Virus record (IMG/VR): IMGVR_UViG_3300020129_000672
Coordinates: 1-64,000 of that record
Direction: 5' to 3' (one strand)
Length of the DNA stretch: 64,000 nucleotides
Source: a virus
Made by a program: the position numbers and the translations under genes. The notes beneath the pieces were generated by a model that was not told the DNA's origin, searched no databases, and worked only from the letters and a program-made list of their open reading frames with translations. This document shows, one piece after another, positions 1 to 64,000 of this stretch. Each line of letters opens with the position of its first letter. Within the stretch, counting starts at the first letter, position 1.

Positions 1-1094
1 CGGCTGCCGCCCGTTCGGTTGTACTTCATCAGGTAGGGTTCGACCAGCGCGATCGCCCCATCGCAGCTGACGGTCGGGCACGGTTCACTCACCGGCCGCA
101 ACCGACCTGTGCTTTGCTGTGGTAGCAGGCATGGTTCGATCAACGCGAGGTCCCCGCGGTTACCGCAGATGGTGGGCGTCGGTTCATCGACCGATCGGGC
201 GCGGCGTGCTCCGCTGTGGGCGGTCGGGATCAGGAACGGCTGGCTGACGGCCATCGCCCCACCCTTGGCGGTCGTGATGGTCGGCAGCGGCCGGTTGATG
301 TCGCGGACCGCTCCGCCGTTCTCCATCACGATCAACGACGGTGTGAGGCCGAATTGTCGGAGCCCCTGCCAGATGCGCGCCATCGTCTTCGGACTGAGTG
401 GGCGCTCCCGCTGGTAGATCGATCGTCCTGGCGTATCCCAGTCGATGATAGACCGTGCGGCTTTCCACCCTGGCAGCCCGGTAGACGAACGAGAATGGGT
501 CGGGCTAGGCCAGACCACCCTCCGGTCTCCCCGCACGGCCTGGACGAACAGGCGGGGCCGCGTAGTGGGATCCCCGTAATCGGCGGCGACCAGCACACGG
601 TGGTCGACGGTGTACCCGAGGCTCGTCAGCGTGTTAAGCCATGCCTTGAATGTCTCGCCCTTCCGCGACTTGATTGGATGACCCGCCTGATCGATCGGGC
701 CCCAGTCCCGGAATTGTGGCACGTTTTCTACCATCACGACTGGTGGCATCAGCGCCTCAGTCCAGCGCGTGACGCACCAGGCGGTCGCCCGGCTTTGATC
801 GACCATTGGTTTACCACGGCGATTTGGACTGTGCATCGTGCACTCCGGACTGCCCCACAAGATGTCGAGCTCGCCAGGTTTGAATAGATGCCGCGGGTTG
901 AGACTGTCGATCGACGCACAGAGGTGGCGGGCCGTCGGGTGGTTCACGGTGTGCGTGTCGACCGCCGTCTGCCAGTGGTTGATGGCCGTAAGTGACGCGC
1001 GATAGCCGAGTCGCTCGATTGCTTGGATGGCTCCAGAGCTTGAGCCTCCGGCTCCGCAGAAAAGATCCGCGATTGTGAGTGTGTTGTTGATCAT
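1..1094 (-). CDS. DNA cytosine-C5 methyltransferase (runs off the left edge)
   Basis: Not in the ORF track. Manual translation from ATG 1094 gives MINNTLTIADLFCGAGG (motif I), WGSPEC (motif IV), VMVENV (motif VI) and DYGDPTTRPRLF (motif VIII). Confidence 0.92.
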   Translation of the reverse strand, partial: MINNTLTIADLFCGAGGSSSGAIQAIERLGYRASLTAINHWQTAVDTHTVNHPTARHLCASIDSLNPRHLFKPGELDILWGSPECTMHSPNRRGKPMVDQSRATAWCVTRWTEALMPPVVMVENVPQFRDWGPIDQAGHPIKSRKGETFKAWLNTLTSLGYTVDHRVLVAADYGDPTTRPRLFVQAVRGDRRVVWPSPTHSRSSTGLPGWKAARSIIDWDTPGRSIYQRERPLSPKTMARIWQGLRQFGLTPSLIVMENGGAVRDINRPLPTITTAKGGAMAVSQPFLIPTAHSGARRARSVDEPTPTICGNRGDLALIEPCLLPQQSTGRLRPVSEPCPTVSCDGAIALVEPYLMKYNRTGGS

Positions 1095-1112
1095 CTGAGT
1101 TGTTGAGTTGAG

Positions 1113-1919
1113 TTACATGTTCCATCGGCCATCCATACTGCCCGCCTGCTCGCCCGCCTGAATGGCCTGTTTGATGTCGGCGATTGGTTTACCATTCTGA
1201 AAAGTGTGTCCGATCTCGCGTTCGAGATCGACGTATCGGTCCAGCAGCTCGGGGTTTGCCCGACCGGCGATCATCAGCGCCGCCTTGGGGGCGAAGAGGC
1301 AGAAGCAACAGCTGAGCCGCGGCATGCCCAGCTTGTAGGCTGGATGAGACGGCACGCCCGATTGCTTAATGCTGTTCCACACCTGCTGTTCGTTCCAGTG
1401 ATGGATCGGTAGCCAGTCCCATACCTGGCGCGTACTGTTCGATTGACGAAGGTTCTGAGCGAACACCTTCTTCTTCGCCCTGGCCGTCGATTCATCGGCC
1501 CTGAAGCCGAAGATCTGAAGGACGTCGCCCGGTGATTCTTTGCATAGGGCGGTAATGACTCGTCCACCCGGTCCGCGCTTGAACTCCGACGTGCAGAACC
1601 GGTTCTTATTGTCCGGCCATCGTCGGCGTTTCTTCACGTAATCGAGGAGCGACAGTTGTTCGCCCTCCTTGTCGCGGTAGTTACTGACGACAAACCGCAG
1701 GTCATAATGGAACGCCTGCCGATGAGCGAGCTCCCTCGTGCCTGGCCATTCCATCTGTCCAAGGCATTGGTGACTGACGACGATTCGGTGTCGTGGTATT
1801 CCTTCGCGGTCACAGCGCTCGACCACCACCCGCAGCGCCGTCTGGCTGTCCTTCCCGCCACTGCTGTTGACGATTATCCAGCGGAAGCGTTCGAGCTCGG
1901 GGATTATCGCGTTAGTCAT
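1113..1919 (-). CDS. Phosphoadenosine-phosphosulfate (PAPS) reductase family / PP-loop protein
   Basis: IVNSSGGKDSQ PP-loop, RFCTSEFK, GFRADES, WLPIHHW, HPAYKLGMPRLSCCFC. Confidence 0.9.
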   Translation of the reverse strand: MTNAIIPELERFRWIIVNSSGGKDSQTALRVVVERCDREGIPRHRIVVSHQCLGQMEWPGTRELAHRQAFHYDLRFVVSNYRDKEGEQLSLLDYVKKRRRWPDNKNRFCTSEFKRGPGGRVITALCKESPGDVLQIFGFRADESTARAKKKVFAQNLRQSNSTRQVWDWLPIHHWNEQQVWNSIKQSGVPSHPAYKLGMPRLSCCFCLFAPKAALMIAGRANPELLDRYVDLEREIGHTFQNGKPIADIKQAIQAGEQAGSMDGRWNM

Positions 1920-2143
1920 GATGTGATCCCATACTCCGGACGTCCGCCGTTACTGCGCGTGTCGTCCGTTGTGGTCGCCCAGCCCAAGGCCGCCGCCTCT
2001 TCCTCGATCCGGATCATCGCATCCACCGGATTGTCGTGTTCTTCGTTAAGGATCTGGCACACGCGTTCGGCGAATACCTTGTATTGGTTTTGAATCATAT
2101 GGTTTTTGAGTTGAGTATCACTGGTTAAAATTACTTCCATCAA
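1916..2143 (-). CDS. hypothetical protein
   Basis: Overlapping stop/start junctions with neighbours in the leftward operon. Confidence 0.55.
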   Translation of the reverse strand: MMEVILTSDTQLKNHMIQNQYKVFAERVCQILNEEHDNPVDAMIRIEEEAAALGWATTTDDTRSNGGRPEYGITS

Positions 2144-2451
2144 TTGTTCGACGGATTACCTCCAATTCGTTTGCTTGGCATCGTCTGGTACGTTCCACTT
2201 ACTCCACCCAAACTGGCCATTGGAGTGCCAGCAATCAGATCGCCCTTGGCGCACAACAAACACTTGTATTTAGCGTTCGTGTTCTGTTGTTTTGCTTCCT
2301 GCATTCTTGTTCCAGCCCACATCTGGGTGTCGCAGAATTCGCAGGTTACTTTCTTCCCTCCAGGTGGAGGTGTGTATTGTGAGATACCTACCAACTTGTA
2401 TAGTTTTCGATCAGACGGAGGTCCGACCAGTATCATTACTTGACTGCTCAT
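2140..2451 (-). CDS. hypothetical protein with two CxxC motifs
   Basis: CEFC and CLLC; coupled to the downstream ORF; AT-rich leader. Confidence 0.6.
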   Translation of the reverse strand: MSSQVMILVGPPSDRKLYKLVGISQYTPPPGGKKVTCEFCDTQMWAGTRMQEAKQQNTNAKYKCLLCAKGDLIAGTPMASLGGVSGTYQTMPSKRIGGNPSNN

Positions 2452-2711
2452 GGTTTTATATGTGTCTATTAATTGAGTTGCGTGCGAGACGTTATGGCCT
2501 CGATCGCACGGTCTGTCACACCGTGCTGCCCGAGGTCACTTGTTAGTAGTATTATTAAGGCGTATCGATTTCAGGATCTTTATGCACTTGATGCAGTTAA
2601 CAACATCGTCGTAGATTGTGTTTGGACAGACAGTTCCGCACAACGGTTTCCCGGGAGTTCGACCGCAAGTCACAGCGTTTATCACCCAGAATGATCGGGC
2701 GTGGAATCGTG

Positions 2712-3380
2712 TCAGCTTCTGCATATCGCCTCCGCTCGTTTAGCCGCTGTTCCGTGCGCGACGAACCCGACGATGACACTGCGGTCCGCCCGCTGACACA
2801 GCAGGCAGCTCTCGCAGGTGACACCCGCCCGGTACTGAGCGGGGCATAGCACGATCTTCCGACCGGCCGGGGTGTAGCTGGTGCGGGGTGTCCCACGGGG
2901 GACGACCACCACGACCGGGCCGCATTTCCATTCAGATAGGTTATCGGCCTCGGCCAACGTATCGGCACTCAGGTTGATGGTGAATCCCGATTGGTTTGCC
3001 CTATTGATGGCCGCCGAATCAGCGACTGTCAGAATCGGTTTGTGCGTGTAGGTCCAGCCACGACGCCCGGTATTTGCCGTCACCAGTTGGTTGAGCATCG
3101 GCCGATCAATCGTATCGCCCCAGCCCGGAAGGTCGCCCGCCTGATTATGACGCCATGGCTGACCGTCCGGCAGGTCCCTGATCTGTTGCAGGAAGGTCGG
3201 CCACCAACTGCCACGCTCGCCGCGGCTGACCGCCTGCCAGTGGTACTTAAGTGGCGGGAATTTGGCATAGCAGGTGTTGAACATTCCACACGATGGTGGG
3301 CAAGTGTAGGCCGGGCCTGTGCTGACAGGAATTTTTCCGGTCTTCCGGTTGTCTGACTTGAGTTGTAAATGGATTCTCAT
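2712..3380 (-). CDS. Cys-rich phage protein, gp88/DUF7227-like
   Basis: NRKTGKIPVS, TCPPSC..CYA, WRHNQAGDL, WTYTH, INLSAD, CPAQ..TCESCLLC, VGFVAHG. Confidence 0.75.
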   Translation of the reverse strand: MRIHLQLKSDNRKTGKIPVSTGPAYTCPPSCGMFNTCYAKFPPLKYHWQAVSRGERGSWWPTFLQQIRDLPDGQPWRHNQAGDLPGWGDTIDRPMLNQLVTANTGRRGWTYTHKPILTVADSAAINRANQSGFTINLSADTLAEADNLSEWKCGPVVVVVPRGTPRTSYTPAGRKIVLCPAQYRAGVTCESCLLCQRADRSVIVGFVAHGTAAKRAEAICRS

Positions 3381-3383
3381 AGG

Positions 3384-3710
3384 TCACCAGTTGAAGGTTG
3401 GAAGGCCGTCGATCACATCACCGTCCGGATCGAACCGGACATAGTAGTAACCGAGCTTGTCGAATTCGATGATGATCGTTTGGAGTTCTGGGCAATCGTT
3501 GAACGCCGAAGGATCTTGGTCTTCGACGCAGATGATGCATCCTTGGATGTCGTTTAATCCCGCCGGCTTGGTTAGTCGGCAGATGTCGAGCGAGACAGCG
3601 ACGTCAAACGAATTGACTGTCAGATGTGAAGTGCTGATTACTGGAACGACCATCAGCCACAGTCCTTCCATGGTTTTGGGAAGTGATTCCGCGCGAGGAT
3701 ATTTTATCAT
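3384..3710 (-). CDS. hypothetical protein (ISTSHLT...RFDPDG..IDGLPTF motif)
   Basis: In operon, with a CAACTCAA leader. Confidence 0.65.
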   Translation of the reverse strand: MIKYPRAESLPKTMEGLWLMVVPVISTSHLTVNSFDVAVSLDICRLTKPAGLNDIQGCIICVEDQDPSAFNDCPELQTIIIEFDKLGYYYVRFDPDGDVIDGLPTFNW

Positions 3711-3742
3711 AGCAATATTGAGTTGAGTTGTTGGTCGTTAGG

Positions 3743-4168
3743 TCAGCGCATGTCGTTCGCCATCGGGTTGGTCTTGGCCATCGCGTCAACCGCCATCCGA
3801 CTGTCGTGCGTGATGCCCATTGCCTGTAGGGCGAACGCATACGCGTCATTCATCGCCTCGTGCCGGAAGTCACTGCCGTCGGACGGGCACCAGGCGGAGA
3901 CCATGTGTTCAAGCGCCTCCTTATACGTCGGCCGGATCTCCAGCAGCTTGACCCGCTGCTTCTGTCTTTCGTGGCCGAGCGTTACGGTCTCTGCCAGATG
4001 CTGGGTGATCTTCCGATCATGATGCAGATCGTGAACGAACTGTGTCCAGTCGAGCACGACCTCTGGCGGGTAGTCAGATTGCGGCTTGTTCGGTCGGTAG
4101 TAGCGAGCGCGGTGTTCGCGGTGGTTATTCCAGAATAGGATCCGGACTTGCTGTTGAGTTGTGATCAT
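3743..4168 (-). CDS. hypothetical protein
   Basis: 141-aa ORF in the leftward operon. Confidence 0.6.
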   Translation of the reverse strand: MITTQQQVRILFWNNHREHRARYYRPNKPQSDYPPEVVLDWTQFVHDLHHDRKITQHLAETVTLGHERQKQRVKLLEIRPTYKEALEHMVSAWCPSDGSDFRHEAMNDAYAFALQAMGITHDSRMAVDAMAKTNPMANDMR

Positions 4169-4201
4169 AGTTTCTTTGTAATGTTGAAGTGAGTGGTGAA
4201 A

Positions 4202-6061
4202 TCAGTTGGCATGTCCAGTCATGACCATCAACGCCGTGCGGACGGACGTGCCTTGGTCTTCAAACATGCTTGGCCCAAGACTTTCCCACGACCGGCAGAT
4301 TGGACGCAGCGCCGACTGCTGACGTGGTCCATCGGCGCAGATGGCGACCAATAGTCCTTCTGGCTTGAGGTACGACCGCGCCCGTTGAATGTGCTTGATG
4401 TCCAGCCCGTTCTCGAACGGTGGGTTCATCACCACCCGATCAAACGACCGAAGTTCAAGTCCTTCGATTTCCAAGAAATCACCATCGATGATCTGAAAGT
4501 TCTGTTCGTTGGCGTACAGGCTGCGATTGCGAAGATCTTTCAACCCGGCGATCAGGCCTAGGTGGAGTTCGACCGCCACCAGTCGGAAGCAATCATGTCC
4601 GGTGCAGCGGTCGCGGATTGCGGTAATTAGGTTGCCGGTCCCGGCGCTCGGTTCGAGGATGCGTTGGCCGGCCATGATCTGGCCGGCGTTCATCATCCTC
4701 TTCGCTAGTTCTGGCGGGGTAGGGAATAACTGGTTGGCCGTCACGATCTTTACCCCGACCTTCGCTTGGTCCTTCAACGCTCGGAACTGTTCGTCCTTCG
4801 GGTCGACTGGCTTCGGTGTGTAAACTGGAGCTATCATCGGCGGTTGTGGCGTTGGCGTGACCGGCGCCGGCTTCTCGTGCACTTTCCCGTCGGTTAGGAA
4901 GATCGCAAACATCGACCGCTCACCATTGTTTCGGACGTACGCCACTCGCACGCGGTGTGAGTTTTCGACCACGCGAGTTCCCTTATAATCGCTGTTGATT
5001 GCCGCGTACTCAGCCTGCGTCATCGTCACTTGCTTCACCGTTTCGAATTCCCCACGGTGGTACACGCTTGGATAAGTGATGGTCGCCGCCTTGTAATTGC
5101 AGATCGGCAGTTGCGTCGGACGTTTCTTTTTCTCCAGCAGATGACTGGCGCCGGCATCATCTAGCATCGCTTTCTCGTACGCCAGGCGGTTGGTGTAGTG
5201 CTCGACCCAGCGCGCACAGTGGGTGATCGACCGCGGGTAAACTTCCTTCGCGGCTTCAAGAACTTCTTCCAAAGTGCGAGGTGCATAGAGGTTGGGATAG
5301 CTGTTGGTCAGAGCGGCATAGGCGCTTGGTCGTTGATCGAAATCCTTTCGATCGCCCTCCTTTCGGCGGAGTTTAATATCACCACCAGACGATCCGCCGG
5401 CGATAGCGATCGCACGCTCCATCCGCTTTTCCTCCGGAAGCTCCATCACGGAATCCCATAGATCGGCGTTGCGCTTAAACTCCGCGATGTTCCTTTGTTG
5501 CTTACGCAGATCGGCCTCCAGTCCTTTGATGCGGCGGGCTCGAACGTCCGGCTCGGCCTTGTAGTCGGCGTGGGCGCGCGCGCCGGCCGCTCGTTCAATC
5601 CAGTATTTCGATGTCTCCCACATCTTGACCGCACGATCCATTCCGTTCTGGATCTTCTCCGCGTCCTTCCGCGCCCGGCGTTCGGAGTGATGGCCGATCA
5701 GGATCGGTTGGCCGAGTGGTATGTGCCGGGTGATGCTGTCGACACCGGCTTTCGCGCGGTCGGCATCGGCCTCGCGTTTCTCGCTGTATTCCTTGAATCG
5801 GGCAGAGCGTTCGGTCGCTCGTTCGGCCATTGATACCGATTCGTCGCCGATATCACCGCACAGTTCCTCGGTCAAGTCGGCGCGACCGGGCGTCCACATC
5901 GGGGCGACGAACAGTTCCTGTTTGGGTGCCCAGCTGTAGCCGGCGGCCTTCACGCGCTCGTATGTTTTAGGATCGAGACGTGAGAACGGATAGATCCGGA
6001 GCTTGTTGTCCTCCGGACTGTAGGTGGCTGTCCCGATATAATTTGTTTCGTTTGTGTCCAT
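4202..6061 (-). CDS. DUF3560 domain fused to an amino (N6-A type) methyltransferase
   Basis: ATYSPEDNKLRIY and IPLGQPILIGHHSERRARKD (DUF3560); QLFPTPP, ILEPSAGTG, VMNPPF (methyltransferase motifs). Confidence 0.9.
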   Translation of the reverse strand: MDTNETNYIGTATYSPEDNKLRIYPFSRLDPKTYERVKAAGYSWAPKQELFVAPMWTPGRADLTEELCGDIGDESVSMAERATERSARFKEYSEKREADADRAKAGVDSITRHIPLGQPILIGHHSERRARKDAEKIQNGMDRAVKMWETSKYWIERAAGARAHADYKAEPDVRARRIKGLEADLRKQQRNIAEFKRNADLWDSVMELPEEKRMERAIAIAGGSSGGDIKLRRKEGDRKDFDQRPSAYAALTNSYPNLYAPRTLEEVLEAAKEVYPRSITHCARWVEHYTNRLAYEKAMLDDAGASHLLEKKKRPTQLPICNYKAATITYPSVYHRGEFETVKQVTMTQAEYAAINSDYKGTRVVENSHRVRVAYVRNNGERSMFAIFLTDGKVHEKPAPVTPTPQPPMIAPVYTPKPVDPKDEQFRALKDQAKVGVKIVTANQLFPTPPELAKRMMNAGQIMAGQRILEPSAGTGNLITAIRDRCTGHDCFRLVAVELHLGLIAGLKDLRNRSLYANEQNFQIIDGDFLEIEGLELRSFDRVVMNPPFENGLDIKHIQRARSYLKPEGLLVAICADGPRQQSALRPICRSWESLGPSMFEDQGTSVRTALMVMTGHAN

Positions 6062-6167
6062 GGTATTGAGTTGTTGTTGAGACTGGCAGTAGCCAGAATA
6101 GGGCCCGCCACTTGCGCGACAGGCCGTTGCTCTATCTACTACACGTAATTGGGCGGAAAGCTGGATT

Positions 6168-6497
6168 CTACCCCGGTTCGTTTCGGCAGCGACCGTACGT
6201 GTGGGTAACCTCCGGCAGGCCGGCCGACCGCCACAGCTCTTCCCGATGCGACCAGTCCATGACGTGGGCGATCGCGTGGTAGGCGAGGCGTCGCAAGTGT
6301 TGGTGCATTTCGATCACCACCAGTTTGAACGCTTGGGCAACGTGCGGCTGTCGGCCATCCCGCCAGAGTTCAACGATTTGAACGGCCGCCAGTAGTGCTC
6401 GCCAATCAGTTTCGGTCATTGGTTCGAGCACTGATAGTCCAAGCTCAGTGGCCAACCATGACCCGACATCCAAGTGATATAAGGATCGGCGTTTCAT
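6168..6497 (-). CDS. hypothetical protein
   Basis: ORF coupled to 6494..6694. Confidence 0.55.
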   Translation of the reverse strand: MKRRSLYHLDVGSWLATELGLSVLEPMTETDWRALLAAVQIVELWRDGRQPHVAQAFKLVVIEMHQHLRRLAYHAIAHVMDWSHREELWRSAGLPEVTHTYGRCRNEPG

Positions 6498-6694
6498 ACG
6501 TTAAACCGGAAGCCCGGTCTTTTGTCTTCGACCGCCACCCAAAGGCGACGGCCGTCTAGTCGTATCTTGGTCGGCCTGAGTCCGGCGCCGAACGCACTGT
6601 GCATGCGGTGGAGTTCCTGGCGGTTGTGGTCTGACTGCTGGACGATCTGCCGGACCTCCCGGATCGTCTGATATTGAACTGGTAGTAAGTTCAT
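6494..6694 (-). CDS. hypothetical protein
   Basis: AT-rich leader; overlaps the next start. Confidence 0.5.
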   Translation of the reverse strand: MNLLPVQYQTIREVRQIVQQSDHNRQELHRMHSAFGAGLRPTKIRLDGRRLWVAVEDKRPGFRFNV

Positions 6695-6790
6695 GGTTGT
6701 ACAAGTTATTGAGTTAACTGAGGTAGCCGTCCATCCACAGGACGAGTAGGGCGGCCAGCAGGAAGCCGATCCACCAGTAGAGGCGGTTCA

Positions 6791-7036
6791 TCAGAGGAGT
6801 TGTTTGACGAGCGTCGGTGGTACGGTCGTGATGTTGTAGACGTAGGCACGGAACGGCCCCCATCCTTGGGCGACGTCGGTAACCAGCTTGGTCGCCCATT
6901 CGATCGATCGGCACTCCTCGGTTGATACGTAGGTTGTGCCGTCGTCTCTGCGCCACTGACGCATTAGCGCCAGTTGAGGTTTAGATGTCGGTGGCTGGCG
7001 CCTGATCGGCGCGCGTGTAGCTTGAGGTGTTGTCAT
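6791..7036 (-). CDS. hypothetical protein (start revised to MTTPQ)
   Basis: ATG follows an intergenic hairpin. Confidence 0.5.
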   Translation of the reverse strand: MTTPQATRAPIRRQPPTSKPQLALMRQWRRDDGTTYVSTEECRSIEWATKLVTDVAQGWGPFRAYVYNITTVPPTLVKQLL

Positions 7037-7125
7037 AATAGAAATCTGCCAAGCCTGGCAGTTAGGTCTGTCTCGTGTTGAGCAGATGACGCCACGCGAG
7101 ACCCTCTCGTGTGGCGGAAGTCTGA

Positions 7126-7299
7126 TCACTCCTGGCAGTCGAGCGGCGGGTTTCGGTCGTCCGATACTTCGGTCAGAGCGTTGATCGCCGATTGGATCCA
7201 CGTTCGGTCGGACTCTGATAGGCTCTTACCGCGAGCCTTGATCTCCCGCAGGCGACACCTGACTTCAACGATCGCCTGGTCGGTCTCTTGAGCGTTCAT
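7126..7299 (-). CDS. hypothetical protein
   Basis: ATGA overlap with 7296..7676. Confidence 0.5.
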   Translation of the reverse strand: MNAQETDQAIVEVRCRLREIKARGKSLSESDRTWIQSAINALTEVSDDRNPPLDCQE

Positions 7300-7676
7300 G
7301 ATTTGAGCGGCCGGAGGGTGATGCACATACCGGGTCCATCACCGTTGCCCCACCAACGCCCGCCGTGGACGTCACGGGCTTTGACGTGGACGTACGTTCG
7401 TTCAACGCCACGTGTTCGACGCAGGCGCGTCTGCTCGTACGTGGTGTCCATCAATCGGCCGCCCGTCCATGTGGTTATGGTTTGAAGGTCACTTGAGATA
7501 TAGCCGGTGAATGGCCGGGTCCGATCCTTCAGGTCGGCCAGTTGCGCCCGGTTGGTGCACGGGTAGCACGTCCGCGCATTATCGGCCGCCCTGATGGCGT
7601 AGCCGGTGCCACCACTATAGCCTGGCGGATGAATTGGAAACGGCTGACCGCAATCAGCGCAATGGGTGTCGCTCAT
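7296..7676 (-). CDS. hypothetical phage protein (CADC...CYPC)
   Basis: 126-aa ORF in operon. Confidence 0.65.
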   Translation of the reverse strand: MSDTHCADCGQPFPIHPPGYSGGTGYAIRAADNARTCYPCTNRAQLADLKDRTRPFTGYISSDLQTITTWTGGRLMDTTYEQTRLRRTRGVERTYVHVKARDVHGGRWWGNGDGPGMCITLRPLKS

Positions 7677-7680
7677 AATG

Positions 7681-8175
7681 TTAATCCTTCAGGTCGTGCC
7701 ATGACAGGTGTTCCAGCGTGTTGGGGACGGTGAACGGCAGGTCCTCATGATCATCCGACCAGCCGACGCCGTGGCCCATCGATTCCATCGCGAGGTAGTG
7801 GCCGAAGTCTTCGATCTCCGAACCATTCGCCGCCACTTCCTCGTAGGAATTTGGATTGATGCTCGGCTCATTCTGTTCCATCGCCTCGCCAAACACTTGC
7901 CATAGGCAGGCGATGTGTCGTGGCTTAATCGTGTCGGTCTTCGCCTGATCACGGGCGGCGATCAGCACAACATCAGCCAACCGCTGTGCGACCATCAACG
8001 CGCGGACGGGCAGTTCACCGCAGTGGTCCATCCAATCCTGACCGGGCCCGGCATGATCATCGTCACCCGGTATGTCGCCATTTTCGTATGCGTCGGCATA
8101 CACGCTGGCCCATAATGCACGCGCCATCGCCAGGACGATCCGTTCTTCTATGTTCTGAGGTATGAAGTCTTTCAT
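7681..8175 (-). CDS. hypothetical acidic protein
   Basis: ORF preceded by tandem AACTCAA leader motifs. Confidence 0.7.
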   Translation of the reverse strand: MKDFIPQNIEERIVLAMARALWASVYADAYENGDIPGDDDHAGPGQDWMDHCGELPVRALMVAQRLADVVLIAARDQAKTDTIKPRHIACLWQVFGEAMEQNEPSINPNSYEEVAANGSEIEDFGHYLAMESMGHGVGWSDDHEDLPFTVPNTLEHLSWHDLKD

Positions 8176-8203
8176 AATTGAGTTATTGAGTTGAGTGGCC
8201 AAA

Positions 8204-8467
8204 TCAGTTCCTACCCTTTCGTGCCGCCTGTTGTTTGAGCGCCGCCTCGACCGCGTCGTCCATCGTCAGGCCGACGCCCAGGATTGTCGCTTCGCCCTCG
8301 AGGTCACCCGCCAGTTTCATCCCGGCCTTGACCGATTCGATCAAGATCACGGCCTTCTGCTTTTCGTGCATGGTGGCGGTCGCCAGTTGCGCTTGGTCGG
8401 TCTGGACTGAGATGCCGACCGCCGGTTGGTCCGCCATCTGACGGACGGTAATGGTGATGGTTATCAT
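8204..8467 (-). CDS. hypothetical protein
   Basis: Tightly packed in operon. Confidence 0.55.
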   Translation of the reverse strand: MITITITVRQMADQPAVGISVQTDQAQLATATMHEKQKAVILIESVKAGMKLAGDLEGEATILGVGLTMDDAVEAALKQQAARKGRN

Positions 8468-8470
8468 CTG

Positions 8471-8947
8471 TTAGGAGGGTAGCTGGCTGGCCGTCAGCAG
8501 GCCGATGACGACCGACATGTCACTGGCTAGCCCCCGCGGACTGATCGGCCCTGTAGGAGGCTGCTGGAGGGTCTGGCGCGGGCCGTACGGGACGATCGTG
8601 AGTTCACCCAGACGGCTGCCGTCGAGCATCTGGCATTCGAGCAGCATCCAGCCGTCGGGTTGCCGGACCTTCTGATGTAACAGGAGGATGCCGAGTAGAC
8701 CGGCCGGCGTATTGTCCTGCCGGGAGCAGTAACGGGCGGCCAGCTCTGGCCAAGTCATGTCGAGCTTGGTCGGTCGGTTGGCCGCATAGTAGTCGGCGAC
8801 GGCCAGCACGCTAGCCGGGTGTTGATCGACGATACTCAACAGCCGGAGCGCCTCTTTGTGCGGATCGAGCCCCGGTATCCGAAGATTGTTGGTCGTTACG
8901 GTATACGAGCGATTGGCCCGCAATTGTTTAGTAGTTTGTTTCTTCAT
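8471..8947 (-). CDS. hypothetical protein (start revised to MKKQTT)
   Basis: GGAGG upstream of ATG 8947. Confidence 0.6.
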   Translation of the reverse strand: MKKQTTKQLRANRSYTVTTNNLRIPGLDPHKEALRLLSIVDQHPASVLAVADYYAANRPTKLDMTWPELAARYCSRQDNTPAGLLGILLLHQKVRQPDGWMLLECQMLDGSRLGELTIVPYGPRQTLQQPPTGPISPRGLASDMSVVIGLLTASQLPS

Positions 8948-9041
8948 GTTGTACCTCCGGCGCCCGGTGCGTGATTGCACTGGGCGGCCAGACGACGGCC
9001 CACCAGGTGAGCCTGATGGGCCGGATGTCTGACAATGGGAG

Positions 9042-9467
9042 TTAAACTTTTTCCGGATTGGCCTTCCGCCACAGCCACGAGCTGGTGTCGGTATGTTCAA
9101 TCCCATCTTTGGTCACCCAAAGAGCACCGCCACCAAAGCCATCAACTCGCGGCTTGCTACAGGTGTTCGACCATGCAAACCCGGTGGGCGGTAGGTTGAA
9201 CTCGGTGATCAGAAGTTTGAGGAATTCCGCAACCGTATCGATGTCACCGTCTTCACCTTCGTCGGTGATGATCACCCCCGTTTCATCTGGGATTAGGTTG
9301 AACCCCAGATAGCCGGTGCTGATGTCCTTCCAGAATACCTCAGGAACAACCGCCGGTCGGTTTTCCGTGTCATGCTCGTCAAACGCATGATAGACGGCAA
9401 GTGCCCGCTCTTTAGCGACCGACGGGAGTGGAACGTGGAACGAGAAGTTAGTGTAGTAGTTTGCCAT
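9042..9467 (-). CDS. conserved-looking hypothetical protein (MANYYTNFSF...GFAWSNTCSKPRVDGFGGGA)
   Basis: Motif recalled from plasmid and phage early regions. Confidence 0.7.
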   Translation of the reverse strand: MANYYTNFSFHVPLPSVAKERALAVYHAFDEHDTENRPAVVPEVFWKDISTGYLGFNLIPDETGVIITDEGEDGDIDTVAEFLKLLITEFNLPPTGFAWSNTCSKPRVDGFGGGALWVTKDGIEHTDTSSWLWRKANPEKV

Positions 9468-9495
9468 AACGGTAGTGGTTTGATCCGACAGAGAG

Positions 9496-10008
9496 TTACA
9501 GGCCGAGTTCGATCAGCCGGTGGGCGAGTGCCAGGTGGGCCGACCAGTCGTTGGTCCACGGTTCGTCGGCGAATATCCGAGCGTCATCGCATAATTGGGC
9601 GTACCCATCAATCAAATCTTGGCCAACTGACTCCCCGTACAATTCAAAGTATGCGCGGCTGACGTTACCGTTCCGAAGATGATTGATCGCGCGCATGCTT
9701 TTGACCGACCGATCACATTCGCTCGCGTCGTAGAATTCATCGGGCGTAATCTCTGTGTAGTTCTTCGGTCGGACGACCTTCGACAGGCCGTTCAATCGGC
9801 AGGCCATAGTCGCGCCAGCCAAACAGACTTCGCATAACTTACTCGGCTCGTTGTTGGTTCCGAAGTAGACGAGCCAGCTGCTCATTTCGAGTCGGAAGAT
9901 CGCGGGGTCGAGCGATCGGCAGTCGTTGATTGCGTCGAGCAGCAGGTGGCCAAGAGTGTCGGCCAGCCTGCCGGTTTGCGGAACAGATGGTATTGTTGAT
10001 GTTGCCAT
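9496..10008 (-). CDS. hypothetical protein
   Basis: 170-aa ORF. Confidence 0.65.
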   Translation of the reverse strand: MATSTIPSVPQTGRLADTLGHLLLDAINDCRSLDPAIFRLEMSSWLVYFGTNNEPSKLCEVCLAGATMACRLNGLSKVVRPKNYTEITPDEFYDASECDRSVKSMRAINHLRNGNVSRAYFELYGESVGQDLIDGYAQLCDDARIFADEPWTNDWSAHLALAHRLIELGL

Positions 10009-10041
10009 AGACGCCAGAGCGGGTCTCTGGCGTTTCGTCCA

Positions 10042-10717
10042 TTAAGGACTCGACGGTATGGCTGTGGTTGAAAAGTAACCCCGTTGCTCAAGGTGACGAA
10101 TAACGGCCTTCAACGATGGCCAGTAACCCATCAGATTGCCGGCCGGGGCACGGAGTGAAGTTTGTCGGCCGGAAATTCGGGCGTCAAAGTCACCGGCCCG
10201 TGTGTGGATACGGTAGGAACCATTTCCAATTTTTGTGAACCGAGCATTCATGGCAGGAAGCACGTTAGAGCCCGCCCAAAGTCGGCCAAGCTGGTTTCAC
10301 CGACGCGTAGGGACTCGATAAGAACCGGCAGGTTGTTCCAAGCGGCAAGGATGATCGAGCGTTGATGGACCGCCGCGTAGGACAGTAGTAGGGCGAGGAC
10401 GACAATGCCGGTCGTGCAGGATTGACGTTCAGTCATGGCAGGAAGGCGGTTAGAAGTTCACAGAGCTTGACCGTCGCCGACCGGAGGACCTCCCCGCGGT
10501 TGACCAACGTCCAATCCTGGCCGGCGTCGATTGATAGCCGGTCGTCCGGATTGTCGCACAAGGTGGTGACATACCAACTTCCGGGCGTCCCTTCAATTTG
10601 AAGGACCGGACCAAGTTGGCCGGGGCGGAGGATGACCGACCGGGGTTTATCCTCCGGCCGGCCTTTGTAGGTGCACCGTGCTTGAACGGGCAGAGTGATG
10701 GTAGTGAAGTGTTTCAT
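10042..10717 (-). other. three small coupled hypothetical ORFs (10042-10263, 10248-10436, 10433-10717)
   Basis: Overlapping start/stop junctions. Confidence 0.5.
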
Positions 10718-10821
10718 CAGGCTTGAGCAACCGGCGCACCACGCTTGATTGCGCGGTGGCCGGAGAGGCGCCTACCCCACGAGATGTGCGATAGGCGACG
10801 CTCCGACGAACGGTCAGAGGA

Positions 10822-11271
10822 TTACTTCGCAGCCGGAGCGGGCAGACTGGCCTTGAGCGTCGCCAGTTCAGCTTCGGCCTTGGACGCCCGCTCTTCGGCG
10901 GCGCTGAGGGCCGCAACGTCCGCCCCATCACCTTGCGAGAAGAAGATGCCCAAGGTGCCTGTCTTCGACAACGTAGCGGACTTGAATGCCATCTTGCCCG
11001 TGCCATTGACATTCACCATCAAGGCCAGCATGGCACTCCCAATCTCCCGCTTCGCCTGCTTGATCGCCCCCTTGGCAGCCTGACCCTTAAGGCCAAGCCC
11101 AGCCAAGTCAGGTGCACCAGCTTTGGATTTCGTGGGCAGGAAACAGAACCGAATGGCCCCACTGTCCTTCGTGACGGTCCGGACGAGCCGGTGAACTCCC
11201 GGACTGAGGTTGACCGTAAGACCGTCGGCGATGGTGATGGGAAGGACCGAAACTGCATTGTTTGTGCTCAT
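10822..11271 (-). CDS. hypothetical protein, first gene of the leftward operon
   Basis: Ala/Lys-rich ORF of ~149 aa. Confidence 0.65.
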   Translation of the reverse strand: MSTNNAVSVLPITIADGLTVNLSPGVHRLVRTVTKDSGAIRFCFLPTKSKAGAPDLAGLGLKGQAAKGAIKQAKREIGSAMLALMVNVNGTGKMAFKSATLSKTGTLGIFFSQGDGADVAALSAAEERASKAEAELATLKASLPAPAAK

Positions 11272-11882
11272 GTGTTGTACTTTCAAAAGTAGGGTATTGG
11301 CCGGTCAGAAATTGACCGTTGAACCACTGGGCGACGATGACGCTCCCTTGATACCAGTGGATTGCCCCGGACGTTAAGGCGGGCCGGGAATTTCCTTGCG
11401 TGTTGAGTCACGCCGTTGATAGGTGACGCCCGTTACCGGGAAGTCCCGCAGGTTTGACCGTCCGCAATGTCCCGCCCACGTACCGCTCGCCTAAGGGTCC
11501 CATAAATCACCCGGCAACCATACCGTCTGTCACTGCCGGTAAATGGGATACTTCGGACCGAACTCCGTGGGCGGGCCGCTAAGTATTGGCCCGCCTTGCT
11601 CCATGCTGGGATTCTTGGGACCGGCCGCGTTACCGCCGTCTCCATCCGTTACCCAGAGTTTGTAAAGAACCACCACGTTGCCGGAGACCGACCGAAGCCG
11701 AATCCCGACACCTTATCCACGTAAATGGGCGGAAAGGCGGGAATGGCAGAGGGAAGGGAGGGAAAGGATGCACATATCAGGATGGGGAGATGCGTAAATA
11801 GCAGGAAGGGAGGACAGGAATGGCAGAATGAGGGAGGGGGGACCGATGCCATCCATTCAACTCCCCCTTCCGGCCAGTTATT

Positions 11883-11928
11883 TGGGTGAATACACCCACT
11901 CTCAGCCAATTATGGGTGAATACACCCA
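11883..11928. repeat. tandem 16-bp palindromic repeat TGGGTG-AATA-CACCCA x2 (30-bp period), operator-like
   Basis: Identical copies at 11883-11898 and 11913-11928. Confidence 0.85.
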
Positions 11929-12564
11929 ATTACCCCCATCCAGCCACCTACCCTTTCCACACCCCATAGCAGCCCCCACCGCCTTGCCGGTCAATCCCGC
12001 TCCCTTTGCCCACCCATCGGCCTATCGTGGCCCATATGGCAAGCTAGGGGGGCAAGAATGGGCATCCTAGGAGTGGGTGAGAATGACCAGGTGGCGGGGG
12101 AAGGGTGGGGGCGGCCGGGGTGGGCGGCCGTGACGTGACGGGTCCCCCTTCACAGAATCCCAAAAATGCTGGTGGGTGTTGTTGGCCTGGCTGGATTACT
12201 GGAATTTCGTTGGCGCAAAAATTGATTGGATTGGTTAATCTGCCAGCCGTGTCTAAATCGTCTCCTGAATCCCGGATCCTGCGTCATCAGTTGCGGCTGG
12301 CTCTGACTATCAGGCCACCCTACCGGCTTAGGCCACAGACCGTCAGGTATCTTCGTCTCCTCCGCGGCTTCCAGCGTGCGAGCTCGAGATCGACCTTAAG
12401 GTTTCGCTAGCGTCCCTAGGCGCCCATCTTTCATACAGCCTGCGGCTGATCGCTTGTCGGGCGCCGCCGGCTCCATGATGATCCCCATCATTCCAGCCGG
12501 TTGGAAAGATCGCGAGACATGTGGAGTTGATCTTCAGAGAGACATGAGACATTGATTATAAGAC

Positions 12565-13083
12565 ATGACGATCTTACAACTGGCTGCGACATTGGGTGTC
12601 GCTAAGAAAACAATTGAGCGATGGGTGAAGCTCGGTCTTCCTCGGCAGCAGGTGGACGGTGTATATGATTACGATCTGCCAGCCGTTCGAGCCTGGCGTC
12701 AAACAACCACCAAGACTGATCAGACTCTTTCGTCCGGTCCGTATGTTACGGGCGTTGTTAAAAACCATTTGGTGTCCGACCTGATGGATCAGCCGATTCG
12801 GCCGCCCGACCGGATGAAGCTGCCGGTCATTCCCGCCCTGTCGGTCCCGGCCGGTCCGGACGGTCGGCAGCAGCTGATCAGCCGGCTGCTTGGCGAATCC
12901 CGGGCGCTCCTCGCCTCTCTTCTTCGGCCGCTGTCTGTCGCAGAGAAAGCGGTGGAGCAGGCCAAGACGCCGGCCCAGCGATTACAGGAGGCGAATGTCC
13001 AGCTCGCCCAGGCGGGCGGCCTGCACGGTCAGGCGCTGGCGTTGGGCGCTGTTGGGGGCAACAATCGGTGGGGAACTATCTGA
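12565..13083 (+). CDS. HTH DNA-binding protein, lambda Nu1/MerR-like (possible terminase small subunit)
   Basis: MTILQLAATLGVAKKTIERWVKLGLP...YDLPAVRAW resembles the Nu1 wHTH. Confidence 0.65.
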   Translation: MTILQLAATLGVAKKTIERWVKLGLPRQQVDGVYDYDLPAVRAWRQTTTKTDQTLSSGPYVTGVVKNHLVSDLMDQPIRPPDRMKLPVIPALSVPAGPDGRQQLISRLLGESRALLASLLRPLSVAEKAVEQAKTPAQRLQEANVQLAQAGGLHGQALALGAVGGNNRWGTI

Positions 13084-13756
13084 CAATCTGCCTGAGCGAC
13101 GTCCACCAATCAGCCTTTGGCACCCACCGGCCGTCCACCAGGTTGGTCGCTCGGCCCGGTCTGTCTGGTGATTCCACCCATATGCCGTGCGCCAGGCAGA
13201 TCGGTCGATGCTCAAACAAATGGCATTCACCACGTTGATCGCGCGCCACCCACTCAGCCCAATCAGGAAGCTCCAAGCCGGGAGGTAGGGAAATCATCTT
13301 GTCCGGCGGTTGTTGCTGACTCCACTCCACGTCTTTTAAGCGCAGCTCGCCCGTCTTCATCCGCTCGATCAACCCTAGCTTGATCAACCGCGCGATTATC
13401 AGGTGGACACTCCGCGGGCTGCGGTAGCCTAGCCTGACCGTCAGATCACGGATCGACGGACTCTTCTTCTCCGTCTGCAGCAACTGCCGCAGCCACCGCA
13501 AGACCAGCCGTTCTTTCTGGCTGATCTTCGTCCCGACCGGCAGGTCGATCTCTGGCAGATCGTTCTCTGCCACCTGCTGCTGCTCCTGCCGCACGATCAG
13601 CGCCAGATCGGCCCACCGGTAACGCAGGCGAAGGTTGTCCATCATCTGCCTGTCCTGATCCTCCCTCGAGCATTGGAGTTCACCATCGGACAGCCGGGTG
13701 AGCGGCGCATGAATCGCCAGCCAGTCACGCAGGTCGCTAAATCGCCAATCTCTCAT
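13076..13756 (-). CDS. LexA-type DNA-binding-domain protein (no evident peptidase domain)
   Basis: SPSIRDLTVRLGYRSPRSVHLIIARLIKLGLIER. Confidence 0.75.
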   Translation of the reverse strand: MRDWRFSDLRDWLAIHAPLTRLSDGELQCSREDQDRQMMDNLRLRYRWADLALIVRQEQQQVAENDLPEIDLPVGTKISQKERLVLRWLRQLLQTEKKSPSIRDLTVRLGYRSPRSVHLIIARLIKLGLIERMKTGELRLKDVEWSQQQPPDKMISLPPGLELPDWAEWVARDQRGECHLFEHRPICLAHGIWVESPDRPGRATNLVDGRWVPKADWWTSLRQIVR

Positions 13757-13759
13757 CTG

Positions 13760-14140
13760 TTAGAACGGTCCAATGTTGTGCTTCTTCTGGAACGCCAGTT
13801 CATTCATCTCGTGAGTTATATGACCGTCCAGCCAGTTGTAATGACCAATCGGTTGATCAGGATCGAGCCGTCCTGTCGCTTCGATCAGACCCTGCACATC
13901 CGGCTGTGGCAGTCGCAGGTTCTCTAATTTATCCCACGCTCTGTCTTGGGCGGCCGCCGTTAGTTCTGGATCTTTTACTAACGGTCGGCTCTTGATCTGT
14001 CCGCGGTGGAACCGGTCGGCCAGGAACGTCCGGCAGTTCTGGTTCAACCGCGGGACATCCAGATCGAGCTTAATGGTCGAACCCGTATCGATTCCCCGTC
14101 TTATTGCCTCCCGCTGATCGACGTCGAATATGAATTTCAT
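13760..14140 (-). CDS. hypothetical protein
   Basis: TTGACC-N17-GATCTG-N7-ATG upstream. Confidence 0.65.
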   Translation of the reverse strand: MKFIFDVDQREAIRRGIDTGSTIKLDLDVPRLNQNCRTFLADRFHRGQIKSRPLVKDPELTAAAQDRAWDKLENLRLPQPDVQGLIEATGRLDPDQPIGHYNWLDGHITHEMNELAFQKKHNIGPF

Positions 14141-14185
14141 CTCCCGTCAGATCGGCCAACCAGCTTGGACGGTCAACGTCCGGCC

Positions 14186-14204
14186 TTTCCTCCCGGGTGG
14201 AAAG
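14186..14204. promoter_or_regulatory. TTTCCW-N6-TGGAAAG palindromic site between divergent promoters
   Basis: tttcct cccggg tggaaag. Confidence 0.7.
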
Positions 14205-14249
14205 CACAAGCTTGATCTACCGCCGGTCAGTCAAATACCTATCAGACTG

Positions 14250-14717
14250 ATGAAACCAATGATGATCATCCCGCCCGACCTGATGAGTGAGACCGACCGC
14301 CAGTTGCTGAACGACAATGGCATTTGCGTGGTCGTCGCGCAGGATCCTGGCAAGGTTCGGTTTGTCGACCCCCTGCCGGTCGTCAGCAGCCGCAGTCAGA
14401 TCGAACAGGCGGCCATCCAGCTGTCACGGAAATTACTAAATCGAAAGGTGTTTAATACCGACTGGAGCGGCGAGAAGGAAGTTAGCTGGATTATTGCTCA
14501 AGCGTTCGCTCAATTATTGACCATCGGTACGCCTCTCTCAGGCGAACCAACCCAAGCTGAATTGGAACAAAAAGTGTATGACGAAACAAAGTTGCAGGAA
14601 ATGCGGGTGCTGGCCAAGGAAGACGCACGGGCTGATCACCTTCGTCAGAAGACACTGGCGGCCGAGGCAGTTAAATCACAGGTTAAGAAACTAACTCGAG
14701 AAGGAACTGGTCGATGA
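14250..14717 (+). CDS. hypothetical protein (start revised to MKPMMI)
   Basis: Promoter directly upstream. Confidence 0.7.
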   Translation: MKPMMIIPPDLMSETDRQLLNDNGICVVVAQDPGKVRFVDPLPVVSSRSQIEQAAIQLSRKLLNRKVFNTDWSGEKEVSWIIAQAFAQLLTIGTPLSGEPTQAELEQKVYDETKLQEMRVLAKEDARADHLRQKTLAAEAVKSQVKKLTREGTGR

Positions 14718-15208
14718 ATACCCTGCCACCGACAGAGCCTGATAGGTGGAGTTGGAAAATGCAGTACTGCAAAGACCGCGGAGTTCCACCGGCCAATCCT
14801 GCCATCTGGGAAGAGGCAGAACGAGCATGGCTTGCTAGAACAGCTCCGGCGGCAGATCCGCCTTCAACCTGCCGCACCTGCCGGCCTCAACCGATCGCCC
14901 AGCCGGTCAAGCCACTGACCGACCGGATCAACCTCTACCTGCGAAATCTCTCACCCCACATGCGCGGCCGCCTGGGCGTCCTGCTACTCGACGAGGCGGA
15001 GAGTCGGCTGAAGAACTTGGAGGAGACGGAGCGGCGGTATCAGGAGCTGATCATGCTGGTTGGTCAGAAGGTGGAGGGCGAGACGCGGCACCAGACGGCC
15101 GCGCGGTATATCACTCAGGCGGAAACTATTTCTTCTGCTGATCAATCAGCCATATCTCCCCACCGGCCAACCATCCCAAAAACCACCGATCCCGTTCCAC
15201 CGTCTTAG
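14714..15208 (+). CDS. hypothetical protein
   Basis: ATGA-coupled to the previous gene. Confidence 0.6.
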   Translation: MNTLPPTEPDRWSWKMQYCKDRGVPPANPAIWEEAERAWLARTAPAADPPSTCRTCRPQPIAQPVKPLTDRINLYLRNLSPHMRGRLGVLLLDEAESRLKNLEETERRYQELIMLVGQKVEGETRHQTAARYITQAETISSADQSAISPHRPTIPKTTDPVPPS

Positions 15209-15317
15209 GGTAATATGGATTATCATCTGACGTCAGGTTATTGCTACGGCCGGCGTCGAATCCTTCTTGATAGATCTCGCGCAACCGTCTTCGACTTGTA
15301 CTAAGTCGTCGCTTCAT
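15126..15317 (-). CDS. ribosome-modulation-factor (Rmf)-fold-like small protein
   Basis: YQEGFDAG...DDNPY...RDRWFLGW. Confidence 0.55.
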   Translation of the reverse strand: MKRRLSTSRRRLREIYQEGFDAGRSNNLTSDDNPYYPKTVERDRWFLGWLAGGEIWLIDQQKK

Positions 15318-15505
15318 CAGCCAACGTATGGCTTTAACGCCTCGGGCCCGAACGTCGCGTCGTTATATTCCTGGTCGGGCGTGAACCAACAGCAGTCGAC
15401 TCGGTACCGGTCTTCCTCCGGATCGTGCCACACGAGGTCGACCGTCAGTGGCGGCCCACCGCTCTTGAGCTGCACGATGTCACCGGCCTTGAATTGATTG
15501 CTCAT
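15317..15505 (-). CDS. YodC/DUF2158 family protein
   Basis: FKAGDIVQLKSGGPPLTV...CCWF...FGPEAL. Confidence 0.85.
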   Translation of the reverse strand: MSNQFKAGDIVQLKSGGPPLTVDLVWHDPEEDRYRVDCCWFTPDQEYNDATFGPEALKPYVG

Positions 15506-15549
15506 CCTGGCAATCATTGATCGCCATCATCGTCCATGCCAGTTCCAGC

Positions 15550-15568
15550 TTTCCATCCGGCTGGAAAG
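15550..15568. promoter_or_regulatory. TTTCCA-N6-TGGAAAG site between divergent promoters
   Basis: tttcca tccggc tggaaag. Confidence 0.75.
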
Positions 15569-15612
15569 CCCGGGCTTGATCAGCCTCGATCACTACCACA
15601 ACAGTGCGGCTG

Positions 15613-16383
15613 ATGACGATCAGCGAACTCCTTCCGCCCTTCCGGCCCTACCGGCTGCAGGACGATCAGACCAGGCGCCAGGCCCACCACGATCTGCAAC
15701 AGCTGGCGGCCCAGGCCGATCTCCAACAGCTGACCCTCCCGGCCGACCTGCACGACCGCCTGGTCAGGCTGTGGATCCGCTTCACACCAGAGGCGGAAGA
15801 ACAGCAGGTACTGGCCGACCTGATGGACTGGCTGGAGCAGGCGCTGCGGAATTATCAACCGGCGGTTCATCCAGCCACACCAGCGGCCGCTCCGCGCGAC
15901 CAGAATGAACAGGAAGAAATATTATTGGCCGCTGAATTAACTGAAGTATGGAATCGGGCTCTTCGTGAGTCTAGTACTCTCACTCCATGTCCTTTTGGCG
16001 GTAATGACGATCAGGCCTGGCTGGCGGTCGCCCGGACGGTCTTGAAGCGCGAGCATAATCAGGTGTTCGCACTGAAACTCGAAGACATTTACGAAACGGG
16101 TAATGACCGACAGTCGGGTGTTCGAATGATTGCCATAGAGCGCGCACGTCAGATCGAACAGGAGGGCCATACGGAAGAGAGGGATGACCAATACGATCAT
16201 CAGCAATTAACCAATGCAGCAATTGCTTATGCCAGATCAAACTTAGCCGGACAAGGTATTGGTCAGGCCCATTGGCCATGGCAGCCATCGACGTTCAAGC
16301 CAACCACTTCGATTCGCAACCTTGTTAAGGCCGGAGCGTTGCTGGCGGCTGAGATCGATCGGCTTCAACGATTAGCCAAATGA
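15613..16383 (+). CDS. phage protein with a conserved C-terminal domain (ERARQIEQEG...WPW...RNLVKAGALLAAEIDRL)
   Basis: Widespread phage motif of unknown function. Confidence 0.75.
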   Translation: MTISELLPPFRPYRLQDDQTRRQAHHDLQQLAAQADLQQLTLPADLHDRLVRLWIRFTPEAEEQQVLADLMDWLEQALRNYQPAVHPATPAAAPRDQNEQEEILLAAELTEVWNRALRESSTLTPCPFGGNDDQAWLAVARTVLKREHNQVFALKLEDIYETGNDRQSGVRMIAIERARQIEQEGHTEERDDQYDHQQLTNAAIAYARSNLAGQGIGQAHWPWQPSTFKPTTSIRNLVKAGALLAAEIDRLQRLAK

Positions 16384-17490
16384 GCAACCACCGGCACGCT
16401 TATGGCTGGTCGGGCCATATCATCACTTCGACCGATGAGACTGACAGCAACCAACACCATAACCTGGTGGCCGTCCCGCCCGATCTGTTCAAGGCTCTGG
16501 CTGACGCCTACTATGAGGACACGCTGGACGACCGGGTGGAGGTCAAACAGCTGGGGGTTACTAATAGCGACACAATCTTCCTCGCCTGCGGATCTTCCTT
16601 CAGTGATGGGTTTACCTACTACGGAACGGTCTTTCAAGAAGCCGAATCCCGGTCAGCTCCGGGCCCTCAATCGGTAGATCATGACACTGAATACCTCAAG
16701 GCGATGAAAGACGTGTATGGGATTGATCTTCCGCCCTGTCAGTTGATGATCGGTTGTTCGTCTGAACATTAATTAGATGATTAATATGAAGAACGATATC
16801 AAGATCGAACATCATTCCAGACAAGTAATCGAGAATCGCTTGTTGACCGCGCTTGAAGAAGACGACAGCAAGGTCGCCATCCTCTGTAACCGGGAAGATC
16901 TGGAGCTCATCATCTCCGGCCTGGTCTCTCTTCGTGGGCAATCAAATTGTCGACCGATCGACCGGCAGAAGGCCGATGAGTTTGTTAGAAACCTCGACCG
17001 CCTGCTGGTTGGAGCCTTTCAACGATGAGCGAAGATCAGGAATTGCAAGACGCACTTGAGCTGTTGAAAAAAGCAGCCCGATCGTTGGGTGAGCATTTTG
17101 ATTCTGTTCAGATCTATTGTACCCGTCACATTCCGGACGAAGGAGCAGAGTCATTTAACTTTGGAATCGGTAATTGGTATGCCCGGTACGGTCAGGTCGC
17201 TGAGTGGATGATCAAGCAGGATGAAGATGCGCGGCTGCGGGTGAGGAAGGACGATCAGGAGGAGGAAGATTAATATGACGGACCAACGTCGCCAAGAGTT
17301 GTTCCGCGAATCGATGTACTGGCGATCGTGCCAGACCGACCTGCTGACCAAACAGGGTTGGATCCGGCTGGAAGAAGGGGAGTCACTCTACGCCCCCTAC
17401 CTCTGGCGTGATCCAACGACCGGCCTGATGTTTGGGCTTGAGCAGGCGTTCGAGATTGAGCTTCAACGCGCGGTTCAATTGGCTGGGTAA
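16380..17490 (+). other. four small hypothetical ORFs (16380-16772, 16777-17028, 17025-17273, 17275-17490)
   Basis: Tight, coupled packing. Confidence 0.6.
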
Positions 17491-17536
17491 TCCACCCCCG
17501 TTGACCACCCGACCCTTCGGGCTTAACTTGGAGCTG

Positions 17537-17920
17537 ATGCAAAAACTTGTGCTCCGACTCTTACGTCAAGCGGCGATCGATCGTCGAATATTGATGGACC
17601 TGTTGGAGCGCGAGCATCATGAACGAAAGAAAATTATGAGTGCACTGACTAACCTTACCGAATCCATCTCCGCCCTTTCGACCTCGGTCGATAACGCGGT
17701 GGCCGCCTTGGCCGCCCAACCGTCAAACGATCCGGCGATCCAGGCGGCGGCCGACCAGGTGACGGCCCTGACCGCCCAGTTGGACGCCGCGGTCAACCCG
17801 CCGGTCGTCACCCCGCCCCAACCGCCGGTCGTGCCCCAACAGTCGCCACGCACCCCCGCGCCGGCCCCCCGGTCGGTACTTGGCCAGGGCCATCCTCGGC
17901 CGATGAGCAACCGCCGCTAA
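17537..17920 (+). CDS. coiled-coil, Ala/Pro-rich hypothetical protein
   Basis: TTGACC-N17-TAACTT-N7-ATG. Confidence 0.65.
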   Translation: MQKLVLRLLRQAAIDRRILMDLLEREHHERKKIMSALTNLTESISALSTSVDNAVAALAAQPSNDPAIQAAADQVTALTAQLDAAVNPPVVTPPQPPVVPQQSPRTPAPAPRSVLGQGHPRPMSNRR

Positions 17921-17957
17921 ATTGACGACCGGGCTTTCACCGGCGACCATCGGTCCC

Positions 17958-18575
17958 GTGAAAGCCCTTCCCCTGCTGTTCCTCGTCGTCATCTGCCTGC
18001 TCGCCCGACCGGACGGCCTGAACCATCATGGAGCCCTCTGGCAGCCTCGTACAGCCTCGATTCCGCAGGAGACCACCAACTGGGCGGTCCTGACCGGTTG
18101 CACGCTCATATCGAACAGGAGCAACGACGGAGATAGCTTTCACGTCAGAGCTCAAGGAACCGACCGGATGTTCAGGCTGATCGGCGTTGATACGCTGGAG
18201 ACCGATTGGCGATACCCCCAGCGTGACCTCGAGCAGGCCGCACATTTCCGGATCAGCACCAATCTGGTCGTCCAGTACGGTCGGCAGGCGCAGCAGCTCA
18301 CAAGGAACCTGCTAAGCAGCGGCACCTTCACCGTCTACACCCGGTGGGCTGATGCACTGGGCGCCGGCCGACAACCGCGGTACCAAGCTTGGGTTGTTCT
18401 GGCCGACCGACGGGAACTGGGGGACGTCCTTCTTCAATCTGGTCTTGCCCGTGCACATGGCTACCGAGCGGACAATCCACTAACTCATCAGTCGGCCGCG
18501 GATGAGCAACTAAAATTGCTCGGTCTGGAGCGCCGAGCGATGACCAACCACGTTGGAATATGGAAAATAAATTAA
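17958..18575 (+). CDS. secreted thermonuclease (SNase family)
   Basis: Signal-like MKALPLLFLVVICLL; DGDSFHV, RLIGVDTLET, LLQSGLAR, ERRAMTNHVGIW. Confidence 0.9.
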   Translation: MKALPLLFLVVICLLARPDGLNHHGALWQPRTASIPQETTNWAVLTGCTLISNRSNDGDSFHVRAQGTDRMFRLIGVDTLETDWRYPQRDLEQAAHFRISTNLVVQYGRQAQQLTRNLLSSGTFTVYTRWADALGAGRQPRYQAWVVLADRRELGDVLLQSGLARAHGYRADNPLTHQSAADEQLKLLGLERRAMTNHVGIWKIN

Positions 18576-19324
18576 TCTGCTGCACGCCCAAGAGCCTGCA
18601 CCCGTCAGTTCAAATCGCGGCCGCCACCCGGGCGATCGAGGTCAACCCGGTTAACGCCAACCTCGGCCTGGCGCTGACCCTTCCACCGATGCATCTGGCG
18701 CTCTTGACCGGCCGACTCTGGCCGTCAACGGGCGTTCGTCTCACCGTCTCGTTCTTGGACAACCCGGAGGCGGCACTTAGGAGCAGGATCCTGCTGCACA
18801 TGAATGCCTGGAACAAGACGGCGAACATCGAGTTTACTGAGACGGCCAAGGATGGTCAGGTTCGGATCGCCCGGACGGTCGGTGAAGGCTATTGGAGTTA
18901 CATCGGGACCGACATCTTGCACGTGCCGCTGACCGAACAGACGATGAACCTCGAGGCGTTCACCATGCAGACGCCTGATAGCGAATTTCATCGGGTGGTC
19001 AGGCATGAAACTGGCCATACTTTGGCGGCTGAGCATGAACATCTTCGACGAGAGTTCGTGAAGTTGATAGACCGAACGAAGGCTATTAAATACTTCATGC
19101 GGACCCAAGGATGGACGCGCGCGGACGTCCTATCTCAGGTGCTGACTCCCCTGGAAGACAAGCAACTGACAGCCACACCGATGGCCGATCAGCAATCGAT
19201 AATGTGTTACCAAATTCCGGGCGCGATCACCCGATCGGGCAAGCCCATCATCGGCGGCCTCGACATCGACGACCAGGATTACGCGCTGATGGGCCGGATC
19301 TACCCAAAGACGGTTTCTACCTGA
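18560..19324 (+). CDS. zinc metallopeptidase (astacin/M12-like metzincin)
   Basis: GYWSYIGTD, HETGHTLAAEHEH, SIMCY Met-turn. Confidence 0.88.
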   Translation: MENKLICCTPKSLHPSVQIAAATRAIEVNPVNANLGLALTLPPMHLALLTGRLWPSTGVRLTVSFLDNPEAALRSRILLHMNAWNKTANIEFTETAKDGQVRIARTVGEGYWSYIGTDILHVPLTEQTMNLEAFTMQTPDSEFHRVVRHETGHTLAAEHEHLRREFVKLIDRTKAIKYFMRTQGWTRADVLSQVLTPLEDKQLTATPMADQQSIMCYQIPGAITRSGKPIIGGLDIDDQDYALMGRIYPKTVST

Positions 19325-19332
19325 TTGGAAAG
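19314..19332. promoter_or_regulatory. TTTCYA-N6-TGGAAAG site upstream of a leaderless promoter
   Basis: tttcta cctgat tggaaag, then TTGTTC-N17-GACCGT-N7-ATG. Confidence 0.65.
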
Positions 19333-19375
19333 CTAAGGCTTGTTCTAACAAGTCAATTGGTCGACCGTCGCCTGG

Positions 19376-19813
19376 ATGAGAGAATCAATTCAGGACGTTG
19401 CCCGCCAGTACGCCCGGACGTTCACCATCATCCAGCACGCTCCGCGGTTGCCCTCCGCGGAGGAGTTTGCGCGGGCGAAAGAACTGACGGCGGCTGATCA
19501 GCAGGCGCTCGACCGGGCGAAGCTCAGGCGCCAACAGCGGGCGGACCGAAAGGCCGCTCAGGTTGAACGTGCAATTGATGGATTAATTAAGATGGTGACG
19601 CTCAGGTGGAAATGCCAATGCGCCTATGGTGCTCCGTATTGGCAGACGCTTGATATTTTTGAGAGCGATGAATGTGGCGCAGAGATTGAAACCGAGGAAC
19701 ATCCTGATGAAGTGGATCAACAACTTTGTTCCGTCGAATGCTCTCGGTGTCACAACATACTTAATCAGCATGACGACAGTCCAGAGATCGTTAAACCAAA
19801 AGGAAGCCAATGA
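19376..19813 (+). CDS. hypothetical protein with Cys motifs
   Basis: Promoter directly upstream. Confidence 0.65.
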   Translation: MRESIQDVARQYARTFTIIQHAPRLPSAEEFARAKELTAADQQALDRAKLRRQQRADRKAAQVERAIDGLIKMVTLRWKCQCAYGAPYWQTLDIFESDECGAEIETEEHPDEVDQQLCSVECSRCHNILNQHDDSPEIVKPKGSQ

Positions 19814-20343
19814 AATCAGAACAGGTGGTTAAAGAGCTGGCGTACGGGACGGCCGTCATGCTGATCGTTCTGTTTGGCGCGGCGATCATTGTTCAGTTCC
19901 TGCCTAATCCAGCGCGCGAGACCGGGCAGGCTCGGGTGGTGGAGGGCAGAACGAACATCCTGCAGTGGACCAATAATGTCCCGGTTGTGGTGGGCAGTAA
20001 TATCTATAACCGTGATGATCTGCTTATCAAAATCACTCCGAAGTTCAAACTGTTCGTCACTGATCAATCGGCCACCAATGAGCATTTTGTTAACTCTTGG
20101 ATGGCCATTCAGAACGGCGCCACCAATTGGTTTTTGGCCGAAGAGTTTTGGCTGGAGACCGCGCTGGTGACCCGGACCATCACACTCGACCTTGGGCTAG
20201 GTCAGATCGAGATCGACCGAACACACCTTAACCGGACTGAATGTCCGTTAAACAGCGAGACACGCTTGATCTACCTCACGGACTACACGAACTTGGTGAT
20301 CCAACTTCCGGATGGAAGTCAGCTAACTATCTCAAAACAATGA
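19810..20343 (+). CDS. membrane-anchored hypothetical protein
   Basis: N-terminal TM segment AVMLIVLFGAAIIVQFL. Confidence 0.65.
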   Translation: MKSEQVVKELAYGTAVMLIVLFGAAIIVQFLPNPARETGQARVVEGRTNILQWTNNVPVVVGSNIYNRDDLLIKITPKFKLFVTDQSATNEHFVNSWMAIQNGATNWFLAEEFWLETALVTRTITLDLGLGQIEIDRTHLNRTECPLNSETRLIYLTDYTNLVIQLPDGSQLTISKQ

Positions 20344-21065
20344 AACCATCGAGCGTCTTAAACTCCCTGCTCACCATTAGCGGCATATCGCTCATAAGTT
20401 TCGGTCTTGGATCGCTCACCGTCTCAGTCATGGACGCATATCATGAGGTCCACCGAAACAGAATGAATGCCTGGCTATCGTTATCACAGTCGAACGCTCT
20501 TCCATCCGCCCATACCGAGACTCAGATCGTCCGGTTCGAGCCACCAACCAACCTCCTAACACCTACGATTGATCCGTACACCAACAGTTTACTTCCAACC
20601 CCGCCACCGGCCTTCACCTTCGACCCTCGGCAGCAGACGCTCGATGACGTGCAAGACTGGTATGTCATAGTGATCGATCCAACGACCGGCCAGGTAATGC
20701 ATGTCTTGCGCGATCTCCCGACCGGCCGGCTGATCATCGCCGATATCGACCAGAACGGGGGGAGCACCAATATGCCCGAATATGTGACGGTCCGCGAGTT
20801 CAGGTCGACCAACGTCCAGGCGGCGGTCAAACCCCTGACGGTCCAACCACTGGTCGTTCTCCGCCGGGAGGTGGTGACCAACCGGATTGCCGCCCATACC
20901 GAGAGATCACCGCCGGTCAAAGAGGTGTGGGAAGGTCTAGAATTCTGGATCCAACACGCTGATACCCTGCTTGTCCCGGCCCAAAACGAGGTAGTCACCA
21001 ACTGGGTGATCGGCCTGCTGGTTGACGGCCGGCCGATCGAGCTCCAAACCTTGGTCCAGAAATGA
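20340..21065 (+). CDS. membrane-anchored hypothetical protein (start revised to MKPSSV)
   Basis: ATGA overlap; N-terminal TM segment. Confidence 0.65.
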   Translation: MKPSSVLNSLLTISGISLISFGLGSLTVSVMDAYHEVHRNRMNAWLSLSQSNALPSAHTETQIVRFEPPTNLLTPTIDPYTNSLLPTPPPAFTFDPRQQTLDDVQDWYVIVIDPTTGQVMHVLRDLPTGRLIIADIDQNGGSTNMPEYVTVREFRSTNVQAAVKPLTVQPLVVLRREVVTNRIAAHTERSPPVKEVWEGLEFWIQHADTLLVPAQNEVVTNWVIGLLVDGRPIELQTLVQK

Positions 21066-21379
21066 ACCTGACACTCGACGTCATCCTCTGGCAGGAACAC
21101 CGGCGGACCGGCCCTATCATTCTCGCCCAGGGCCTGCAGTACGACCTATCGGCCTCAGGGCCGACCCTGCCGGCCGTCCAACAGGCGTTTGCCCAGCAGG
21201 TGTTCAAGCAACTGGCGTTCGACCATATGCTGGGACAGCCGGCCTTCTGGGATACCGCCCAGGCTGCCCCCAGATACTGGCATATGCTGCGCGACTGTCC
21301 GGCCCGGTGGCAGCTGACGATCGTTCCCCCACCCGAAGATTCCACGGGAGAGGAAAGTTGGAAGACCGAAGCTGGTTGA
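21062..21379 (+). CDS. hypothetical protein
   Basis: Coupled to the previous gene. Confidence 0.55.
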   Translation: MNLTLDVILWQEHRRTGPIILAQGLQYDLSASGPTLPAVQQAFAQQVFKQLAFDHMLGQPAFWDTAQAAPRYWHMLRDCPARWQLTIVPPPEDSTGEESWKTEAG

Positions 21380-21409
21380 CCGCCCTCTTGACCGTCCGAA
21401 GATCAGCCG

Positions 21410-21628
21410 GTGATTCAACTCTTATACCGACAGTTCGTGATCAGGATTCAGCCGGTGCATGGCGGATTCGACTGGTTCGCCTACTCGATGGCCGCCAGCC
21501 CGGTGTCTGTCACCTTCAACTACAACGGGGCGGCGAAGAACCCACCGTTTGGCACCCAGCAACAGGCGGAACGGGCGGCCCAGTATGTGATCGATCAGTG
21601 GATTCGGCCGGTCGGAACTGCCAGCTGA
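21410..21628 (+). CDS. hypothetical protein
   Basis: TTGACC-N16-GAAGAT-N6-GTG. Confidence 0.55.
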   Translation: MIQLLYRQFVIRIQPVHGGFDWFAYSMAASPVSVTFNYNGAAKNPPFGTQQQAERAAQYVIDQWIRPVGTAS

Positions 21629-21977
21629 CGACCGTCCAGCCGGGGTAAGTCTGCTGGATCCGGCCGTCCACACGGGTCTTCAGCCGTGGATCGTCCGCCC
21701 GGCCTTTGAAATGCAGATGACCCGTCCGCCGGTCTTGGAGGCGAACCACCACGTAGTCGACGACCAGCCACTGCTTTTTAGGCCGCTGGCTGACCGTCTG
21801 GGGCGTTTGTCTTGGCTGGTCCTCCCAAGGTCGCCACTCGGCAATCAACTTCATCTGGCGGTGGCTTAGCGATGGATTGGCCAACCGGCAGGTCAGACCA
21901 TCGTGAAACCGCACTTCGACCGCCCCCTGGTGTTTCCAGAACGGCCGGTCCGGCTGATTCTTCTGCCAGGCATGCAT
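21516..21977 (-). CDS. hypothetical protein
   Basis: TTGACC-N17-GACGAT-N6-ATG. Confidence 0.55.
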   Translation of the reverse strand: MHAWQKNQPDRPFWKHQGAVEVRFHDGLTCRLANPSLSHRQMKLIAEWRPWEDQPRQTPQTVSQRPKKQWLVVDYVVVRLQDRRTGHLHFKGRADDPRLKTRVDGRIQQTYPGWTVVSWQFRPAESTDRSHTGPPVPPVAGCQTVGSSPPRCS

Positions 21978-22014
21978 CGGCAGATCGTCAGGGCTGGCCG
22001 ATGGTGGGTCAACC

Positions 22015-22033
22015 TTTCCACCCGGATGGAAAG
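22015..22033. promoter_or_regulatory. TTTCCA-N6-TGGAAAG site between divergent genes
   Basis: tttcca cccgga tggaaag. Confidence 0.75.
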
Positions 22034-22075
22034 AACGGGCTGGCGGTCAAAACCCAAAAGGCAGACAACTCTGGG

Positions 22076-22492
22076 GTGAATAATATTGAACCGGCAGCAA
22101 TCGGGCGACTGGCCGCAGAATCGGTATCGCATATCAATGATCCGTCGGAGCTGCGAAAGATCATCGGCCAACAAGCTGAATCTTTGAGTAATTATATTCG
22201 TGAACTAACGGAGATCAAAAAGCAGCCGCTGATCACGCCGGATAATAAGCAACAAATAGCCGATCAACTTCAACTAGAACTCCATCAAGATTTTTGTCTG
22301 CGAGTTGGCCAAGCATTGATCGATGGAGTTAATGGGATTGATATTCTGCGTTTCAAGGAAGCCTACGAAGGATATGATGAATTGCGTGAACAGCAGGAAT
22401 GCCTGGTCGGCCGACGGATGATCGTAATTGAATCGATAGCGGAGGCTCGTAATCGAGATTGCGCTCCGGCTCAAAAAGAGCCACCCTTCTGA
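22076..22492 (+). CDS. hypothetical protein (start revised to GTG 22076)
   Basis: Coding-like part of the 21812 ORF, ending EPPF. Confidence 0.6.
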   Translation: MNNIEPAAIGRLAAESVSHINDPSELRKIIGQQAESLSNYIRELTEIKKQPLITPDNKQQIADQLQLELHQDFCLRVGQALIDGVNGIDILRFKEAYEGYDELREQQECLVGRRMIVIESIAEARNRDCAPAQKEPPF

Positions 22493-22835
22493 TCAGCCCG
22501 CAGGAAGCTGTAGAATTTAAGGACCGGTCGTAGTCTCCTCCGGTCTGGGCGGTCGGCGGGGGTTCACACTGGGTTCAACCACGTCGGCCGCCATTTTCAT
22601 GAAGAGGCCACAGCCAAAGATCGACCCCGACCGCCGGTACTTCCAAGTACGGTGCGCCCGCTGTTGGTCGCCCATGCGGTTCTCCGCCCGGTCTGACGGC
22701 CGAGGCAATTACTTGCGGTGCGAGCGCGATCCGGCCTTCTGCCAGGCTCAGCCGATCAATCCGCTTAGAAAAAGAGATGACCCTGAGTGGTATTAAACTC
22801 TTGATCGGCTATCAGACGGCTATAGCCTTCCGAGG

Positions 22836-23177
22836 ATGACACTCGATGAAATTAAAAAACTGATTAAACTCCATGTTGGTGAATTTGTAGAGTTCACTCC
22901 AACGAACGATCATTCAATTACTTCTTTAGCTCTAGAGTTTGAAAAACAGATCAACCTGACAAAGCACCAGGAACAGGTGCGGCTTGTCGCGGTCTTCAAA
23001 ATCTGGCTCGAAGGGCTGTCGAACAAATTTGCCGGTGACGGCAACATGGATGCCTATAACATCCTGAATTATATTTCAACCCGGGTGGAGCTCATTCTGG
23101 GTGGCCTGCAACAAACGACGGTCGAAGCCCAAGAGATCCCGACCCGGCCGACCTTGCCAGCCCCTCCTCAAGGATGA
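22836..23177 (+). CDS. hypothetical protein
   Basis: TTGATC-N16-TAGCCT-N7-ATG. Confidence 0.65.
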   Translation: MTLDEIKKLIKLHVGEFVEFTPTNDHSITSLALEFEKQINLTKHQEQVRLVAVFKIWLEGLSNKFAGDGNMDAYNILNYISTRVELILGGLQQTTVEAQEIPTRPTLPAPPQG

Positions 23178-23542
23178 AAGCCCTGCACGCCACGCCCCCG
23201 CTCTACCAGCGGATCCAGTTCCTGCAGCTGCCGGAGGCCGAACAGGCGCGCCAGCGGTTCCACAACCTGGTGCGCCTTCGTTGTTGCCCCGTCTGTGCCC
23301 GGCAGGCTGGCCCAGACGGACCGTTCTGCCCATTTCACCAATTCAGAGTGGCCGAACTGGAGCGCGAACGCCATGAGCGGCTCCGGCTGGCCGGCCGTTG
23401 CCAAGTCTGTGAGAGGCAGATGCGCCACCGCTCGTGCCCAGAGTGCAATCGAACGAGCCGAACGATCGACAGCTACCACGGGCTGCCCGTCGCCCCGTCC
23501 GTCCTTGAGCAGCTGATGCGGCAACAGGCGGAGGAGAGTTGA
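23174..23542 (+). CDS. zinc-finger-like protein
   Basis: CPVC, CPFH, CQVC, CPEC. Confidence 0.65.
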   Translation: MKALHATPPLYQRIQFLQLPEAEQARQRFHNLVRLRCCPVCARQAGPDGPFCPFHQFRVAELERERHERLRLAGRCQVCERQMRHRSCPECNRTSRTIDSYHGLPVAPSVLEQLMRQQAEES

Positions 23543-23567
23543 CAACCGGCGATGGGAAGCCGACAGT
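23539..23567 (+). promoter_or_regulatory. sigma70-type promoter of the giant ncRNA
   Basis: TTGACA-N17-GACAGT, same architecture as neighbouring promoters but with no start codon after it. Confidence 0.7.
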
Positions 23568-23573
23568 CAGCTC

Positions 23574-24515
23574 GTCAGTTTTACGACTGACTGTGCCGAC
23601 TCCCGATTCATTGCTCGCCGCATTAGATCTCCATTGGCACGTCCGGCCCGGGTGAGAAATCGCCCGGGCCGAATCATTTTCTTGACCCTCACTGTTTCGG
23701 AACGACTCATCCGTCGGCGAGCAAGGTGAATAGGGAGTATCAAAAACCCCATTATTCACCTGGCCGGCCCTCGGCTCTGCCAGGAGACTTGGCAGGTTCT
23801 TTGACAGGCGGTTGTCTGTCGGTCGGTCAATCCAGCTCGGACGGGTACCGGATTTCCGGTCAGGTTGGTAGCTAGTGACCTGTTGCTGGCCTCAATTATT
23901 TGGAGCCCGTACGGGTTGGATTGACCGACCAGGCAGGTCTGTGTGACGAACGGTCAGGCGCCGAAAGGTGCCACGGCTGACTTAAAATTAGTCGGAATAC
24001 CCTATGATCGTTCGTCACACAGACCTGCCAGTAAGTTAGGTCGGCCGCCCGAGGTGGCGCGCCGGCTGACTCCTTCCCGCTGTAGCACCAGGGTGTGTAA
24101 CGATCAGCGGGAGTCACGTAGAGTGATCCACCCAGTCGGGCGAAAGCCCACAACGGGCCAGAGATGAGACGGTGTCCGGGCGAATAAGAACTTGAAGGAG
24201 CGCCCGCAAGAATCTGGTCCACCCGCGAAAGCAGCGAGACCCCAGCATTGGGGCACGGATCGAAGGCTGTCCGAAAGGGCGGCAGTTCGAGTTGAATCAG
24301 CAAACAAGTCCCAGAGACAACCAACAGTCAGAGAATGGGTGAGTACGGTGGCGGCGCTAGCGGGCCGGGAGTAATCCTACCTGTATGCTTGGGATGTTTC
24401 CCGCCATCAGAAGACCAGGAACCTACCACCAGGGATTTTGAGGACAAATCCCTAGGCCAACCGCGTGCGTCGTACGGCTCGAAGTCGATCCGGCAGCAAG
24501 GGAATGAGAGTAGAG
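23574..24515 (+). ncRNA. giant, highly structured non-coding RNA (~940 nt), class unassigned
   Basis: No credible ORF. Two ~25-bp helices, nested long-range stems, at least 4 GAAA tetraloop hairpins, and G-U pairs oriented for the + strand. Confidence 0.85.
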
Positions 24516-24525
24516 GAAAGTTTTT

Positions 24526-25002
24526 ATGTGTAGAATTCAGTTAACCAGAGGAAAGTTTGCCACTGTTGACCAGCGTGACTTCGATTACCTGAATCAATTT
24601 CGTTGGTACTGTTTAGAGATGGATCACACTAATTACGCCGCACGATCGGTTAAAGATCCAGAAACAGGGAAATGGCAATTGATCCTGATGCACAGAGACA
24701 TTTTAGGGGTCGACCGATCCATTAAGATCGATCACAAAAACGGAAATGGACTTGATAATCAGCGAAAAAATCTGAGGCCAGCTACCAGTTCACAAAATGG
24801 TTGTAACAGGTTAAAATCACGCTCGAACAAAAGCGGATTCAAGGGGGTCTATTGGCATAAAAGGATCGGAAAATTTAGGTCTGAAATAAGGCTTTTAGGA
24901 AGGCGATTCCATCTTGGTTACTTCAATACGGCGCTATCTGCTCACGCTGCTTATTGCGAAGCGGCCAATCGTCTCCATGGAGAATTTGCTAGAACATCGT
25001 AA
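24526..25002 (+). CDS. HNH endonuclease with a C-terminal AP2-like domain
   Basis: MHRDIL...IDHKNGNGLDNQRKNLR (HNH); SGFKGVYW...HLGYF..A..AY..AA.RLHGEFA (AP2); lower GC. Confidence 0.93.
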   Translation: MCRIQLTRGKFATVDQRDFDYLNQFRWYCLEMDHTNYAARSVKDPETGKWQLILMHRDILGVDRSIKIDHKNGNGLDNQRKNLRPATSSQNGCNRLKSRSNKSGFKGVYWHKRIGKFRSEIRLLGRRFHLGYFNTALSAHAAYCEAANRLHGEFARTS

Positions 25003-25173
25003 CCGTAATCAGGGTGATCAGCCTGATGGGTAATCCACCCCATTCCATGGTCAGCCAAGATAGCGGAATATCTGACCGCTATGATGTTCAACATGTATCT
25101 CGGAATCATGCTGGCGCTGACGATCGTCGTCGGCCTGACTGATACGATGGAGGCGCTGACAGTCGATTGATCT

Positions 25174-25192
25174 GTTCCATCAGGATGGAAAG
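25174..25192. promoter_or_regulatory. TTCCA-N6-TGGAAAG site upstream of a leaderless promoter
   Basis: gttcca tcagga tggaaag, then TTGAAC-N16-GATGGT-N7-ATG. Confidence 0.7.
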
Positions 25193-25234
25193 GTTGGCCT
25201 TGAACGACCAGCCAGAAAGGCGATGGTCGGGCTG

Positions 25235-25774
25235 ATGAAAACCAAGTTGATCACCGCTCTTCGCCAATCAGCGGCGGCTGTTCGTAACCAGACGTTTGGC
25301 TATGAATGGTCGAACATGAAGTCCTGCAACTGTGGAGTCGTTGCCTGCGCGCTGCTGGGTTACGACCAGGAAAAATTAAATACCTCTCTTCCAACTAAGC
25401 CGCAATACAACTGGCTGAAATTTGTTGGTGAATATTGCCCAGTTACGGGCCTGCCAGAACATCTGGTTTTGCGAGCGATGACCGATGCTGGCCTTTCTCC
25501 GCGCGATATCATTGAACTTGAGGCGATGAGCAATCAACAGGTTTTGGCCCGCATGCCCGTGCAATACCAGACGAAGATCGTTGGCGGTTGGTGGGCGATG
25601 TTGTTCGGCCGTACGCGTGAAGTAAAACAACCTCGGCCGTTTCATTACACCAATCGTCAAGATCTCGTGCTGTACCTTGAGGCCTGGGCAGACCTGTTGG
25701 AGGAACAGGCGGATCCTCTTCGTCAGCCGGCCCGTCGGGACGATCCATTCATGCAGGCGATAGGGAGAAATTAA
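25235..25774 (+). CDS. conserved-looking hypothetical protein (CNCG...YCPVTG...YLEAWADLLE)
   Basis: ORF with its own promoter. Confidence 0.7.
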   Translation: MKTKLITALRQSAAAVRNQTFGYEWSNMKSCNCGVVACALLGYDQEKLNTSLPTKPQYNWLKFVGEYCPVTGLPEHLVLRAMTDAGLSPRDIIELEAMSNQQVLARMPVQYQTKIVGGWWAMLFGRTREVKQPRPFHYTNRQDLVLYLEAWADLLEEQADPLRQPARRDDPFMQAIGRN

Positions 25775-25785
25775 TCCACAACAAG

Positions 25786-27141
25786 ATGAAACGACAACTG
25801 ACCGGCCGCTGGCTGGCGCTTAATCTGCTGACCGTCTGGAATCTTCTTCTGGCCTTTCTGGTCGCCAAGGGTGATCTGGGACTGCTGCTGGTCTTTGCCT
25901 CCGTGGCGGTCGTTCAGCGCCTGACCGTCGGTCGGTGGGTGGCTGACAGTTACAAGTGGCTCGCAACATTCGGTGACAGTGCTCGGCTTGCGACCCTCCT
26001 TCAGATTCGGTCGGATGAACGTGGCGATGTCCAAACACCCCCATCCGAACAGTGTGTTGAAGACCGTTCGGTGGCCGCCAACGACAAGAATGCGTTTGGT
26101 CACCCATGAACACCTTCCGTCTGACCATCCTGCTGACGGCCGCCCTTCTGGTCGGGCTGGTCCTGACCATCATCGGACGCCCCTCTCCGGCCGCCCGGGG
26201 GCTCATTCTGTGGCGACGGCTGACCAATCCCTATCTCCACCGCCATTATGGGTCGTGCGCCCGCTGTGCGCGATCCTGGGACGTGCTGGGCACCAACTAT
26301 CACACAACTGTCTACTGGCGGGGCCGGCGGGAGATCGGCCGCTCAGAACCAACGGAGGTCGGCAATTTTGCTACCATGGACTTGGTGGTCCATCTGACGG
26401 AGAAGGGGGCGGCTCCATTGTGCCAAGACTGTTGGTTGGCGCTTCGAACGGGTCCGGCACGGCTTCCTTATTATCTCCCAATCTACGCGACGGATCCAGA
26501 ATTCCCGGCCGTCATGACCGCCGTATTGGCCGAACAATGAACATCTCCGATCTTCCGACCGTCGCCGGCCGTATGGAATGTTCGAACGCTGAGTTTGAGC
26601 ACCGGTGCTTGGCCCACCTCGAGGAGGAACAGCAGAAGCTGTTGCCCGATACGGCGCTGATCGCCCTGCTGTGCGACGCCGTGCGGTGTGTCAGGGAATA
26701 CAGCGAGGCAATGCAGGGGCAGCCGTTGGAGCTGATGCCGACCCAGTTTGTTGATCGGAACAATCGGCCAGAGATGACCGTCAATTGGATGACTGATTTG
26801 GTTCGGATGTCGGCTTATCGGATCCACCAGGTGATCGGCAGCAACATTCAGCATTATCGGACGCCGACCGAGCAGGAGCTGATGGTGGTCGTCCAGAGGG
26901 CAATTGAGAGGAATAAGTCATGATTGTCTCGGCCGATCAAAAACCGCCGGTCGGTGGAATGGGCGGGTCGATCCACGATTGGGAGCGCGGGCTCGATCCG
27001 TGGCATGCTCAGGCCTTCCCCGCCCATCTGGCAGATCGGGCGCCCAATCAGGCAGAGCGCAAGGGTGGATGGTTTGCCCTCGATTACTGGAAGAACGAGA
27101 TTGGTTTTATTGCCGACGGAGACGCCTATGATCAAAGTTAG
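25786..27141 (+). other. four coupled hypothetical ORFs (25786-26109 TM, 26106-26540 signal/TM, 26537-26923, 26920-27141)
   Basis: ATGA-type overlaps. Confidence 0.6.
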
Positions 27142-27607
27142 AAAATCACCAACGGCCGATACACGTACCTGCGATTTTGCGAACGTCACCCGGCAGACGC
27201 TTGAGGCTTCGAGCTGTCAGCACATCGCGGATGTCGTTCAGGCCCTGGCATTTTTTCAGACTTACCTGACCAAGGCGGCAGGCGTTCACGACCAAGATAA
27301 GCTGACGGACATTGAATGGTTCCACCGCGACTTCATTACCGGCTTCAAGCAGACTGGGTGGTGGGATAACCATCGTCAGATCTGGCGCCACCACCTGAAT
27401 AATACCGACGGCATTCCGCCGGACGTAAACCTGCTGGACGTTCTGGAATACGTCGCCGATTGCGTGATGGCCGGGATGGCTCGGTCGGGCTCGGTCTATG
27501 AGCTGAAGCTGCCGCCGGAATTATTGGAACGAGCGCTGAAGAATACGGTCGAGCTGCTGAAGGCTCAGGTGGTGGTCGACGATTCGGTTGAGACCAGTAC
27601 AACCTAG
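27128..27607 (+). CDS. HD-like phosphohydrolase (DUF5662-like)
   Basis: HIADV...HDQDK...RHH...LLDVLEYVADCVMA. Confidence 0.6.
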   Translation: MIKVRKSPTADTRTCDFANVTRQTLEASSCQHIADVVQALAFFQTYLTKAAGVHDQDKLTDIEWFHRDFITGFKQTGWWDNHRQIWRHHLNNTDGIPPDVNLLDVLEYVADCVMAGMARSGSVYELKLPPELLERALKNTVELLKAQVVVDDSVETSTT

Positions 27608-27608
27608 C

Positions 27609-27627
27609 TTTCCACCCGCCTGGAAAG
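27609..27627. promoter_or_regulatory. TTTCCA-N6-TGGAAAG site
   Basis: tttcca cccgcc tggaaag, then TTGATC-N18-TAAGCT. Confidence 0.75.
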
Positions 27628-27958
27628 CCCGCTATTGATCAACCCTCCGGATTCGGACTAAGCTGGTCCGGCTATGAACTTGGTCGATCAAGCCCGATTG
27701 GCCGTCTGGCGCCGGCAGAGTATCCGTGCGCGTTCGGCCCCGTCTAAACCGCAACCACGAGTGTCGGTGATGAAAATCCTGTTCATCAACGGTCGTCCGT
27801 GCTTTCAGCCGACGGTCGACCAGATCCAACAGTTCTCGCTCAGTGAATGACCGGTTTGACATCCAACCAGACAGGCCTATCAGTCTGCTGCACCTGGCGC
27901 CTGAGAATCGTACGGTTGCCCGCAGTTTGAGTTGTTTAAGTGGTTTCATCTGAATTGG

Positions 27959-27986
27959 CCGGGGTGACGAGTGTCATCCCGGTTTT
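27959..27986 (+). terminator. intrinsic terminator-like hairpin
   Basis: ccggggtgac-gagt-gtcatcccgg-tttt. Confidence 0.65.
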
Positions 27987-27994
27987 CCCCTTTT

Positions 27995-28276
27995 ATGAAT
28001 CGTCGTCGCCTCTTCAAATCCCTGGCCGCTCTGGCCGTCACTCCCTGGCAATCGTTTGTCTGTTCTGGCCCGTTACGTCGAATGTTCTGGCTTCCGCCCA
28101 TATGCGAGGCGCGTTACATCGATCTGGTCGTCGGCAAGCGATTGGAAGATATAAAAATGGCAGATTTGAAGATTGGAGACCTGTCAGAGATCTACCAGGA
28201 GGATGATGGCAAATGGCGGTTGATCGGTCATTGGTCTCCGGACGATCACTCGATCGTCTGGAAGTCAAACATTTGA
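27995..28276 (+). CDS. hypothetical protein with a twin-arginine-like N-terminus
   Basis: MNRRRLFKSLAALA. Confidence 0.55.
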   Translation: MNRRRLFKSLAALAVTPWQSFVCSGPLRRMFWLPPICEARYIDLVVGKRLEDIKMADLKIGDLSEIYQEDDGKWRLIGHWSPDDHSIVWKSNI

Positions 28277-28346
28277 CGGCCCGCCCGCCAGACCGAAGGT
28301 CGGCCGTGCAGGAACTGATGGAATAGTCTCAGTGTTGTACAGACCA

Positions 28347-28378
28347 GCCGCCGGGGAACTTGAGGCCCCGGCGGTTTT
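28347..28378 (+). terminator. intrinsic terminator between convergent units
   Basis: gccgccgggg-N9-ccccggcggt-ttt. Confidence 0.75.
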
Positions 28379-28383
28379 GGCCG

Positions 28384-28791
28384 TCAGAACGTGATCTTCT
28401 TCGTCGCCGGCAATCCTTGTTGGCGCATCTGTAGGGCGGTCATGATTCCGGCGTATCCCACGGTGTCCCGGCCGTTATCGAGATTCCCATCGTTGTAGGC
28501 AAAGCGAACAAGTTTGGTGGCTGCCATACAGGCCGAGATGTCGATCGCCGTGATCGGTGCCTTTAACTTCTTCTTCAGCAGGATCGACCAGACGATCGCC
28601 AGGTCAGCCAGCTGATATTCCGGTTCTCCATGCTCGGCCGTTCGGTCGCGCAGGATCAGCTCAGCCGCTTCAGCCAGCACATGGCTGCGGAGTTCGCTGG
28701 GGGTGGATACGACGGGCTTGGCAGGTGTTTCTTGAGGCACGGGCCGACATTCCACCACAATGGAAAGGTCGTCCAAAATCTTTCTTTCCAA
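28384..28791 (-). CDS. DUF6378-like phage protein
   Basis: LAEAAELILRDR..EHG.P...W...M...KLVR...D...D..GYA. Confidence 0.75.
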   Translation of the reverse strand: MERKILDDLSIVVECRPVPQETPAKPVVSTPSELRSHVLAEAAELILRDRTAEHGEPEYQLADLAIVWSILLKKKLKAPITAIDISACMAATKLVRFAYNDGNLDNGRDTVGYAGIMTALQMRQQGLPATKKITF

Positions 28792-28868
28792 CCGCTACGC
28801 CGGTGGCTAAACCACTGACCGCACTTCGGTGCATTTAACAGATCTAAATATTATTAACCGTTATTACC

Positions 28869-29579
28869 ATGTTTAACACCCGTATTAGCCCGCCACGTGA
28901 ACACGTTCCTCCGGGACTTCAAGTTGGCCGCTTCACCGCCCTGATCGACTGTGGAACTCAACAGGAATCGATTAAGGGGAAAACCAAGGAACTACCGATC
29001 CTTAAAATCTCCGCCGAGTTTCCGGCGCACGTTTACAAAACAGGCGAACTCAAAGGTCGGCCGTTGGTCATAACCCGCAAGTTTACCAACTCGATGAGCG
29101 AGAAGGCTAACCTCTATCACTTTATCGCCGGTTACCGCGGTAAGGACTTCAACACCGAAGAGGAGATCAAAGCGTGGTTGCAGGACACGTTTCATACGTT
29201 GGTTGGGCGGGTGGCGAAATTCACCGTCGTCCACAAGACGCTGGCAAAGGGAGACATTTTTTCGACCTTTGACTCCGCCGCTCAGGAGGCTGGTATGGTT
29301 TGCCCTCCGGCGATCAACAAGCCGGTGCTATTCAGCATGTCGGACATTCGGATTTGGAATCCGTCAACGGCCGAGCGGTCGATCCTGCCCGAGCCTTACA
29401 AATCGATCGTCGCCAAATACGGTACGATGCTTGAAGTTTTCAAGGGCCTGCACGAAAAAGCTCAGGAGTACATCAGCCAAAGCCCGGAGTTCAAAGCCAT
29501 CAACGCCGGTCGTTCGATCGACCGTTCGGCCGTTCAGGCTGATGCGCCATTATCAGGCGACGACGACGTTCCGTTCTGA
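28869..29579 (+). CDS. putative ssDNA-binding/replication protein
   Basis: IDCGTQ, SMSEKANL; acidic SSB-type tail DDDVPF; first gene of the replication module. Confidence 0.7.
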   Translation: MFNTRISPPREHVPPGLQVGRFTALIDCGTQQESIKGKTKELPILKISAEFPAHVYKTGELKGRPLVITRKFTNSMSEKANLYHFIAGYRGKDFNTEEEIKAWLQDTFHTLVGRVAKFTVVHKTLAKGDIFSTFDSAAQEAGMVCPPAINKPVLFSMSDIRIWNPSTAERSILPEPYKSIVAKYGTMLEVFKGLHEKAQEYISQSPEFKAINAGRSIDRSAVQADAPLSGDDDVPF

Positions 29580-29613
29580 ACCACCCAGACCTCAACTCAA
29601 ACTTCTTCCTAAG

Positions 29614-31179
29614 ATGCTTAAATCTCTTGGCGTACGAAACCTCAAAGGACTGTCCGGAGACTACACCTTTACCGCCCGCGTGGTGATCACCGGCGAGGAC
29701 AACGGGGTGGGCAAGACCGCCCTCTTGCAGGCGGTGGTGCTCGACATGTTCGGCCACCTGCCGGAGCTGGGTATGCGTCCGATCGACACCCGGGAACTCT
29801 CGTCCGGCGAGGTGATGGTCGTCATGAGCCAGCACACGGACTGGACGGCCACTCAGAAGTGGGGGAAGAAGTATGAGTCGACGTTCGTTCCTGAGAGTCA
29901 CCTGCATCTGCCGGTTGAGATGGTGAGTCTCGGGAACTTTTTCAAACTCTCACAGCTCGACCAGGCACGGGCGCTCCTCCGGTGCTCGACTGATCGACCC
30001 CAACCAGCCGATGTGTTCTTCAACATTAAGACCGAGCTGATGAGCCACGGCTTGGGCAAGGACGAGCTGAAGCTGGCTGAGCAGTTCAATCCCGCGGCCT
30101 TCCTTGATAACGAGGGCGACTGGCTGTCGGACGTCGTCGACCTGGCGAAGGCTCGGGCGGCCAACCTGAAGCAGCAGATCAAGGGGGCTAAAGCCGCCAC
30201 CAGCGAGTTGGTGACCCAAACAACCTCTCAGACGGCTGATCAGGCGCCGACCGATCTCCAGCCGCAGATCGATGAAAAAGATCGCCTCCTGTCAGATATA
30301 CGCAAAAGTGTGACAGAGCTGACGGCACTCAAGCAGACGGCAACCACCAGCCGTCAGCAGATCATCAAATCGGGGACCGAGCTGTCGGCCGAGATCGAAC
30401 AGCTGAAGCGGCAGCCCCAGCAACCGGCCTGCCGGGTCTGTGGCGGGCCGATCGACTGCCCGACCTGCCGGAAGGCCAGTCTGGACCTTCCGGTCGTTCC
30501 TGAGGCAAAATTGAAGCAATTGGAGCAGTTACGGCTGGACGCCCGGGCGCAGAAGGCGCTGATCGATGAGCGGACGAAGGATATCGAGGCGATCGCCGCC
30601 TCTGAGCAGCAGGTGTTGGCCGAACTGGCGGACCTCCGTCAACGCCAAGCCCTATGGCATCAGGCGCAGGGCAAGCGGGTGGCGGCCGAGCAAGCTCAAT
30701 CAACGACCGGTACCCAAGAGCTCGAGCTGAAGGTCGTTCAGTTGTTCGTCGACCAAGCGGCGGCTAAGATCGGCCAGATCCTCAACCAGTCGCTGACCGC
30801 CAGCCTGGCGGTCGCTAATCAGTTGGTGAATCCCGTGCTGGGGTTTGACCTGCAGTATCAGGATGGCCGATTCGGCTATCTTCGCCGAGGCCGATTTGTC
30901 GGCTACGCCACTCTTAGCGGATCAGAGCGGGCGGTCATGACGGCCGGGATCGGCATGGCCCTCACATCCGACTCGCCAGAGCGGATCCTCCTGCTGGACG
31001 AGCTGGGGACAATGCGGGTCGGGACGAAGAAGAAGTTTATCGACACTGTCGGCCGGCTGATCAAAGACGGGGTGATCCACCAAATGATCGCCACCACGCC
31101 ACAGGTCTCGAAGCAGGAGCTCGATTACTACGCCGCTCAGGGCGTTCAGGTGATCGATCTGAAGGGACGACAGCCCTAA
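29614..31179 (+). CDS. SbcC/Rad50-like ABC ATPase (start revised to MLKSL)
   Basis: Walker A GEDNGVGKT, coiled coil with CRVC..CPTC, signature LSGSE, Walker B LLLDE. Confidence 0.85.
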   Translation: MLKSLGVRNLKGLSGDYTFTARVVITGEDNGVGKTALLQAVVLDMFGHLPELGMRPIDTRELSSGEVMVVMSQHTDWTATQKWGKKYESTFVPESHLHLPVEMVSLGNFFKLSQLDQARALLRCSTDRPQPADVFFNIKTELMSHGLGKDELKLAEQFNPAAFLDNEGDWLSDVVDLAKARAANLKQQIKGAKAATSELVTQTTSQTADQAPTDLQPQIDEKDRLLSDIRKSVTELTALKQTATTSRQQIIKSGTELSAEIEQLKRQPQQPACRVCGGPIDCPTCRKASLDLPVVPEAKLKQLEQLRLDARAQKALIDERTKDIEAIAASEQQVLAELADLRQRQALWHQAQGKRVAAEQAQSTTGTQELELKVVQLFVDQAAAKIGQILNQSLTASLAVANQLVNPVLGFDLQYQDGRFGYLRRGRFVGYATLSGSERAVMTAGIGMALTSDSPERILLLDELGTMRVGTKKKFIDTVGRLIKDGVIHQMIATTPQVSKQELDYYAAQGVQVIDLKGRQP

Positions 31180-31224
31180 ATTATGAGACGATCCGGCTGT
31201 CTTATGACACGAACAGCCTGATCC

Positions 31225-33027
31225 ATGCAACAAACGATCCGAATTATGCAAACCTCAAGAACTCTCACGGCCGAGCAGGAGCGGATGATCTCCTGCACTA
31301 AGCTCAGTCGAGTCGCCCTGGCCGGGCCCGGCAGCGGTAAGACCACAACGATTGTCGAACTCGTCAGCCGTCTATCGCCGGACGAGGCGAAGAAAACAGC
31401 CCTCTTGACGTTCACCCGGGCCGGCGCGGGCGAGATCAAGCGCCGCCTCCCGCCCGGCACACAGCTGATGTTTAGCGGCACAACCCACGCCTATGGTCTG
31501 TGCCTGCTCAACCGAGAGGGTACGCGGATCGGTCTTCGGCAAAAACTTCAGGTGATTGATGAAGACAGCGAGGCCGACACGCTGAATGACGCGATTCACG
31601 AGCTGTCGTACAAGGGTGAGCTCGATCTGGTGAAGAAGGAGATCGAGCGCAATCCCAAGGCCTTCAAGTTTGACCGACCGCTGGCGCGTGAAGACGCCTA
31701 CCGGGTGGCCTTGCTCTACCATCAGAAGCTGTTTGAAGGCGGTCAGCTCGATTTTGACTCGATCCTGACCTACACGGTGGCGCTCCTTCGGTCTGGAAAA
31801 GCTAGCTGGCGGCCAGAGCTTTTGATAGTTGATGAAGCACAGGACTCGGCCGAGATAGAGTGGGATATCTACCGGCTGATAAAGGCGCCGAGAATTGTTT
31901 TTTGCGGAGACGTTGACCAGTCGATTTATGAATGGAGGGGCGCATCTCCGGCCGATCTCTTGGACCTAACAAAGCATCCGGAAACCGGGTTGCATTTGTT
32001 GACGCTCAACCACCGATCGGGTCCTGAATTGTGCAAGGCAGCGACCTCCTTGATCAGCAACAATCGCGATCGGCACAACAAGCCGGTCGTGTCTGTTCGG
32101 CAACCGGAAGGTCGGGAGATTCACGAGGTGGCGCTCGATGACCGAACGAAGGAGATGCAGTACGTTCTTCAGTGGGTGCGCGAACGGTCGGACAAGGATG
32201 TGGCGGTTCTCTGCCGGTGGAACGATGGGCGGAAGGAGATCAAGGACATGTTGGAAAAGGCGGGCTTGAAGGTCCAAGGAACGGCCGAACGTCCTAAACG
32301 ATTGTCGGAGGCCATCGCCTACGCGTCAGCCTGCGGTGACCCGGCGAATGATCAGCTGGTGTTTCACGCCATCCGGACCAAACGAGGGAAGAAGACCGCG
32401 ACGTTGATCAAGCAGCAGGCACGGGCGCAGGCCCGACCGATTGCTGGTCTGCTGCAGGACGAACCAATCCCGTTCTTTCCCCGTGGGTGGTGCAAGGTCC
32501 AAGGATTGTCTGTTAACGTCACCACGACCGGCCCAGCTGCCTTGGCGGCCTTCCTGATCGCAACCCATCATCTGTCGGACTTCGGCCAGGACGTGGCGGA
32601 CCTCGCGCGGAAGGTCCTGCAGCTGGCGACCGATACGACGGATCTCGCGGAATTCGCAATGATGTTGCGGGAGGAGATCGACGCTCAGAAGGAACAGGGA
32701 ATTTGGGTTTCGACCGTCCATCGCGCTAAAGGACTTGAGTGGGATTACGTGCTCCTCCCGTTCTGGACCCAAGGACTGTTCCCGCGGAAGAACCCAACCG
32801 AGGAAGATCGACGGACGGCCTTCGTCGCCCTTACACGGGCCAAACTGGAGGCGTACATTACGTGGACGCGGTCAACTCCCATGTGGGGCGACGTGCGGGC
32901 AACCACCCGTAGCCAGTTCATTCGCGAGATGAACGTGCCGGTCAATCCGACGGGCGAGAAGCCTACTCCAGTGACTGCCAGCCCCGTCCCAACCGTCGTG
33001 GAGAAAGGACCGGACGATGAATTCTAA
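31225..33027 (+). CDS. UvrD/Rep superfamily-1 helicase
   Basis: AGPGSGKT, LTFTR, VDEAQD, GDVDQSIYEWRGA, STVHRAKGLEW, FVALTRAK. Confidence 0.95.
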   Translation: MQQTIRIMQTSRTLTAEQERMISCTKLSRVALAGPGSGKTTTIVELVSRLSPDEAKKTALLTFTRAGAGEIKRRLPPGTQLMFSGTTHAYGLCLLNREGTRIGLRQKLQVIDEDSEADTLNDAIHELSYKGELDLVKKEIERNPKAFKFDRPLAREDAYRVALLYHQKLFEGGQLDFDSILTYTVALLRSGKASWRPELLIVDEAQDSAEIEWDIYRLIKAPRIVFCGDVDQSIYEWRGASPADLLDLTKHPETGLHLLTLNHRSGPELCKAATSLISNNRDRHNKPVVSVRQPEGREIHEVALDDRTKEMQYVLQWVRERSDKDVAVLCRWNDGRKEIKDMLEKAGLKVQGTAERPKRLSEAIAYASACGDPANDQLVFHAIRTKRGKKTATLIKQQARAQARPIAGLLQDEPIPFFPRGWCKVQGLSVNVTTTGPAALAAFLIATHHLSDFGQDVADLARKVLQLATDTTDLAEFAMMLREEIDAQKEQGIWVSTVHRAKGLEWDYVLLPFWTQGLFPRKNPTEEDRRTAFVALTRAKLEAYITWTRSTPMWGDVRATTRSQFIREMNVPVNPTGEKPTPVTASPVPTVVEKGPDDEF

Positions 33028-33358
33028 AAAACCTCCAGTCAGCCCAGAAGAGCAGGAGCGTAAGGACAAGCACGTTCAATTCACCAAGGCCTTTGTTGAG
33101 GCCTTTCAAGAGCAGTTCAGCCAGCCGTATGTCCATCAGGGAGCAAAAGACGGCAGCCCGCTCAAGGCATTCATCCTGGCCGCCCCGGCCGTTACGGTCG
33201 ACCGTTGGACACAGGTGGCGCGCGCGACGTGGAACAGTCCAAACCGTTGGCAGCGGGAGAACGTGGTGACGATCGCCATGCTGTGCAGCCAGTGGAATCA
33301 GGTGGCGTCAAAGGTTCAACCGGCAGGCCAAACCCCAACCGACGACCGATGGATCTAA
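33017..33358 (+). CDS. hypothetical replication-module protein
   Basis: Lies between the helicase and the loader. Confidence 0.65.
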   Translation: MNSKKPPVSPEEQERKDKHVQFTKAFVEAFQEQFSQPYVHQGAKDGSPLKAFILAAPAVTVDRWTQVARATWNSPNRWQRENVVTIAMLCSQWNQVASKVQPAGQTPTDDRWI

Positions 33359-33362
33359 TCCA

Positions 33363-33989
33363 ATGCTATGTCGCTATTGTCGGACGGCCGTCGGTGGCGG
33401 TCAACCGTGCTGCCGGCGGTGTGTCGCCCTCCACGAGGCTGCCTGGGAGACCATTCTGGACAGGCGCTCGATCTACCGCGAGACCGATCTGAAGGTTCTT
33501 CAGATCAAACACCCACACCTTATGACGCGCTACAGCGATGTCTTGGCCTACAACCATCACTCGGATAAAGGACTGGTTCTGCACGGTGATTCCGGGACGG
33601 GCAAGACCCGCATCACCTGGCTTTTGATGCGGCGCCTTCATGATGACGGAGTGCCGGTCGGTGCAATTTCTGCACCAGCCCTTGGCGAGGGCCTTTCTAA
33701 CTCAGCGTTTGACGGCGAGATGACGGACTGGATCGTTCAGCTCTCCAACTGTGAGGTGCTGTTTATTGATGATCTGGATAAGCTGGTGGCTACCCCACGG
33801 GTTCAGCAGGGGCTTTACACAGCGATTGAGCACATGACGTCGACCGGTCGGAAGTTGGTGATTACAACCAACCTGACGGGCCCGGCCTTCCGTCAGCGGT
33901 TTGATCCAGCGATCGGTCCGGCGATCGGGCGGCGGATCGGCCAGTTCTGCCGGCAGATCAAATTCTGGAACGTGGAGGAGGCCCAATGA
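33363..33989 (+). CDS. DnaC/IstB-like helicase-loader ATPase
   Basis: GDSGTGKT, LFIDDL, VITTN; N-terminal Cys cluster. Confidence 0.9.
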   Translation: MLCRYCRTAVGGGQPCCRRCVALHEAAWETILDRRSIYRETDLKVLQIKHPHLMTRYSDVLAYNHHSDKGLVLHGDSGTGKTRITWLLMRRLHDDGVPVGAISAPALGEGLSNSAFDGEMTDWIVQLSNCEVLFIDDLDKLVATPRVQQGLYTAIEHMTSTGRKLVITTNLTGPAFRQRFDPAIGPAIGRRIGQFCRQIKFWNVEEAQ

Positions 33990-35302
33990 TTGTCCTTCCC
34001 CCGACCGCCCCAGACGCCGAGGCCGGTGCTCTTGGCTGCATCCTGCTCGATCCTGATCAGGTGATCCCAAAAGCTCGACAGGTGTTGACCACCCATCAGA
34101 TGTTCCACGACGAGCGTAATCAACAGATCTTTCGAACTGCCTTGGCAATGAACAGCGCCGGTCAGTCGATTGATCTCATTACGTTCAGTCAACGTCTGCA
34201 GGACGAGAAGAAGCTGGATGATATCGGTGGTCGCGGGTATCTGGCGGCCTTGCAGGACACAACGCCGTCGCCTGCCAATTTTTCCTACTACGCTGATATT
34301 TTGATCGAGAAATATCGTCTGCGCGAACTACTCGAACGGGCGAATGAGATTACAGAGATGGTTGCTCGTAGCCAGTCGGCGGCCGAAATTTTTGCCCGGT
34401 GGTCGGACGTAGCGGTCGAGCTGTCGGGCGCCGCCCCTTCGAAGTCGATAAAGGAGTTGGCAACCGAGGCATATGACGATCTCATGGCGTCGGCCGAGCG
34501 GGTTCAAAAAGGTGGAGCGATTGGGCTTAACATCGGGATCCGGTCGGTCGACCAAAAGACCCGGGGCCTGATGTCGAAGGAACTGGTGATTCTGGCCGCT
34601 CGGCCCGGTCTTGGAAAGACCAGTGCTCTGTTGAGTGTCGCGCGCAACATCGCGCTGGCCGGTGGGCCGGTTGCCTATCTGTCGTTTGAGTCCGACACGG
34701 ACGAGCTGACCAAGCGGCTGATCGGTATCGAGTCGATGATCGACCAGCAGCGGCCAGAGCTGTGGGATGAGGCGGATCACCTGCTGCTCAACCAGTCATC
34801 GACCAGGATTGGAAAACTGCAGATCCATATGCGGTTCCTGCCGGACGCTCGGATCGACCAAGTGTGCGCCCTGGCGATCGCCCTTAATAATCAGCACGGC
34901 CTCAAGGCCCTCCTCCTTGACTCGCTGGGAATGATTCCCGGTACGCGCGACCACTACCAAGACAAAGATCGGGTGAATGAGGTGGTGGCCTATCTTCACC
35001 GGTTAAAGAGCAAGCTCAATATCCCGATCATCGCCGCCCATCATCTCAATCGTGAGGCCGAGACGGAGAAGCGGCCGAAGCTGCGGCACCTGGGCCAGAC
35101 GGGTGATGTCGAGAAGTACGCGAATGTCGTGGTCTTCCTCCATCAACCGGGGGCCGATCAGAACAAGCTTCATCTCCCGACCGTCAGCGCCAGTTGGATT
35201 GTGGAGAAACGGCGGGGGGGTGAGACCGGAGACTGCGATGCACAATTTCGGCGTTATTGTGGGCGATGGGAGGACCTTCCGCTCGATCACGCCAATAGTT
35301 AA
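33986..35302 (+). CDS. dnaB: replicative DNA helicase DnaB-like
   Basis: PP...AEAGALGCILLD N-domain, AARPGLGKT, HHLNREAE, VEKRRGGETG. Confidence 0.93.
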   Translation: MIVLPPTAPDAEAGALGCILLDPDQVIPKARQVLTTHQMFHDERNQQIFRTALAMNSAGQSIDLITFSQRLQDEKKLDDIGGRGYLAALQDTTPSPANFSYYADILIEKYRLRELLERANEITEMVARSQSAAEIFARWSDVAVELSGAAPSKSIKELATEAYDDLMASAERVQKGGAIGLNIGIRSVDQKTRGLMSKELVILAARPGLGKTSALLSVARNIALAGGPVAYLSFESDTDELTKRLIGIESMIDQQRPELWDEADHLLLNQSSTRIGKLQIHMRFLPDARIDQVCALAIALNNQHGLKALLLDSLGMIPGTRDHYQDKDRVNEVVAYLHRLKSKLNIPIIAAHHLNREAETEKRPKLRHLGQTGDVEKYANVVVFLHQPGADQNKLHLPTVSASWIVEKRRGGETGDCDAQFRRYCGRWEDLPLDHANS

Positions 35303-35321
35303 TAGATAACACAAAATTAAA

Positions 35322-35582
35322 ATGACAGTTGATCAGGAAATTATCGCGGATAAAGAACTTCGCCGTGATACCGACGCAATCATTCAGCGAGTTAAGGCGC
35401 TTCCGTCAACCCGGGAGCGTTCGCTGACTATCACCAAGCTCCAAGAGGGCGTGATGTGGCTCGGTATGGACTTGAAGCGTATTAATGATGCGGCACCCGG
35501 GGCGGTAGCAAACCCATACCCGAACAGTAAAGATCCATCGAACACGAAGATTGAACCAACGGCGGATAATCTAAAGCTGTAA
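35322..35582 (+). CDS. Acb2/Tad1-like small helical protein (putative signalling-nucleotide sponge)
   Basis: RERSLTITKLQEGVMWL. Confidence 0.65.
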   Translation: MTVDQEIIADKELRRDTDAIIQRVKALPSTRERSLTITKLQEGVMWLGMDLKRINDAAPGAVANPYPNSKDPSNTKIEPTADNLKL

Positions 35583-35623
35583 ATCCATCCAGTGGGATCA
35601 AACCACTTAACCAGAATCAAACA

Positions 35624-36118
35624 ATGAGCAGCAAAATACAGCCCGCCAGTTGGGCGGCCGCATACGAAGCGTGCTTGGCGCAGATCCAGGCACTCTTGGA
35701 GGAACACAGCAAGGCGATGGCTAAAGACTGCGACAACAGTCCGGTCAATCGATTGAAGTTCACGGTCAAGGGTGAGCTCGATCTGAGCGCCAAGGCCCAT
35801 CACATCGAGCTTGATCTGAGTTACGAGCCGGTGGTGGTGAAGCAGAAGGACACGCGGTCGATCCAAGGAGAGGATCCGGACCAGCTTCGGCTGTCGTTGT
35901 CTGGCGCGCCCGGCATGCCGCTCGAACCTGAGACAAAGAAGCCGAAGGCTGAGCCGGCTAAAGTGCCGCCCGTTCCGCCTCCGCCTGTCACCCCGCCTCC
36001 GCCACCGGCAGCGGTGGATGACGATGAGGATGCTTGGGGATCACCGCCGAAGGTTACTCAACCAACAGCGGTGTCCGAGCCCGAGGCGCCAAAGGGAAAG
36101 AAAAAGAAGGCCAAGTGA
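35624..36118 (+). CDS. hypothetical protein with a Pro-rich tail
   Basis: 164-aa ORF. Confidence 0.65.
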   Translation: MSSKIQPASWAAAYEACLAQIQALLEEHSKAMAKDCDNSPVNRLKFTVKGELDLSAKAHHIELDLSYEPVVVKQKDTRSIQGEDPDQLRLSLSGAPGMPLEPETKKPKAEPAKVPPVPPPPVTPPPPPAAVDDDEDAWGSPPKVTQPTAVSEPEAPKGKKKKAK

Positions 36119-36516
36119 CGGTCTGGCCGGTCGCGCACGAGCCCCTGCGGTTCGAGGTCGGCAGCCGGAGTCGACCAGACTTGAAACATCTGGTCGACCT
36201 TGGGGCCGGTCGGGGCTGGTGTGGGTGTGAGGATTTCTCGATCAACATCATGCGGGAGATCCAGCAGGGGGCATCCCACCGGCCGTGCCGGCATATTGAG
36301 GCGGCTACCAGGTGGCACCGCCAGCTGCTCCTCATGTGGTTTACATCGGTGTTGAATATTAAACTCAATGAAAAAGAAGGCTCATACGTCGGTCGGCGGC
36401 TCCAGCAAATCGCGTTCGCCCAGGCGCGCGTTGTGGGTCAGCGCCTTCCCAAACCAACGACCGACGTCGATCAAGGGCGGCTGCCAGTCAGGCAAGCGCG
36501 CAAATACCATCTCTGA
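36115..36516 (+). CDS. SWIM-type zinc-finger protein
   Basis: WCGCEDF...PCRHI; GTGA overlap with the previous stop. Confidence 0.55.
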   Translation: MTVWPVAHEPLRFEVGSRSRPDLKHLVDLGAGRGWCGCEDFSINIMREIQQGASHRPCRHIEAATRWHRQLLLMWFTSVLNIKLNEKEGSYVGRRLQQIAFAQARVVGQRLPKPTTDVDQGRLPVRQARKYHL

Positions 36517-36793
36517 GATGAAGCGCCACTACTTGGTGGCGCGAAAGCAGTTTCTGAAGGATAATCCATATTGTTGGTGTACAGCTCAGCTTTATTTATT
36601 AGGGCAGGAATGTCACAAGGTTAGCCGAGACGTTCATCATATACGTGGACGACTTGGTCCATTATTGATCGATCAAAGGTTCTGGATGCCAGTTTGTAGA
36701 GAGGCTCATGACTGGATTGATCGGAACCGTAATAAAGCCCGTCAATTCGGATGGCTAGCGCCAGTGGGAGAATACAACACTTTACCACGATGA
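36368..36793 (+). CDS. HNH/NinG-like nuclease-fold protein
   Basis: FLKDNPYC...C...DVHHIRGR...VCREAHDWI. Confidence 0.7.
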   Translation: MKKKAHTSVGGSSKSRSPRRALWVSAFPNQRPTSIKGGCQSGKRANTISEMKRHYLVARKQFLKDNPYCWCTAQLYLLGQECHKVSRDVHHIRGRLGPLLIDQRFWMPVCREAHDWIDRNRNKARQFGWLAPVGEYNTLPR

Positions 36794-37383
36794 ATGTCGT
36801 GGCATGGGACCCAGGGGCGTCTGGTTCATTTGCATGGGAATCGGGCGGCAAATTGTTTACTCGAAAGTTTCCGGATGATCTGGAAAACTTGTCCAAGCTA
36901 TTATATTCCATATTGAGTAACCCATTGTCGGTATTGGTATATGAATCTCAAACTGGCTTCGCCGGCACGCGCAACAGCGCGCCCGCCATGTTCTCTTTCG
37001 GCTGTTCCTACCAATCTCCGCTGAGTGCCATCGCGATGCTTAACGTCATCCGGGCTCATAATCGGATTCCAGATATAGATTTTATGGCGTTCACTCCCGT
37101 CGAGTGGCAATCGATGTTAGGGATCGACGATCGAAAGCAGAAGAAGGAGCAGAAGATTTCTAAAAAGAAGTGGGATGGTCCGATCGATGACTACGATTCA
37201 TATTGCCGAGCAGTGGATGCTCGGAACCAGCCACTCAAACGAGCGTGGAAGACTGCGCTGTATGATCGGGCGGTTGAGATCTATCGAGGTCGCAATCTCG
37301 CTCAGCCGATCACGATGTCGAACTGCGATGCTCTATTGTTGCTGGAATGCGGTCAGTTGGCCATTCGCCTAAGACTATTTTGA
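36790..37383 (+). CDS. RuvC-like Holliday junction resolvase
   Basis: MNVVAWDPGASG, VLVYE, AMFSFG, TPVEWQ, CDALLL. Confidence 0.8.
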   Translation: MNVVAWDPGASGSFAWESGGKLFTRKFPDDLENLSKLLYSILSNPLSVLVYESQTGFAGTRNSAPAMFSFGCSYQSPLSAIAMLNVIRAHNRIPDIDFMAFTPVEWQSMLGIDDRKQKKEQKISKKKWDGPIDDYDSYCRAVDARNQPLKRAWKTALYDRAVEIYRGRNLAQPITMSNCDALLLLECGQLAIRLRLF

Positions 37384-37647
37384 ATGAACTTACCACAGGT
37401 CGGCAATTTGGCGGTCAGGTCCTACCCAAATTCCACTAAACGCTGGATGATCGTGATCATCACCGGTGCGGGCGAGAACGTCCTGACCTCCCGTGATTAC
37501 CAATTGCATCAGTCGAACAACCCCGGGCAGTATCCGGCCATCAAGTCGGTCGAGCGGGCGACCGAGCTGATGAACGACTGGCATCGGGCGCTCCAAGCTC
37601 AACCAAAGACGAAGTCCAAAGGTCAGCGTCACCAGCCCTCGTCCTGA
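37384..37647 (+). CDS. hypothetical protein
   Basis: Abuts the previous gene. Confidence 0.55.
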   Translation: MNLPQVGNLAVRSYPNSTKRWMIVIITGAGENVLTSRDYQLHQSNNPGQYPAIKSVERATELMNDWHRALQAQPKTKSKGQRHQPSS

Positions 37648-38018
37648 TCTGGAAGGTTCTCCCGCAGCCAGCACTTCTTCTTCGGCAACCGGGCGGCCAG
37701 GCGGAGGTTGCACCAGCAGCCTAACTGTTGATCGCTCTGATCATCCACGAACTGCCCGGGCGTGCCGCAGAAGCCCCGATCGTTCATCCAGCAGTCGTCA
37801 CAGACGGCCAACCGTCGGACGGTCTCCGGTGTGTCACGCGTTAGGAACGCCCGTACGGCCATCAGGGAGGCCCTTAGGAGGCTCGTACAGGCGTCTTTCA
37901 CCCCCCACCGCGACTTCCATGCCCTCCACACTGTCGGCGTGCTGGCGGCCGCCCTAAGCAATTCTAGTGATGGTTGTCGCCTGAGGAGTGAGTGGGATGC
38001 TAAAAATTCCGATTTCAT
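37629..38018 (-). CDS. Cys-rich hypothetical protein
   Basis: RRLAVCDDC...CG...GCWC...KC..W, downstream of terL. Confidence 0.6.
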   Translation of the reverse strand: MKSEFLASHSLLRRQPSLELLRAAASTPTVWRAWKSRWGVKDACTSLLRASLMAVRAFLTRDTPETVRRLAVCDDCWMNDRGFCGTPGQFVDDQSDQQLGCWCNLRLAARLPKKKCWLRENLPDQDEGW

Positions 38019-39432
38019 ACATCAGCATGTAGGTCAGTGCGTCAAAAATATGCTTCAGCGGATCTTTCGGGTCGATGTCGCCGTCAGAGTCGGTTTCGAT
38101 CTGTTCCAGCATTTGGATGATGCAGGTGCAGCGCGCGCTGATGAACAGCCGATTGTTGTTCAGCATCCGCTTCAGCAGCTCCTGCCGTTTGAACACACTG
38201 CCTGCCCCCTTCTTGATCCCCTTGAGCAGGATCCGACCGTCGGTTCCCAGGCGAATTTCTCTGGCGACCGAGCTGTCGGCGGCCGATGAATAGTTGAGGG
38301 ACGAACTGTCGGACCAATGGCGCCAACGGAGGTAGGGAGTATTTTTGCCCTCCATGTGATTTTCCCAGAAATCCATTTTGGACGCAAATTCCCGCCCAAA
38401 CCGGCCGGCCGAATAGTTGACGCCCGTTCGGACATGCTCGTCGATCACGTAGATCTGCTGCGTGCCGTCTTCGACCATCACTTTGCAGCCGATGACCGCC
38501 GCGTGATTCATCGCGTCCCCCATGTCCCAGCCGGTCGGGAATTCCGAACAGCCCTCGGGCGGCATCAGGGCCGACCTCATCCGCGGATCGGACGGCGCGA
38601 GGTCGCCAATCACGTGGTGCTCCGCCCGGAACTGATCTTTGAAGGCCGTTCCCTCCCGGCTGGCCACCCATTCACCGCGGTAGTTCCGGGCCAGCTCGAT
38701 TTCATCGTGACTGTTGTTCTCCCGGATGCTGTCTTTTACCGACTGCGGAATGAACTGATTGTCCTCCAGAGTGAACGCCACTTCCATCAGGTGGGGCTTT
38801 ATATCCGGTGGGTAATTGCCATCCCGGTCGCGCAGGAATTTTTGGTACAGCCAGCTCTTTCGGCCGGTCCGGGGTGGATTGCAGTCGAGGAAGATCTCGT
38901 GCTTGTGGTCCGGGATATGCCAGATCCGGAGCTGATCGCTCAGCTTGTTCAGCACGTCCTCGCTGTCCCACCGGTCGGCCTCCACCAGGTAGAAGCCGCT
39001 GAATCGACTGTCCTTGAACTTCTCGACCGCCCGGTCGGTCTCCAGCGTGTGGAGCTGCACCTCGGATTGGCCGCCATGCTTGTTCCAAATCCGAAAATAC
39101 CGCATTTTAGTGTCACGTACGAACGATGGTCTGACCGCGTATTCGCATCCATCAAGCTCCTTGAACCATTGGTCCTCGAGGATCCCATAGGGCCCAACAA
39201 TATCGTCCCAAACACCGTTGACCGACAGCTTCAATCCTTTCACGACCACGCCAAACACCGCGCCATTATTGAGCCAGCAGTGGTTGATCACCATATTCTG
39301 GATCGTATTACTCTTGGTCGATCGCCTAGGACCGTGCAGAAGGGTGATTCGTCGGTGGTTTAGGTAGACCTCAATTCCCTTGTCTGACATGCGGGGCACC
39401 CAAAACCGCTGCTTGTTCCGGCTGATAATCAT
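37954..39432 (-). CDS. terL: terminase large subunit
   Basis: Walker-A-like LHGPRRSTKS, YLVEAD, LDCNPP, EDNQFI, YRGEW; nuclease motifs GWDMG and KHIFDALTY. Confidence 0.85.
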   Translation of the reverse strand: MIISRNKQRFWVPRMSDKGIEVYLNHRRITLLHGPRRSTKSNTIQNMVINHCWLNNGAVFGVVVKGLKLSVNGVWDDIVGPYGILEDQWFKELDGCEYAVRPSFVRDTKMRYFRIWNKHGGQSEVQLHTLETDRAVEKFKDSRFSGFYLVEADRWDSEDVLNKLSDQLRIWHIPDHKHEIFLDCNPPRTGRKSWLYQKFLRDRDGNYPPDIKPHLMEVAFTLEDNQFIPQSVKDSIRENNSHDEIELARNYRGEWVASREGTAFKDQFRAEHHVIGDLAPSDPRMRSALMPPEGCSEFPTGWDMGDAMNHAAVIGCKVMVEDGTQQIYVIDEHVRTGVNYSAGRFGREFASKMDFWENHMEGKNTPYLRWRHWSDSSSLNYSSAADSSVAREIRLGTDGRILLKGIKKGAGSVFKRQELLKRMLNNNRLFISARCTCIIQMLEQIETDSDGDIDPKDPLKHIFDALTYMLMYEIGIFSIPLTPQATTITRIA

Positions 39433-39468
39433 TGCGAATCCGGCCGGACCGTACCATCATGATGGCCG

Positions 39469-39879
39469 ATGAGCACGACAGATTTGGGAGTAATGCCCGA
39501 AAAGAAAGGGCCAATGTGTTGTGACGACCAGCCCAAAGGTCCATGTTACCCAACTGTCTGCCTGCGAGATGAGGCGCTTGATAAGTTCCTCGAGTCGATG
39601 CCGGACCTGAAGGGCGAACTCCCACCGATTGAAGATACCATCAATTGCCGGGCGACGTTCGAGGTCAGTGGAATGTCGGACAATGAGTACGGACGATCGC
39701 TTGATCTGAAGCTCATATCGGTCGCCGACGTATCGGTCGATGCGACAGATCCGACGGCGGATGAGCCGGCTGAGGGCGAAACGGCGGATGAGCCGACGGA
39801 TAAGTCCAATATTCCGGCCAAGACCAAAACTCCACCAATCAATCAGCCGGCCAAGAAATCCGCGTCGGGCGGCTACTGA
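39469..39879 (+). CDS. acidic hypothetical protein
   Basis: Divergent from terL, promoter-like TTGCGA-N17-CATCAT. Confidence 0.65.
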   Translation: MSTTDLGVMPEKKGPMCCDDQPKGPCYPTVCLRDEALDKFLESMPDLKGELPPIEDTINCRATFEVSGMSDNEYGRSLDLKLISVADVSVDATDPTADEPAEGETADEPTDKSNIPAKTKTPPINQPAKKSASGGY

Positions 39880-39882
39880 GCT

Positions 39883-42276
39883 ATGGGTCTGATCGCGGCG
39901 CTGAAGGAGAAGGGTTACGACCCGAAGAAACTTCAGGCGATATTTGAAAACAAGAAGCTTGGCAAGGAAACCAAGGGCGATCTGGCACTGACGCAGAAAT
40001 TGATTGAGCGTCATCGAGGGTTGATCAGGGACGGTCTGGACCAGAATTGGCAGTCGGCCAGGCATTGGCGGGCGATTGACGATGCGTATGACGCCGGCCA
40101 GGAGCAGATCACGGTGTCGATCATGCGGGGTCTGATCGGCAAGAAGCCAGATTCAGAGGAAGTACTTTCGGCGATCAAGCACTGGAAGCTCGATAGCATG
40201 CTGACCTGGACGGGTGAGGGGGTTAACCGAAAGGCCGTTCTGGATCTCCCGATCTTCTTCAACATTTTCGTCCCCCTGACCGCCGCCTACACGAAGGTCA
40301 GGTGGGCAAAGCTCTGGACCGATCGCGATACGGTTCCGCTTTACAAATATTCGCCCACCAGCTCGACCGTCGAGGCGAAGCTCGCTTGCCAGGTGGTGAC
40401 CGATCAGGTGGCGTTTGCGGCGGAAACCATGCAGTACCGTGTGATCGAGCGGGAGGTCATCCTGCCGGCCTTGCTTTACTCCTACGCTTGGACGATGCCA
40501 CGGTCGGACTGTGTGGTGGAGAAATCGTTGTGGAAGGGCAAGGGGGCGGTTGAGGAGTACATCACGCGTGAGGGCATCGACTGGATGGTCGTTCACCCTG
40601 CCAAGTCGTTCTTTGATCGGTCGTACCCACTGAGTTCGATCAACGCTGATTGCGGGATCCGGTGGTTCGGCAATTGGACGGTTGTGGCCTTCAGTTCGAT
40701 CGAAAACAATGAGGCGTATTGGAATAAGGACACGATCTCGGTCTACAGCGGGGAGCAGGCCAACACGTGGGTGCGGCCCAGCGAGTGGAAGGTCTATCAG
40801 CAGTTTTATCCCTGCACGCTTAAGATGCCTGACTGTTGGTCGAACGAATTATCGAACTCCCGGGACGCCGTTTATTACAACCAGTCGATTACCGACCATG
40901 GTGTACAGATCATCAATTTCTTCGATAAGCTGGTGCCGTCCCAGTACGGGCTCTACGCGTGCGACACGCCGGTCTGGCACCACTTTATTTACGCCGGGGA
41001 TGGAACGGTCATCCATTGCGTCCCGGTCGCCTACACGCCCGGGACGGTTGATCTCTACGACTACGACACCAACCGCGCGCGCAACACCTCGCTCGCCCAG
41101 GAGCTCCTGCCGTTCCAAGATCACATAAGCAATCTCCTTACCCAATATCTGCTGAGCGTTAAGCAGAATCTGGCGAACCTGACGTTCGTCGATCAGCGGC
41201 AGATTCCGCCGGAGACGATCGACAAGGTGGAGAATCTCGCGAAGTCATCTTACGTCGGGATGAACCTCATCCGGTACAACCGGCTGGACTTTGATCAGAT
41301 GGGGGCGACCGCCACTCAGGCGATCACGCCCCTGGCATTTCCGAAGCACAACACACAGGAGATCGTTCAGGCGATCAACACCACGATCTCGATCGCCGAG
41401 CGGATGCTCGGGTTTTCCCCACAGGAGATTGGTGCGGCCGCCAGCCACGAGCAGTCGGCGACCGAAGTGGCGGTCATCAGCCAAGGGACGTCCACCAGGC
41501 TGGCCCTTACCGGGTCGTTCATTGACGACGGTCGATCGGCCCGTCAGAAACGGGCGTACGACGCGTGGCTTGAGTATTCGGAGCGGGAGATCAGCCAGAC
41601 CCTATCAGGCATGCAGCCGCTGCATATCAAGGCGCTGAAGGATATGGGATTTACCGTCACCGAAACGCCGGGCACCGATCTGGTGAAGATCGAAGGCAGC
41701 CGGGAGTTGGTGGACATCGATTCGTTCACCCAGACACGGGCGCCGCAGGACCGGTTCAACGACTCGAAGGTCGCCATCGCGATGATCCAGGCGATCCAGA
41801 TGTTGATGAGCAACCAGCTGATTGTTGAACGGTTTGGCGTCGACTTCTTTGTCCGGCGGTTTAACGAGATCCTTGAATTTTCTGGCGTACCCGGTGATTG
41901 GCGGTTTGATCTCGACAACGCCAAGGGCGCCCAACCGTCTCAGCAGCAGATGATGCAGCAGGTCACTCAGTTCATCGAGCAGGCGTTGCAGAAGAATAAC
42001 CAGGCGATCACCGGAGAGCTGCAGCAGGTGATTAATTCGACGGGTGAACATTTCAAACAGACGGACCAGCAGGTCTCTTCACTTGCCCAGGCGACGGGCG
42101 GTAAGTTGCAGGAGCAGCAGCAGATATTGGCCGCCCTGCTCGATCAGGTTCGGGGGATCATTCAACCGCAGTTCTCACCCCAGACGGCGGTTGTCCCCGC
42201 CCCGCCGGTCGAACTCCCACCACCGCCCGAGCCGGCGCTTAATCCGCCCGTTGGCCAGCCGGTAGCTCCTGTGTGA
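39883..42276 (+). CDS. portal protein (putative)
   Basis: 797 aa; position next to terL and before scaffold/capsid; QELLPFQD, SATEV motif; Gln-rich C-terminal helix. Confidence 0.75.
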   Translation: MGLIAALKEKGYDPKKLQAIFENKKLGKETKGDLALTQKLIERHRGLIRDGLDQNWQSARHWRAIDDAYDAGQEQITVSIMRGLIGKKPDSEEVLSAIKHWKLDSMLTWTGEGVNRKAVLDLPIFFNIFVPLTAAYTKVRWAKLWTDRDTVPLYKYSPTSSTVEAKLACQVVTDQVAFAAETMQYRVIEREVILPALLYSYAWTMPRSDCVVEKSLWKGKGAVEEYITREGIDWMVVHPAKSFFDRSYPLSSINADCGIRWFGNWTVVAFSSIENNEAYWNKDTISVYSGEQANTWVRPSEWKVYQQFYPCTLKMPDCWSNELSNSRDAVYYNQSITDHGVQIINFFDKLVPSQYGLYACDTPVWHHFIYAGDGTVIHCVPVAYTPGTVDLYDYDTNRARNTSLAQELLPFQDHISNLLTQYLLSVKQNLANLTFVDQRQIPPETIDKVENLAKSSYVGMNLIRYNRLDFDQMGATATQAITPLAFPKHNTQEIVQAINTTISIAERMLGFSPQEIGAAASHEQSATEVAVISQGTSTRLALTGSFIDDGRSARQKRAYDAWLEYSEREISQTLSGMQPLHIKALKDMGFTVTETPGTDLVKIEGSRELVDIDSFTQTRAPQDRFNDSKVAIAMIQAIQMLMSNQLIVERFGVDFFVRRFNEILEFSGVPGDWRFDLDNAKGAQPSQQQMMQQVTQFIEQALQKNNQAITGELQQVINSTGEHFKQTDQQVSSLAQATGGKLQEQQQILAALLDQVRGIIQPQFSPQTAVVPAPPVELPPPPEPALNPPVGQPVAPV

Positions 42277-42569
42277 CGCAGCCAGAGGTAATTCTGGTGA
42301 CGCCCGAAATGCGGGGGCGGATCATCGAGATGTGGCGATCACAGCCGATGGAGGCGCTTATCCGGTCAATGCGGTTGAGGCACGAACTGTTGATGAGGCA
42401 GATCGTTCAAGAATGCGCGACGGCTGCTCATGGTATAGCTCAGGCCGGTATTCAGGGAATTCCACCAACCACCGGTGGACCATTTCGAACCGCTGCGCTG
42501 TTGCTCCTGGCGATCGAGGCGATCGAGCGGGAGGCAACGGGTGAACAAATAATCCTAAAACTAGTATGA
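42273..42569 (+). CDS. small head-module protein
   Basis: Coupled between portal and scaffold. Confidence 0.6.
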   Translation: MTQPEVILVTPEMRGRIIEMWRSQPMEALIRSMRLRHELLMRQIVQECATAAHGIAQAGIQGIPPTTGGPFRTAALLLLAIEAIEREATGEQIILKLV

Positions 42570-44047
42570 GTGAAGAAACAACATTAGCCGCCCCACCGGC
42601 GGCATCAACAACCACCACCGCCGCGTCCAAACCAGATCAGGCAGCAACACCGCCCGATCTGTTGGCGACGATTGCCGCCCGGATGACGGCTGTTCGGAAG
42701 ACGCATAATCTCTCAGACTCCGTTACGCCGGAGAAAAAGACGGAACAGCCGAAAGAGCCGCCAAAGGAGGAGGCCAAACCAGAGGCAAAGACCGAGGCTA
42801 AGATTGAGGCCAAGACGGAGGAAAAACCTGAATCAAAGACGGAAGAAAAACCGGCGGTTAAGCCGGAGCCGAAGCCAAAGGACGAACGGCCGCCGCGGCG
42901 CCGGACGCATCACACGGTGGCCGAGCCGCGGGTGGACACCAACCAGGTGGTTAAGGACGTCGTGGCGCAGGTCGTTCCGCAGGTGATCAAAGCCAGCCAG
43001 CCCAAGCCGGAGCCAAAGGAATCGCCGATCCCCGAGATGTTTCGGCATGATCTCGATCTCTACGAATCGCTCGAGCGGGTGTATCCCGATAAGTACGGGG
43101 GTGACAAACTGACTCGGGCGCTCGCTGATTCGGCTAAGCGGATCGATCTCTATCGTGACCGGTGGGAGAAGGAGAATCCGGATCAGCCGTTTGTAGAGGC
43201 CGACCACCAGGACGAGATCGACAAGCTGCTACCGCCCATCAGTTCGCGCGAGATCGCGCGCGCACAGTCGGAGCTGACGACCCGGCAGCTCCAGGAGTCT
43301 CAGCGGGAGAAGCAGCAGGAGACCACCCGGGTGGCTCAGAAGGAGGAACGTCAGCAGAAGATCACCCAGACGGCCGGCCAGGCGGCCGGTGAGTTCCGAC
43401 GAGCGATCGCCACGGCGGTCGATCCGGAGATGGAGCAGGCGCTTAAATCGGGCGACCAGCAGAAGATCAATGAACGCCTCGAGGCCGAGCCGCTGGCCCA
43501 TATGGTGGGTGATCAGGTGGCGCGCCGGTTCGAGCCACTATATGCCCGGGCGGCCGTGATGTTCACTCCCGAAGGAGGGCCGACGATTGATCCGGCGACC
43601 AACCCAGTGGATGGCCATATCCTGAATGAGCTGCTGCCGCAGATGGAGGACTATCTGGACGGTCGACAGATCAATGGTCGTCCGTACGTTCCGATGCAGG
43701 AGTATCTGGAGATGAATCCGCGGGAGCAGCGCCGACACTCAACCTTCAGCCGCGAGCTGATGTTGGACTACATTAAGGCGCTGGCGGCCGGTGAAATTAC
43801 GCAGCTGAGCCAGAAGGTGGGACTCAAGCCGCGCACTAATGGTCAGCCGAATGCGAGTAAAACATCGCAACCGGCTGAAACCAAGGAGGAGAAGAAAGCG
43901 GAGGAAACAAAGGCCAGTTCGGCCAGTGGGGTGGGATCTCCCGGTGGTGGACCTGCGTTATCAACCGGCTCGGCCGCCCCGTCGAGCGCCAGAAATTTGC
44001 GGGCAAAGTTCATATCCGGCGCATTGGGAAGTACGATGGCGGCGTAA
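42566..44047 (+). CDS. capsid scaffolding protein (putative)
   Basis: E/K/P-rich disordered N-terminus and coiled coil; directly upstream of the capsid gene. Confidence 0.65.
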   Translation: MSEETTLAAPPAASTTTTAASKPDQAATPPDLLATIAARMTAVRKTHNLSDSVTPEKKTEQPKEPPKEEAKPEAKTEAKIEAKTEEKPESKTEEKPAVKPEPKPKDERPPRRRTHHTVAEPRVDTNQVVKDVVAQVVPQVIKASQPKPEPKESPIPEMFRHDLDLYESLERVYPDKYGGDKLTRALADSAKRIDLYRDRWEKENPDQPFVEADHQDEIDKLLPPISSREIARAQSELTTRQLQESQREKQQETTRVAQKEERQQKITQTAGQAAGEFRRAIATAVDPEMEQALKSGDQQKINERLEAEPLAHMVGDQVARRFEPLYARAAVMFTPEGGPTIDPATNPVDGHILNELLPQMEDYLDGRQINGRPYVPMQEYLEMNPREQRRHSTFSRELMLDYIKALAAGEITQLSQKVGLKPRTNGQPNASKTSQPAETKEEKKAEETKASSASGVGSPGGGPALSTGSAAPSSARNLRAKFISGALGSTMAA

Positions 44048-44050
44048 ATT

Positions 44051-45823
44051 ATGCCAGCCATAGCCGTACCTGTAACGGACGACATCTTCGCAAAGTGTAT
44101 CCCCAATTACTCGTTGGGGACCAAGATGTGCACCGGTCTGACGTTGACCGAGCTGTCCCCGACGACCGTTGATGAATGGACGGCCATCTATACCGACGAG
44201 AGCGGTAAGTGGCGGTTGATGGGAGCGCTGATCGAAAGCGATTTCATCGGCCGATCGTGCCAGACCCGGCAGAATACGCTGTGGGATTGGATCAGTCAGA
44301 CGGCCCGGGCGTGGGACAGCAAGCGACTTTCGATCAGCGGTGTCGACCGCGGGATTCGCGAGGTCGCGCCGTATGTGAAGATGGGCCGCAAGGGCATCAT
44401 CAATAACAATTACTGGTCGGTCACCAACGGGGCGGCCGGCGGTGGTACGAGTCCGAATAACAGCAGCACCTACACTCATCACTTTGATCTGACGAGCCAA
44501 ACGGGTATTCCGCCGGGGGATGTGGGCGAACAGTCGGGGTGGTTTACCAACAAGATCCCGATCTACATCCGTGGCAAAAACACCGGCAGCGGCGTGGTAA
44601 CGACCACCGAGTGGGAGATCTTGGATTCTGACGTGCTGAACGACACGACGGTCCGTGTCTACTGCATCGACAAGAACACTGCGAGCTTCCTCTCCAGCGG
44701 CCATCTTCAGGTGCCGATCACCGGTCTGGCCATGCGCGGCACCCCGCGTGTCAGCGACTACGAAAGCTATTGCGCGCAGGTGCCGGGCATCAATCCAAAC
44801 CAGCAGGCGCTGTTCTGGATCGATAGCACGCGTTGGACACTCTGCGTCGATGAGGAGATGGAGAAGCTGATGGCGATGATCCGGGACAATAACCCGCTGT
44901 ACAAACAGTATGGCGATGTTCCGTCGGTCGAGCTCAACCGGCAGATCCTCGAGGACTTTCAGAATCGGTTGGTCAACCAGTTTTTCTGGGGCAAACCCCT
45001 GCCGAACCAGACGGCCGAGCTGTGGAAGAATCTCGATCTGATCAAGACGCCGGACGGCGCGATCGTCACCGACTTCTTCGACCTTCCGGATACGCTTGGT
45101 CGCAACATGGGTCGTCGCGCGGCGGCCGTTGGGATGTACGAGCAGCTGGCGGAGTGCAGTCGGATCAAGGATCTGGGCGGCCTGGCGCTGAACATTCCGG
45201 AACTCCTGGGTGAGCTCTATCTGATCTGGCGAACCCGGATGGATAATCGGGTGGACGCCAGCGTGATCGAGCTGGTGACGTCTACGTCTTACGCGCCGCT
45301 TCTGCGTCAAGGGTTCTTTAACTACATGCAGTCGAAGTACAACGGGGCGATGCGGATTAATTTCGACGGCAGTGACATTCTGAAGCCTAAGCGCCTACCC
45401 GGTGGCTTTACCTTCAGCGAGATCGATGTCGATTACCCGGCGGGTGTGACGGTCCGGATCGTCACCAGCCTGGCGTTTGACGATTTGTTGGACGCCCATG
45501 TGCGAGCCGCCTCCGGCTTGGAAGACGCTGGTCGCTGGGTGTTGATCCTCGACATCGGGAACTCGATGTACATGTCGGTCCTGGAGAGCAACACGGTGAC
45601 CAACAGCTCGGGCGATCTTTCGGTCTTGAGTCAGCTCAACCAGACTCTGCTGTGCACCATGAAGGTGCCGAAGAAAAAGCAGACGATGAAGAGCATGAAG
45701 TACACGTTCGTCAACGAATGCCCGGGCGCCTCGCTCTGGATCGAGGGGATCGCCAACCAAGTTCCGGAGCATTGTGCGCCGGTCGGGGACGTGACGGATT
45801 TGGCGGGCTCGCTCAGCGACTAG
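44051..45823 (+). CDS. major capsid protein (putative)
   Basis: Synteny after the scaffold and followed by a terminator; 590 aa. Confidence 0.7.
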   Translation: MPAIAVPVTDDIFAKCIPNYSLGTKMCTGLTLTELSPTTVDEWTAIYTDESGKWRLMGALIESDFIGRSCQTRQNTLWDWISQTARAWDSKRLSISGVDRGIREVAPYVKMGRKGIINNNYWSVTNGAAGGGTSPNNSSTYTHHFDLTSQTGIPPGDVGEQSGWFTNKIPIYIRGKNTGSGVVTTTEWEILDSDVLNDTTVRVYCIDKNTASFLSSGHLQVPITGLAMRGTPRVSDYESYCAQVPGINPNQQALFWIDSTRWTLCVDEEMEKLMAMIRDNNPLYKQYGDVPSVELNRQILEDFQNRLVNQFFWGKPLPNQTAELWKNLDLIKTPDGAIVTDFFDLPDTLGRNMGRRAAAVGMYEQLAECSRIKDLGGLALNIPELLGELYLIWRTRMDNRVDASVIELVTSTSYAPLLRQGFFNYMQSKYNGAMRINFDGSDILKPKRLPGGFTFSEIDVDYPAGVTVRIVTSLAFDDLLDAHVRAASGLEDAGRWVLILDIGNSMYMSVLESNTVTNSSGDLSVLSQLNQTLLCTMKVPKKKQTMKSMKYTFVNECPGASLWIEGIANQVPEHCAPVGDVTDLAGSLSD

Positions 45824-45850
45824 GCATTTGTCGGTGTTGTTTGATTCACC

Positions 45851-45885
45851 ACCCGGCCGCCGCCGCAGCAGCGGTCGGGTTTTTT
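45851..45885 (+). terminator. intrinsic terminator after the capsid gene
   Basis: acccggccgc...gcggtcgggt-ttttt. Confidence 0.8.
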
Positions 45886-46234
45886 GCAGATGACGACTTG
45901 GAATACTGGTTTTAATCCGACTCGCATTGTTCCAACGAACATATGCGGGGAGAATACCGTGCAGTTTCCGGGTATCGTCGTGTGGGGCAACAGTTCAGTC
46001 AGGATTCCGGATGGCCGGTTTGGAGTTTCGTACGCCTATGGATTTGGTACGGCTCCCGGATCGACCGGAAGCTTTTCAATCGTCAGTGGCCTACCGCCTG
46101 GCATTAGCATTGATTCGGGAGGAAATCTTTCAGGCACCCCGAGTGGCAGTGGTCTCTATACGTTTGATGTGACGCTAACAAACGCTGCGGGCACGCACAC
46201 CGTTCCGGTCGAACTTTTGATTAATCCGCCATGA
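45884..46234 (+). CDS. Ig-like (He_PIG type) virion protein
   Basis: GLPPGISIDSGGNLSGTP..SGLYTFDVT. Confidence 0.8.
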   Translation: MQMTTWNTGFNPTRIVPTNICGENTVQFPGIVVWGNSSVRIPDGRFGVSYAYGFGTAPGSTGSFSIVSGLPPGISIDSGGNLSGTPSGSGLYTFDVTLTNAAGTHTVPVELLINPP

Positions 46235-47283
46235 GCACCCCTTTTATTCCCATTCCACGACCGCCGAACACTCAAAACTGTGAGGATGGAATTTACGCCG
46301 GCACCCTGCCGAGTCAGATCTGCAACCCGGATGTCATTTGCAATCTCCGGTGTATTGATGTGGTGATCGATGATCGTCAGGAGTTTGATACGCCGCTCAA
46401 TGGTGGGGTCTACAGTTACACCATTCAGAAGACGCGCGGTAGTAGTCCGATTGTGTGGACGATTACGACCGGTGCACTCCCGGCCGGCCTGGCGCTCAAC
46501 GCATCAACCGGAGCGATTACAGGGACGGTGACTGAGACGGAAGATAACACTGGATCGGTCGAGTTCACGGCCACTAATTGCGATACCGGAACCAGCACCA
46601 TCACCTGGGAATGGACGGTTGGTGGATGTACTGCACCGTCCGATCTGTTGCCGGCGTCGGGTGATATTGCTCAGCCGGTGGTTGGTGTGGACTATACGGT
46701 TGCGTTCACCGCCAGCGGCAGTGGTCCTTTGGTGTTCACCGTTACCTCTGGAGCGGCTGGTCTAACAGCGGCCGGTATTACGCTGGCGCCGGACGGGACA
46801 CTCACCTGGGCGGGGGCGGATGTTGATACGGCTGAGCATGTGTTTGAGGTGACGGCCACCGGGCCCTGCGGATCGGTCGCTGAGACATACACAATTCAAG
46901 GGACTGAGCCGGTGACGCCGAAGACTCTTCGTTGGGGTAACCTCGCCTATCCTGGAGCTCCGGCAGCGGCACCGACATTCGTCGAGGGCGACTTTATTAG
47001 CGGTGGTCCGCTATTCAGCGACTACACTGAGGCGGGCGCAACGGCGGCCGTCACCCGCGTTGGATCCTACATCTTCCCGTCGATCGCCGGTACGCGTCAA
47101 GTGATGTGGATCGCCGACAGTCTTTTGGTGGGGACCGAAACCTTCATGGTTAGTGGTCTTCCATGGGGACTCGACCCGGGAGATAACACCTATCTCCAAT
47201 CACTGACGATCGCCGGGGTGGCCGGAAAGGTATTTTTTACCAGCGATCGCAATGGCGGAAGCTATACCGTAGATGTCACATAA
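46231..47283 (+). CDS. Ig-like repeat virion protein
   Basis: GALPAGLALNASTGAITGT; a second Ig-like unit; C-terminal domain paralogous to 47273. Confidence 0.8.
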   Translation: MSTPFIPIPRPPNTQNCEDGIYAGTLPSQICNPDVICNLRCIDVVIDDRQEFDTPLNGGVYSYTIQKTRGSSPIVWTITTGALPAGLALNASTGAITGTVTETEDNTGSVEFTATNCDTGTSTITWEWTVGGCTAPSDLLPASGDIAQPVVGVDYTVAFTASGSGPLVFTVTSGAAGLTAAGITLAPDGTLTWAGADVDTAEHVFEVTATGPCGSVAETYTIQGTEPVTPKTLRWGNLAYPGAPAAAPTFVEGDFISGGPLFSDYTEAGATAAVTRVGSYIFPSIAGTRQVMWIADSLLVGTETFMVSGLPWGLDPGDNTYLQSLTIAGVAGKVFFTSDRNGGSYTVDVT

Positions 47284-47791
47284 GGGGTTCAAAATTCTGG
47301 TCGCCCTGGCGGCCTTGTTGCTGGTTGCCGCCGTTCCGCAAAAGACGGTGGTGATTCCGCCGGTTATTACCGTCACGCCGGCGACAGGCGCACCACCAAC
47401 CCAAGTGTCGGTCAAACCGACGACCATAAGGTGGGGAAATTATCTTTGGGCCGGCGCGCCCGATGCGGCCCCGAAATTCGTGGAGTTTGATCTGGCAGGC
47501 CGAAGTCCGTTGTTCGTCGATTGGAATCGGTCGGTGGCGACCAATCTGGTTGGAGACTATCTTTTCAAGTCAAGGCGGGGAGCCCGTCAGGTGTTTTGGG
47601 TGGCTGATCAGTTGCTTAAAAATCGACAAACCACATTTACCAGCAGTGGATTTCCCGTCGGGTTTGATCCCGGGGACGATCAGGCACACCAATCGCTGAC
47701 CATTCAGAAAGTGCCGGGTAAGGTCTACGTAACGTCCGATCGCAATGGCGGGAGTTATGTGGTGAGTGTAAAGCAAACACCTAATCGATGA
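47273..47791 (+). CDS. signal-peptide protein paralogous to the C-terminus of 46231..47283
   Basis: MSHKGFKILVALAALLLVAA; shared motifs RWGN..GAP.AAP.FVE and DPGD...TSDRNGGSY. Confidence 0.75.
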   Translation: MSHKGFKILVALAALLLVAAVPQKTVVIPPVITVTPATGAPPTQVSVKPTTIRWGNYLWAGAPDAAPKFVEFDLAGRSPLFVDWNRSVATNLVGDYLFKSRRGARQVFWVADQLLKNRQTTFTSSGFPVGFDPGDDQAHQSLTIQKVPGKVYVTSDRNGGSYVVSVKQTPNR

Positions 47792-50526
47792 AGACCGTTC
47801 GTCTGTTCTTTTTTTTTCTCCTGATTTTTCGGGCGTTTCCGCAAGCGACTCCCCCGCAGTATCCCTATCCTGATCCGCTTCCAATTTCGGGCGACATCCC
47901 GTCCCTCCATAGCCTCAAGGTAACGAAGGCTATCACCCCTACGGCCTATGAGGATGAGCGGCCGGTCGTGTGGGATGATTTTGTTGGTGGTGGTTATCAC
48001 ACGTGCCTCAACGGAACAGAGCGCGATAATATACTGCAGGGCCGCCGGAAGGAGGGGATGCTCGTTTGGGTGGCGTTCGACAATCATACATACCGTTTGG
48101 CGTCGGACCTGACGACCTGGACCGATCTGGGGATCCTTGCCGCCGGTGGGAGTGTCACCACGATCTACACCGGAAACGGCACATTGGCAGGAAACAGAAC
48201 GATCACCGGATCGAACTTCAATCTCGATCTGGTTGGGCTTGGAAATTTTAGCGCGCTGGCCAATACATCGATCACACTGGCGGCGCCGACCATCACGCTC
48301 AACGGTGGGAGTTTTACTCGGATCAACAACAGCGGGCCCTATCCCTTTCTGTTCGCCGCCGCTCCGTCAGTCGCCGGATCAACCCATCAATTGCTGGCCC
48401 GCAATCCTTCGACCGGGGAAGTGACATTCACACCCGACGCAACGATCGGTGGGTCGTCCGGTGTTTATCGCGGCGTGACGTCTGGGACGCCCGGATTTTG
48501 GGTGGCCGCCACTTCTGCACTGACCCCTCCCTACAGTAGCGCCAGCCAGCCGCCAGAGGCCACTGTGGCGGTCCTGAAGTTCCCGTCCAACTCGGTTGGC
48601 AACGATACGCTCCAGTTGGGCGACAGCACGACCGGCATCGCGATCAAGCGAAAGGACGGAAGCGCCGTTCAGGCGGATGACATCACGGCCGGTCAGTACA
48701 TTCTGTTTACCCGGGCGGGCACCCTATCTGGCGCCCACTGGACGTGCGAGTCGTGTGGCCAGGGAGGATCACCCTCACCGGACGTCAACGGCGTGGTGTC
48801 GGTCGATACCATTTCGGAGCTCATCAATTCGACGGCCAACGTGGTTATCACTCGCGGGTACTACACCATAGGTGACGGCGGTCACGGAGCTTATCGGCTG
48901 GATACTGCGGCGGTTGACGCTACGAACACGGTGACGACCTTCGAGGCGGCGACCGGTCGGTACTTCCTGATGCAAAGTGGATCGATCAGCGCCTTGCAGG
49001 CGGGGGCGCCGACTGATGGAACGACCGATGCCGGTCCGTACCTTCAGGCGCTGCTCGATGCCTGTCCGAACCTGACGGCTCGGATTGATCCCTTTCCCTA
49101 CCGGGTAGTCGGACAGCTGAACCCACCAGATGACGTCAAGGTGATTGCCCGCGGTGCGACTCTCACGATCGAAACGACGTCTGAGTGCGGAGTGGCTGTC
49201 AGTTCTAATTTCATCTGGGACGGCGGAACGGTCGTTGATGCTGCTCAGGACGGGGGATCGTCCGATAATGTACACTGTCCGTTTCGATTCGGGGATTATA
49301 GCGGAGTATCCAATGCTGGGGTCAGCAATTCGACGATCCGAAATGTTACTTTTTACTCAACTGGCTATGACGGAGTCGGGGCGCTTGTCACTCAAAATAG
49401 CCATAACATTACGATTGAACATTTTGAAATCCCGAACAACAGTTCGATGGGTGGCGGGATCGAAGTGCACTGGGGATATGTGACGTCCGGAAATGCCGCG
49501 TTAGGTACCAGGCACCCGCATGGAGTGAAGGTCAGCCAGGGACATATTGGAAACCTCACTCACTCCGATTCGGCCGGTCTGATCGTCTCCGCCAGTTACA
49601 GCCTGCAGTACGACAATGTGACGATCGACCAGTGCCGGTATCCGATCTTTGCCGTCTGTGGTGATTTTGGGTTTCATTACTCGGGCTTTCAGGGGCAGCA
49701 ACTTGGTTCGGTTGTATATCGGACTGTCACCTGTCTCGATTCATTGTTGGCCGGTGCGTACGTCCGAGGCTTGGATTCCGACTCGATTCAGCGGACGGTC
49801 AATTACGTGATCGACAGCTGCACTCTAATCGGCCCGAACGCCGGGGCCGGTTTGGGCGGCCTGTATCTCGATAACGTCCGGAACCTGACGGTCCAGAACT
49901 CGGTTATCTCCGTTCATCAATATGGGACGGTCCTGACCAACGGGTGTTCAAATATCGGTCTGATCGGAAATCTTTTCACGACCAACGCACTGGGTGGGAT
50001 CGTCCTATCTGACCCGAGTAGTAGTGGGGTGACCGTCAGGGGTAATCGGCTGCAGAACAATTGTGCCAGCCTGAGTGGCACTAATGCGGCGGCCATCAGA
50101 ATCGTTGCTGGCAGCAACCACCGGATCATCGATAACGACATTGGAAACCCAATTACCGAGGCCAACCAGGAGGTGGGCATTCTGTGTATTCCGCCGGCCA
50201 GCAACATTACGATTACGGGCAATAACGTGATCAACGTGAAGGGTGGAGGAGTTAGCGAAGGTTACTATCTTGGTAATGCTGCAGACTTTGGTCATCTCTG
50301 GCTAGTATCTGGAAATCAATCCAACTCAACTACTCTGATGGCCGTGCCGCAGAATCTCCCGTTCTTGGTCAGGGGTAAGTACCGAACTTTTGCGGGCACC
50401 ACCACACCGAGCGTTGGGACATTTATCAAGGGAGATCGTGTGGAGTTCAATGAAGCGACTTCTACGCCGTTTGCCATTATCTGCACGACTGGCGGATCAA
50501 GCGGGAGCTGGGCAACAATTTACTGA
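47788..50526 (+). CDS. tail spike/depolymerase with a right-handed beta-helix and an N-terminal signal-like peptide
   Basis: RGYYTIGDGGHG, GAPTDGTTDAGPYLQALLD, N/G-rich parallel beta-helix repeats. Confidence 0.8.
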   Translation: MKTVRLFFFFLLIFRAFPQATPPQYPYPDPLPISGDIPSLHSLKVTKAITPTAYEDERPVVWDDFVGGGYHTCLNGTERDNILQGRRKEGMLVWVAFDNHTYRLASDLTTWTDLGILAAGGSVTTIYTGNGTLAGNRTITGSNFNLDLVGLGNFSALANTSITLAAPTITLNGGSFTRINNSGPYPFLFAAAPSVAGSTHQLLARNPSTGEVTFTPDATIGGSSGVYRGVTSGTPGFWVAATSALTPPYSSASQPPEATVAVLKFPSNSVGNDTLQLGDSTTGIAIKRKDGSAVQADDITAGQYILFTRAGTLSGAHWTCESCGQGGSPSPDVNGVVSVDTISELINSTANVVITRGYYTIGDGGHGAYRLDTAAVDATNTVTTFEAATGRYFLMQSGSISALQAGAPTDGTTDAGPYLQALLDACPNLTARIDPFPYRVVGQLNPPDDVKVIARGATLTIETTSECGVAVSSNFIWDGGTVVDAAQDGGSSDNVHCPFRFGDYSGVSNAGVSNSTIRNVTFYSTGYDGVGALVTQNSHNITIEHFEIPNNSSMGGGIEVHWGYVTSGNAALGTRHPHGVKVSQGHIGNLTHSDSAGLIVSASYSLQYDNVTIDQCRYPIFAVCGDFGFHYSGFQGQQLGSVVYRTVTCLDSLLAGAYVRGLDSDSIQRTVNYVIDSCTLIGPNAGAGLGGLYLDNVRNLTVQNSVISVHQYGTVLTNGCSNIGLIGNLFTTNALGGIVLSDPSSSGVTVRGNRLQNNCASLSGTNAAAIRIVAGSNHRIIDNDIGNPITEANQEVGILCIPPASNITITGNNVINVKGGGVSEGYYLGNAADFGHLWLVSGNQSNSTTLMAVPQNLPFLVRGKYRTFAGTTTPSVGTFIKGDRVEFNEATSTPFAIICTTGGSSGSWATIY

Positions 50527-50529
50527 GCC

Positions 50530-51234
50530 ATGAGGATTTTCTTTCTTGCCGCATGGCTGACTGCTCAATCGGTGCTGGCCGACTGGAAGTCTGACTTGGT
50601 CGTTTACTGGATGACAGGTCACCCGTCGATCGCCATTACGTCGTCCAATATCTTTGGCATCGAGCACGCGGCCGGATCGTTCACCGGCGTCAGTATCGGC
50701 GATCAGACGGGCCCACTGTCCGGCCTGTGCACCGGGTTCGTCACCGACGGTGTTTGTGGCGGTAGTGTTCAGAATTGCACGTGGACCAGGCGATACCGCA
50801 ATTCAACCAACGACGCATTTCTCTACCGAACGTGTCGTCCGCTTTCCAGTGGTATCTCCTACGTGGCGACCAACACTGTTCCGGGCACGCCTGTTCAATG
50901 GTTGTCAATCGTCGATCGCGTGTGGTACACCGGAACGGTCTTTGGCGACTGTTGTGGTTTTCCCTACACGTTTCCTGACGGGATGGTTGCCTACTACGGC
51001 GTACTCTATTTTGACGGCCACATGCCGGTGGCTGGCGACAGCGATAGTCCGTTGTTTGCCCGGAACCAGGATGGAGTTCATTGGGACTTTGCTGGCGCGG
51101 TGGCCGGTACTGACAGCGGTCATGTGGTGGCGTACTTTCTGTGGCCGGAGGGAGTTCAGTACCGACCGTCTTCACCGGCTGTCATTTCAAATGTTGGTCT
51201 ATCGCAACTTTTCAACTCTGATCCCGATCGTTAA
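50530..51234 (+). CDS. signal-peptide hypothetical protein
   Basis: MRIFFLAAWLTAQSVLA. Confidence 0.65.
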   Translation: MRIFFLAAWLTAQSVLADWKSDLVVYWMTGHPSIAITSSNIFGIEHAAGSFTGVSIGDQTGPLSGLCTGFVTDGVCGGSVQNCTWTRRYRNSTNDAFLYRTCRPLSSGISYVATNTVPGTPVQWLSIVDRVWYTGTVFGDCCGFPYTFPDGMVAYYGVLYFDGHMPVAGDSDSPLFARNQDGVHWDFAGAVAGTDSGHVVAYFLWPEGVQYRPSSPAVISNVGLSQLFNSDPDR

Positions 51235-51238
51235 ATTT

Positions 51239-51622
51239 ATGGACCAACCAATACCCGCGCCACTACCGCCATCACCGATTCCGCCTGGTACGCCAACGTC
51301 CGATGTAATCAGGTACCTGATTGGATCGAGCAATTTAGGAAGCTCGATCAAGAGTATCCTGGTGGCGATTGTTGTTGCCTGGTTCGGGTCGGACAAGACC
51401 CGGTCGTTCTGGAACAACACGAGCCTGACGGCCGTGACCGACAGCCACGTTGCTCTGGCGACGAATGTGCTGGACCGGCTTGACCGGATGGAGACACTGA
51501 TGGCTCGTCCGCGCACCCAGGGAGGAATGGGGGTGGATCTGACGGACCCGCGGAACAGCCGGCCTGGACCGTTCTACCCACCGCTGCCATCAACCAACCG
51601 CCTGCTTCGAAAGGTTCCGTGA
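51239..51622 (+). CDS. membrane hypothetical protein (start revised to MDQPIP)
   Basis: TM segment SILVAIVVAWFG. Confidence 0.6.
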   Translation: MDQPIPAPLPPSPIPPGTPTSDVIRYLIGSSNLGSSIKSILVAIVVAWFGSDKTRSFWNNTSLTAVTDSHVALATNVLDRLDRMETLMARPRTQGGMGVDLTDPRNSRPGPFYPPLPSTNRLLRKVP

Positions 51623-51625
51623 CCG

Positions 51626-51940
51626 ATGGCTCCGCCCGTCAAACAAAACACCAATGTCGTTATCACGACGTTGATCTTGGCGGCGTTTATTCCAACGCTT
51701 TCTTCGATTGCGACTTATATTCAGAGCCGGGCATCGGCCGCTACGGTTGAAAAAGTACACGAGCTGGTGAATAGTAAGAGCGATGCCCAGACCGCTCAGA
51801 TTAAGGAACTCATTCAGGCCAACAAAGATCTGGCATCCAAGCTGGCGGTGCTTGAAGAACGGCTTAGGCCGATACCGGAATCGACCAAGACTACGACTTT
51901 AACTGACGAGCAATTAAATCGCCTGATAAATAGAAAGTAA
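51626..51940 (+). CDS. holin-like TM plus coiled-coil protein
   Basis: One TM segment, then VHELVNS and a coiled coil. Confidence 0.55.
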   Translation: MAPPVKQNTNVVITTLILAAFIPTLSSIATYIQSRASAATVEKVHELVNSKSDAQTAQIKELIQANKDLASKLAVLEERLRPIPESTKTTTLTDEQLNRLINRK

Positions 51941-51944
51941 TTAT

Positions 51945-52121
51945 ATGTCTCTAGGATTATGCTTTTGGATTTTGATGATGTTATGGCTTGTGTTTGGACT
52001 TTGGTCTAACTGGCCAGCCACTGGATCATCTGGAATTCGACCGTTGGGTGGAACCTTGTTACTATTTTTTGTAATTTTTATACTTGGATGGGCTCAATTT
52101 GGGCCTCCTGTTCATCGGTGA
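51945..52121 (+). CDS. 58-aa two-TM membrane protein (not in the ORF track)
   Basis: MSLGLCFWILMMLWLVFGLWSNWPATGSSGIRPLGGTLLLFFVIFILGWAQFGPPVHR. Confidence 0.8.
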   Translation: MSLGLCFWILMMLWLVFGLWSNWPATGSSGIRPLGGTLLLFFVIFILGWAQFGPPVHR

Positions 52122-52123
52122 CT

Positions 52124-52963
52124 ATGACCGGAATATACATGATTAGGAATACGATGAGCGGTAGACAATATGTCGGATCTGCGTTGAACATACATCAACG
52201 GTGGCATTCTCATCGATCTTTGCTTTCCAAAGGAAAGCATCACTCGGTTACTTTGCAGCGTTCATGGATAAAACATTCTCCCGAGGCGTTTTTGTTTGAA
52301 ATATTGGAGCAGGTTGAGGATGCCAACCAACTTGTTCCTCGTGAGCAGTTCTGGATCGACAAACTTAACTCAGCTTGCCCGCGTACTGGATTCAATATAT
52401 CACCAACGGCTGGAAGCCCGCTTGGAGTAAAGCACTCTTTTGAAACTCGTGCCAAGATGTCAGCAATTAGAAAAGGAGTAAAGTTTGGGCCACAAAGCGA
52501 CGCTCACAAAGCCGCGTTGAGAAAGTCGAGACTTGGAACAAAGCATTCGCTTGCAACTCGATGTAAAATGTCAGCAGCGCGAAAGGGTGTTCCAAAACCT
52601 CCGTTTAGCGAGGATCACAAAGCTGCAATGAGCTTAGCAAGGTTACGGTACGAAAGCGATACGGGAAGAACGGCTATAAGAAACAAATCGGATCATATGC
52701 GTGAGATGGTTAGGGCATCTAAAATTAAGCGTTATTCCACACCAGAAGGGATTGAAGAATTAAGATCTATGGCCATAAAACGGTGGGCAATTAAAAGATT
52801 ATCAGGAGAACCGCTTGGCCGTCCGATGTCTGATGAAACAAAGCTTAAATTAAGCATTGCTGAGAAAGGAAAAATGACAGACCAACACAAAGCTGCAATC
52901 GCGGCAAGCAATCGAAGACGATCAACTTCAAATCACGCATTCGGTCCACCGATCCATAACTAA
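52124..52963 (+). mobile_element. GIY-YIG homing endonuclease with NUMOD3-like repeats
   Basis: MTGIYMIRN...YVGSA...RW..H...REQFWID; HS.ETRAKMS-type repeats; low GC. Confidence 0.93.
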
Positions 52964-52995
52964 GTTGGTCCGCTATCGGACCGATATGCTATTGA

Positions 52996-53340
52996 ATGAA
53001 AAGCTTTTCCTCAGATTCGAAAAGCAACATACTGTCGGTACTAATCGATGGTATGGCGACGAATAAAAAAATGACGGCCAGCCACCGGGCGTTTGTCTGG
53101 CTGGCGCTTGGTTCATTGATCGGTGGAATGATCGATGTACGAGGTTCGCTCGCGCCGTTGGCCAAACTGCCGCTTGTGCTATCGACCTTGGAGGAACACA
53201 CGGCCGAACTGAAGGAACTCCGAAAATTACGGGAGGAAGACCATCGGGCGTTGGAGGAGGTTAAGGATATTTTGCGGCGTAACAAGCTGGCGGCCGGCCA
53301 GGATGAAAAAGGCCTATCAACCGTTAAATATTCCGAATGA
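52996..53340 (+). CDS. TM plus coiled-coil protein (holin/lysis-associated?)
   Basis: AFVWLALGSLIGG followed by a coiled coil. Confidence 0.5.
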   Translation: MKSFSSDSKSNILSVLIDGMATNKKMTASHRAFVWLALGSLIGGMIDVRGSLAPLAKLPLVLSTLEEHTAELKELRKLREEDHRALEEVKDILRRNKLAAGQDEKGLSTVKYSE

Positions 53341-53461
53341 AGACCAAGAAGTTAAAGAAGCGTCGACCGGCTGTTCAGCGGGATATCCCAAAGCCGGTTC
53401 AACCTGGAACGATTCCGCCGTCGACCCCGATTGATCCGGATAATCCTAAGAAAGAAATTGT

Positions 53462-56400
53462 ATGAAAGCTAAATATCTATTTTTAATTTCAATGCTGCTG
53501 ATGACCGCACTGACGGTCGTTGGGCAGATCACGCCACCGCAGTACCCGTATCCGGATCCGCTGCCGGCCTCTGGTGATATTCCTAATCTTCACAGTCTGA
53601 AGGTGACAAAGGCGCTGAGCACAACCGCCTATGAGGATGAGCGTCCAGTGGTGTGGGATGATTTCATTGGTGGTGGTATGCGATCGGTCGGTTCGACGAA
53701 CGAGCGGAATGCGATTGTTCAAGGTCGACGGAAGGAGGGAATGATGGTGATGGTGAAGTCTGTAAGTCCGGATACCAATGCTTTTGGACTTTACATGCTT
53801 CTGAAGGGGATCAGCAACACCAATTGGTACAAGATCGCTGACATCACGACGACCAACGGTTTTAACATACCGTCCCTGAAGTCGGTGAATATCTTTAACA
53901 GCGACGGTCAGTTGACGACCAACCGATTGCTGAGTGGCGTTGGGACGTATTCGCTGGGTCTGGCGGGACTCACGGGGTTCAACACGTCGGCCGATAGTTC
54001 TCTAATACAGGCAAACAACCAGAATGTGGTTGGGCTTAATAACCTGACACTAGCGTCGCTCGATCAACTTGATTTATTGGCGCCAAACATATCGATCACC
54101 AGTTCGAACAGTTTTTTGTCGCTCGACCATAACTCAACAACGGTCGGTGCCTATGGTACTAATGGTCTGATTATATTAACTCCGGCAGTTCATGCGACTA
54201 CCGCCACTGCCGGGCAGGTCCTGACGTTGATCGACACGAATGGGATTGCTGATTTTGCAACGATCACCGGTGGAACAAACGTCTTTAACATCACGTACAC
54301 CACGAACTACGTGAATGATAACTTCGCCAACACCGACCTGACGTTCACGGGGAACCGGACGCATGATGCGGCGGGGAATAGTTTAGCTATTGATAACATT
54401 TCTACTCTTCAATTATTTGGATCAAGTTTGGCTCAAATTAGATTTCCTTTTATTCAAGTAGACTTGTCCGGAGGAGGAGAAGGAGAAGGATTGTCAATTG
54501 CTAATTCTCCAAATATATCAATAGATGGAGATGGAATGTTCAACGGAGGATTTTTTGTTGGGTCTGGTACTCCAATGTATGGAATAACTCTCGCCAGTAG
54601 TGGCGATGTTATTTCTCTTGACGTCGATACAACGCAAGGAATAGCATTTAAGAACAAGCAAATCCATGATGGTGTCGCCACTCTAGGTCAGGTTTGGACA
54701 CTAACGAACGTCACTACTGGGAAAGGTGTTTGGGCCAACCCGCCCGCCGGACAGAACTTCGCGAATGCGGATTTGACGGCGACTGGTGATAGATACCACG
54801 ATTTCACTGGGTATCGCTTAACAATTAACAGCCCTCGCGGTTTTTCAGTAAATTCTATTGATGACACTTTAAGTATTGGTTCTAACTACGAATTAGATAT
54901 TTCAACTCCAGATGTTAATAACACAGCGTTGGTTGGCCAATACCTTCAGCTTCAAACTGCTGACGCGGGTGCTGTGGAATACCAAACCATCTACTTCAAA
55001 GGCACCGCAACCGACTCCGGTGGCGGAGCGTTCGTTGCCGCAACGGCCTCAATCGTTCCGGCCTACAACGATTCGTCTGATCCGCCGGAGTTCATGCAGT
55101 TCTACATGAAACCGACGTCCGATGCGGTGGCTGATAGTCAACTTCAATTAGGTGACAGTGGAAGTCCTCATTACATAACACGTAAGGATGGCGTGACGCA
55201 CCTGGCTGATGGTGATTTCAAAGCTGGCGCGACGATCATGTTGACGATGGTCGATAGTGGGGCAGGCGCTCATTGGGTGTGCGAGAGTTGTGGAGGTGGC
55301 GGTGGACAGAACATAGCCAACGCCAATCTTACATTTGATGGTTCTCACACAACCGATGCTGCCGGTTATGATTTCAGCTTAAATAATGTCGCTAATCTTA
55401 GTCTTGGAGGTTCTAGCTCAATATCTGCATCTTTGGGCGGAGGTGTTCAAGCGCAAATTAGCAGTTCGGCCGCGCAATTCCTAATCGTTACAAATACCAT
55501 TCAGATGAATACTCTGACTGGAGACATATATATGGTAGATCAGGATGTATATGGCGGTAGTTCAACTAATGGAATGGTGTTGACGATGATTGATCAAACA
55601 ACCGGTAAAGTGGGATTTAGGAATGCGTCTGGTGGCTCATCAACTAATTTTGCAAACGCCAACCTCACAGCGACCGCCAGCCGGGTCCACGATTGGGCGG
55701 GCCACAATCTGACGATCGAGAATCTGCTGTCGTTCACGATGAGCGATCTTACTGGATCATACATTCAGGTCGGGCCCGCCATTTATCTTTCTAACGGAGC
55801 TGGCACGAGCTTTATCAACATGACGGACAGTGAGACGGAGATTGGTGGAACCAGCACGAACGGTATCAGGCTATTTTCCAAGGGGGTCAATAATGCCACG
55901 GTATCCACCAACTGGGTGTGGACGTTGCTGAACGCCGCGACGGGCGCCGGTGAATGGGTGGCGGGCAGGAATATGTTCGATGCAAATGGAACACTGGCGG
56001 GGAATCGCGTGGTTTCTGGCGGTGGTCATAGCCTTACCTTCCAAACCGCGCTCTCTGATTTTAATGTGCTGGCGACGAATGTCATTTCCCAGGCGAGCTT
56101 GAACAACACGATTAATGGCGCATTGATCGGGATGACCGCCAGTTCGTCGGTGACGGTCAATACGCCACTTTTCACAATCAACAACAGTAGCGCCGATGAC
56201 TTCCTTTTTACCTCGACGCCTAATGACGGTACGGACGCCGATCATACGCTCGAACGAAACCCATCGACGGGCGAGGTGCGGTGGAATACCGGCCGGTTTG
56301 TCTTTCCGCGGACGGGCGTCCCGTCGGTCGCCGCCGGTACGGGTGCTGGTACTGGGCCGACCGTTACGCTCGTCCGTCAAAGTGATTCGGCGTTCACCCT

Positions 56401-56641
56401 CAGTGTCATTCCCGGATCGACGCCGGCTGTCAATGCGACGGTTGCGACCGTGACGTTCGCCAGCGCCTATGCGGCGGCCCCTCATTGGTCGCTGGCGGCC
56501 GGTAATGCAGCGACCGCTCTACTGTCGGGCAACAGCGCCTGCTACGGTCAATCGACGACCACCACCTTTGTGTTGAAGAGCGGCCCGACGGCGCTTACTC
56601 AAAGTACGACCTACCTTTTTGAAGTGATAATCGTAAAGTAA
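53462..56641 (+). CDS. long tail-fibre-like repeat protein with a signal peptide
   Basis: MKAKYLFLISMLLMTALTVVG; ~6 repeats of NFANxxLTxxxxRxHD; N-domain shared with 47788. Confidence 0.8.
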   Translation: MKAKYLFLISMLLMTALTVVGQITPPQYPYPDPLPASGDIPNLHSLKVTKALSTTAYEDERPVVWDDFIGGGMRSVGSTNERNAIVQGRRKEGMMVMVKSVSPDTNAFGLYMLLKGISNTNWYKIADITTTNGFNIPSLKSVNIFNSDGQLTTNRLLSGVGTYSLGLAGLTGFNTSADSSLIQANNQNVVGLNNLTLASLDQLDLLAPNISITSSNSFLSLDHNSTTVGAYGTNGLIILTPAVHATTATAGQVLTLIDTNGIADFATITGGTNVFNITYTTNYVNDNFANTDLTFTGNRTHDAAGNSLAIDNISTLQLFGSSLAQIRFPFIQVDLSGGGEGEGLSIANSPNISIDGDGMFNGGFFVGSGTPMYGITLASSGDVISLDVDTTQGIAFKNKQIHDGVATLGQVWTLTNVTTGKGVWANPPAGQNFANADLTATGDRYHDFTGYRLTINSPRGFSVNSIDDTLSIGSNYELDISTPDVNNTALVGQYLQLQTADAGAVEYQTIYFKGTATDSGGGAFVAATASIVPAYNDSSDPPEFMQFYMKPTSDAVADSQLQLGDSGSPHYITRKDGVTHLADGDFKAGATIMLTMVDSGAGAHWVCESCGGGGGQNIANANLTFDGSHTTDAAGYDFSLNNVANLSLGGSSSISASLGGGVQAQISSSAAQFLIVTNTIQMNTLTGDIYMVDQDVYGGSSTNGMVLTMIDQTTGKVGFRNASGGSSTNFANANLTATASRVHDWAGHNLTIENLLSFTMSDLTGSYIQVGPAIYLSNGAGTSFINMTDSETEIGGTSTNGIRLFSKGVNNATVSTNWVWTLLNAATGAGEWVAGRNMFDANGTLAGNRVVSGGGHSLTFQTALSDFNVLATNVISQASLNNTINGALIGMTASSSVTVNTPLFTINNSSADDFLFTSTPNDGTDADHTLERNPSTGEVRWNTGRFVFPRTGVPSVAAGTGAGTGPTVTLVRQSDSAFTLSVIPGSTPAVNATVATVTFASAYAAAPHWSLAAGNAATALLSGNSACYGQSTTTTFVLKSGPTALTQSTTYLFEVIIVK

Positions 56642-56648
56642 CCACACT

Positions 56649-56930
56649 ATGAAAAAACTGATCATTGCGTTTTGTGCTGCTCTGTTGGTCGTCGCCGTTA
56701 GGGCGGCAGATACCGCGGTTGAAACCGTACCACCCCGACCGAAGGTCGTTCGATCGGCGCCGAATAAGGTGGAACTGCCGGTCACCCGTGCGGAGTTCAA
56801 TGCGCTGAAGGCGGAGGTCGCGCAATTGAAGGCCGCTAGCAGGCGACCGACCGTTGCCGTACCACCGGCACGGACGGCCAGGACCAATCAGGTGGCGGTC
56901 CCACGTAAGCCGCCGGTCAGCCCTCCTTGA
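56649..56930 (+). CDS. small signal-peptide protein
   Basis: MKKLIIAFCAALLVVAVRA; VTRAEFNALKAEV. Confidence 0.65.
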   Translation: MKKLIIAFCAALLVVAVRAADTAVETVPPRPKVVRSAPNKVELPVTRAEFNALKAEVAQLKAASRRPTVAVPPARTARTNQVAVPRKPPVSPP

Positions 56931-56934
56931 ACCT

Positions 56935-57102
56935 GTGCCGATCAAGTCACAGAAGGAGTGGAAGTTTCTGGCGGTAAATCACCCAGATGTGCTGCACAAG
57001 CTGCAGCAGGATCAGCCGGTGGTTTATTCCAAACTGCCGGTCGCGGTCGGCCAGAAGGATCGGCTCAGACCGCGGTTGAAGGCCTGGCGCAAGCGACGTT
57101 AA
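56935..57102 (+). CDS. small phage protein (PIKSQKEWKFL motif)
   Basis: GTG start after the previous stop. Confidence 0.55.
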   Translation: MPIKSQKEWKFLAVNHPDVLHKLQQDQPVVYSKLPVAVGQKDRLRPRLKAWRKRR

Positions 57103-57138
57103 TTGCCTTCAGGTTGGGCAGGCCCTACTGTTTCAAGC

Positions 57139-57459
57139 GTGAAAAGAATTTTAATCGTCCTCGGCCTGACCGTCTTTTGTGGCGGATGCTTTTCTGGTTG
57201 CGCGACCGGCAGTGCCGCCAAGTTGGTTAAGGCATTAGCAAACGATCCGGCCGGCTATTCGCTGAACGTGGATACCCCGTGGGGCAAAGTTCATTTGGTT
57301 CGTGCCAACCCCGGAAGCAATACTCCACCATACAGATTGAGCCCGGATGGAGGGGTTCAAGTGTTGGAGAATATCCAAGGAGCAGCGCCCGCGACGTCCA
57401 ACAACGACGTGTTGATGCAGGCGATTCAGCGGATCCCGGTTCAACCACCAGTTCAGTAA
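57139..57459 (+). CDS. putative lipoprotein
   Basis: MKRILIVLGLTVFCGGCFSGC lipobox-like; TTGCCT-N17-TACTGT-N7-GTG. Confidence 0.65.
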   Translation: MKRILIVLGLTVFCGGCFSGCATGSAAKLVKALANDPAGYSLNVDTPWGKVHLVRANPGSNTPPYRLSPDGGVQVLENIQGAAPATSNNDVLMQAIQRIPVQPPVQ

Positions 57460-57462
57460 CCG

Positions 57463-57978
57463 ATGCCGACCGACACCGAACAGCAGAAGCCGACGGAGAG
57501 CGAACGGCGGATCACCCGGGTGGTCGACCGCGGGATGCAGATGATCGTCTCGATGGCGAACAACGGCCGGGCCCATCGTCAGGCGTCGGGCACCGTCAGT
57601 GATCTCAAGATCGGCATCTGCGTCGATGTGATCAGCAACTTTCGAGATTTGTACCAGAAGGCACTGCGGGAGTTGAATAAAAGCACTGATCACGAGACCA
57701 AGCGCGCGTACTTCAAGGTCGCCCACCATTCGCTGGAGGCCATAACAGAGGCGGTGGAGGTCATGCCGGATATCGATGGCACTCCGCCCCTACCAGCCTC
57801 CCCAGTTCCGACGGAGGATAAGGCGGTAAAGAAACGCCGACAATTTTCAGCCGCTGAGCCGGTGGATCAAACCCAGGTACCGGTCAGGCTGACGAACATA
57901 ACGATCAATAATCATGCAAGAAACGGCAGAGCAATCAAGCCAGTCGATGGAACGAGCCAAACCATCGACGGAGAGTAG
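57463..57978 (+). CDS. hypothetical protein
   Basis: 171-aa ORF. Confidence 0.65.
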   Translation: MPTDTEQQKPTESERRITRVVDRGMQMIVSMANNGRAHRQASGTVSDLKIGICVDVISNFRDLYQKALRELNKSTDHETKRAYFKVAHHSLEAITEAVEVMPDIDGTPPLPASPVPTEDKAVKKRRQFSAAEPVDQTQVPVRLTNITINNHARNGRAIKPVDGTSQTIDGE

Positions 57979-58591
57979 ACCACGGTTCTACTTTCTGCGG
58001 ACGGGCGACCGGTCGGTCGTTTACAACGGAAAGCCCGTACCGTTCGTGAAGATCGGTGACGACCTGTCGTACTACATCACGGAAGACCAGCAGCTGGCGG
58101 ACGGCCTACGTCAGGCGTACATCAAGCGGCTTCTGGCGGGTGTTGAAGAGGTGACGCGCGAGGTCTGGGCGGAAAAAAAAAGAATGGCTATCGAGCGGCA
58201 GTTCGAGCGCGATCGATCGTCACAGCAGCCGCTCAACCAGGTGCGGCTGCAAGGCAAGGTCGACCCGTTCGTGGGATCAGCCCGCCCCGCCGCAAATGTT
58301 GCGGGGGTTAGGCCCCGGCTGTCGACCGTCGTGCCCGACCCAAAGAACCCCACGCAGGAGAAGATCGCGCGTGACACCGCTCACGTCGTGGTGCCGCCCC
58401 CAACGAGTGCCGTCCCCAAGGCGGAGCTGATTGCACCGGCCGGCCCGTCGGACGTCGTGGCAGGCCCGCCAGGGCCCTTGCCGGCCCCTTCTGTACCGCT
58501 ACCTAAACCACCACCTGCTCCCCCAAAGGGCCAGAAGACGGGAAAGGTTCCAGCCAAAGCGGTGGTCAAGGCGGTGGACGATGAGTTCTGA
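57914..58591 (+). CDS. hypothetical protein with a Pro-rich tail
   Basis: 225-aa ORF. Confidence 0.65.
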   Translation: MQETAEQSSQSMERAKPSTESRPRFYFLRTGDRSVVYNGKPVPFVKIGDDLSYYITEDQQLADGLRQAYIKRLLAGVEEVTREVWAEKKRMAIERQFERDRSSQQPLNQVRLQGKVDPFVGSARPAANVAGVRPRLSTVVPDPKNPTQEKIARDTAHVVVPPPTSAVPKAELIAPAGPSDVVAGPPGPLPAPSVPLPKPPPAPPKGQKTGKVPAKAVVKAVDDEF

Positions 58592-58628
58592 CCTTCCTAC
58601 GTTTTGATCTGCTTCCTACATTTAACCC

Positions 58629-59396
58629 GTGACCTACCTAGATTTACTTCAGCTGGTAAAGCCACAGGTTTGGCCGGAGGAGATTGCGACGAACCTGATC
58701 GCGCAATTCCGCCAGGACTTTCGGACCGCCTTGGTCGACCTGCAGGGGAATGTCAAAATGCTGCAGGTCGGTCAGTCGGACACCAAGGATTTTGGTAGCA
58801 CCTTCTGGCGGTGTAACGCCACCTATCTGTACATTCCGCCGCTCGTGCGGTTCTCCCGCGTTCAGATCGTGGATCAGACAGATCCGGATCCAAAGATCTG
58901 TTGTGTTACCCGGGCCGACCCGGTGTCGGCCGATCGGATGGAGTGTCATGAGCGAACGTGCCGAACGCTCGTTCTGCCCGATACGGGTGAGCCTAACAGT
59001 GATGGGTTTTACACACCAGATCCGGCGCTTGATCCGACGGTTGATCCATCGAGCTACGAGACGGCGATCGTCAACGGCAACCTCGCGATCTGGCCGGCCA
59101 TCCCGAGCACTAAAGGAGTGCAATATTCGTACTCTGGGGTGAAGCGTACTTGGCTTGATGCCGACCCATTGCCTGATCTGTGGGTGATCGACAACGAGTG
59201 TGACCCGGAGATCATTGACTACATCTGCTGGTTCTTGCGGCGGATCAAAGACCGGTGCGACCTCGCGAAGTACCAGACGGCTGATCGGGAATTTGTCGCC
59301 CGTCGGCAGAACATGATGAGCGATCTGGCGCGGGACGAGAAATGGCGGTTGGATCTCCTGCGTCCGTGTGCCATCAGTTGCCCCAATAGTTGCTAG
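58629..59396 (+). CDS. head-tail adaptor-like protein (putative)
   Basis: MTYLDLL N-terminus, LAIWPAIP, QYSY; position before the tail genes. Confidence 0.5.
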   Translation: MTYLDLLQLVKPQVWPEEIATNLIAQFRQDFRTALVDLQGNVKMLQVGQSDTKDFGSTFWRCNATYLYIPPLVRFSRVQIVDQTDPDPKICCVTRADPVSADRMECHERTCRTLVLPDTGEPNSDGFYTPDPALDPTVDPSSYETAIVNGNLAIWPAIPSTKGVQYSYSGVKRTWLDADPLPDLWVIDNECDPEIIDYICWFLRRIKDRCDLAKYQTADREFVARRQNMMSDLARDEKWRLDLLRPCAISCPNSC

Positions 59397-59399
59397 CTT

Positions 59400-60341
59400 A
59401 TGCCAGTTCCAGACGGAGCCCTACCACCGGTCTTCACCGGCCCGCTTAACCCAAGCAGCGACATCTGCGATGCGTTCACCCGGTTGATCGGCCTGCGTGA
59501 GCAGCTGGGGATTCTCATCAGCTGGATGTTCAAGGACGATGGGACGATCAATGACGGTCTCAATGCCGAGCTCTACAAGTGGATTTACGGCCCACTGACA
59601 GCCAGCGGGACGGGCGGGGAGTATGTACTGACATCGACCCTGCCGTACGCCAATCCCTACACGATTAACTACCCGGGTCGAATCGTCTTCTTCATCGCCT
59701 CGCACGACTCGCCCGACAGTTCGGTCGGCAGCACGATCAAGCTCTATCTGATTGACCCACTGCCGTTGCTCAACCTTTACGGCGTGTCGCTCGAGGCGGG
59801 TGATATTCGAAACGGCCAGGTGGTGGGGGCGATTTTTGACGGAACGAACTGGCGGGCGTTTACCAGCATCAGCCGGATTTCGCTCGACCAGCTTGAGGGT
59901 GGAGCAGAGGGTGATTTTCTACGCAGCCGAGATGTTGGCGGAAAACAACACGTGGTGTCGGAAGGGTATTACCGAACGCCCGATGATGGACTGGTGGCAG
60001 TTCCGGCCGCCGGATCGGCCGCGACGTTCTCGCATGGGTTCTCCAAGAAGCCGTTGTTCTACGGTGTGGATCTGGTCTGTATCGCGACCGATCTTGGATA
60101 CTCGGCCGGGACCGGACCGGATGATGCGGACGAAGTTCAGGTGGCAGCCACCTCTTATTTTGATTCAACCTTCAATGATCAGAATTCGCCTACCATTTCC
60201 GTCAGCCCGACGACCATCCGGATGATTCAACGGCCGGTCGGTCAGCCAAATGCTTTACGGATCGCCAACAAGACGACGGGCGCCCAGTCGGAGATTGATC
60301 CAACTAAATGGAAACTTCGCGCCTGGGCAGTCGCACGATGA
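59400..60341 (+). CDS. tail fibre/collar-like protein
   Basis: LEAGDIRNGQVVGAIFDGTNW; FSHG..KP..LVCIATDLGYS.G...WKLRAWA. Confidence 0.65.
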   Translation: MPVPDGALPPVFTGPLNPSSDICDAFTRLIGLREQLGILISWMFKDDGTINDGLNAELYKWIYGPLTASGTGGEYVLTSTLPYANPYTINYPGRIVFFIASHDSPDSSVGSTIKLYLIDPLPLLNLYGVSLEAGDIRNGQVVGAIFDGTNWRAFTSISRISLDQLEGGAEGDFLRSRDVGGKQHVVSEGYYRTPDDGLVAVPAAGSAATFSHGFSKKPLFYGVDLVCIATDLGYSAGTGPDDADEVQVAATSYFDSTFNDQNSPTISVSPTTIRMIQRPVGQPNALRIANKTTGAQSEIDPTKWKLRAWAVAR

Positions 60342-60344
60342 TCT

Positions 60345-63300
60345 ATGCCATGCGGGAAGGAGATCACGAATGAACCTCTGTTGGGCGGGCTCGATCTTCG
60401 CAACCAACGGGGAACCGGTCGGCAGCAGGATTTTGAGCTGCTGCTGAATGTCGATGGGTCGGCCGAAGACGGGTACTTTCGCGGCAGTGGCTGGCGCCGT
60501 TACCTCTACGACCAACTTTGCCCGGGCGGGACGATCATCACCCCGCCACCAAGCTTTGCCATTTGGTCAGGCCGGGTTGGGTTGGATGCGGCCGGCACGT
60601 GGATTACCGATGAGTCGTCACTGCTGGCCCCCCAGTTCCTGTTTTGGGGTGGGCTCGAGCAGAGCAAGCTGGCGACCGTCACGCAGGATACACCGGCCGG
60701 TAACTTCGCGTTCACCACTCCGGATGGTGCGGCACTGACCGTCACTTATTCCGACTCGATCGTCGTTCAATCCGGACCATGGAGCCTTCCACTGTCGATC
60801 CAGCAGTTCGATGACACGGCGCTTGGTCGACCACTGTCGGTCGACATCCAGTACACGACGCTCCTCCGGACGGCCCCTGCGGTGGAGAATCTGGATGGCG
60901 GGGCCCAGACGGTGACAATCGGCGCGACCGGCACGGTTGATTTCAGCTACCCGTCGACCGACGTCCTTGATTCATTACCATCAACCGCAACGGTCAACGT
61001 CCCGCTCCTGGCGTACGACGGGGTGACGGACGACGCCGAGACATCCGGCTTCACCCAAAGCCCATCGATCGCCCACAATGAAACGCTGAGTACAACCCTC
61101 ACCAGTTCGAGTCCCGAGTGGCCGGATCTGATTGGCCAGACGTCCGCTGTGTTCGGCGCCGCTGGAAGTGTCAGCCCTATCGGATCGTCCAGTCCGGGCC
61201 CGACCAATCTTGATCTGCACTTTGGCGAGAACGGGGTGGGCGCTCAGATGGATCTGACGTGGCACTACCGGCCGTTCGTCGGCTACTGGATCTACTTGAT
61301 CGACGACCTCGCCCAATGGCACCCCACGTCGTTCAAGCTGCTGTCGGACGACAGCAACCTTCCGATGGCCAGCCTGGCCGATCTGGGCGGGCCGGCGGTA
61401 AACAGGGGAGAGATCAATGGATTTGGCTACGAGGTGGTGCAGGATTTTGGGAGCGGCGTGTTCAAGCTCTTTCGTTCAAAATTTCAACTGACGGACGGCT
61501 CGGACGACACGGTGGTTGTGACCGGCACCAGCCCGGGTCCAACGACCTCCACCACCCCCGGCTCGTACGGCAATCAGGATCTGCACGATCAGATGTGGCA
61601 GTCGCGGCAGGTGGTGGACATCAGTCCGGAGGTCGTGCTGGCCAACCCATCGGCCGGCAGTAGCCCCTGTCTGGAGTGGAAGATCCGGCTGAAGGCCAAC
61701 CGTTATGCCGTGCGGATCGGTCATCTGTATCTTCGGCTCGAGTATCAGTCGGGGGCTGGCAATGGCTTCAAAGAGGTGGACATCGTGGTGGCGATGACGA
61801 CCGCCGTGTGGCTGACGTTTGCCCTGCCGGGTGACGCACACGATATTCACATCACCCGACTGTCCGGCCTGATCGATTCGAAGTTCACCCAGACGGCGAC
61901 GACCATCGACTGCGGGGCCAGTACGATCATTGAGAGTGGAGATGATGCGTGCAGCCCGTATTTGCCGTATGAACGGTCAGAGATATCCCTGCTGAAGAGC
62001 GTCACGAGCTCGAGCAAGAAGCGTCGGCTGTTTGCCGGTACGCGTGACACGCTGTTCGTCAACGACGATCTGGCGGGCAACTGGCGGGTGATCGCCGATG
62101 GGTTGGGCGGTGAGTGTGGGGCGGAGGATAAGGATACCAGCCTGTCGTTCAAGGTCGAGACGCTGGGAGACATCGCGATCTTTACCAACGGCCTTGATCT
62201 GGTTTTGGAGTTTCAACTGAACGATCCACCGCTGGGGGCCCTTCAGTGGTCGGCCGATTATGTGGCGGACCTCCAGGCGCTGCGGATCACCTCCGCTAAA
62301 GTCATAGGGAAGTACCAGGGATTTATCCTGCTGGCGGATATCACGCAGGACGGCCGGTCAAAACCCGGGACGATCATCTGGAGCGACTACAACGATGCTC
62401 GGTCGTGGGTGCCGGGCGGTAACTCAGCCGCCGGCTTTCAGGACTTTGGACGGGGTGAGATCGTCCTGGCGATTGAACCGATCGGTGGATCGCTCAGGGT
62501 CTACACCAGCCAAGCGATCTACGACGGTCGGTTGGTCGATGGTCCAGCGATCTTTGCCTTCGATGAGATCCACCGGTTTGAGGACGATGAGGCGTCGGTC
62601 CTGCGGTATCCCAACACGTTGGTCAATGTCGGGAACGTCCATTACTACCTGGGGGTCGACAGCATTTACAGCACGACCGTCTACGATCGGGCACCTCAGC
62701 GAGTGGAATGGATGTATGTGGCGGCCGGCGCAATCTTTGTCGGCCTGCCGGCGGTGGTCGTCCAGGGCCTGCCTGATCTCGCCAGTTACGGACCGGTCGA
62801 TAAAGGGCGGTGTCGCCTGCCGGTCGGTGGGTTTGATGCACTGCACGGTGCCGTCTGGTTCAGCTGGCCGACCACCACACAGGGGTCGAATGATCTGACA
62901 CTTGTGCTGTGGCCGCGGTATCATAAGGCCAGCCTTATCAACCAGGGGTTCACTGCTTTTACCAACCACCGGCCGGACCGGATGATGACGCTCAGGGATT
63001 GGGAGGACCGACAGGGAATCTGTTCGGCCAACGATCAGCTGCTGCCAAAGGAGGGGGCGGCCTGTGATGCCGGTAACGAGATGGTGGCCTACCCCTATTT
63101 GTACAACGCGACGGAGAGCACGGCCCTGCCGATGGATCCCGCCAGCGCGATCGCCGCCATGTGCGGTCAGTGTCTGGAAGACCTGTGCGCCGATTGTGAT
63201 GCTGACAGTCGGTTCCTAATGGCGATCACCGGTGACGATATATCGATCAAAGAGTATACCGGGTGCGGCGTACGGGAGGCTCTGACCGGTCACATCGTTC

Positions 63301-63698
63301 AGCCGTTTCCTGCCCTGTCAGTCGGTTGCTACGAGAATCGCGGTTACCTGTCGGTCCTCCAACGCCGGCTCTTTCGGTACGGGACGACGAATGATAAGGA
63401 GTGTAGTGGGATGAAGCTCAACGTGTCGTCCGATGGCTTAACCATGATGGTCGGGCAGATCGGGATGACCGACTGTGCGGACACCACCAGGTGGTCCTTG
63501 CCGTTCACCCGACAGGTCTGCGACTCGAACCTGACGGTCATCACCGATCCTCTCGCCTCAGGCGCGCGGTTCAAGGACGGCCAGTATTTCCCGTTCTATG
63601 AGCGTGGGCAGTTCGTTACCTGTCGTATTTATGTCACGGGGTTGGACGGTTGTTTCCGGATCAGCGCTTCGACGCTTAAACTGATGGAGGTCTGTTAA
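60345..63698 (+). CDS. tail nozzle / DNA-stabilisation protein (P22 gp10 / tubular-B-like) with an inserted domain
   Basis: Beta-propeller-like motifs RLFAGT, IFTNG.D, TIIWSDYND...W, YYLGVDSIY, AVWFSWP. Confidence 0.65.
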   Translation: MPCGKEITNEPLLGGLDLRNQRGTGRQQDFELLLNVDGSAEDGYFRGSGWRRYLYDQLCPGGTIITPPPSFAIWSGRVGLDAAGTWITDESSLLAPQFLFWGGLEQSKLATVTQDTPAGNFAFTTPDGAALTVTYSDSIVVQSGPWSLPLSIQQFDDTALGRPLSVDIQYTTLLRTAPAVENLDGGAQTVTIGATGTVDFSYPSTDVLDSLPSTATVNVPLLAYDGVTDDAETSGFTQSPSIAHNETLSTTLTSSSPEWPDLIGQTSAVFGAAGSVSPIGSSSPGPTNLDLHFGENGVGAQMDLTWHYRPFVGYWIYLIDDLAQWHPTSFKLLSDDSNLPMASLADLGGPAVNRGEINGFGYEVVQDFGSGVFKLFRSKFQLTDGSDDTVVVTGTSPGPTTSTTPGSYGNQDLHDQMWQSRQVVDISPEVVLANPSAGSSPCLEWKIRLKANRYAVRIGHLYLRLEYQSGAGNGFKEVDIVVAMTTAVWLTFALPGDAHDIHITRLSGLIDSKFTQTATTIDCGASTIIESGDDACSPYLPYERSEISLLKSVTSSSKKRRLFAGTRDTLFVNDDLAGNWRVIADGLGGECGAEDKDTSLSFKVETLGDIAIFTNGLDLVLEFQLNDPPLGALQWSADYVADLQALRITSAKVIGKYQGFILLADITQDGRSKPGTIIWSDYNDARSWVPGGNSAAGFQDFGRGEIVLAIEPIGGSLRVYTSQAIYDGRLVDGPAIFAFDEIHRFEDDEASVLRYPNTLVNVGNVHYYLGVDSIYSTTVYDRAPQRVEWMYVAAGAIFVGLPAVVVQGLPDLASYGPVDKGRCRLPVGGFDALHGAVWFSWPTTTQGSNDLTLVLWPRYHKASLINQGFTAFTNHRPDRMMTLRDWEDRQGICSANDQLLPKEGAACDAGNEMVAYPYLYNATESTALPMDPASAIAAMCGQCLEDLCADCDADSRFLMAITGDDISIKEYTGCGVREALTGHIVQPFPALSVGCYENRGYLSVLQRRLFRYGTTNDKECSGMKLNVSSDGLTMMVGQIGMTDCADTTRWSLPFTRQVCDSNLTVITDPLASGARFKDGQYFPFYERGQFVTCRIYVTGLDGCFRISASTLKLMEVC

Positions 63699-63703
63699 CG
63701 ACG

Positions 63704-63892
63704 ATGGCCACCCAGAATTCCAATGCGAGCCGGATGATTCCGCCGCAGGTTCCGCGGCTCAAAGAATTCCCGCCCTTCCCGACCCTTGAGGAATCGTGTC
63801 CGGATCTGGTCCGGCGTTTCCCGGAGTTGCGGGAGTTTGATCGACGGGCTAAGCAGTGGATCGAACGGATCAAACAGGGAAATCAAGTCTAA
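63704..63892 (+). CDS. hypothetical protein
   Basis: Follows the nozzle gene. Confidence 0.5.
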   Translation: MATQNSNASRMIPPQVPRLKEFPPFPTLEESCPDLVRRFPELREFDRRAKQWIERIKQGNQV

Positions 63893-64000
63893 GTTGCTTC
63901 CGTCTTTCCAACCAACCATCATCTCATCATGTCGAGCGTATTCAATCTCGGGGGAGTCCTCGGCGCAATCTTCCCCGGGAAGGACCAGCAGATCTATTAC

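Follow-up and report, generated by a model that had tools for sequence, protein, structure and literature searches.

The DNA studied here belongs to a 77,210-bp IMG/VR virus record with a 127-bp terminal repeat that is rated 100% complete, which confirmed the phage location assumed in the preliminary description of this locus. Bases 1–64,000 of this record were analysed as one stretch, referred to below as the window. Judged by its sequence, the phage is very divergent. Proteins of the virion region matched no PHROG family, and the one virion protein that was searched against cultured phages (44051–45823) had no match there. The closest IMG/VR relative of the UvrD-type helicase was approximately 31% identical, and the best match of this helicase among 5.8 billion proteins was 61% identical (protein P0003, on a Logan contig). 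The closest relatives of the phage (P0003–P0006) were all located on Logan contigs.

The element described here lies in the rightward early/middle region of the genome. Its 5′ neighbours include a LexA-like repressor, a nuclease and a peptidase, and a replication module follows on its 3′ side at 29–35 kb (29203–31179, UvrD-like helicase, DnaC-like loader and DnaB-like helicase). A LexA-type DNA-binding domain (E 2.6e-8) was found in the 226-aa product of 13076–13756 (minus strand), beside the divergent region; this protein is a candidate for the repressor of the phage and may bind the TTCC-N8-GGAA palindrome described below. The early region also contains genes for a staphylococcal-nuclease-like protein (17922–18575) and an astacin-like metallopeptidase (18560–19324), the latter being an unusual cargo for the early region of a phage. 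A second long stretch without a well-scoring ORF (11287–12564, 1.28 kb) is located where leftward genes switch to rightward genes. It contains purine-rich and pyrimidine-rich tracts and the palindrome GGGTGAATACACCC in two exact copies (11884 and 11914). A second structured RNA at 11.6–12.25 kb was considered and rejected, as the z-scores were only −0.9 and −2.1 and not significant.

The element occupies a gap of 983 nt (23543–24525) between the stop codon of a 122-aa ORF (23542) and the ATG of an AP2-HNH gene (24526). The ORFs within this gap had negative codon scores, no frame was preferred and no Pfam match was obtained. That is, the gap of approximately 1 kb is not protein-coding, in agreement with the initial reading that it holds no credible ORF. 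The upstream gene (23174–23542, plus strand) encodes an orphan, zinc-ribbon-like protein of 122 aa with four CxxC-type pairs. Its stop codon overlaps a TTGACA hexamer, and the protein is a singleton that retrieved only itself among 5.8 billion proteins.

Directly 3′ of the element, 24526–25002 (plus strand) encodes a homing-type AP2-HNH endonuclease of 158 aa. The GC content of this gene was 0.42 versus 0.56–0.60 in the element, which matches the phage, and its codon usage was foreign. At approximately 24500, the GC content fell from 0.57 to 0.42, marking the edge of the HNH insertion. The 173 nt that follow the HNH gene yielded no greater gain in pairing than shuffled sequence; therefore, the possibility that the gene is embedded within the RNA was rejected. 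Because of its low GC content, its foreign codon usage and the lack of added pairing beyond shuffles, the HNH gene is a separate, later low-GC insertion beside the element and outside the RNA. A 12-nt direct repeat, AGAGGAAAGTTT, flanks the start of the HNH gene (24512–24523 and 24547–24558), and the first copy provides its Shine–Dalgarno sequence. Between the HNH gene and the next operator-promoter, 25081–25170 may encode a hydrophobic protein of 29 aa with a single transmembrane helix.

We then assessed whether the region has a promoter of its own, as had been proposed. The sequence TTGACA-N17-GACAGT is present at 23539–23567 on the plus strand with a perfect −35 box; however, its −10 box is weak (3/6, giving 9/12 overall), it is one of 41 comparable sites in the 77-kb genome, and the promoter scan did not list it. 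The proposed consensus promoter is not distinctive. The palindrome TTCC-N8-GGAA (consensus CTTTCCAnCCGGnTGGAAAG) occurs in eight copies versus 1.6 expected, and none of 100 shuffles reached eight. These copies (12491, 14187, 15551, 21340, 22016, 25175, 27610 and 28750) are mostly located at gene boundaries, and most have a TTGA-type −35 box approximately 7–9 nt downstream. In most of the promoters linked to the palindrome, a start codon follows a few nt after the −10 box. TTCC-N8-GGAA probably serves as the operator for a set of leaderless promoters that form an early regulon. The site at 23539 fits the relaxed −10 box of these leaderless early promoters but has neither an operator nor a start codon after it. 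A transcript starting near 23574 would reach a terminator-like hairpin after approximately 70–100 nt, and no terminator was found in the scan at the 3′ end of the element. Since the element is located between the operator-promoter sites at 22016 and 25175, it may be transcribed independently or, just as possibly, arise by processing of a transcript that reads through from upstream.

The thermodynamic signal of the region was strong. The 961-nt stretch folded at −453 kcal/mol on the plus strand versus −358.6 ± 9.4 kcal/mol for dinucleotide shuffles (z −10.1), and the minus strand gave a z-score of −9.5. For the core (23796–24336, 541 nt), the minimum free energy (MFE) was −273.7 versus −194.9 ± 6.3 kcal/mol in shuffles (z approximately −12.5). 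The mean positional entropy of the core was 0.39 versus 1.01 ± 0.23, which is below all 30 shuffles, and nearly all core helices had base-pair probabilities above 0.9. In a GC-corrected 300-nt sliding scan of the whole window, 23701–24200 was by far the strongest outlier (z −7.2 on the plus strand). In addition, when inverted repeats within 200 nt were ranked by length over the whole window, the two arms of the core, A and B, took the top two places. Hairpins with a stem of at least 4 bp closed by a GAAA loop were found four times in the region versus 0.09 expected, and none of 2,000 shuffles reached four. These results show that the fold predicted for the plus strand is exceptionally stable and well defined, and the GAAA enrichment together with the strand signals argues against a chance origin of this fold. 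The structural case is built on single-sequence statistics.

The strand signals were compared next. The outlier at 23701–24200 reached a z-score of only −3.6 on the minus strand. The MFE of arm A was −66.4 kcal/mol on the plus strand (z −8.1) versus −48.9 kcal/mol on the minus strand, and that of arm B was −66.2 (z −12.4) versus −55.4 kcal/mol; i.e., the plus strand was better by 17.5 and 10.8 kcal/mol, respectively. The MFE structure contains 39 G-U pairs and six 1 × 1 mismatches, all of which are purine-purine. No A-C mismatch, which would correspond to a G-U pair on the opposite strand, is present. The four GAAA-capped hairpins of the region are all on the plus strand and none is on the minus strand, whereas the whole 77-kb genome has five and six, respectively. 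The assignment to the plus strand, which had been made from G-U pairs and GNRA loops, was thus borne out. These asymmetries argue for a folded plus-strand RNA or, less likely, plus-strand single-stranded DNA (ssDNA), and the pairs that can form only on the plus strand argue against a double-stranded DNA (dsDNA) cruciform.

In the predicted fold, approximately 250 nt of 5′ hairpins precede the core. The first hairpin (23563–23594; 8 + 4 bp, base-pair probability 0.78) includes the putative −10 hexamer. It is followed by a G+C-rich GAAA hairpin of 12 bp (23644–23671, base-pair probability 0.99) and the sequence AAUCAUUUUCUU (23644–23681 in all). This hairpin with its tail resembles a terminator; it may act as an attenuator or belong to the RNA. 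Two further hairpins (23711–23774 and 23777–23795) lead up to the core. The first of these competes with a pairing of 23599–23620 with 23715–23738; this helix, which the preliminary description had read directly, can form, but only as an alternative with a base-pair probability of 0.2–0.5 in context. Around the terminator-like hairpin, the 5′ region thus has pairings that exclude one another.

An 18-bp long-range stem closes the core of 541 nt, in which 23796–23817 pairs with 24315–24336 in two segments (10 + 8 bp, base-pair probability 0.96–0.99). The parts of this stem recognized initially were present as described (23797–23805 with 24327–24335, eight Watson–Crick pairs and one G-U; 23810–23817 with 24315–24322, eight Watson–Crick pairs). 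The core holds two Y-shaped arms of approximately 100 nt and nine smaller hairpins. Arm A (23821–23930) has a 26-bp stem (23821–23846 with 23905–23930; 22 Watson–Crick pairs, three G-U pairs and one mismatch) and a tip junction with three small hairpins, one of which has five G-U pairs in 11 bp. Arm B (23932–24029) has a 25-bp stem (23932–23956 with 24005–24029; 24 Watson–Crick pairs and one G-U), and two hairpins form its tip, one capped by GAAA and the other by the 7-nt loop CUUAAAA. Both stems agree with the helices reported earlier, as do all four GAAA hairpins (23644–23671, 23957–23972, 24138–24149 and 24266–24283).

The nine smaller hairpins (24034–24301), most with a base-pair probability above 0.9, are predicted at 24034–24071, 24075–24112, 24113–24127, 24138–24149 (GAAA), 24155–24220, 24224–24236, 24240–24253, 24260–24290 (GAAA) and 24291–24301. 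The stem proposed at 24074–24112 exists, although it is weaker than claimed, with an 8-bp stem and a 4-bp tip. The box UGRUCCACCC occurs twice in the core (24124 and 24215). The 3′ region (24340–24511) forms a weakly supported branched hairpin (24340–24481) and also holds the 3′ strands of outer pairings to 23676–23707. It had no significant thermodynamic signal (z −0.6), base-pair probabilities of 0.3–0.95 and higher entropy; an 8-bp stem suggested here (24431–24453) appeared in the centroid but was absent from the MFE structure. A canonical 11-nt tetraloop receptor, a tRNA-like T-loop and hammerhead words were not found in the element, and no pairing between unpaired segments was convincing as a pseudoknot (best −5.5 kcal/mol).

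We compared the region with known RNA families. With Rfam 15, the whole window gave no match at gathering scores, and at E ≤ 10 the region and its sub-regions gave only generic long-hairpin matches to eukaryotic miRNA and snoRNA models. Because only such generic matches were obtained, the element is not GOLLD, ROOL, OLE, HEARO, pRNA, RNase P, tmRNA or a recognizable group I or II intron. ARAGORN likewise detected no tRNA or tmRNA. The suggestion that the element could be a member of GOLLD or ROOL was not upheld, whereas its novelty with respect to known families was, since no Rfam 15 family gave a full-length match. The covariance model of ROOL (RF03087) had no match in the whole window or, at E ≤ 10, in the region and sub-regions, and that of GOLLD (RF01998), whose conserved 3′ half has a pseudoknotted core, had none even at E ≤ 10. 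At the same threshold, the conserved P3–P8 core of group I introns was undetected by its covariance model. Group II introns were rejected in the absence of a match to Intron_gpII or D1–D4, and GUGYG words occurred only inside helices. For HEARO or an IscB omega RNA, the neighbouring gene encodes a 158-aa AP2-HNH protein and not one of the IscB type (RuvC + HNH, approximately 400–500 aa), and no Rfam match was obtained. A retron msr-msd RNA was rejected as no reverse transcriptase domain was found in the flanking ORFs scanned, and phi29 pRNA (RF00044) was rejected for want of both an Rfam match and strong loop-loop complementarity.

Relatives of the element were sought at several levels. In distant mode, blastn of the region found nothing in 50,697 phage records or 72,556 plasmids, and searches of viral contigs with the flanking proteins and the DnaB-like helicase retrieved no relative locus. 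Alignment of the helicase yielded 80 IMG/VR loci, the best of which was only approximately 31% identical and had almost no neighbours in common with the phage, and neither nhmmer nor blastn of the RNA found a homologue in these loci. BLAST and a single-sequence covariance model of one part of the core (R1, 24128–24301) found nothing in the five nearest whole records and 1.48 Mb of loci. A structure scan of six related loci detected no analogous island, the best candidate (L008) being coding, and a scan of the loci for GAAA clusters returned only chance clusters within genes. Exact 20-mers of arms A and B were absent from 185,579 species genomes and 2.9 million viral contigs, and an exact-word scan with a 22-mer of the junction gave no homologue. 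A degenerate two-box pattern was present at at least 119 loci, which were unrelated, and the operator palindrome, used as a lineage marker, was present in three unrelated contigs. The 18-mer GCTGTCCGAAAGGGCGGC of hairpin J of the element occurs in at least 120 unrelated metagenome contigs (L203–L322). These were rejected as homologues; they mostly show extra flanking complementarity and a T-run, i.e., a common GAAA-capped intrinsic terminator. As far as such sequence searches indicate, the phage element is a singleton in the collections searched.

We tentatively propose, with somewhat less than even confidence, that the element is a new, orphan, large structured non-coding RNA on the plus strand of the phage that acts as a folded RNA and belongs to an undescribed family. 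The non-coding nature of the gap, the z-scores of the fold, its uniqueness in the window, the strand bias, the GAAA hairpins, the native GC content and the absence of an Rfam family all count in favor of this reading. Transcription would run rightward together with that of the early/middle genes. It would start at the weak sigma-70-like site at 23539 or reach the element by read-through of the unit that begins near 22016, and the transcript would then probably be trimmed to a stable species. The RNA would function as a folded RNA and not as a message. The GAAA loops may lock a compact core, from which the two long double-stranded arms would project as binding or assembly modules; their partners could be a protein, such as a double-stranded RNA (dsRNA)-binding enzyme or sensor, or other copies of the RNA. 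As a scaffold or decoy, the element would then be an unrelated RNA of the same kind as ROOL and GOLLD. However, this reading is weakened by the site at 23539, which is not distinctive, and by the terminator-like hairpin that lies approximately 70–100 nt into the transcript. It is also weakened by the lack of a significant signal in 24340–24511 and of a canonical tetraloop receptor or strong pseudoknot. Near-perfect 25-bp stems, moreover, are unusual in old, slowly evolving structured RNAs, and this counts against a non-coding RNA of that kind.

The likeness to ROOL and GOLLD extends to the phage location, the size class (a core of approximately 540 nt and up to approximately 950 nt overall), the many hairpins off a closed core, the GNRA loops and the absence of an associated protein gene that would explain them. 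On the other hand, the element matches neither covariance model at E ≤ 10, has no neighbouring tRNA genes and is a singleton rather than a widespread family. Each arm also resembles phi29-type pRNA in having a long end-to-end helix, a three-way junction and two tip hairpins; in contrast to phi29 pRNA, the element has no Rfam match, the loops of the two arms share at best four A-U pairs, and the phage has a 77-kb genome with terminal repeats and is not a protein-primed, phi29-like phage. A more specific version of our proposal is that the element founds a new class of large ornate RNAs in phages, with a GAAA-stapled core of approximately 540 nt and two pRNA-like, Y-tipped double-stranded arms. 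Such an RNA would act in trans, either by assembling into a higher-order particle of RNA or by sequestering a dsRNA-binding enzyme or an immune sensor of the host. We consider this version possible but rather doubtful.

Foremost among the rivals is a leader or processing element that acts in cis, which we regard as unlikely but worth serious consideration. Here the region would belong to the polycistronic early mRNA as a long, structured leader between cistrons. It would control read-through, undergo RNase III cleavage in the two 25–26-bp duplexes, or both. The upstream and downstream messages would thereby be uncoupled or stabilized, as at the processing sites of T7 and lambda. Since no 3′ terminator was found, the element may simply belong to a polycistronic mRNA; it also has no distinctive promoter of its own and lies inside the unit bounded by the operator-promoters at 22016 and 25175. 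The mutually exclusive pairings around 23644–23681 are likewise consistent with a control of read-through. RNase III substrates usually comprise around two helical turns, and the duplexes of the element are longer; at 26 and 25 bp on the transcribed strand, they have the length expected of a processing site (approximately 20 bp or more). Like the RNase III hairpins of T7 (R-sites), the lambda N-leader and sib, the element lies between cistrons, is located on the transcribed strand and forms duplexes longer than 20 bp. However, known sites are single hairpins of approximately 50–60 nt that recur along the genome, whereas the element has two Y-tipped arms of approximately 100 nt in a closed domain of 541 nt and occurs only once. 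Such long hairpins are found nowhere else in the window, and hence they are not a general processing signal of the phage. In addition, approximately 950 nt with a closed multi-hairpin core and four GAAA tetraloops is far beyond known processing sites and attenuators, and the gene now immediately downstream, encoding the HNH protein, is a later insertion.

A function at the DNA level is improbable. In this case, the element would serve replication, either as an origin or as a single-strand initiation signal with hairpins that form in ssDNA of the plus strand, perhaps with the transcript as a primer. Over the whole genome, the cumulative GC skew reaches its global minimum within the element, at 23781, and peaks at 74215, where the genes switch to the leftward direction. 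The element is also upstream of the replication module, and G-T pairs and GAAA loops are stable in ssDNA too. However, the skew minimum is shallow (−15 at 22 kb versus −35 at 23.8 kb) and arises partly from the G excess of the element itself, and neither iterons nor an A+T-rich unwinding stretch was found. The genes for the DnaC-like loader and the DnaB-like helicase are 5–10 kb from the element; lambdoid modules usually have their origin within or beside the initiator gene. In any case, a dsDNA cruciform is excluded by the plus-strand-only pairs.

Slightly less probable still is a self-splicing intron that has diverged strongly or decayed, or a mobile ribozyme of another kind, tied to the adjacent HNH endonuclease. 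Group I and II introns with HNH genes provide a precedent for a large, GNRA-rich, multi-hairpin RNA beside an HNH gene in a phage, and in the present case the AP2-HNH gene lies directly 3′ of the element. Nevertheless, the conserved core of such introns was not detected, and the group I and II models gave not even a weak match at E ≤ 10. No host gene is interrupted: the 122-aa ORF has a stop codon of its own, and beyond the RNA or the HNH gene no frame takes it up again, so a split gene around the element was rejected. The HNH gene lies outside the structure, differs from the element in GC content and codon usage, and is followed by 173 nt that pair no better than shuffled sequence. Finally, arms A and B, each of approximately 100 nt with 25–26-bp terminal inverted repeats, fall in the size range of miniature inverted-repeat transposable elements (MITEs) such as Correia elements, but two adjacent host-derived MITE- or REP-like palindromes of selfish DNA with no RNA function are very improbable, as each arm is single-copy in the phage, the exact-word searches with arm 20-mers in species genomes and viral contigs were negative, and the G-U asymmetry, the GAAA loops and the enclosing long-range stem would be left unexplained.

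Bacteria and phages are known to carry only a handful of elaborately folded RNAs of more than 500 nt, the functions of which are mostly open; ROOL and GOLLD were recently shown to form RNA-only cages. As the element can be synthesized, in vitro transcription, probing and cryo-EM are feasible without the host. Should the element instead serve in processing or attenuation, it would be unusually elaborate for such a module. If our proposal of a large structured non-coding RNA is true, the core would be a compact and well-defined target for structural work, and the element would add a further, unrelated large RNA in a deeply divergent phage, which would show that RNAs of this type arise repeatedly in viruses.

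Follow-up and report, generated by a model that had tools for sequence, protein, structure and literature searches.

In the virus genome analyzed here, a mobile cassette made up of a replacement 3' end and a GIY-YIG/NUMOD3 homing-endonuclease gene appears to occupy the 3' end of a conserved phage membrane gene, a reading that we put at a probability of roughly 0.7. The membrane gene stays complete, with the cassette providing its last ~10 codons and stop, and the nuclease gene, itself lacking a stop, continues in frame through the displaced end of the resident gene (the relic) and terminates at the stop codon found there. This layout is inherited within one nuclease sub-clade, in which the carried tails are akin to each other and the relics are akin to whichever natural allele was invaded. 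The original prediction, that a GIY-YIG endonuclease had invaded the gene and brought a new 3' end with it, is largely supported.

The window, meaning the whole stretch of DNA analyzed, covers the leading 64 kb of an IMG/VR virus record of 77,210 bp, which has direct terminal repeats and is rated complete (feature coordinates in Table 1). The two tails and the nuclease start 2 nt past the first of them were found, in both position and sequence, as first described. Tail 1, the carried end, reads GCT CAA TTT GGG CCT CCT GTT CAT CGG TGA, and the relic reads CAC GCA TTC GGT CCA CCG ATC CAT AAC TAA. Searching all six frames of the 64-kb window for FG[PA]P[IVL][HRK]x-stop yields exactly two occurrences, which are the two tails, and none in 200 shuffles; the duplication is therefore real and not a product of chance. 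The window tails agree at 13 of 27 sense nt and differ in third position at 4/4 synonymous F/G/P/P sites. The claim of equal-length tails with differing codons thus stands; 'recoded' describes the pattern, and four sites would fit ordinary saturation as well as selection.

Table 1. Features of the occupied membrane-gene locus, in window coordinates.
Feature	Position	Strand	Basis or remarks
Upstream neighbour, 104 aa, N-terminal hydrophobic helix and coiled-coil-like rest	51626..51940	+	No Pfam/PHROG match
Low-GC block, probable extent of imported/co-converted DNA	51900..52933	+	GC about 0.33-0.49 vs flanks 0.5-0.6; left border approximate
Small membrane gene, 58 aa, two-helix, complete	51945..52121	+	ORF; candidate holin-like function
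Tail 1, carried replacement 3' end, AQFGPPVHR + TGA	52092..52121	+	Fits family C-terminus GWxxFG[PA]P[IVL]Hx-stop
2-nt spacer, membrane-gene stop to nuclease ATG	52122..52123	+	Read directly
Nuclease core, GIY-YIG + NUMOD3, without own stop	52124..52933	+	Pfam, phrog_314, I-TevI structures
Relic of resident membrane-gene 3' end, HAFGPPIHN + TAA	52934..52963	+	Fused in frame to nuclease, provides stop
Downstream neighbour, 114 aa, hydrophobic segment and charged helical C-terminal part	52996..53340	+	No Pfam/PHROG match

The 58-aa protein has two hydrophobic stretches, as read from its sequence, and is encoded between two large fibre/spike genes with no lysin adjoining. It matches no family model in Pfam or PHROG, and no protein in INPHARED (50,697 deposited phage genomes). 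A protein collection holds 22 homologues, which align end to end with all invariant family residues kept in the window protein; the closest is P0001, with the C-terminus LGWHSFGPPIHN. Atlas clusters with the membrane protein are viral and named 'hypothetical protein', and prokaryote genomes gave only three weak homologues, in Planctomycetota, Alcaligenaceae and Bryobacteraceae MAGs. Matches to the family in IMG/VR come from at least 302 viral loci, of which 86 were inspected (L003-L008 and L028-L107). Across the 22 protein homologues and the viral alleles the native C-terminus is LGWxxFG[PA]P[IVL][HRK]x-stop, with GWxxFG[PA]P[IVL]Hx-stop as the conserved family motif, and at 86/86 inspected viral loci the endonuclease is absent and the next gene lies directly 3' of the membrane gene. 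A holin-like role of the 58-aa protein is possible from its sequence and gene neighbours: the membrane gene adjoins a GH24-type lysozyme and a lipoprotein in L108 (a second occupied allele, below) and a lysozyme in L095 and L096, with peptidoglycan hydrolases making up ~6/88 of the ORFs that neighbour membrane-gene loci.

The nuclease ORF has 279 codons from the ATG at 52124 and lies in a frame that differs from that of the upstream membrane gene; the gene-caller version is 291 aa from an ATG at 52088, and homologues begin at the MTGIY position. Its protein matches Pfam GIY-YIG (PF01541, 4e-10, above the cut-off of that family), NUMOD3 in three stretches (1.7e-14) and, over residues 2-243, phrog_314 'homing endonuclease' (7e-32). 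Against the catalytic domain of I-TevI (1MK0/1LN0) the match is 4e-16, with GIY, YVG, R26, E74 and N91 kept. By sequence, the nuclease is an intact I-TevI-like free-standing GIY-YIG/NUMOD3 homing endonuclease with putative activity. The closest relatives in INPHARED share 42-50% identity and are found in Xanthomonas and Pseudomonas phages. A promoter and terminator scan gave no signal above shuffles. Translation of the nuclease is probably coupled to that of the membrane gene, as suggested by the 2-nt gap in the window, an 8-nt overlap in L108 and a predicted ATGA overlap in P0145, a relative of the nuclease.

L108 is a 2,208-bp metagenome contig, and was the one locus with the same layout among the 80 of a metagenome scan. 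Its membrane gene encodes 53 aa ending in LLGWAQFGAPIRG-stop (the tail being given as LGWAQFGAPIRG-stop), and the nuclease gene begins with a GTG start that overlaps the membrane-gene stop by 8 nt (GTGGCTAG). The L108 nuclease is 55% identical to that of the window and ends ..AASNKRR-VLGWKVFGAPLHS-stop, with the lysozyme gene following 12 nt later. The L108 relic (nt 1183-1222) shares 87.5% and 91% nucleotide identity with genuine membrane-gene 3' ends in L049 and L087, and 24/27 nt of the tail with L087. Within L108, GC3 falls from 0.70-0.80 (flanking genes) and 0.68 (membrane-gene body) to 0.54 for tail 1 and 0.49 for the nuclease, and the relic stands at 0.86; by these values the foreign block is tail 1 plus nuclease, with relic and gene body resident. 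Nuclease P0024 is identical to that of L108 at 229/231 positions and then diverges completely just after ..AASNKR (ELYR-stop vs RVLGWKV..). Since the identity stops exactly there, the comparison of these proteins would make the nuclease/relic border the right-hand limit of the mobile unit. P0024 is thus an example of a 99%-identical nuclease with another right junction. In the window, the residues before the relic are STSN, unlike LGW, which suggests that the window junction differs from that of L108 or has decayed.

Tails were compared as codon alignments of 27 sense nt against natural (endonuclease-free) alleles, for which there are 67 distinct 3' ends; means were taken over 60 natural alleles. 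Tail 1 of the window and tail 1 of L108 agree at 19/27 nt and each agrees with its own relic at 13/27. Mean identity to the natural alleles is 16.5-16.7/27 nt for the relics and 13.8/27 for the tail-1 copies. The window relic reaches 21/27 nt with the GWHAFGPPIHG allele of L070 (its best match) and 20/27 with that of L051, and tail 1 of the window has a best match of 19/27. Natural HAFGPPIH-type ends occur in L051, L056, L062, L070 and L107. Both occupied alleles have CAATTTGGG (CAA TTT GGG) in common, which is found in 0/67 natural alleles. The original prediction had the native tail fused to the nuclease, and this is supported by the higher identity of the window relic to natural alleles (mean 16.5/27 vs 13.8/27) and by GC3 in L108; it had also proposed endonuclease-free alleles as a check, and of the two window tails it is the downstream relic to which the 67 natural ends are more alike. 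For the window this amounts to the same trend as in L108, with the relic nearer the natural alleles. Together, GC3, the nucleotide similarity of relics to natural alleles and the P0024 identity that stops at the border indicate, from sequence comparison, that the upstream tail would travel with the nuclease and that the downstream tail is a resident relic.

These same comparisons bear on the idea that both tails came from the resident gene, by target-site or tandem duplication at the insertion, and have since diverged. The copies are equal in length and stop at the same position, as such a local duplication would leave them; however, tail 1 of the window has its own relic as a more distant match than the L108 tail 1, the two L108 copies differ sharply in GC3 (0.54 vs 0.86), relics match natural alleles and tail-1 copies do not, and GIY-YIG homing by break repair leaves no target-site duplication (PMC2988022). 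We regard a local duplication as improbable.

Base composition also indicates how much of the window was brought in with the nuclease. The neighbouring genes have a GC3 of 0.55-0.64, compared with 0.35 for the membrane-gene body, 0.2 for tail 1 and 0.38 for the nuclease; the relic has 0.5 (over 10 codons, at which length the value does not discriminate), and GC3 is 0.58 downstream, where the 114-aa gene begins 32 nt past the relic stop and is resident-like. In 66 endonuclease-free loci, membrane-gene GC3 tracks locus GC (r = 0.87). The window membrane gene has a GC3 of 0.33, vs 0.58 predicted from local GC (z = -4.1), and the L108 gene lies at z = -0.5. Because its GC3 is 4.1 SD below the trend, unlike in L108, the whole window membrane gene, and not the tail alone, seems to have been imported with the nuclease. 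The prediction of an insertion inside the membrane gene with a replacement 3' end thus agrees with the layout and with L108, and needs amending for the window, where the imported block seems to be the whole gene. Searches of IMG/VR with the flanking genes found no near-identical endonuclease-free relative of this phage, and the empty site and both junctions are for that reason reconstructions. Both neighbours (104 aa upstream and 114 aa downstream) and the fibre N-terminus had no relatives there; blastn with the 60-nt relic region of the window gave no significant match, the query being too short. Locus L006 holds a syntenic analogue of the 104-aa upstream neighbour.

An FGPPIH-like tail is present in 7 of 255 collected nuclease relatives (protein entries), which correspond to 5 distinct nucleases. 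These include the nuclease of the window itself (P0023, HAFGPPIHN), the L108 form (P0143/P0144, ending VLGWKVFGAPLHS), P0046 (AVFGPALHR), P0029 (WQTFGAAVK) and P0145 (LVFGPAIHS); P0027 has a degenerate ALPAIHN end. Close relatives without the tail terminate a few residues past the conserved ..HKAAIAASN[KR].. stretch. In a quick maximum-likelihood tree of moderate support (SH-aLRT 85-95), the six relic-bearing nucleases (P0027 counted) share a single clade of 11 rows (SH-aLRT 85), four of the six group at SH-aLRT 94, and their clustering was equalled in 1/500 label shuffles. Occupied alleles were available as DNA for the window and L108, and the other relic-bearing nucleases were read from protein sequence alone. 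In P0145, the N-terminal extension given by the gene caller back-translates, in the membrane-gene frame, to ..GWxxFGP[AV]IH[KR]-stop, a stop that overlaps the start codon of the nuclease (ATGA), so that P0145 is probably a third full example of the layout; we infer the same layout for P0145, P0029, P0046 and P0027. A protein search with nuclease residues 232-279 gave no match but the nuclease itself, and the membrane gene was absent from the IMG/VR loci of nuclease relatives (19 loci and 80 loci).

That several related nucleases keep the tail despite divergence to ~50% identity could mean that FGPPIH is an intrinsic functional motif of the nuclease C-terminus, whose likeness to the membrane protein is convergent. 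We consider this very improbable, as 248/255 relatives have no such tail, P0024, at 99% identity to its L108 counterpart, has none, and genuine membrane-gene ends share 87-91% nucleotide identity with the L108 relic and have the stop at the same position. The expectation that GIY-YIG relatives would not generally end in FGPPIH was confirmed, with the 7/255 entries confined to one sub-clade.

A more serious contender is a single illegitimate recombination, in which a free-standing endonuclease that normally lies downstream of the membrane gene was accidentally joined to the last codons of a resident copy. The duplicated tail would then be a scar that contributes to neither mobility nor immunity, and the true target of the nuclease might be elsewhere. 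Free-standing phage endonucleases usually lie between genes and cut at a distance (PMC2988022), and the whole window membrane gene looks imported, for which block replacement would suffice. Against this, five or more nucleases of one clade, divergent at 45-63% identity, have the in-frame relic fusion; the window, L108 and P0046 all have a spacing of 14 residues after ..SN[KR]R; the natural tail subtype differs among relics, as repeated invasions would produce and a single inherited scar would not; and in L108 the gene body is resident and tail 1 and nuclease alone are foreign. A one-off scar is possible for this window alone and fits the recurrence poorly, and overall we think it unlikely. Related nucleases also lie beside genes of the same membrane-gene family in other arrangements, in L051 and L109; these layouts count in favour of the scar, and because of them insertion inside the 3' end is not the sole mode for related nucleases.

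Many relatives are automatically named 'group I intron endonuclease', and I-TevI is itself intron-encoded, which raises the question of whether a self-splicing group I intron (or an intein) separates the tails, with the true protein joining LGW to HAFGPPIHN. The probability of this is close to negligible: a search of 51400-53500 against Rfam gave no intron model at E <= 1, just 2 nt between the tails lie outside the nuclease ORF, too few for an intron core, and tail 1 has its own stop and forms a whole, conserved C-terminus of the family. An intein is excluded by the nuclease frame, which is not that of the upstream gene. The absence of an Rfam match, the frame, P0024 and the asymmetry of the copies led us to reject the group I intron, intein, intrinsic-motif and target-site-duplication readings.

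The steps by which the carried-end cassette would move rest on established knowledge of GIY-YIG homing (PMC2988022). The nuclease would cut endonuclease-free membrane-gene alleles near the GW/FGPP region, close to the insertion point, and in a co-infection the break would be repaired from the occupied genome, so that the cassette is copied in by intron-less homing. The membrane-gene body would serve as the left homology arm, and the relic with the downstream DNA as the right arm. The recipient tail to the right of the cut would survive as a new relic, renewed at every invasion, which would account for the young look of the relics and for their likeness to several natural subtypes in nucleases that are only ~50% identical. 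Co-conversion may replace more of the gene leftward and in this phage would have replaced all of it, the imported whole gene being the expected product of a longer co-conversion tract. The nucleotide differences of the carried tail would let it escape cleavage, and its lack of a long exact match to the relic would make it resist deletion by repeat recombination. The nuclease would be translated by coupling to the membrane gene.

The nearest known systems are mitochondrial. Hybrid genes with a mobile ORF (mORF) have been described in Allomyces macrogynus atp6, Glomus sp. atp6, atp9, cox2 and nad3, Rhizopus atp9 and Mortierella cox2 (PMC3630166), and the fungal precedent named in the original prediction does have the same architecture. 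As in this phage, an endonuclease ORF lies in the 3' part of the host gene with an in-frame replacement C-terminus upstream and the native one displaced downstream, and the displaced copy is nearer to the native sequence of relatives than the carried copy (PMC3630166); for the window, this last is a trend. The Glomus atp9 mORF also encodes a GIY-YIG enzyme (PMC3630166). Unlike mORFs, which live in an organelle, the phage cassette has a bacteriophage as host; its target gene encodes 58 aa and the duplicated piece spans only 10-14 codons; the phage nuclease is out of the upstream frame, starts 2 nt past the stop (coupled) and uses the stop codon of the relic; and the layout is a trait of a whole nuclease sub-clade. 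By analogy, the phage cassette would be the counterpart of the fungal mitochondrial hybrid genes that combine a mobile ORF with a foreign C-terminus.

Among phage systems, the Seg-type endonucleases of T4-like phages share the I-TevI-like GIY-YIG domain, the modular DNA-binding repeats and the absence of an intron or intein (PMC2988022). Their presence among related genomes is likewise sporadic (here, 86 viral loci without the nuclease, and the window and L108 with it), and the co-conversion of flanking DNA expected of them (PMC2988022) agrees with an imported membrane gene. Seg genes are intergenic and need no coding replacement (PMC2988022), whereas the insertion here lies within coding sequence and is compensated by the carried end. 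Insertions that split genes, namely mobE in Aeh1 nrdA, mobA in T4 gene 39/60 and seg in phage 25 gene 43 (PMC2988022), similarly place a free-standing endonuclease gene in a coding region without an intron; they yield two polypeptides that reassemble (PMC2988022), whereas here the host protein is whole and what is left over forms the end of the nuclease. I-TevI, the td intron endonuclease (1MK0/1LN0), has a homologous catalytic domain (4e-16) but is intron-encoded where the window nuclease is free-standing, and its DNA-binding domain (zinc finger and helix-turn-helix) is unmatched here, with NUMOD3 repeats instead. The phage reports searched describe intron/intein-borne, intergenic and gene-splitting endonucleases, and none of them a carried gene end; in the T4 review the word 'duplicat' does not occur (PMC2988022).

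With confidence slightly better than even, we propose that a lineage of phage GIY-YIG nucleases is specialised on the coding sequence of one small, conserved, holin-like membrane gene, by intron- and intein-less homing with a cleavage-immune replacement of 10-14 codons, coupled translation and a relic that is renewed per invasion and serves as the nuclease C-terminus and stop, and that this is the first phage equivalent of the mORF hybrids. When phages co-infect, homing endonucleases influence how they recombine and which markers are excluded. Here a conserved coding sequence would be occupied without a splicing element and with the host gene undamaged, by means of a spare gene end that the endonuclease gene carries along, which would extend to bacteriophages a mechanism so far documented in fungal mitochondria. 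If true, this is a fourth way for phage endonucleases to reside in essential sequence, beside introns/inteins, intergenic sites and gene splitting. The system is compact, with a predicted target of ~40 bp and natural versions predicted to be immune and sensitive side by side in one genome. For annotation, an unusual C-terminal extension of an endonuclease ORF can be what is left of an invaded gene, and such relic tails may be used to infer the target of a nuclease. The small membrane gene is thereby marked as a conserved and probably important phage gene.

A related nuclease and a homologue of the membrane gene adjoin one another, divergent and head to head, at L109, one of the loci compared with the window, and this arrangement is a third neighbourhood type tying the nuclease group to the membrane-gene family. 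At a further compared locus, L051, a related endonuclease is reduced to its NUMOD3 part; this remnant, which has no GIY-YIG domain and ends in ..EANRRRS, lies between the large terminase gene and a complete membrane gene of the HAFGPPIHG type, the ..RRRS end lying three codons upstream of the membrane gene ATG. At L051 this nuclease clade and the membrane-gene family are associated in a different way, one that is apparently decayed.

Coordinates of features in the window and compared loci
Feature	Position	Strand	Remarks
L109 membrane-gene homologue	3689-3934	-	C-terminus ..IGWKEFGFIIHG
L109 nuclease	3953-4600	+	53% identical over residues 1-173; C-terminus ..SQLSLF
L051 nuclease remnant and membrane gene	2573-3016 and 3001-3186		
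Window, small proteins on either side of membrane gene	51626-51940 and 52996-53340		
L006 small-protein pair	4236-4553 and 4589-4936		upstream of membrane-gene homologue
Window, 912-aa spike-like protein	47788-50526		flanks locus
Window, 1059-aa fibre-like protein	53462-56641		flanks locus
Window, inverted repeat	52967-52982		6-bp arms, GGTCCG-CTAT-CGGACC

A QLxLxF/QLSLF-like motif lies within the last 12 residues of 25 of the 254 related GIY-YIG/NUMOD3 endonucleases, about 30 times its frequency in the rest of the same proteins. Its bearers include the L109 nuclease and the protein entries P0031, P0032, P0034, P0037, P0041, P0042, P0045, P0170, P0178, P0211, P0235 and P0254, among others. These ends look like candidate beta-sliding-clamp-binding motifs; by analogy with the relic of the membrane-gene 3' end that is fused to the window nuclease, they could instead derive from the end of some other invaded gene. 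No paper combining 'homing endonuclease' and 'clamp-binding motif' was found in the literature searched.

The inverted repeat starts 4 nt past the stop codon of the relic and has no T-run, and the terminator scan made no call there. In the ORF list, the spike-like and fibre-like proteins both have a signal-peptide-like hydrophobic N-terminus, followed by a near-identical segment, ..TPPQYPYPDPLP.SGDIP.LHSLKVTKA..YEDERPVVWDDF.GGG...

The two small proteins bracketing the membrane gene each combine one hydrophobic segment with a long charged, coiled-coil-like part; family searches returned no match for either, and the L006 pair is similar. Taken with the lysozyme and lipoprotein that neighbour the membrane gene in L108, a metagenome contig with the same nuclease-in-gene-end layout, these bracketing proteins hint at an envelope-disruption or lysis-related cassette.
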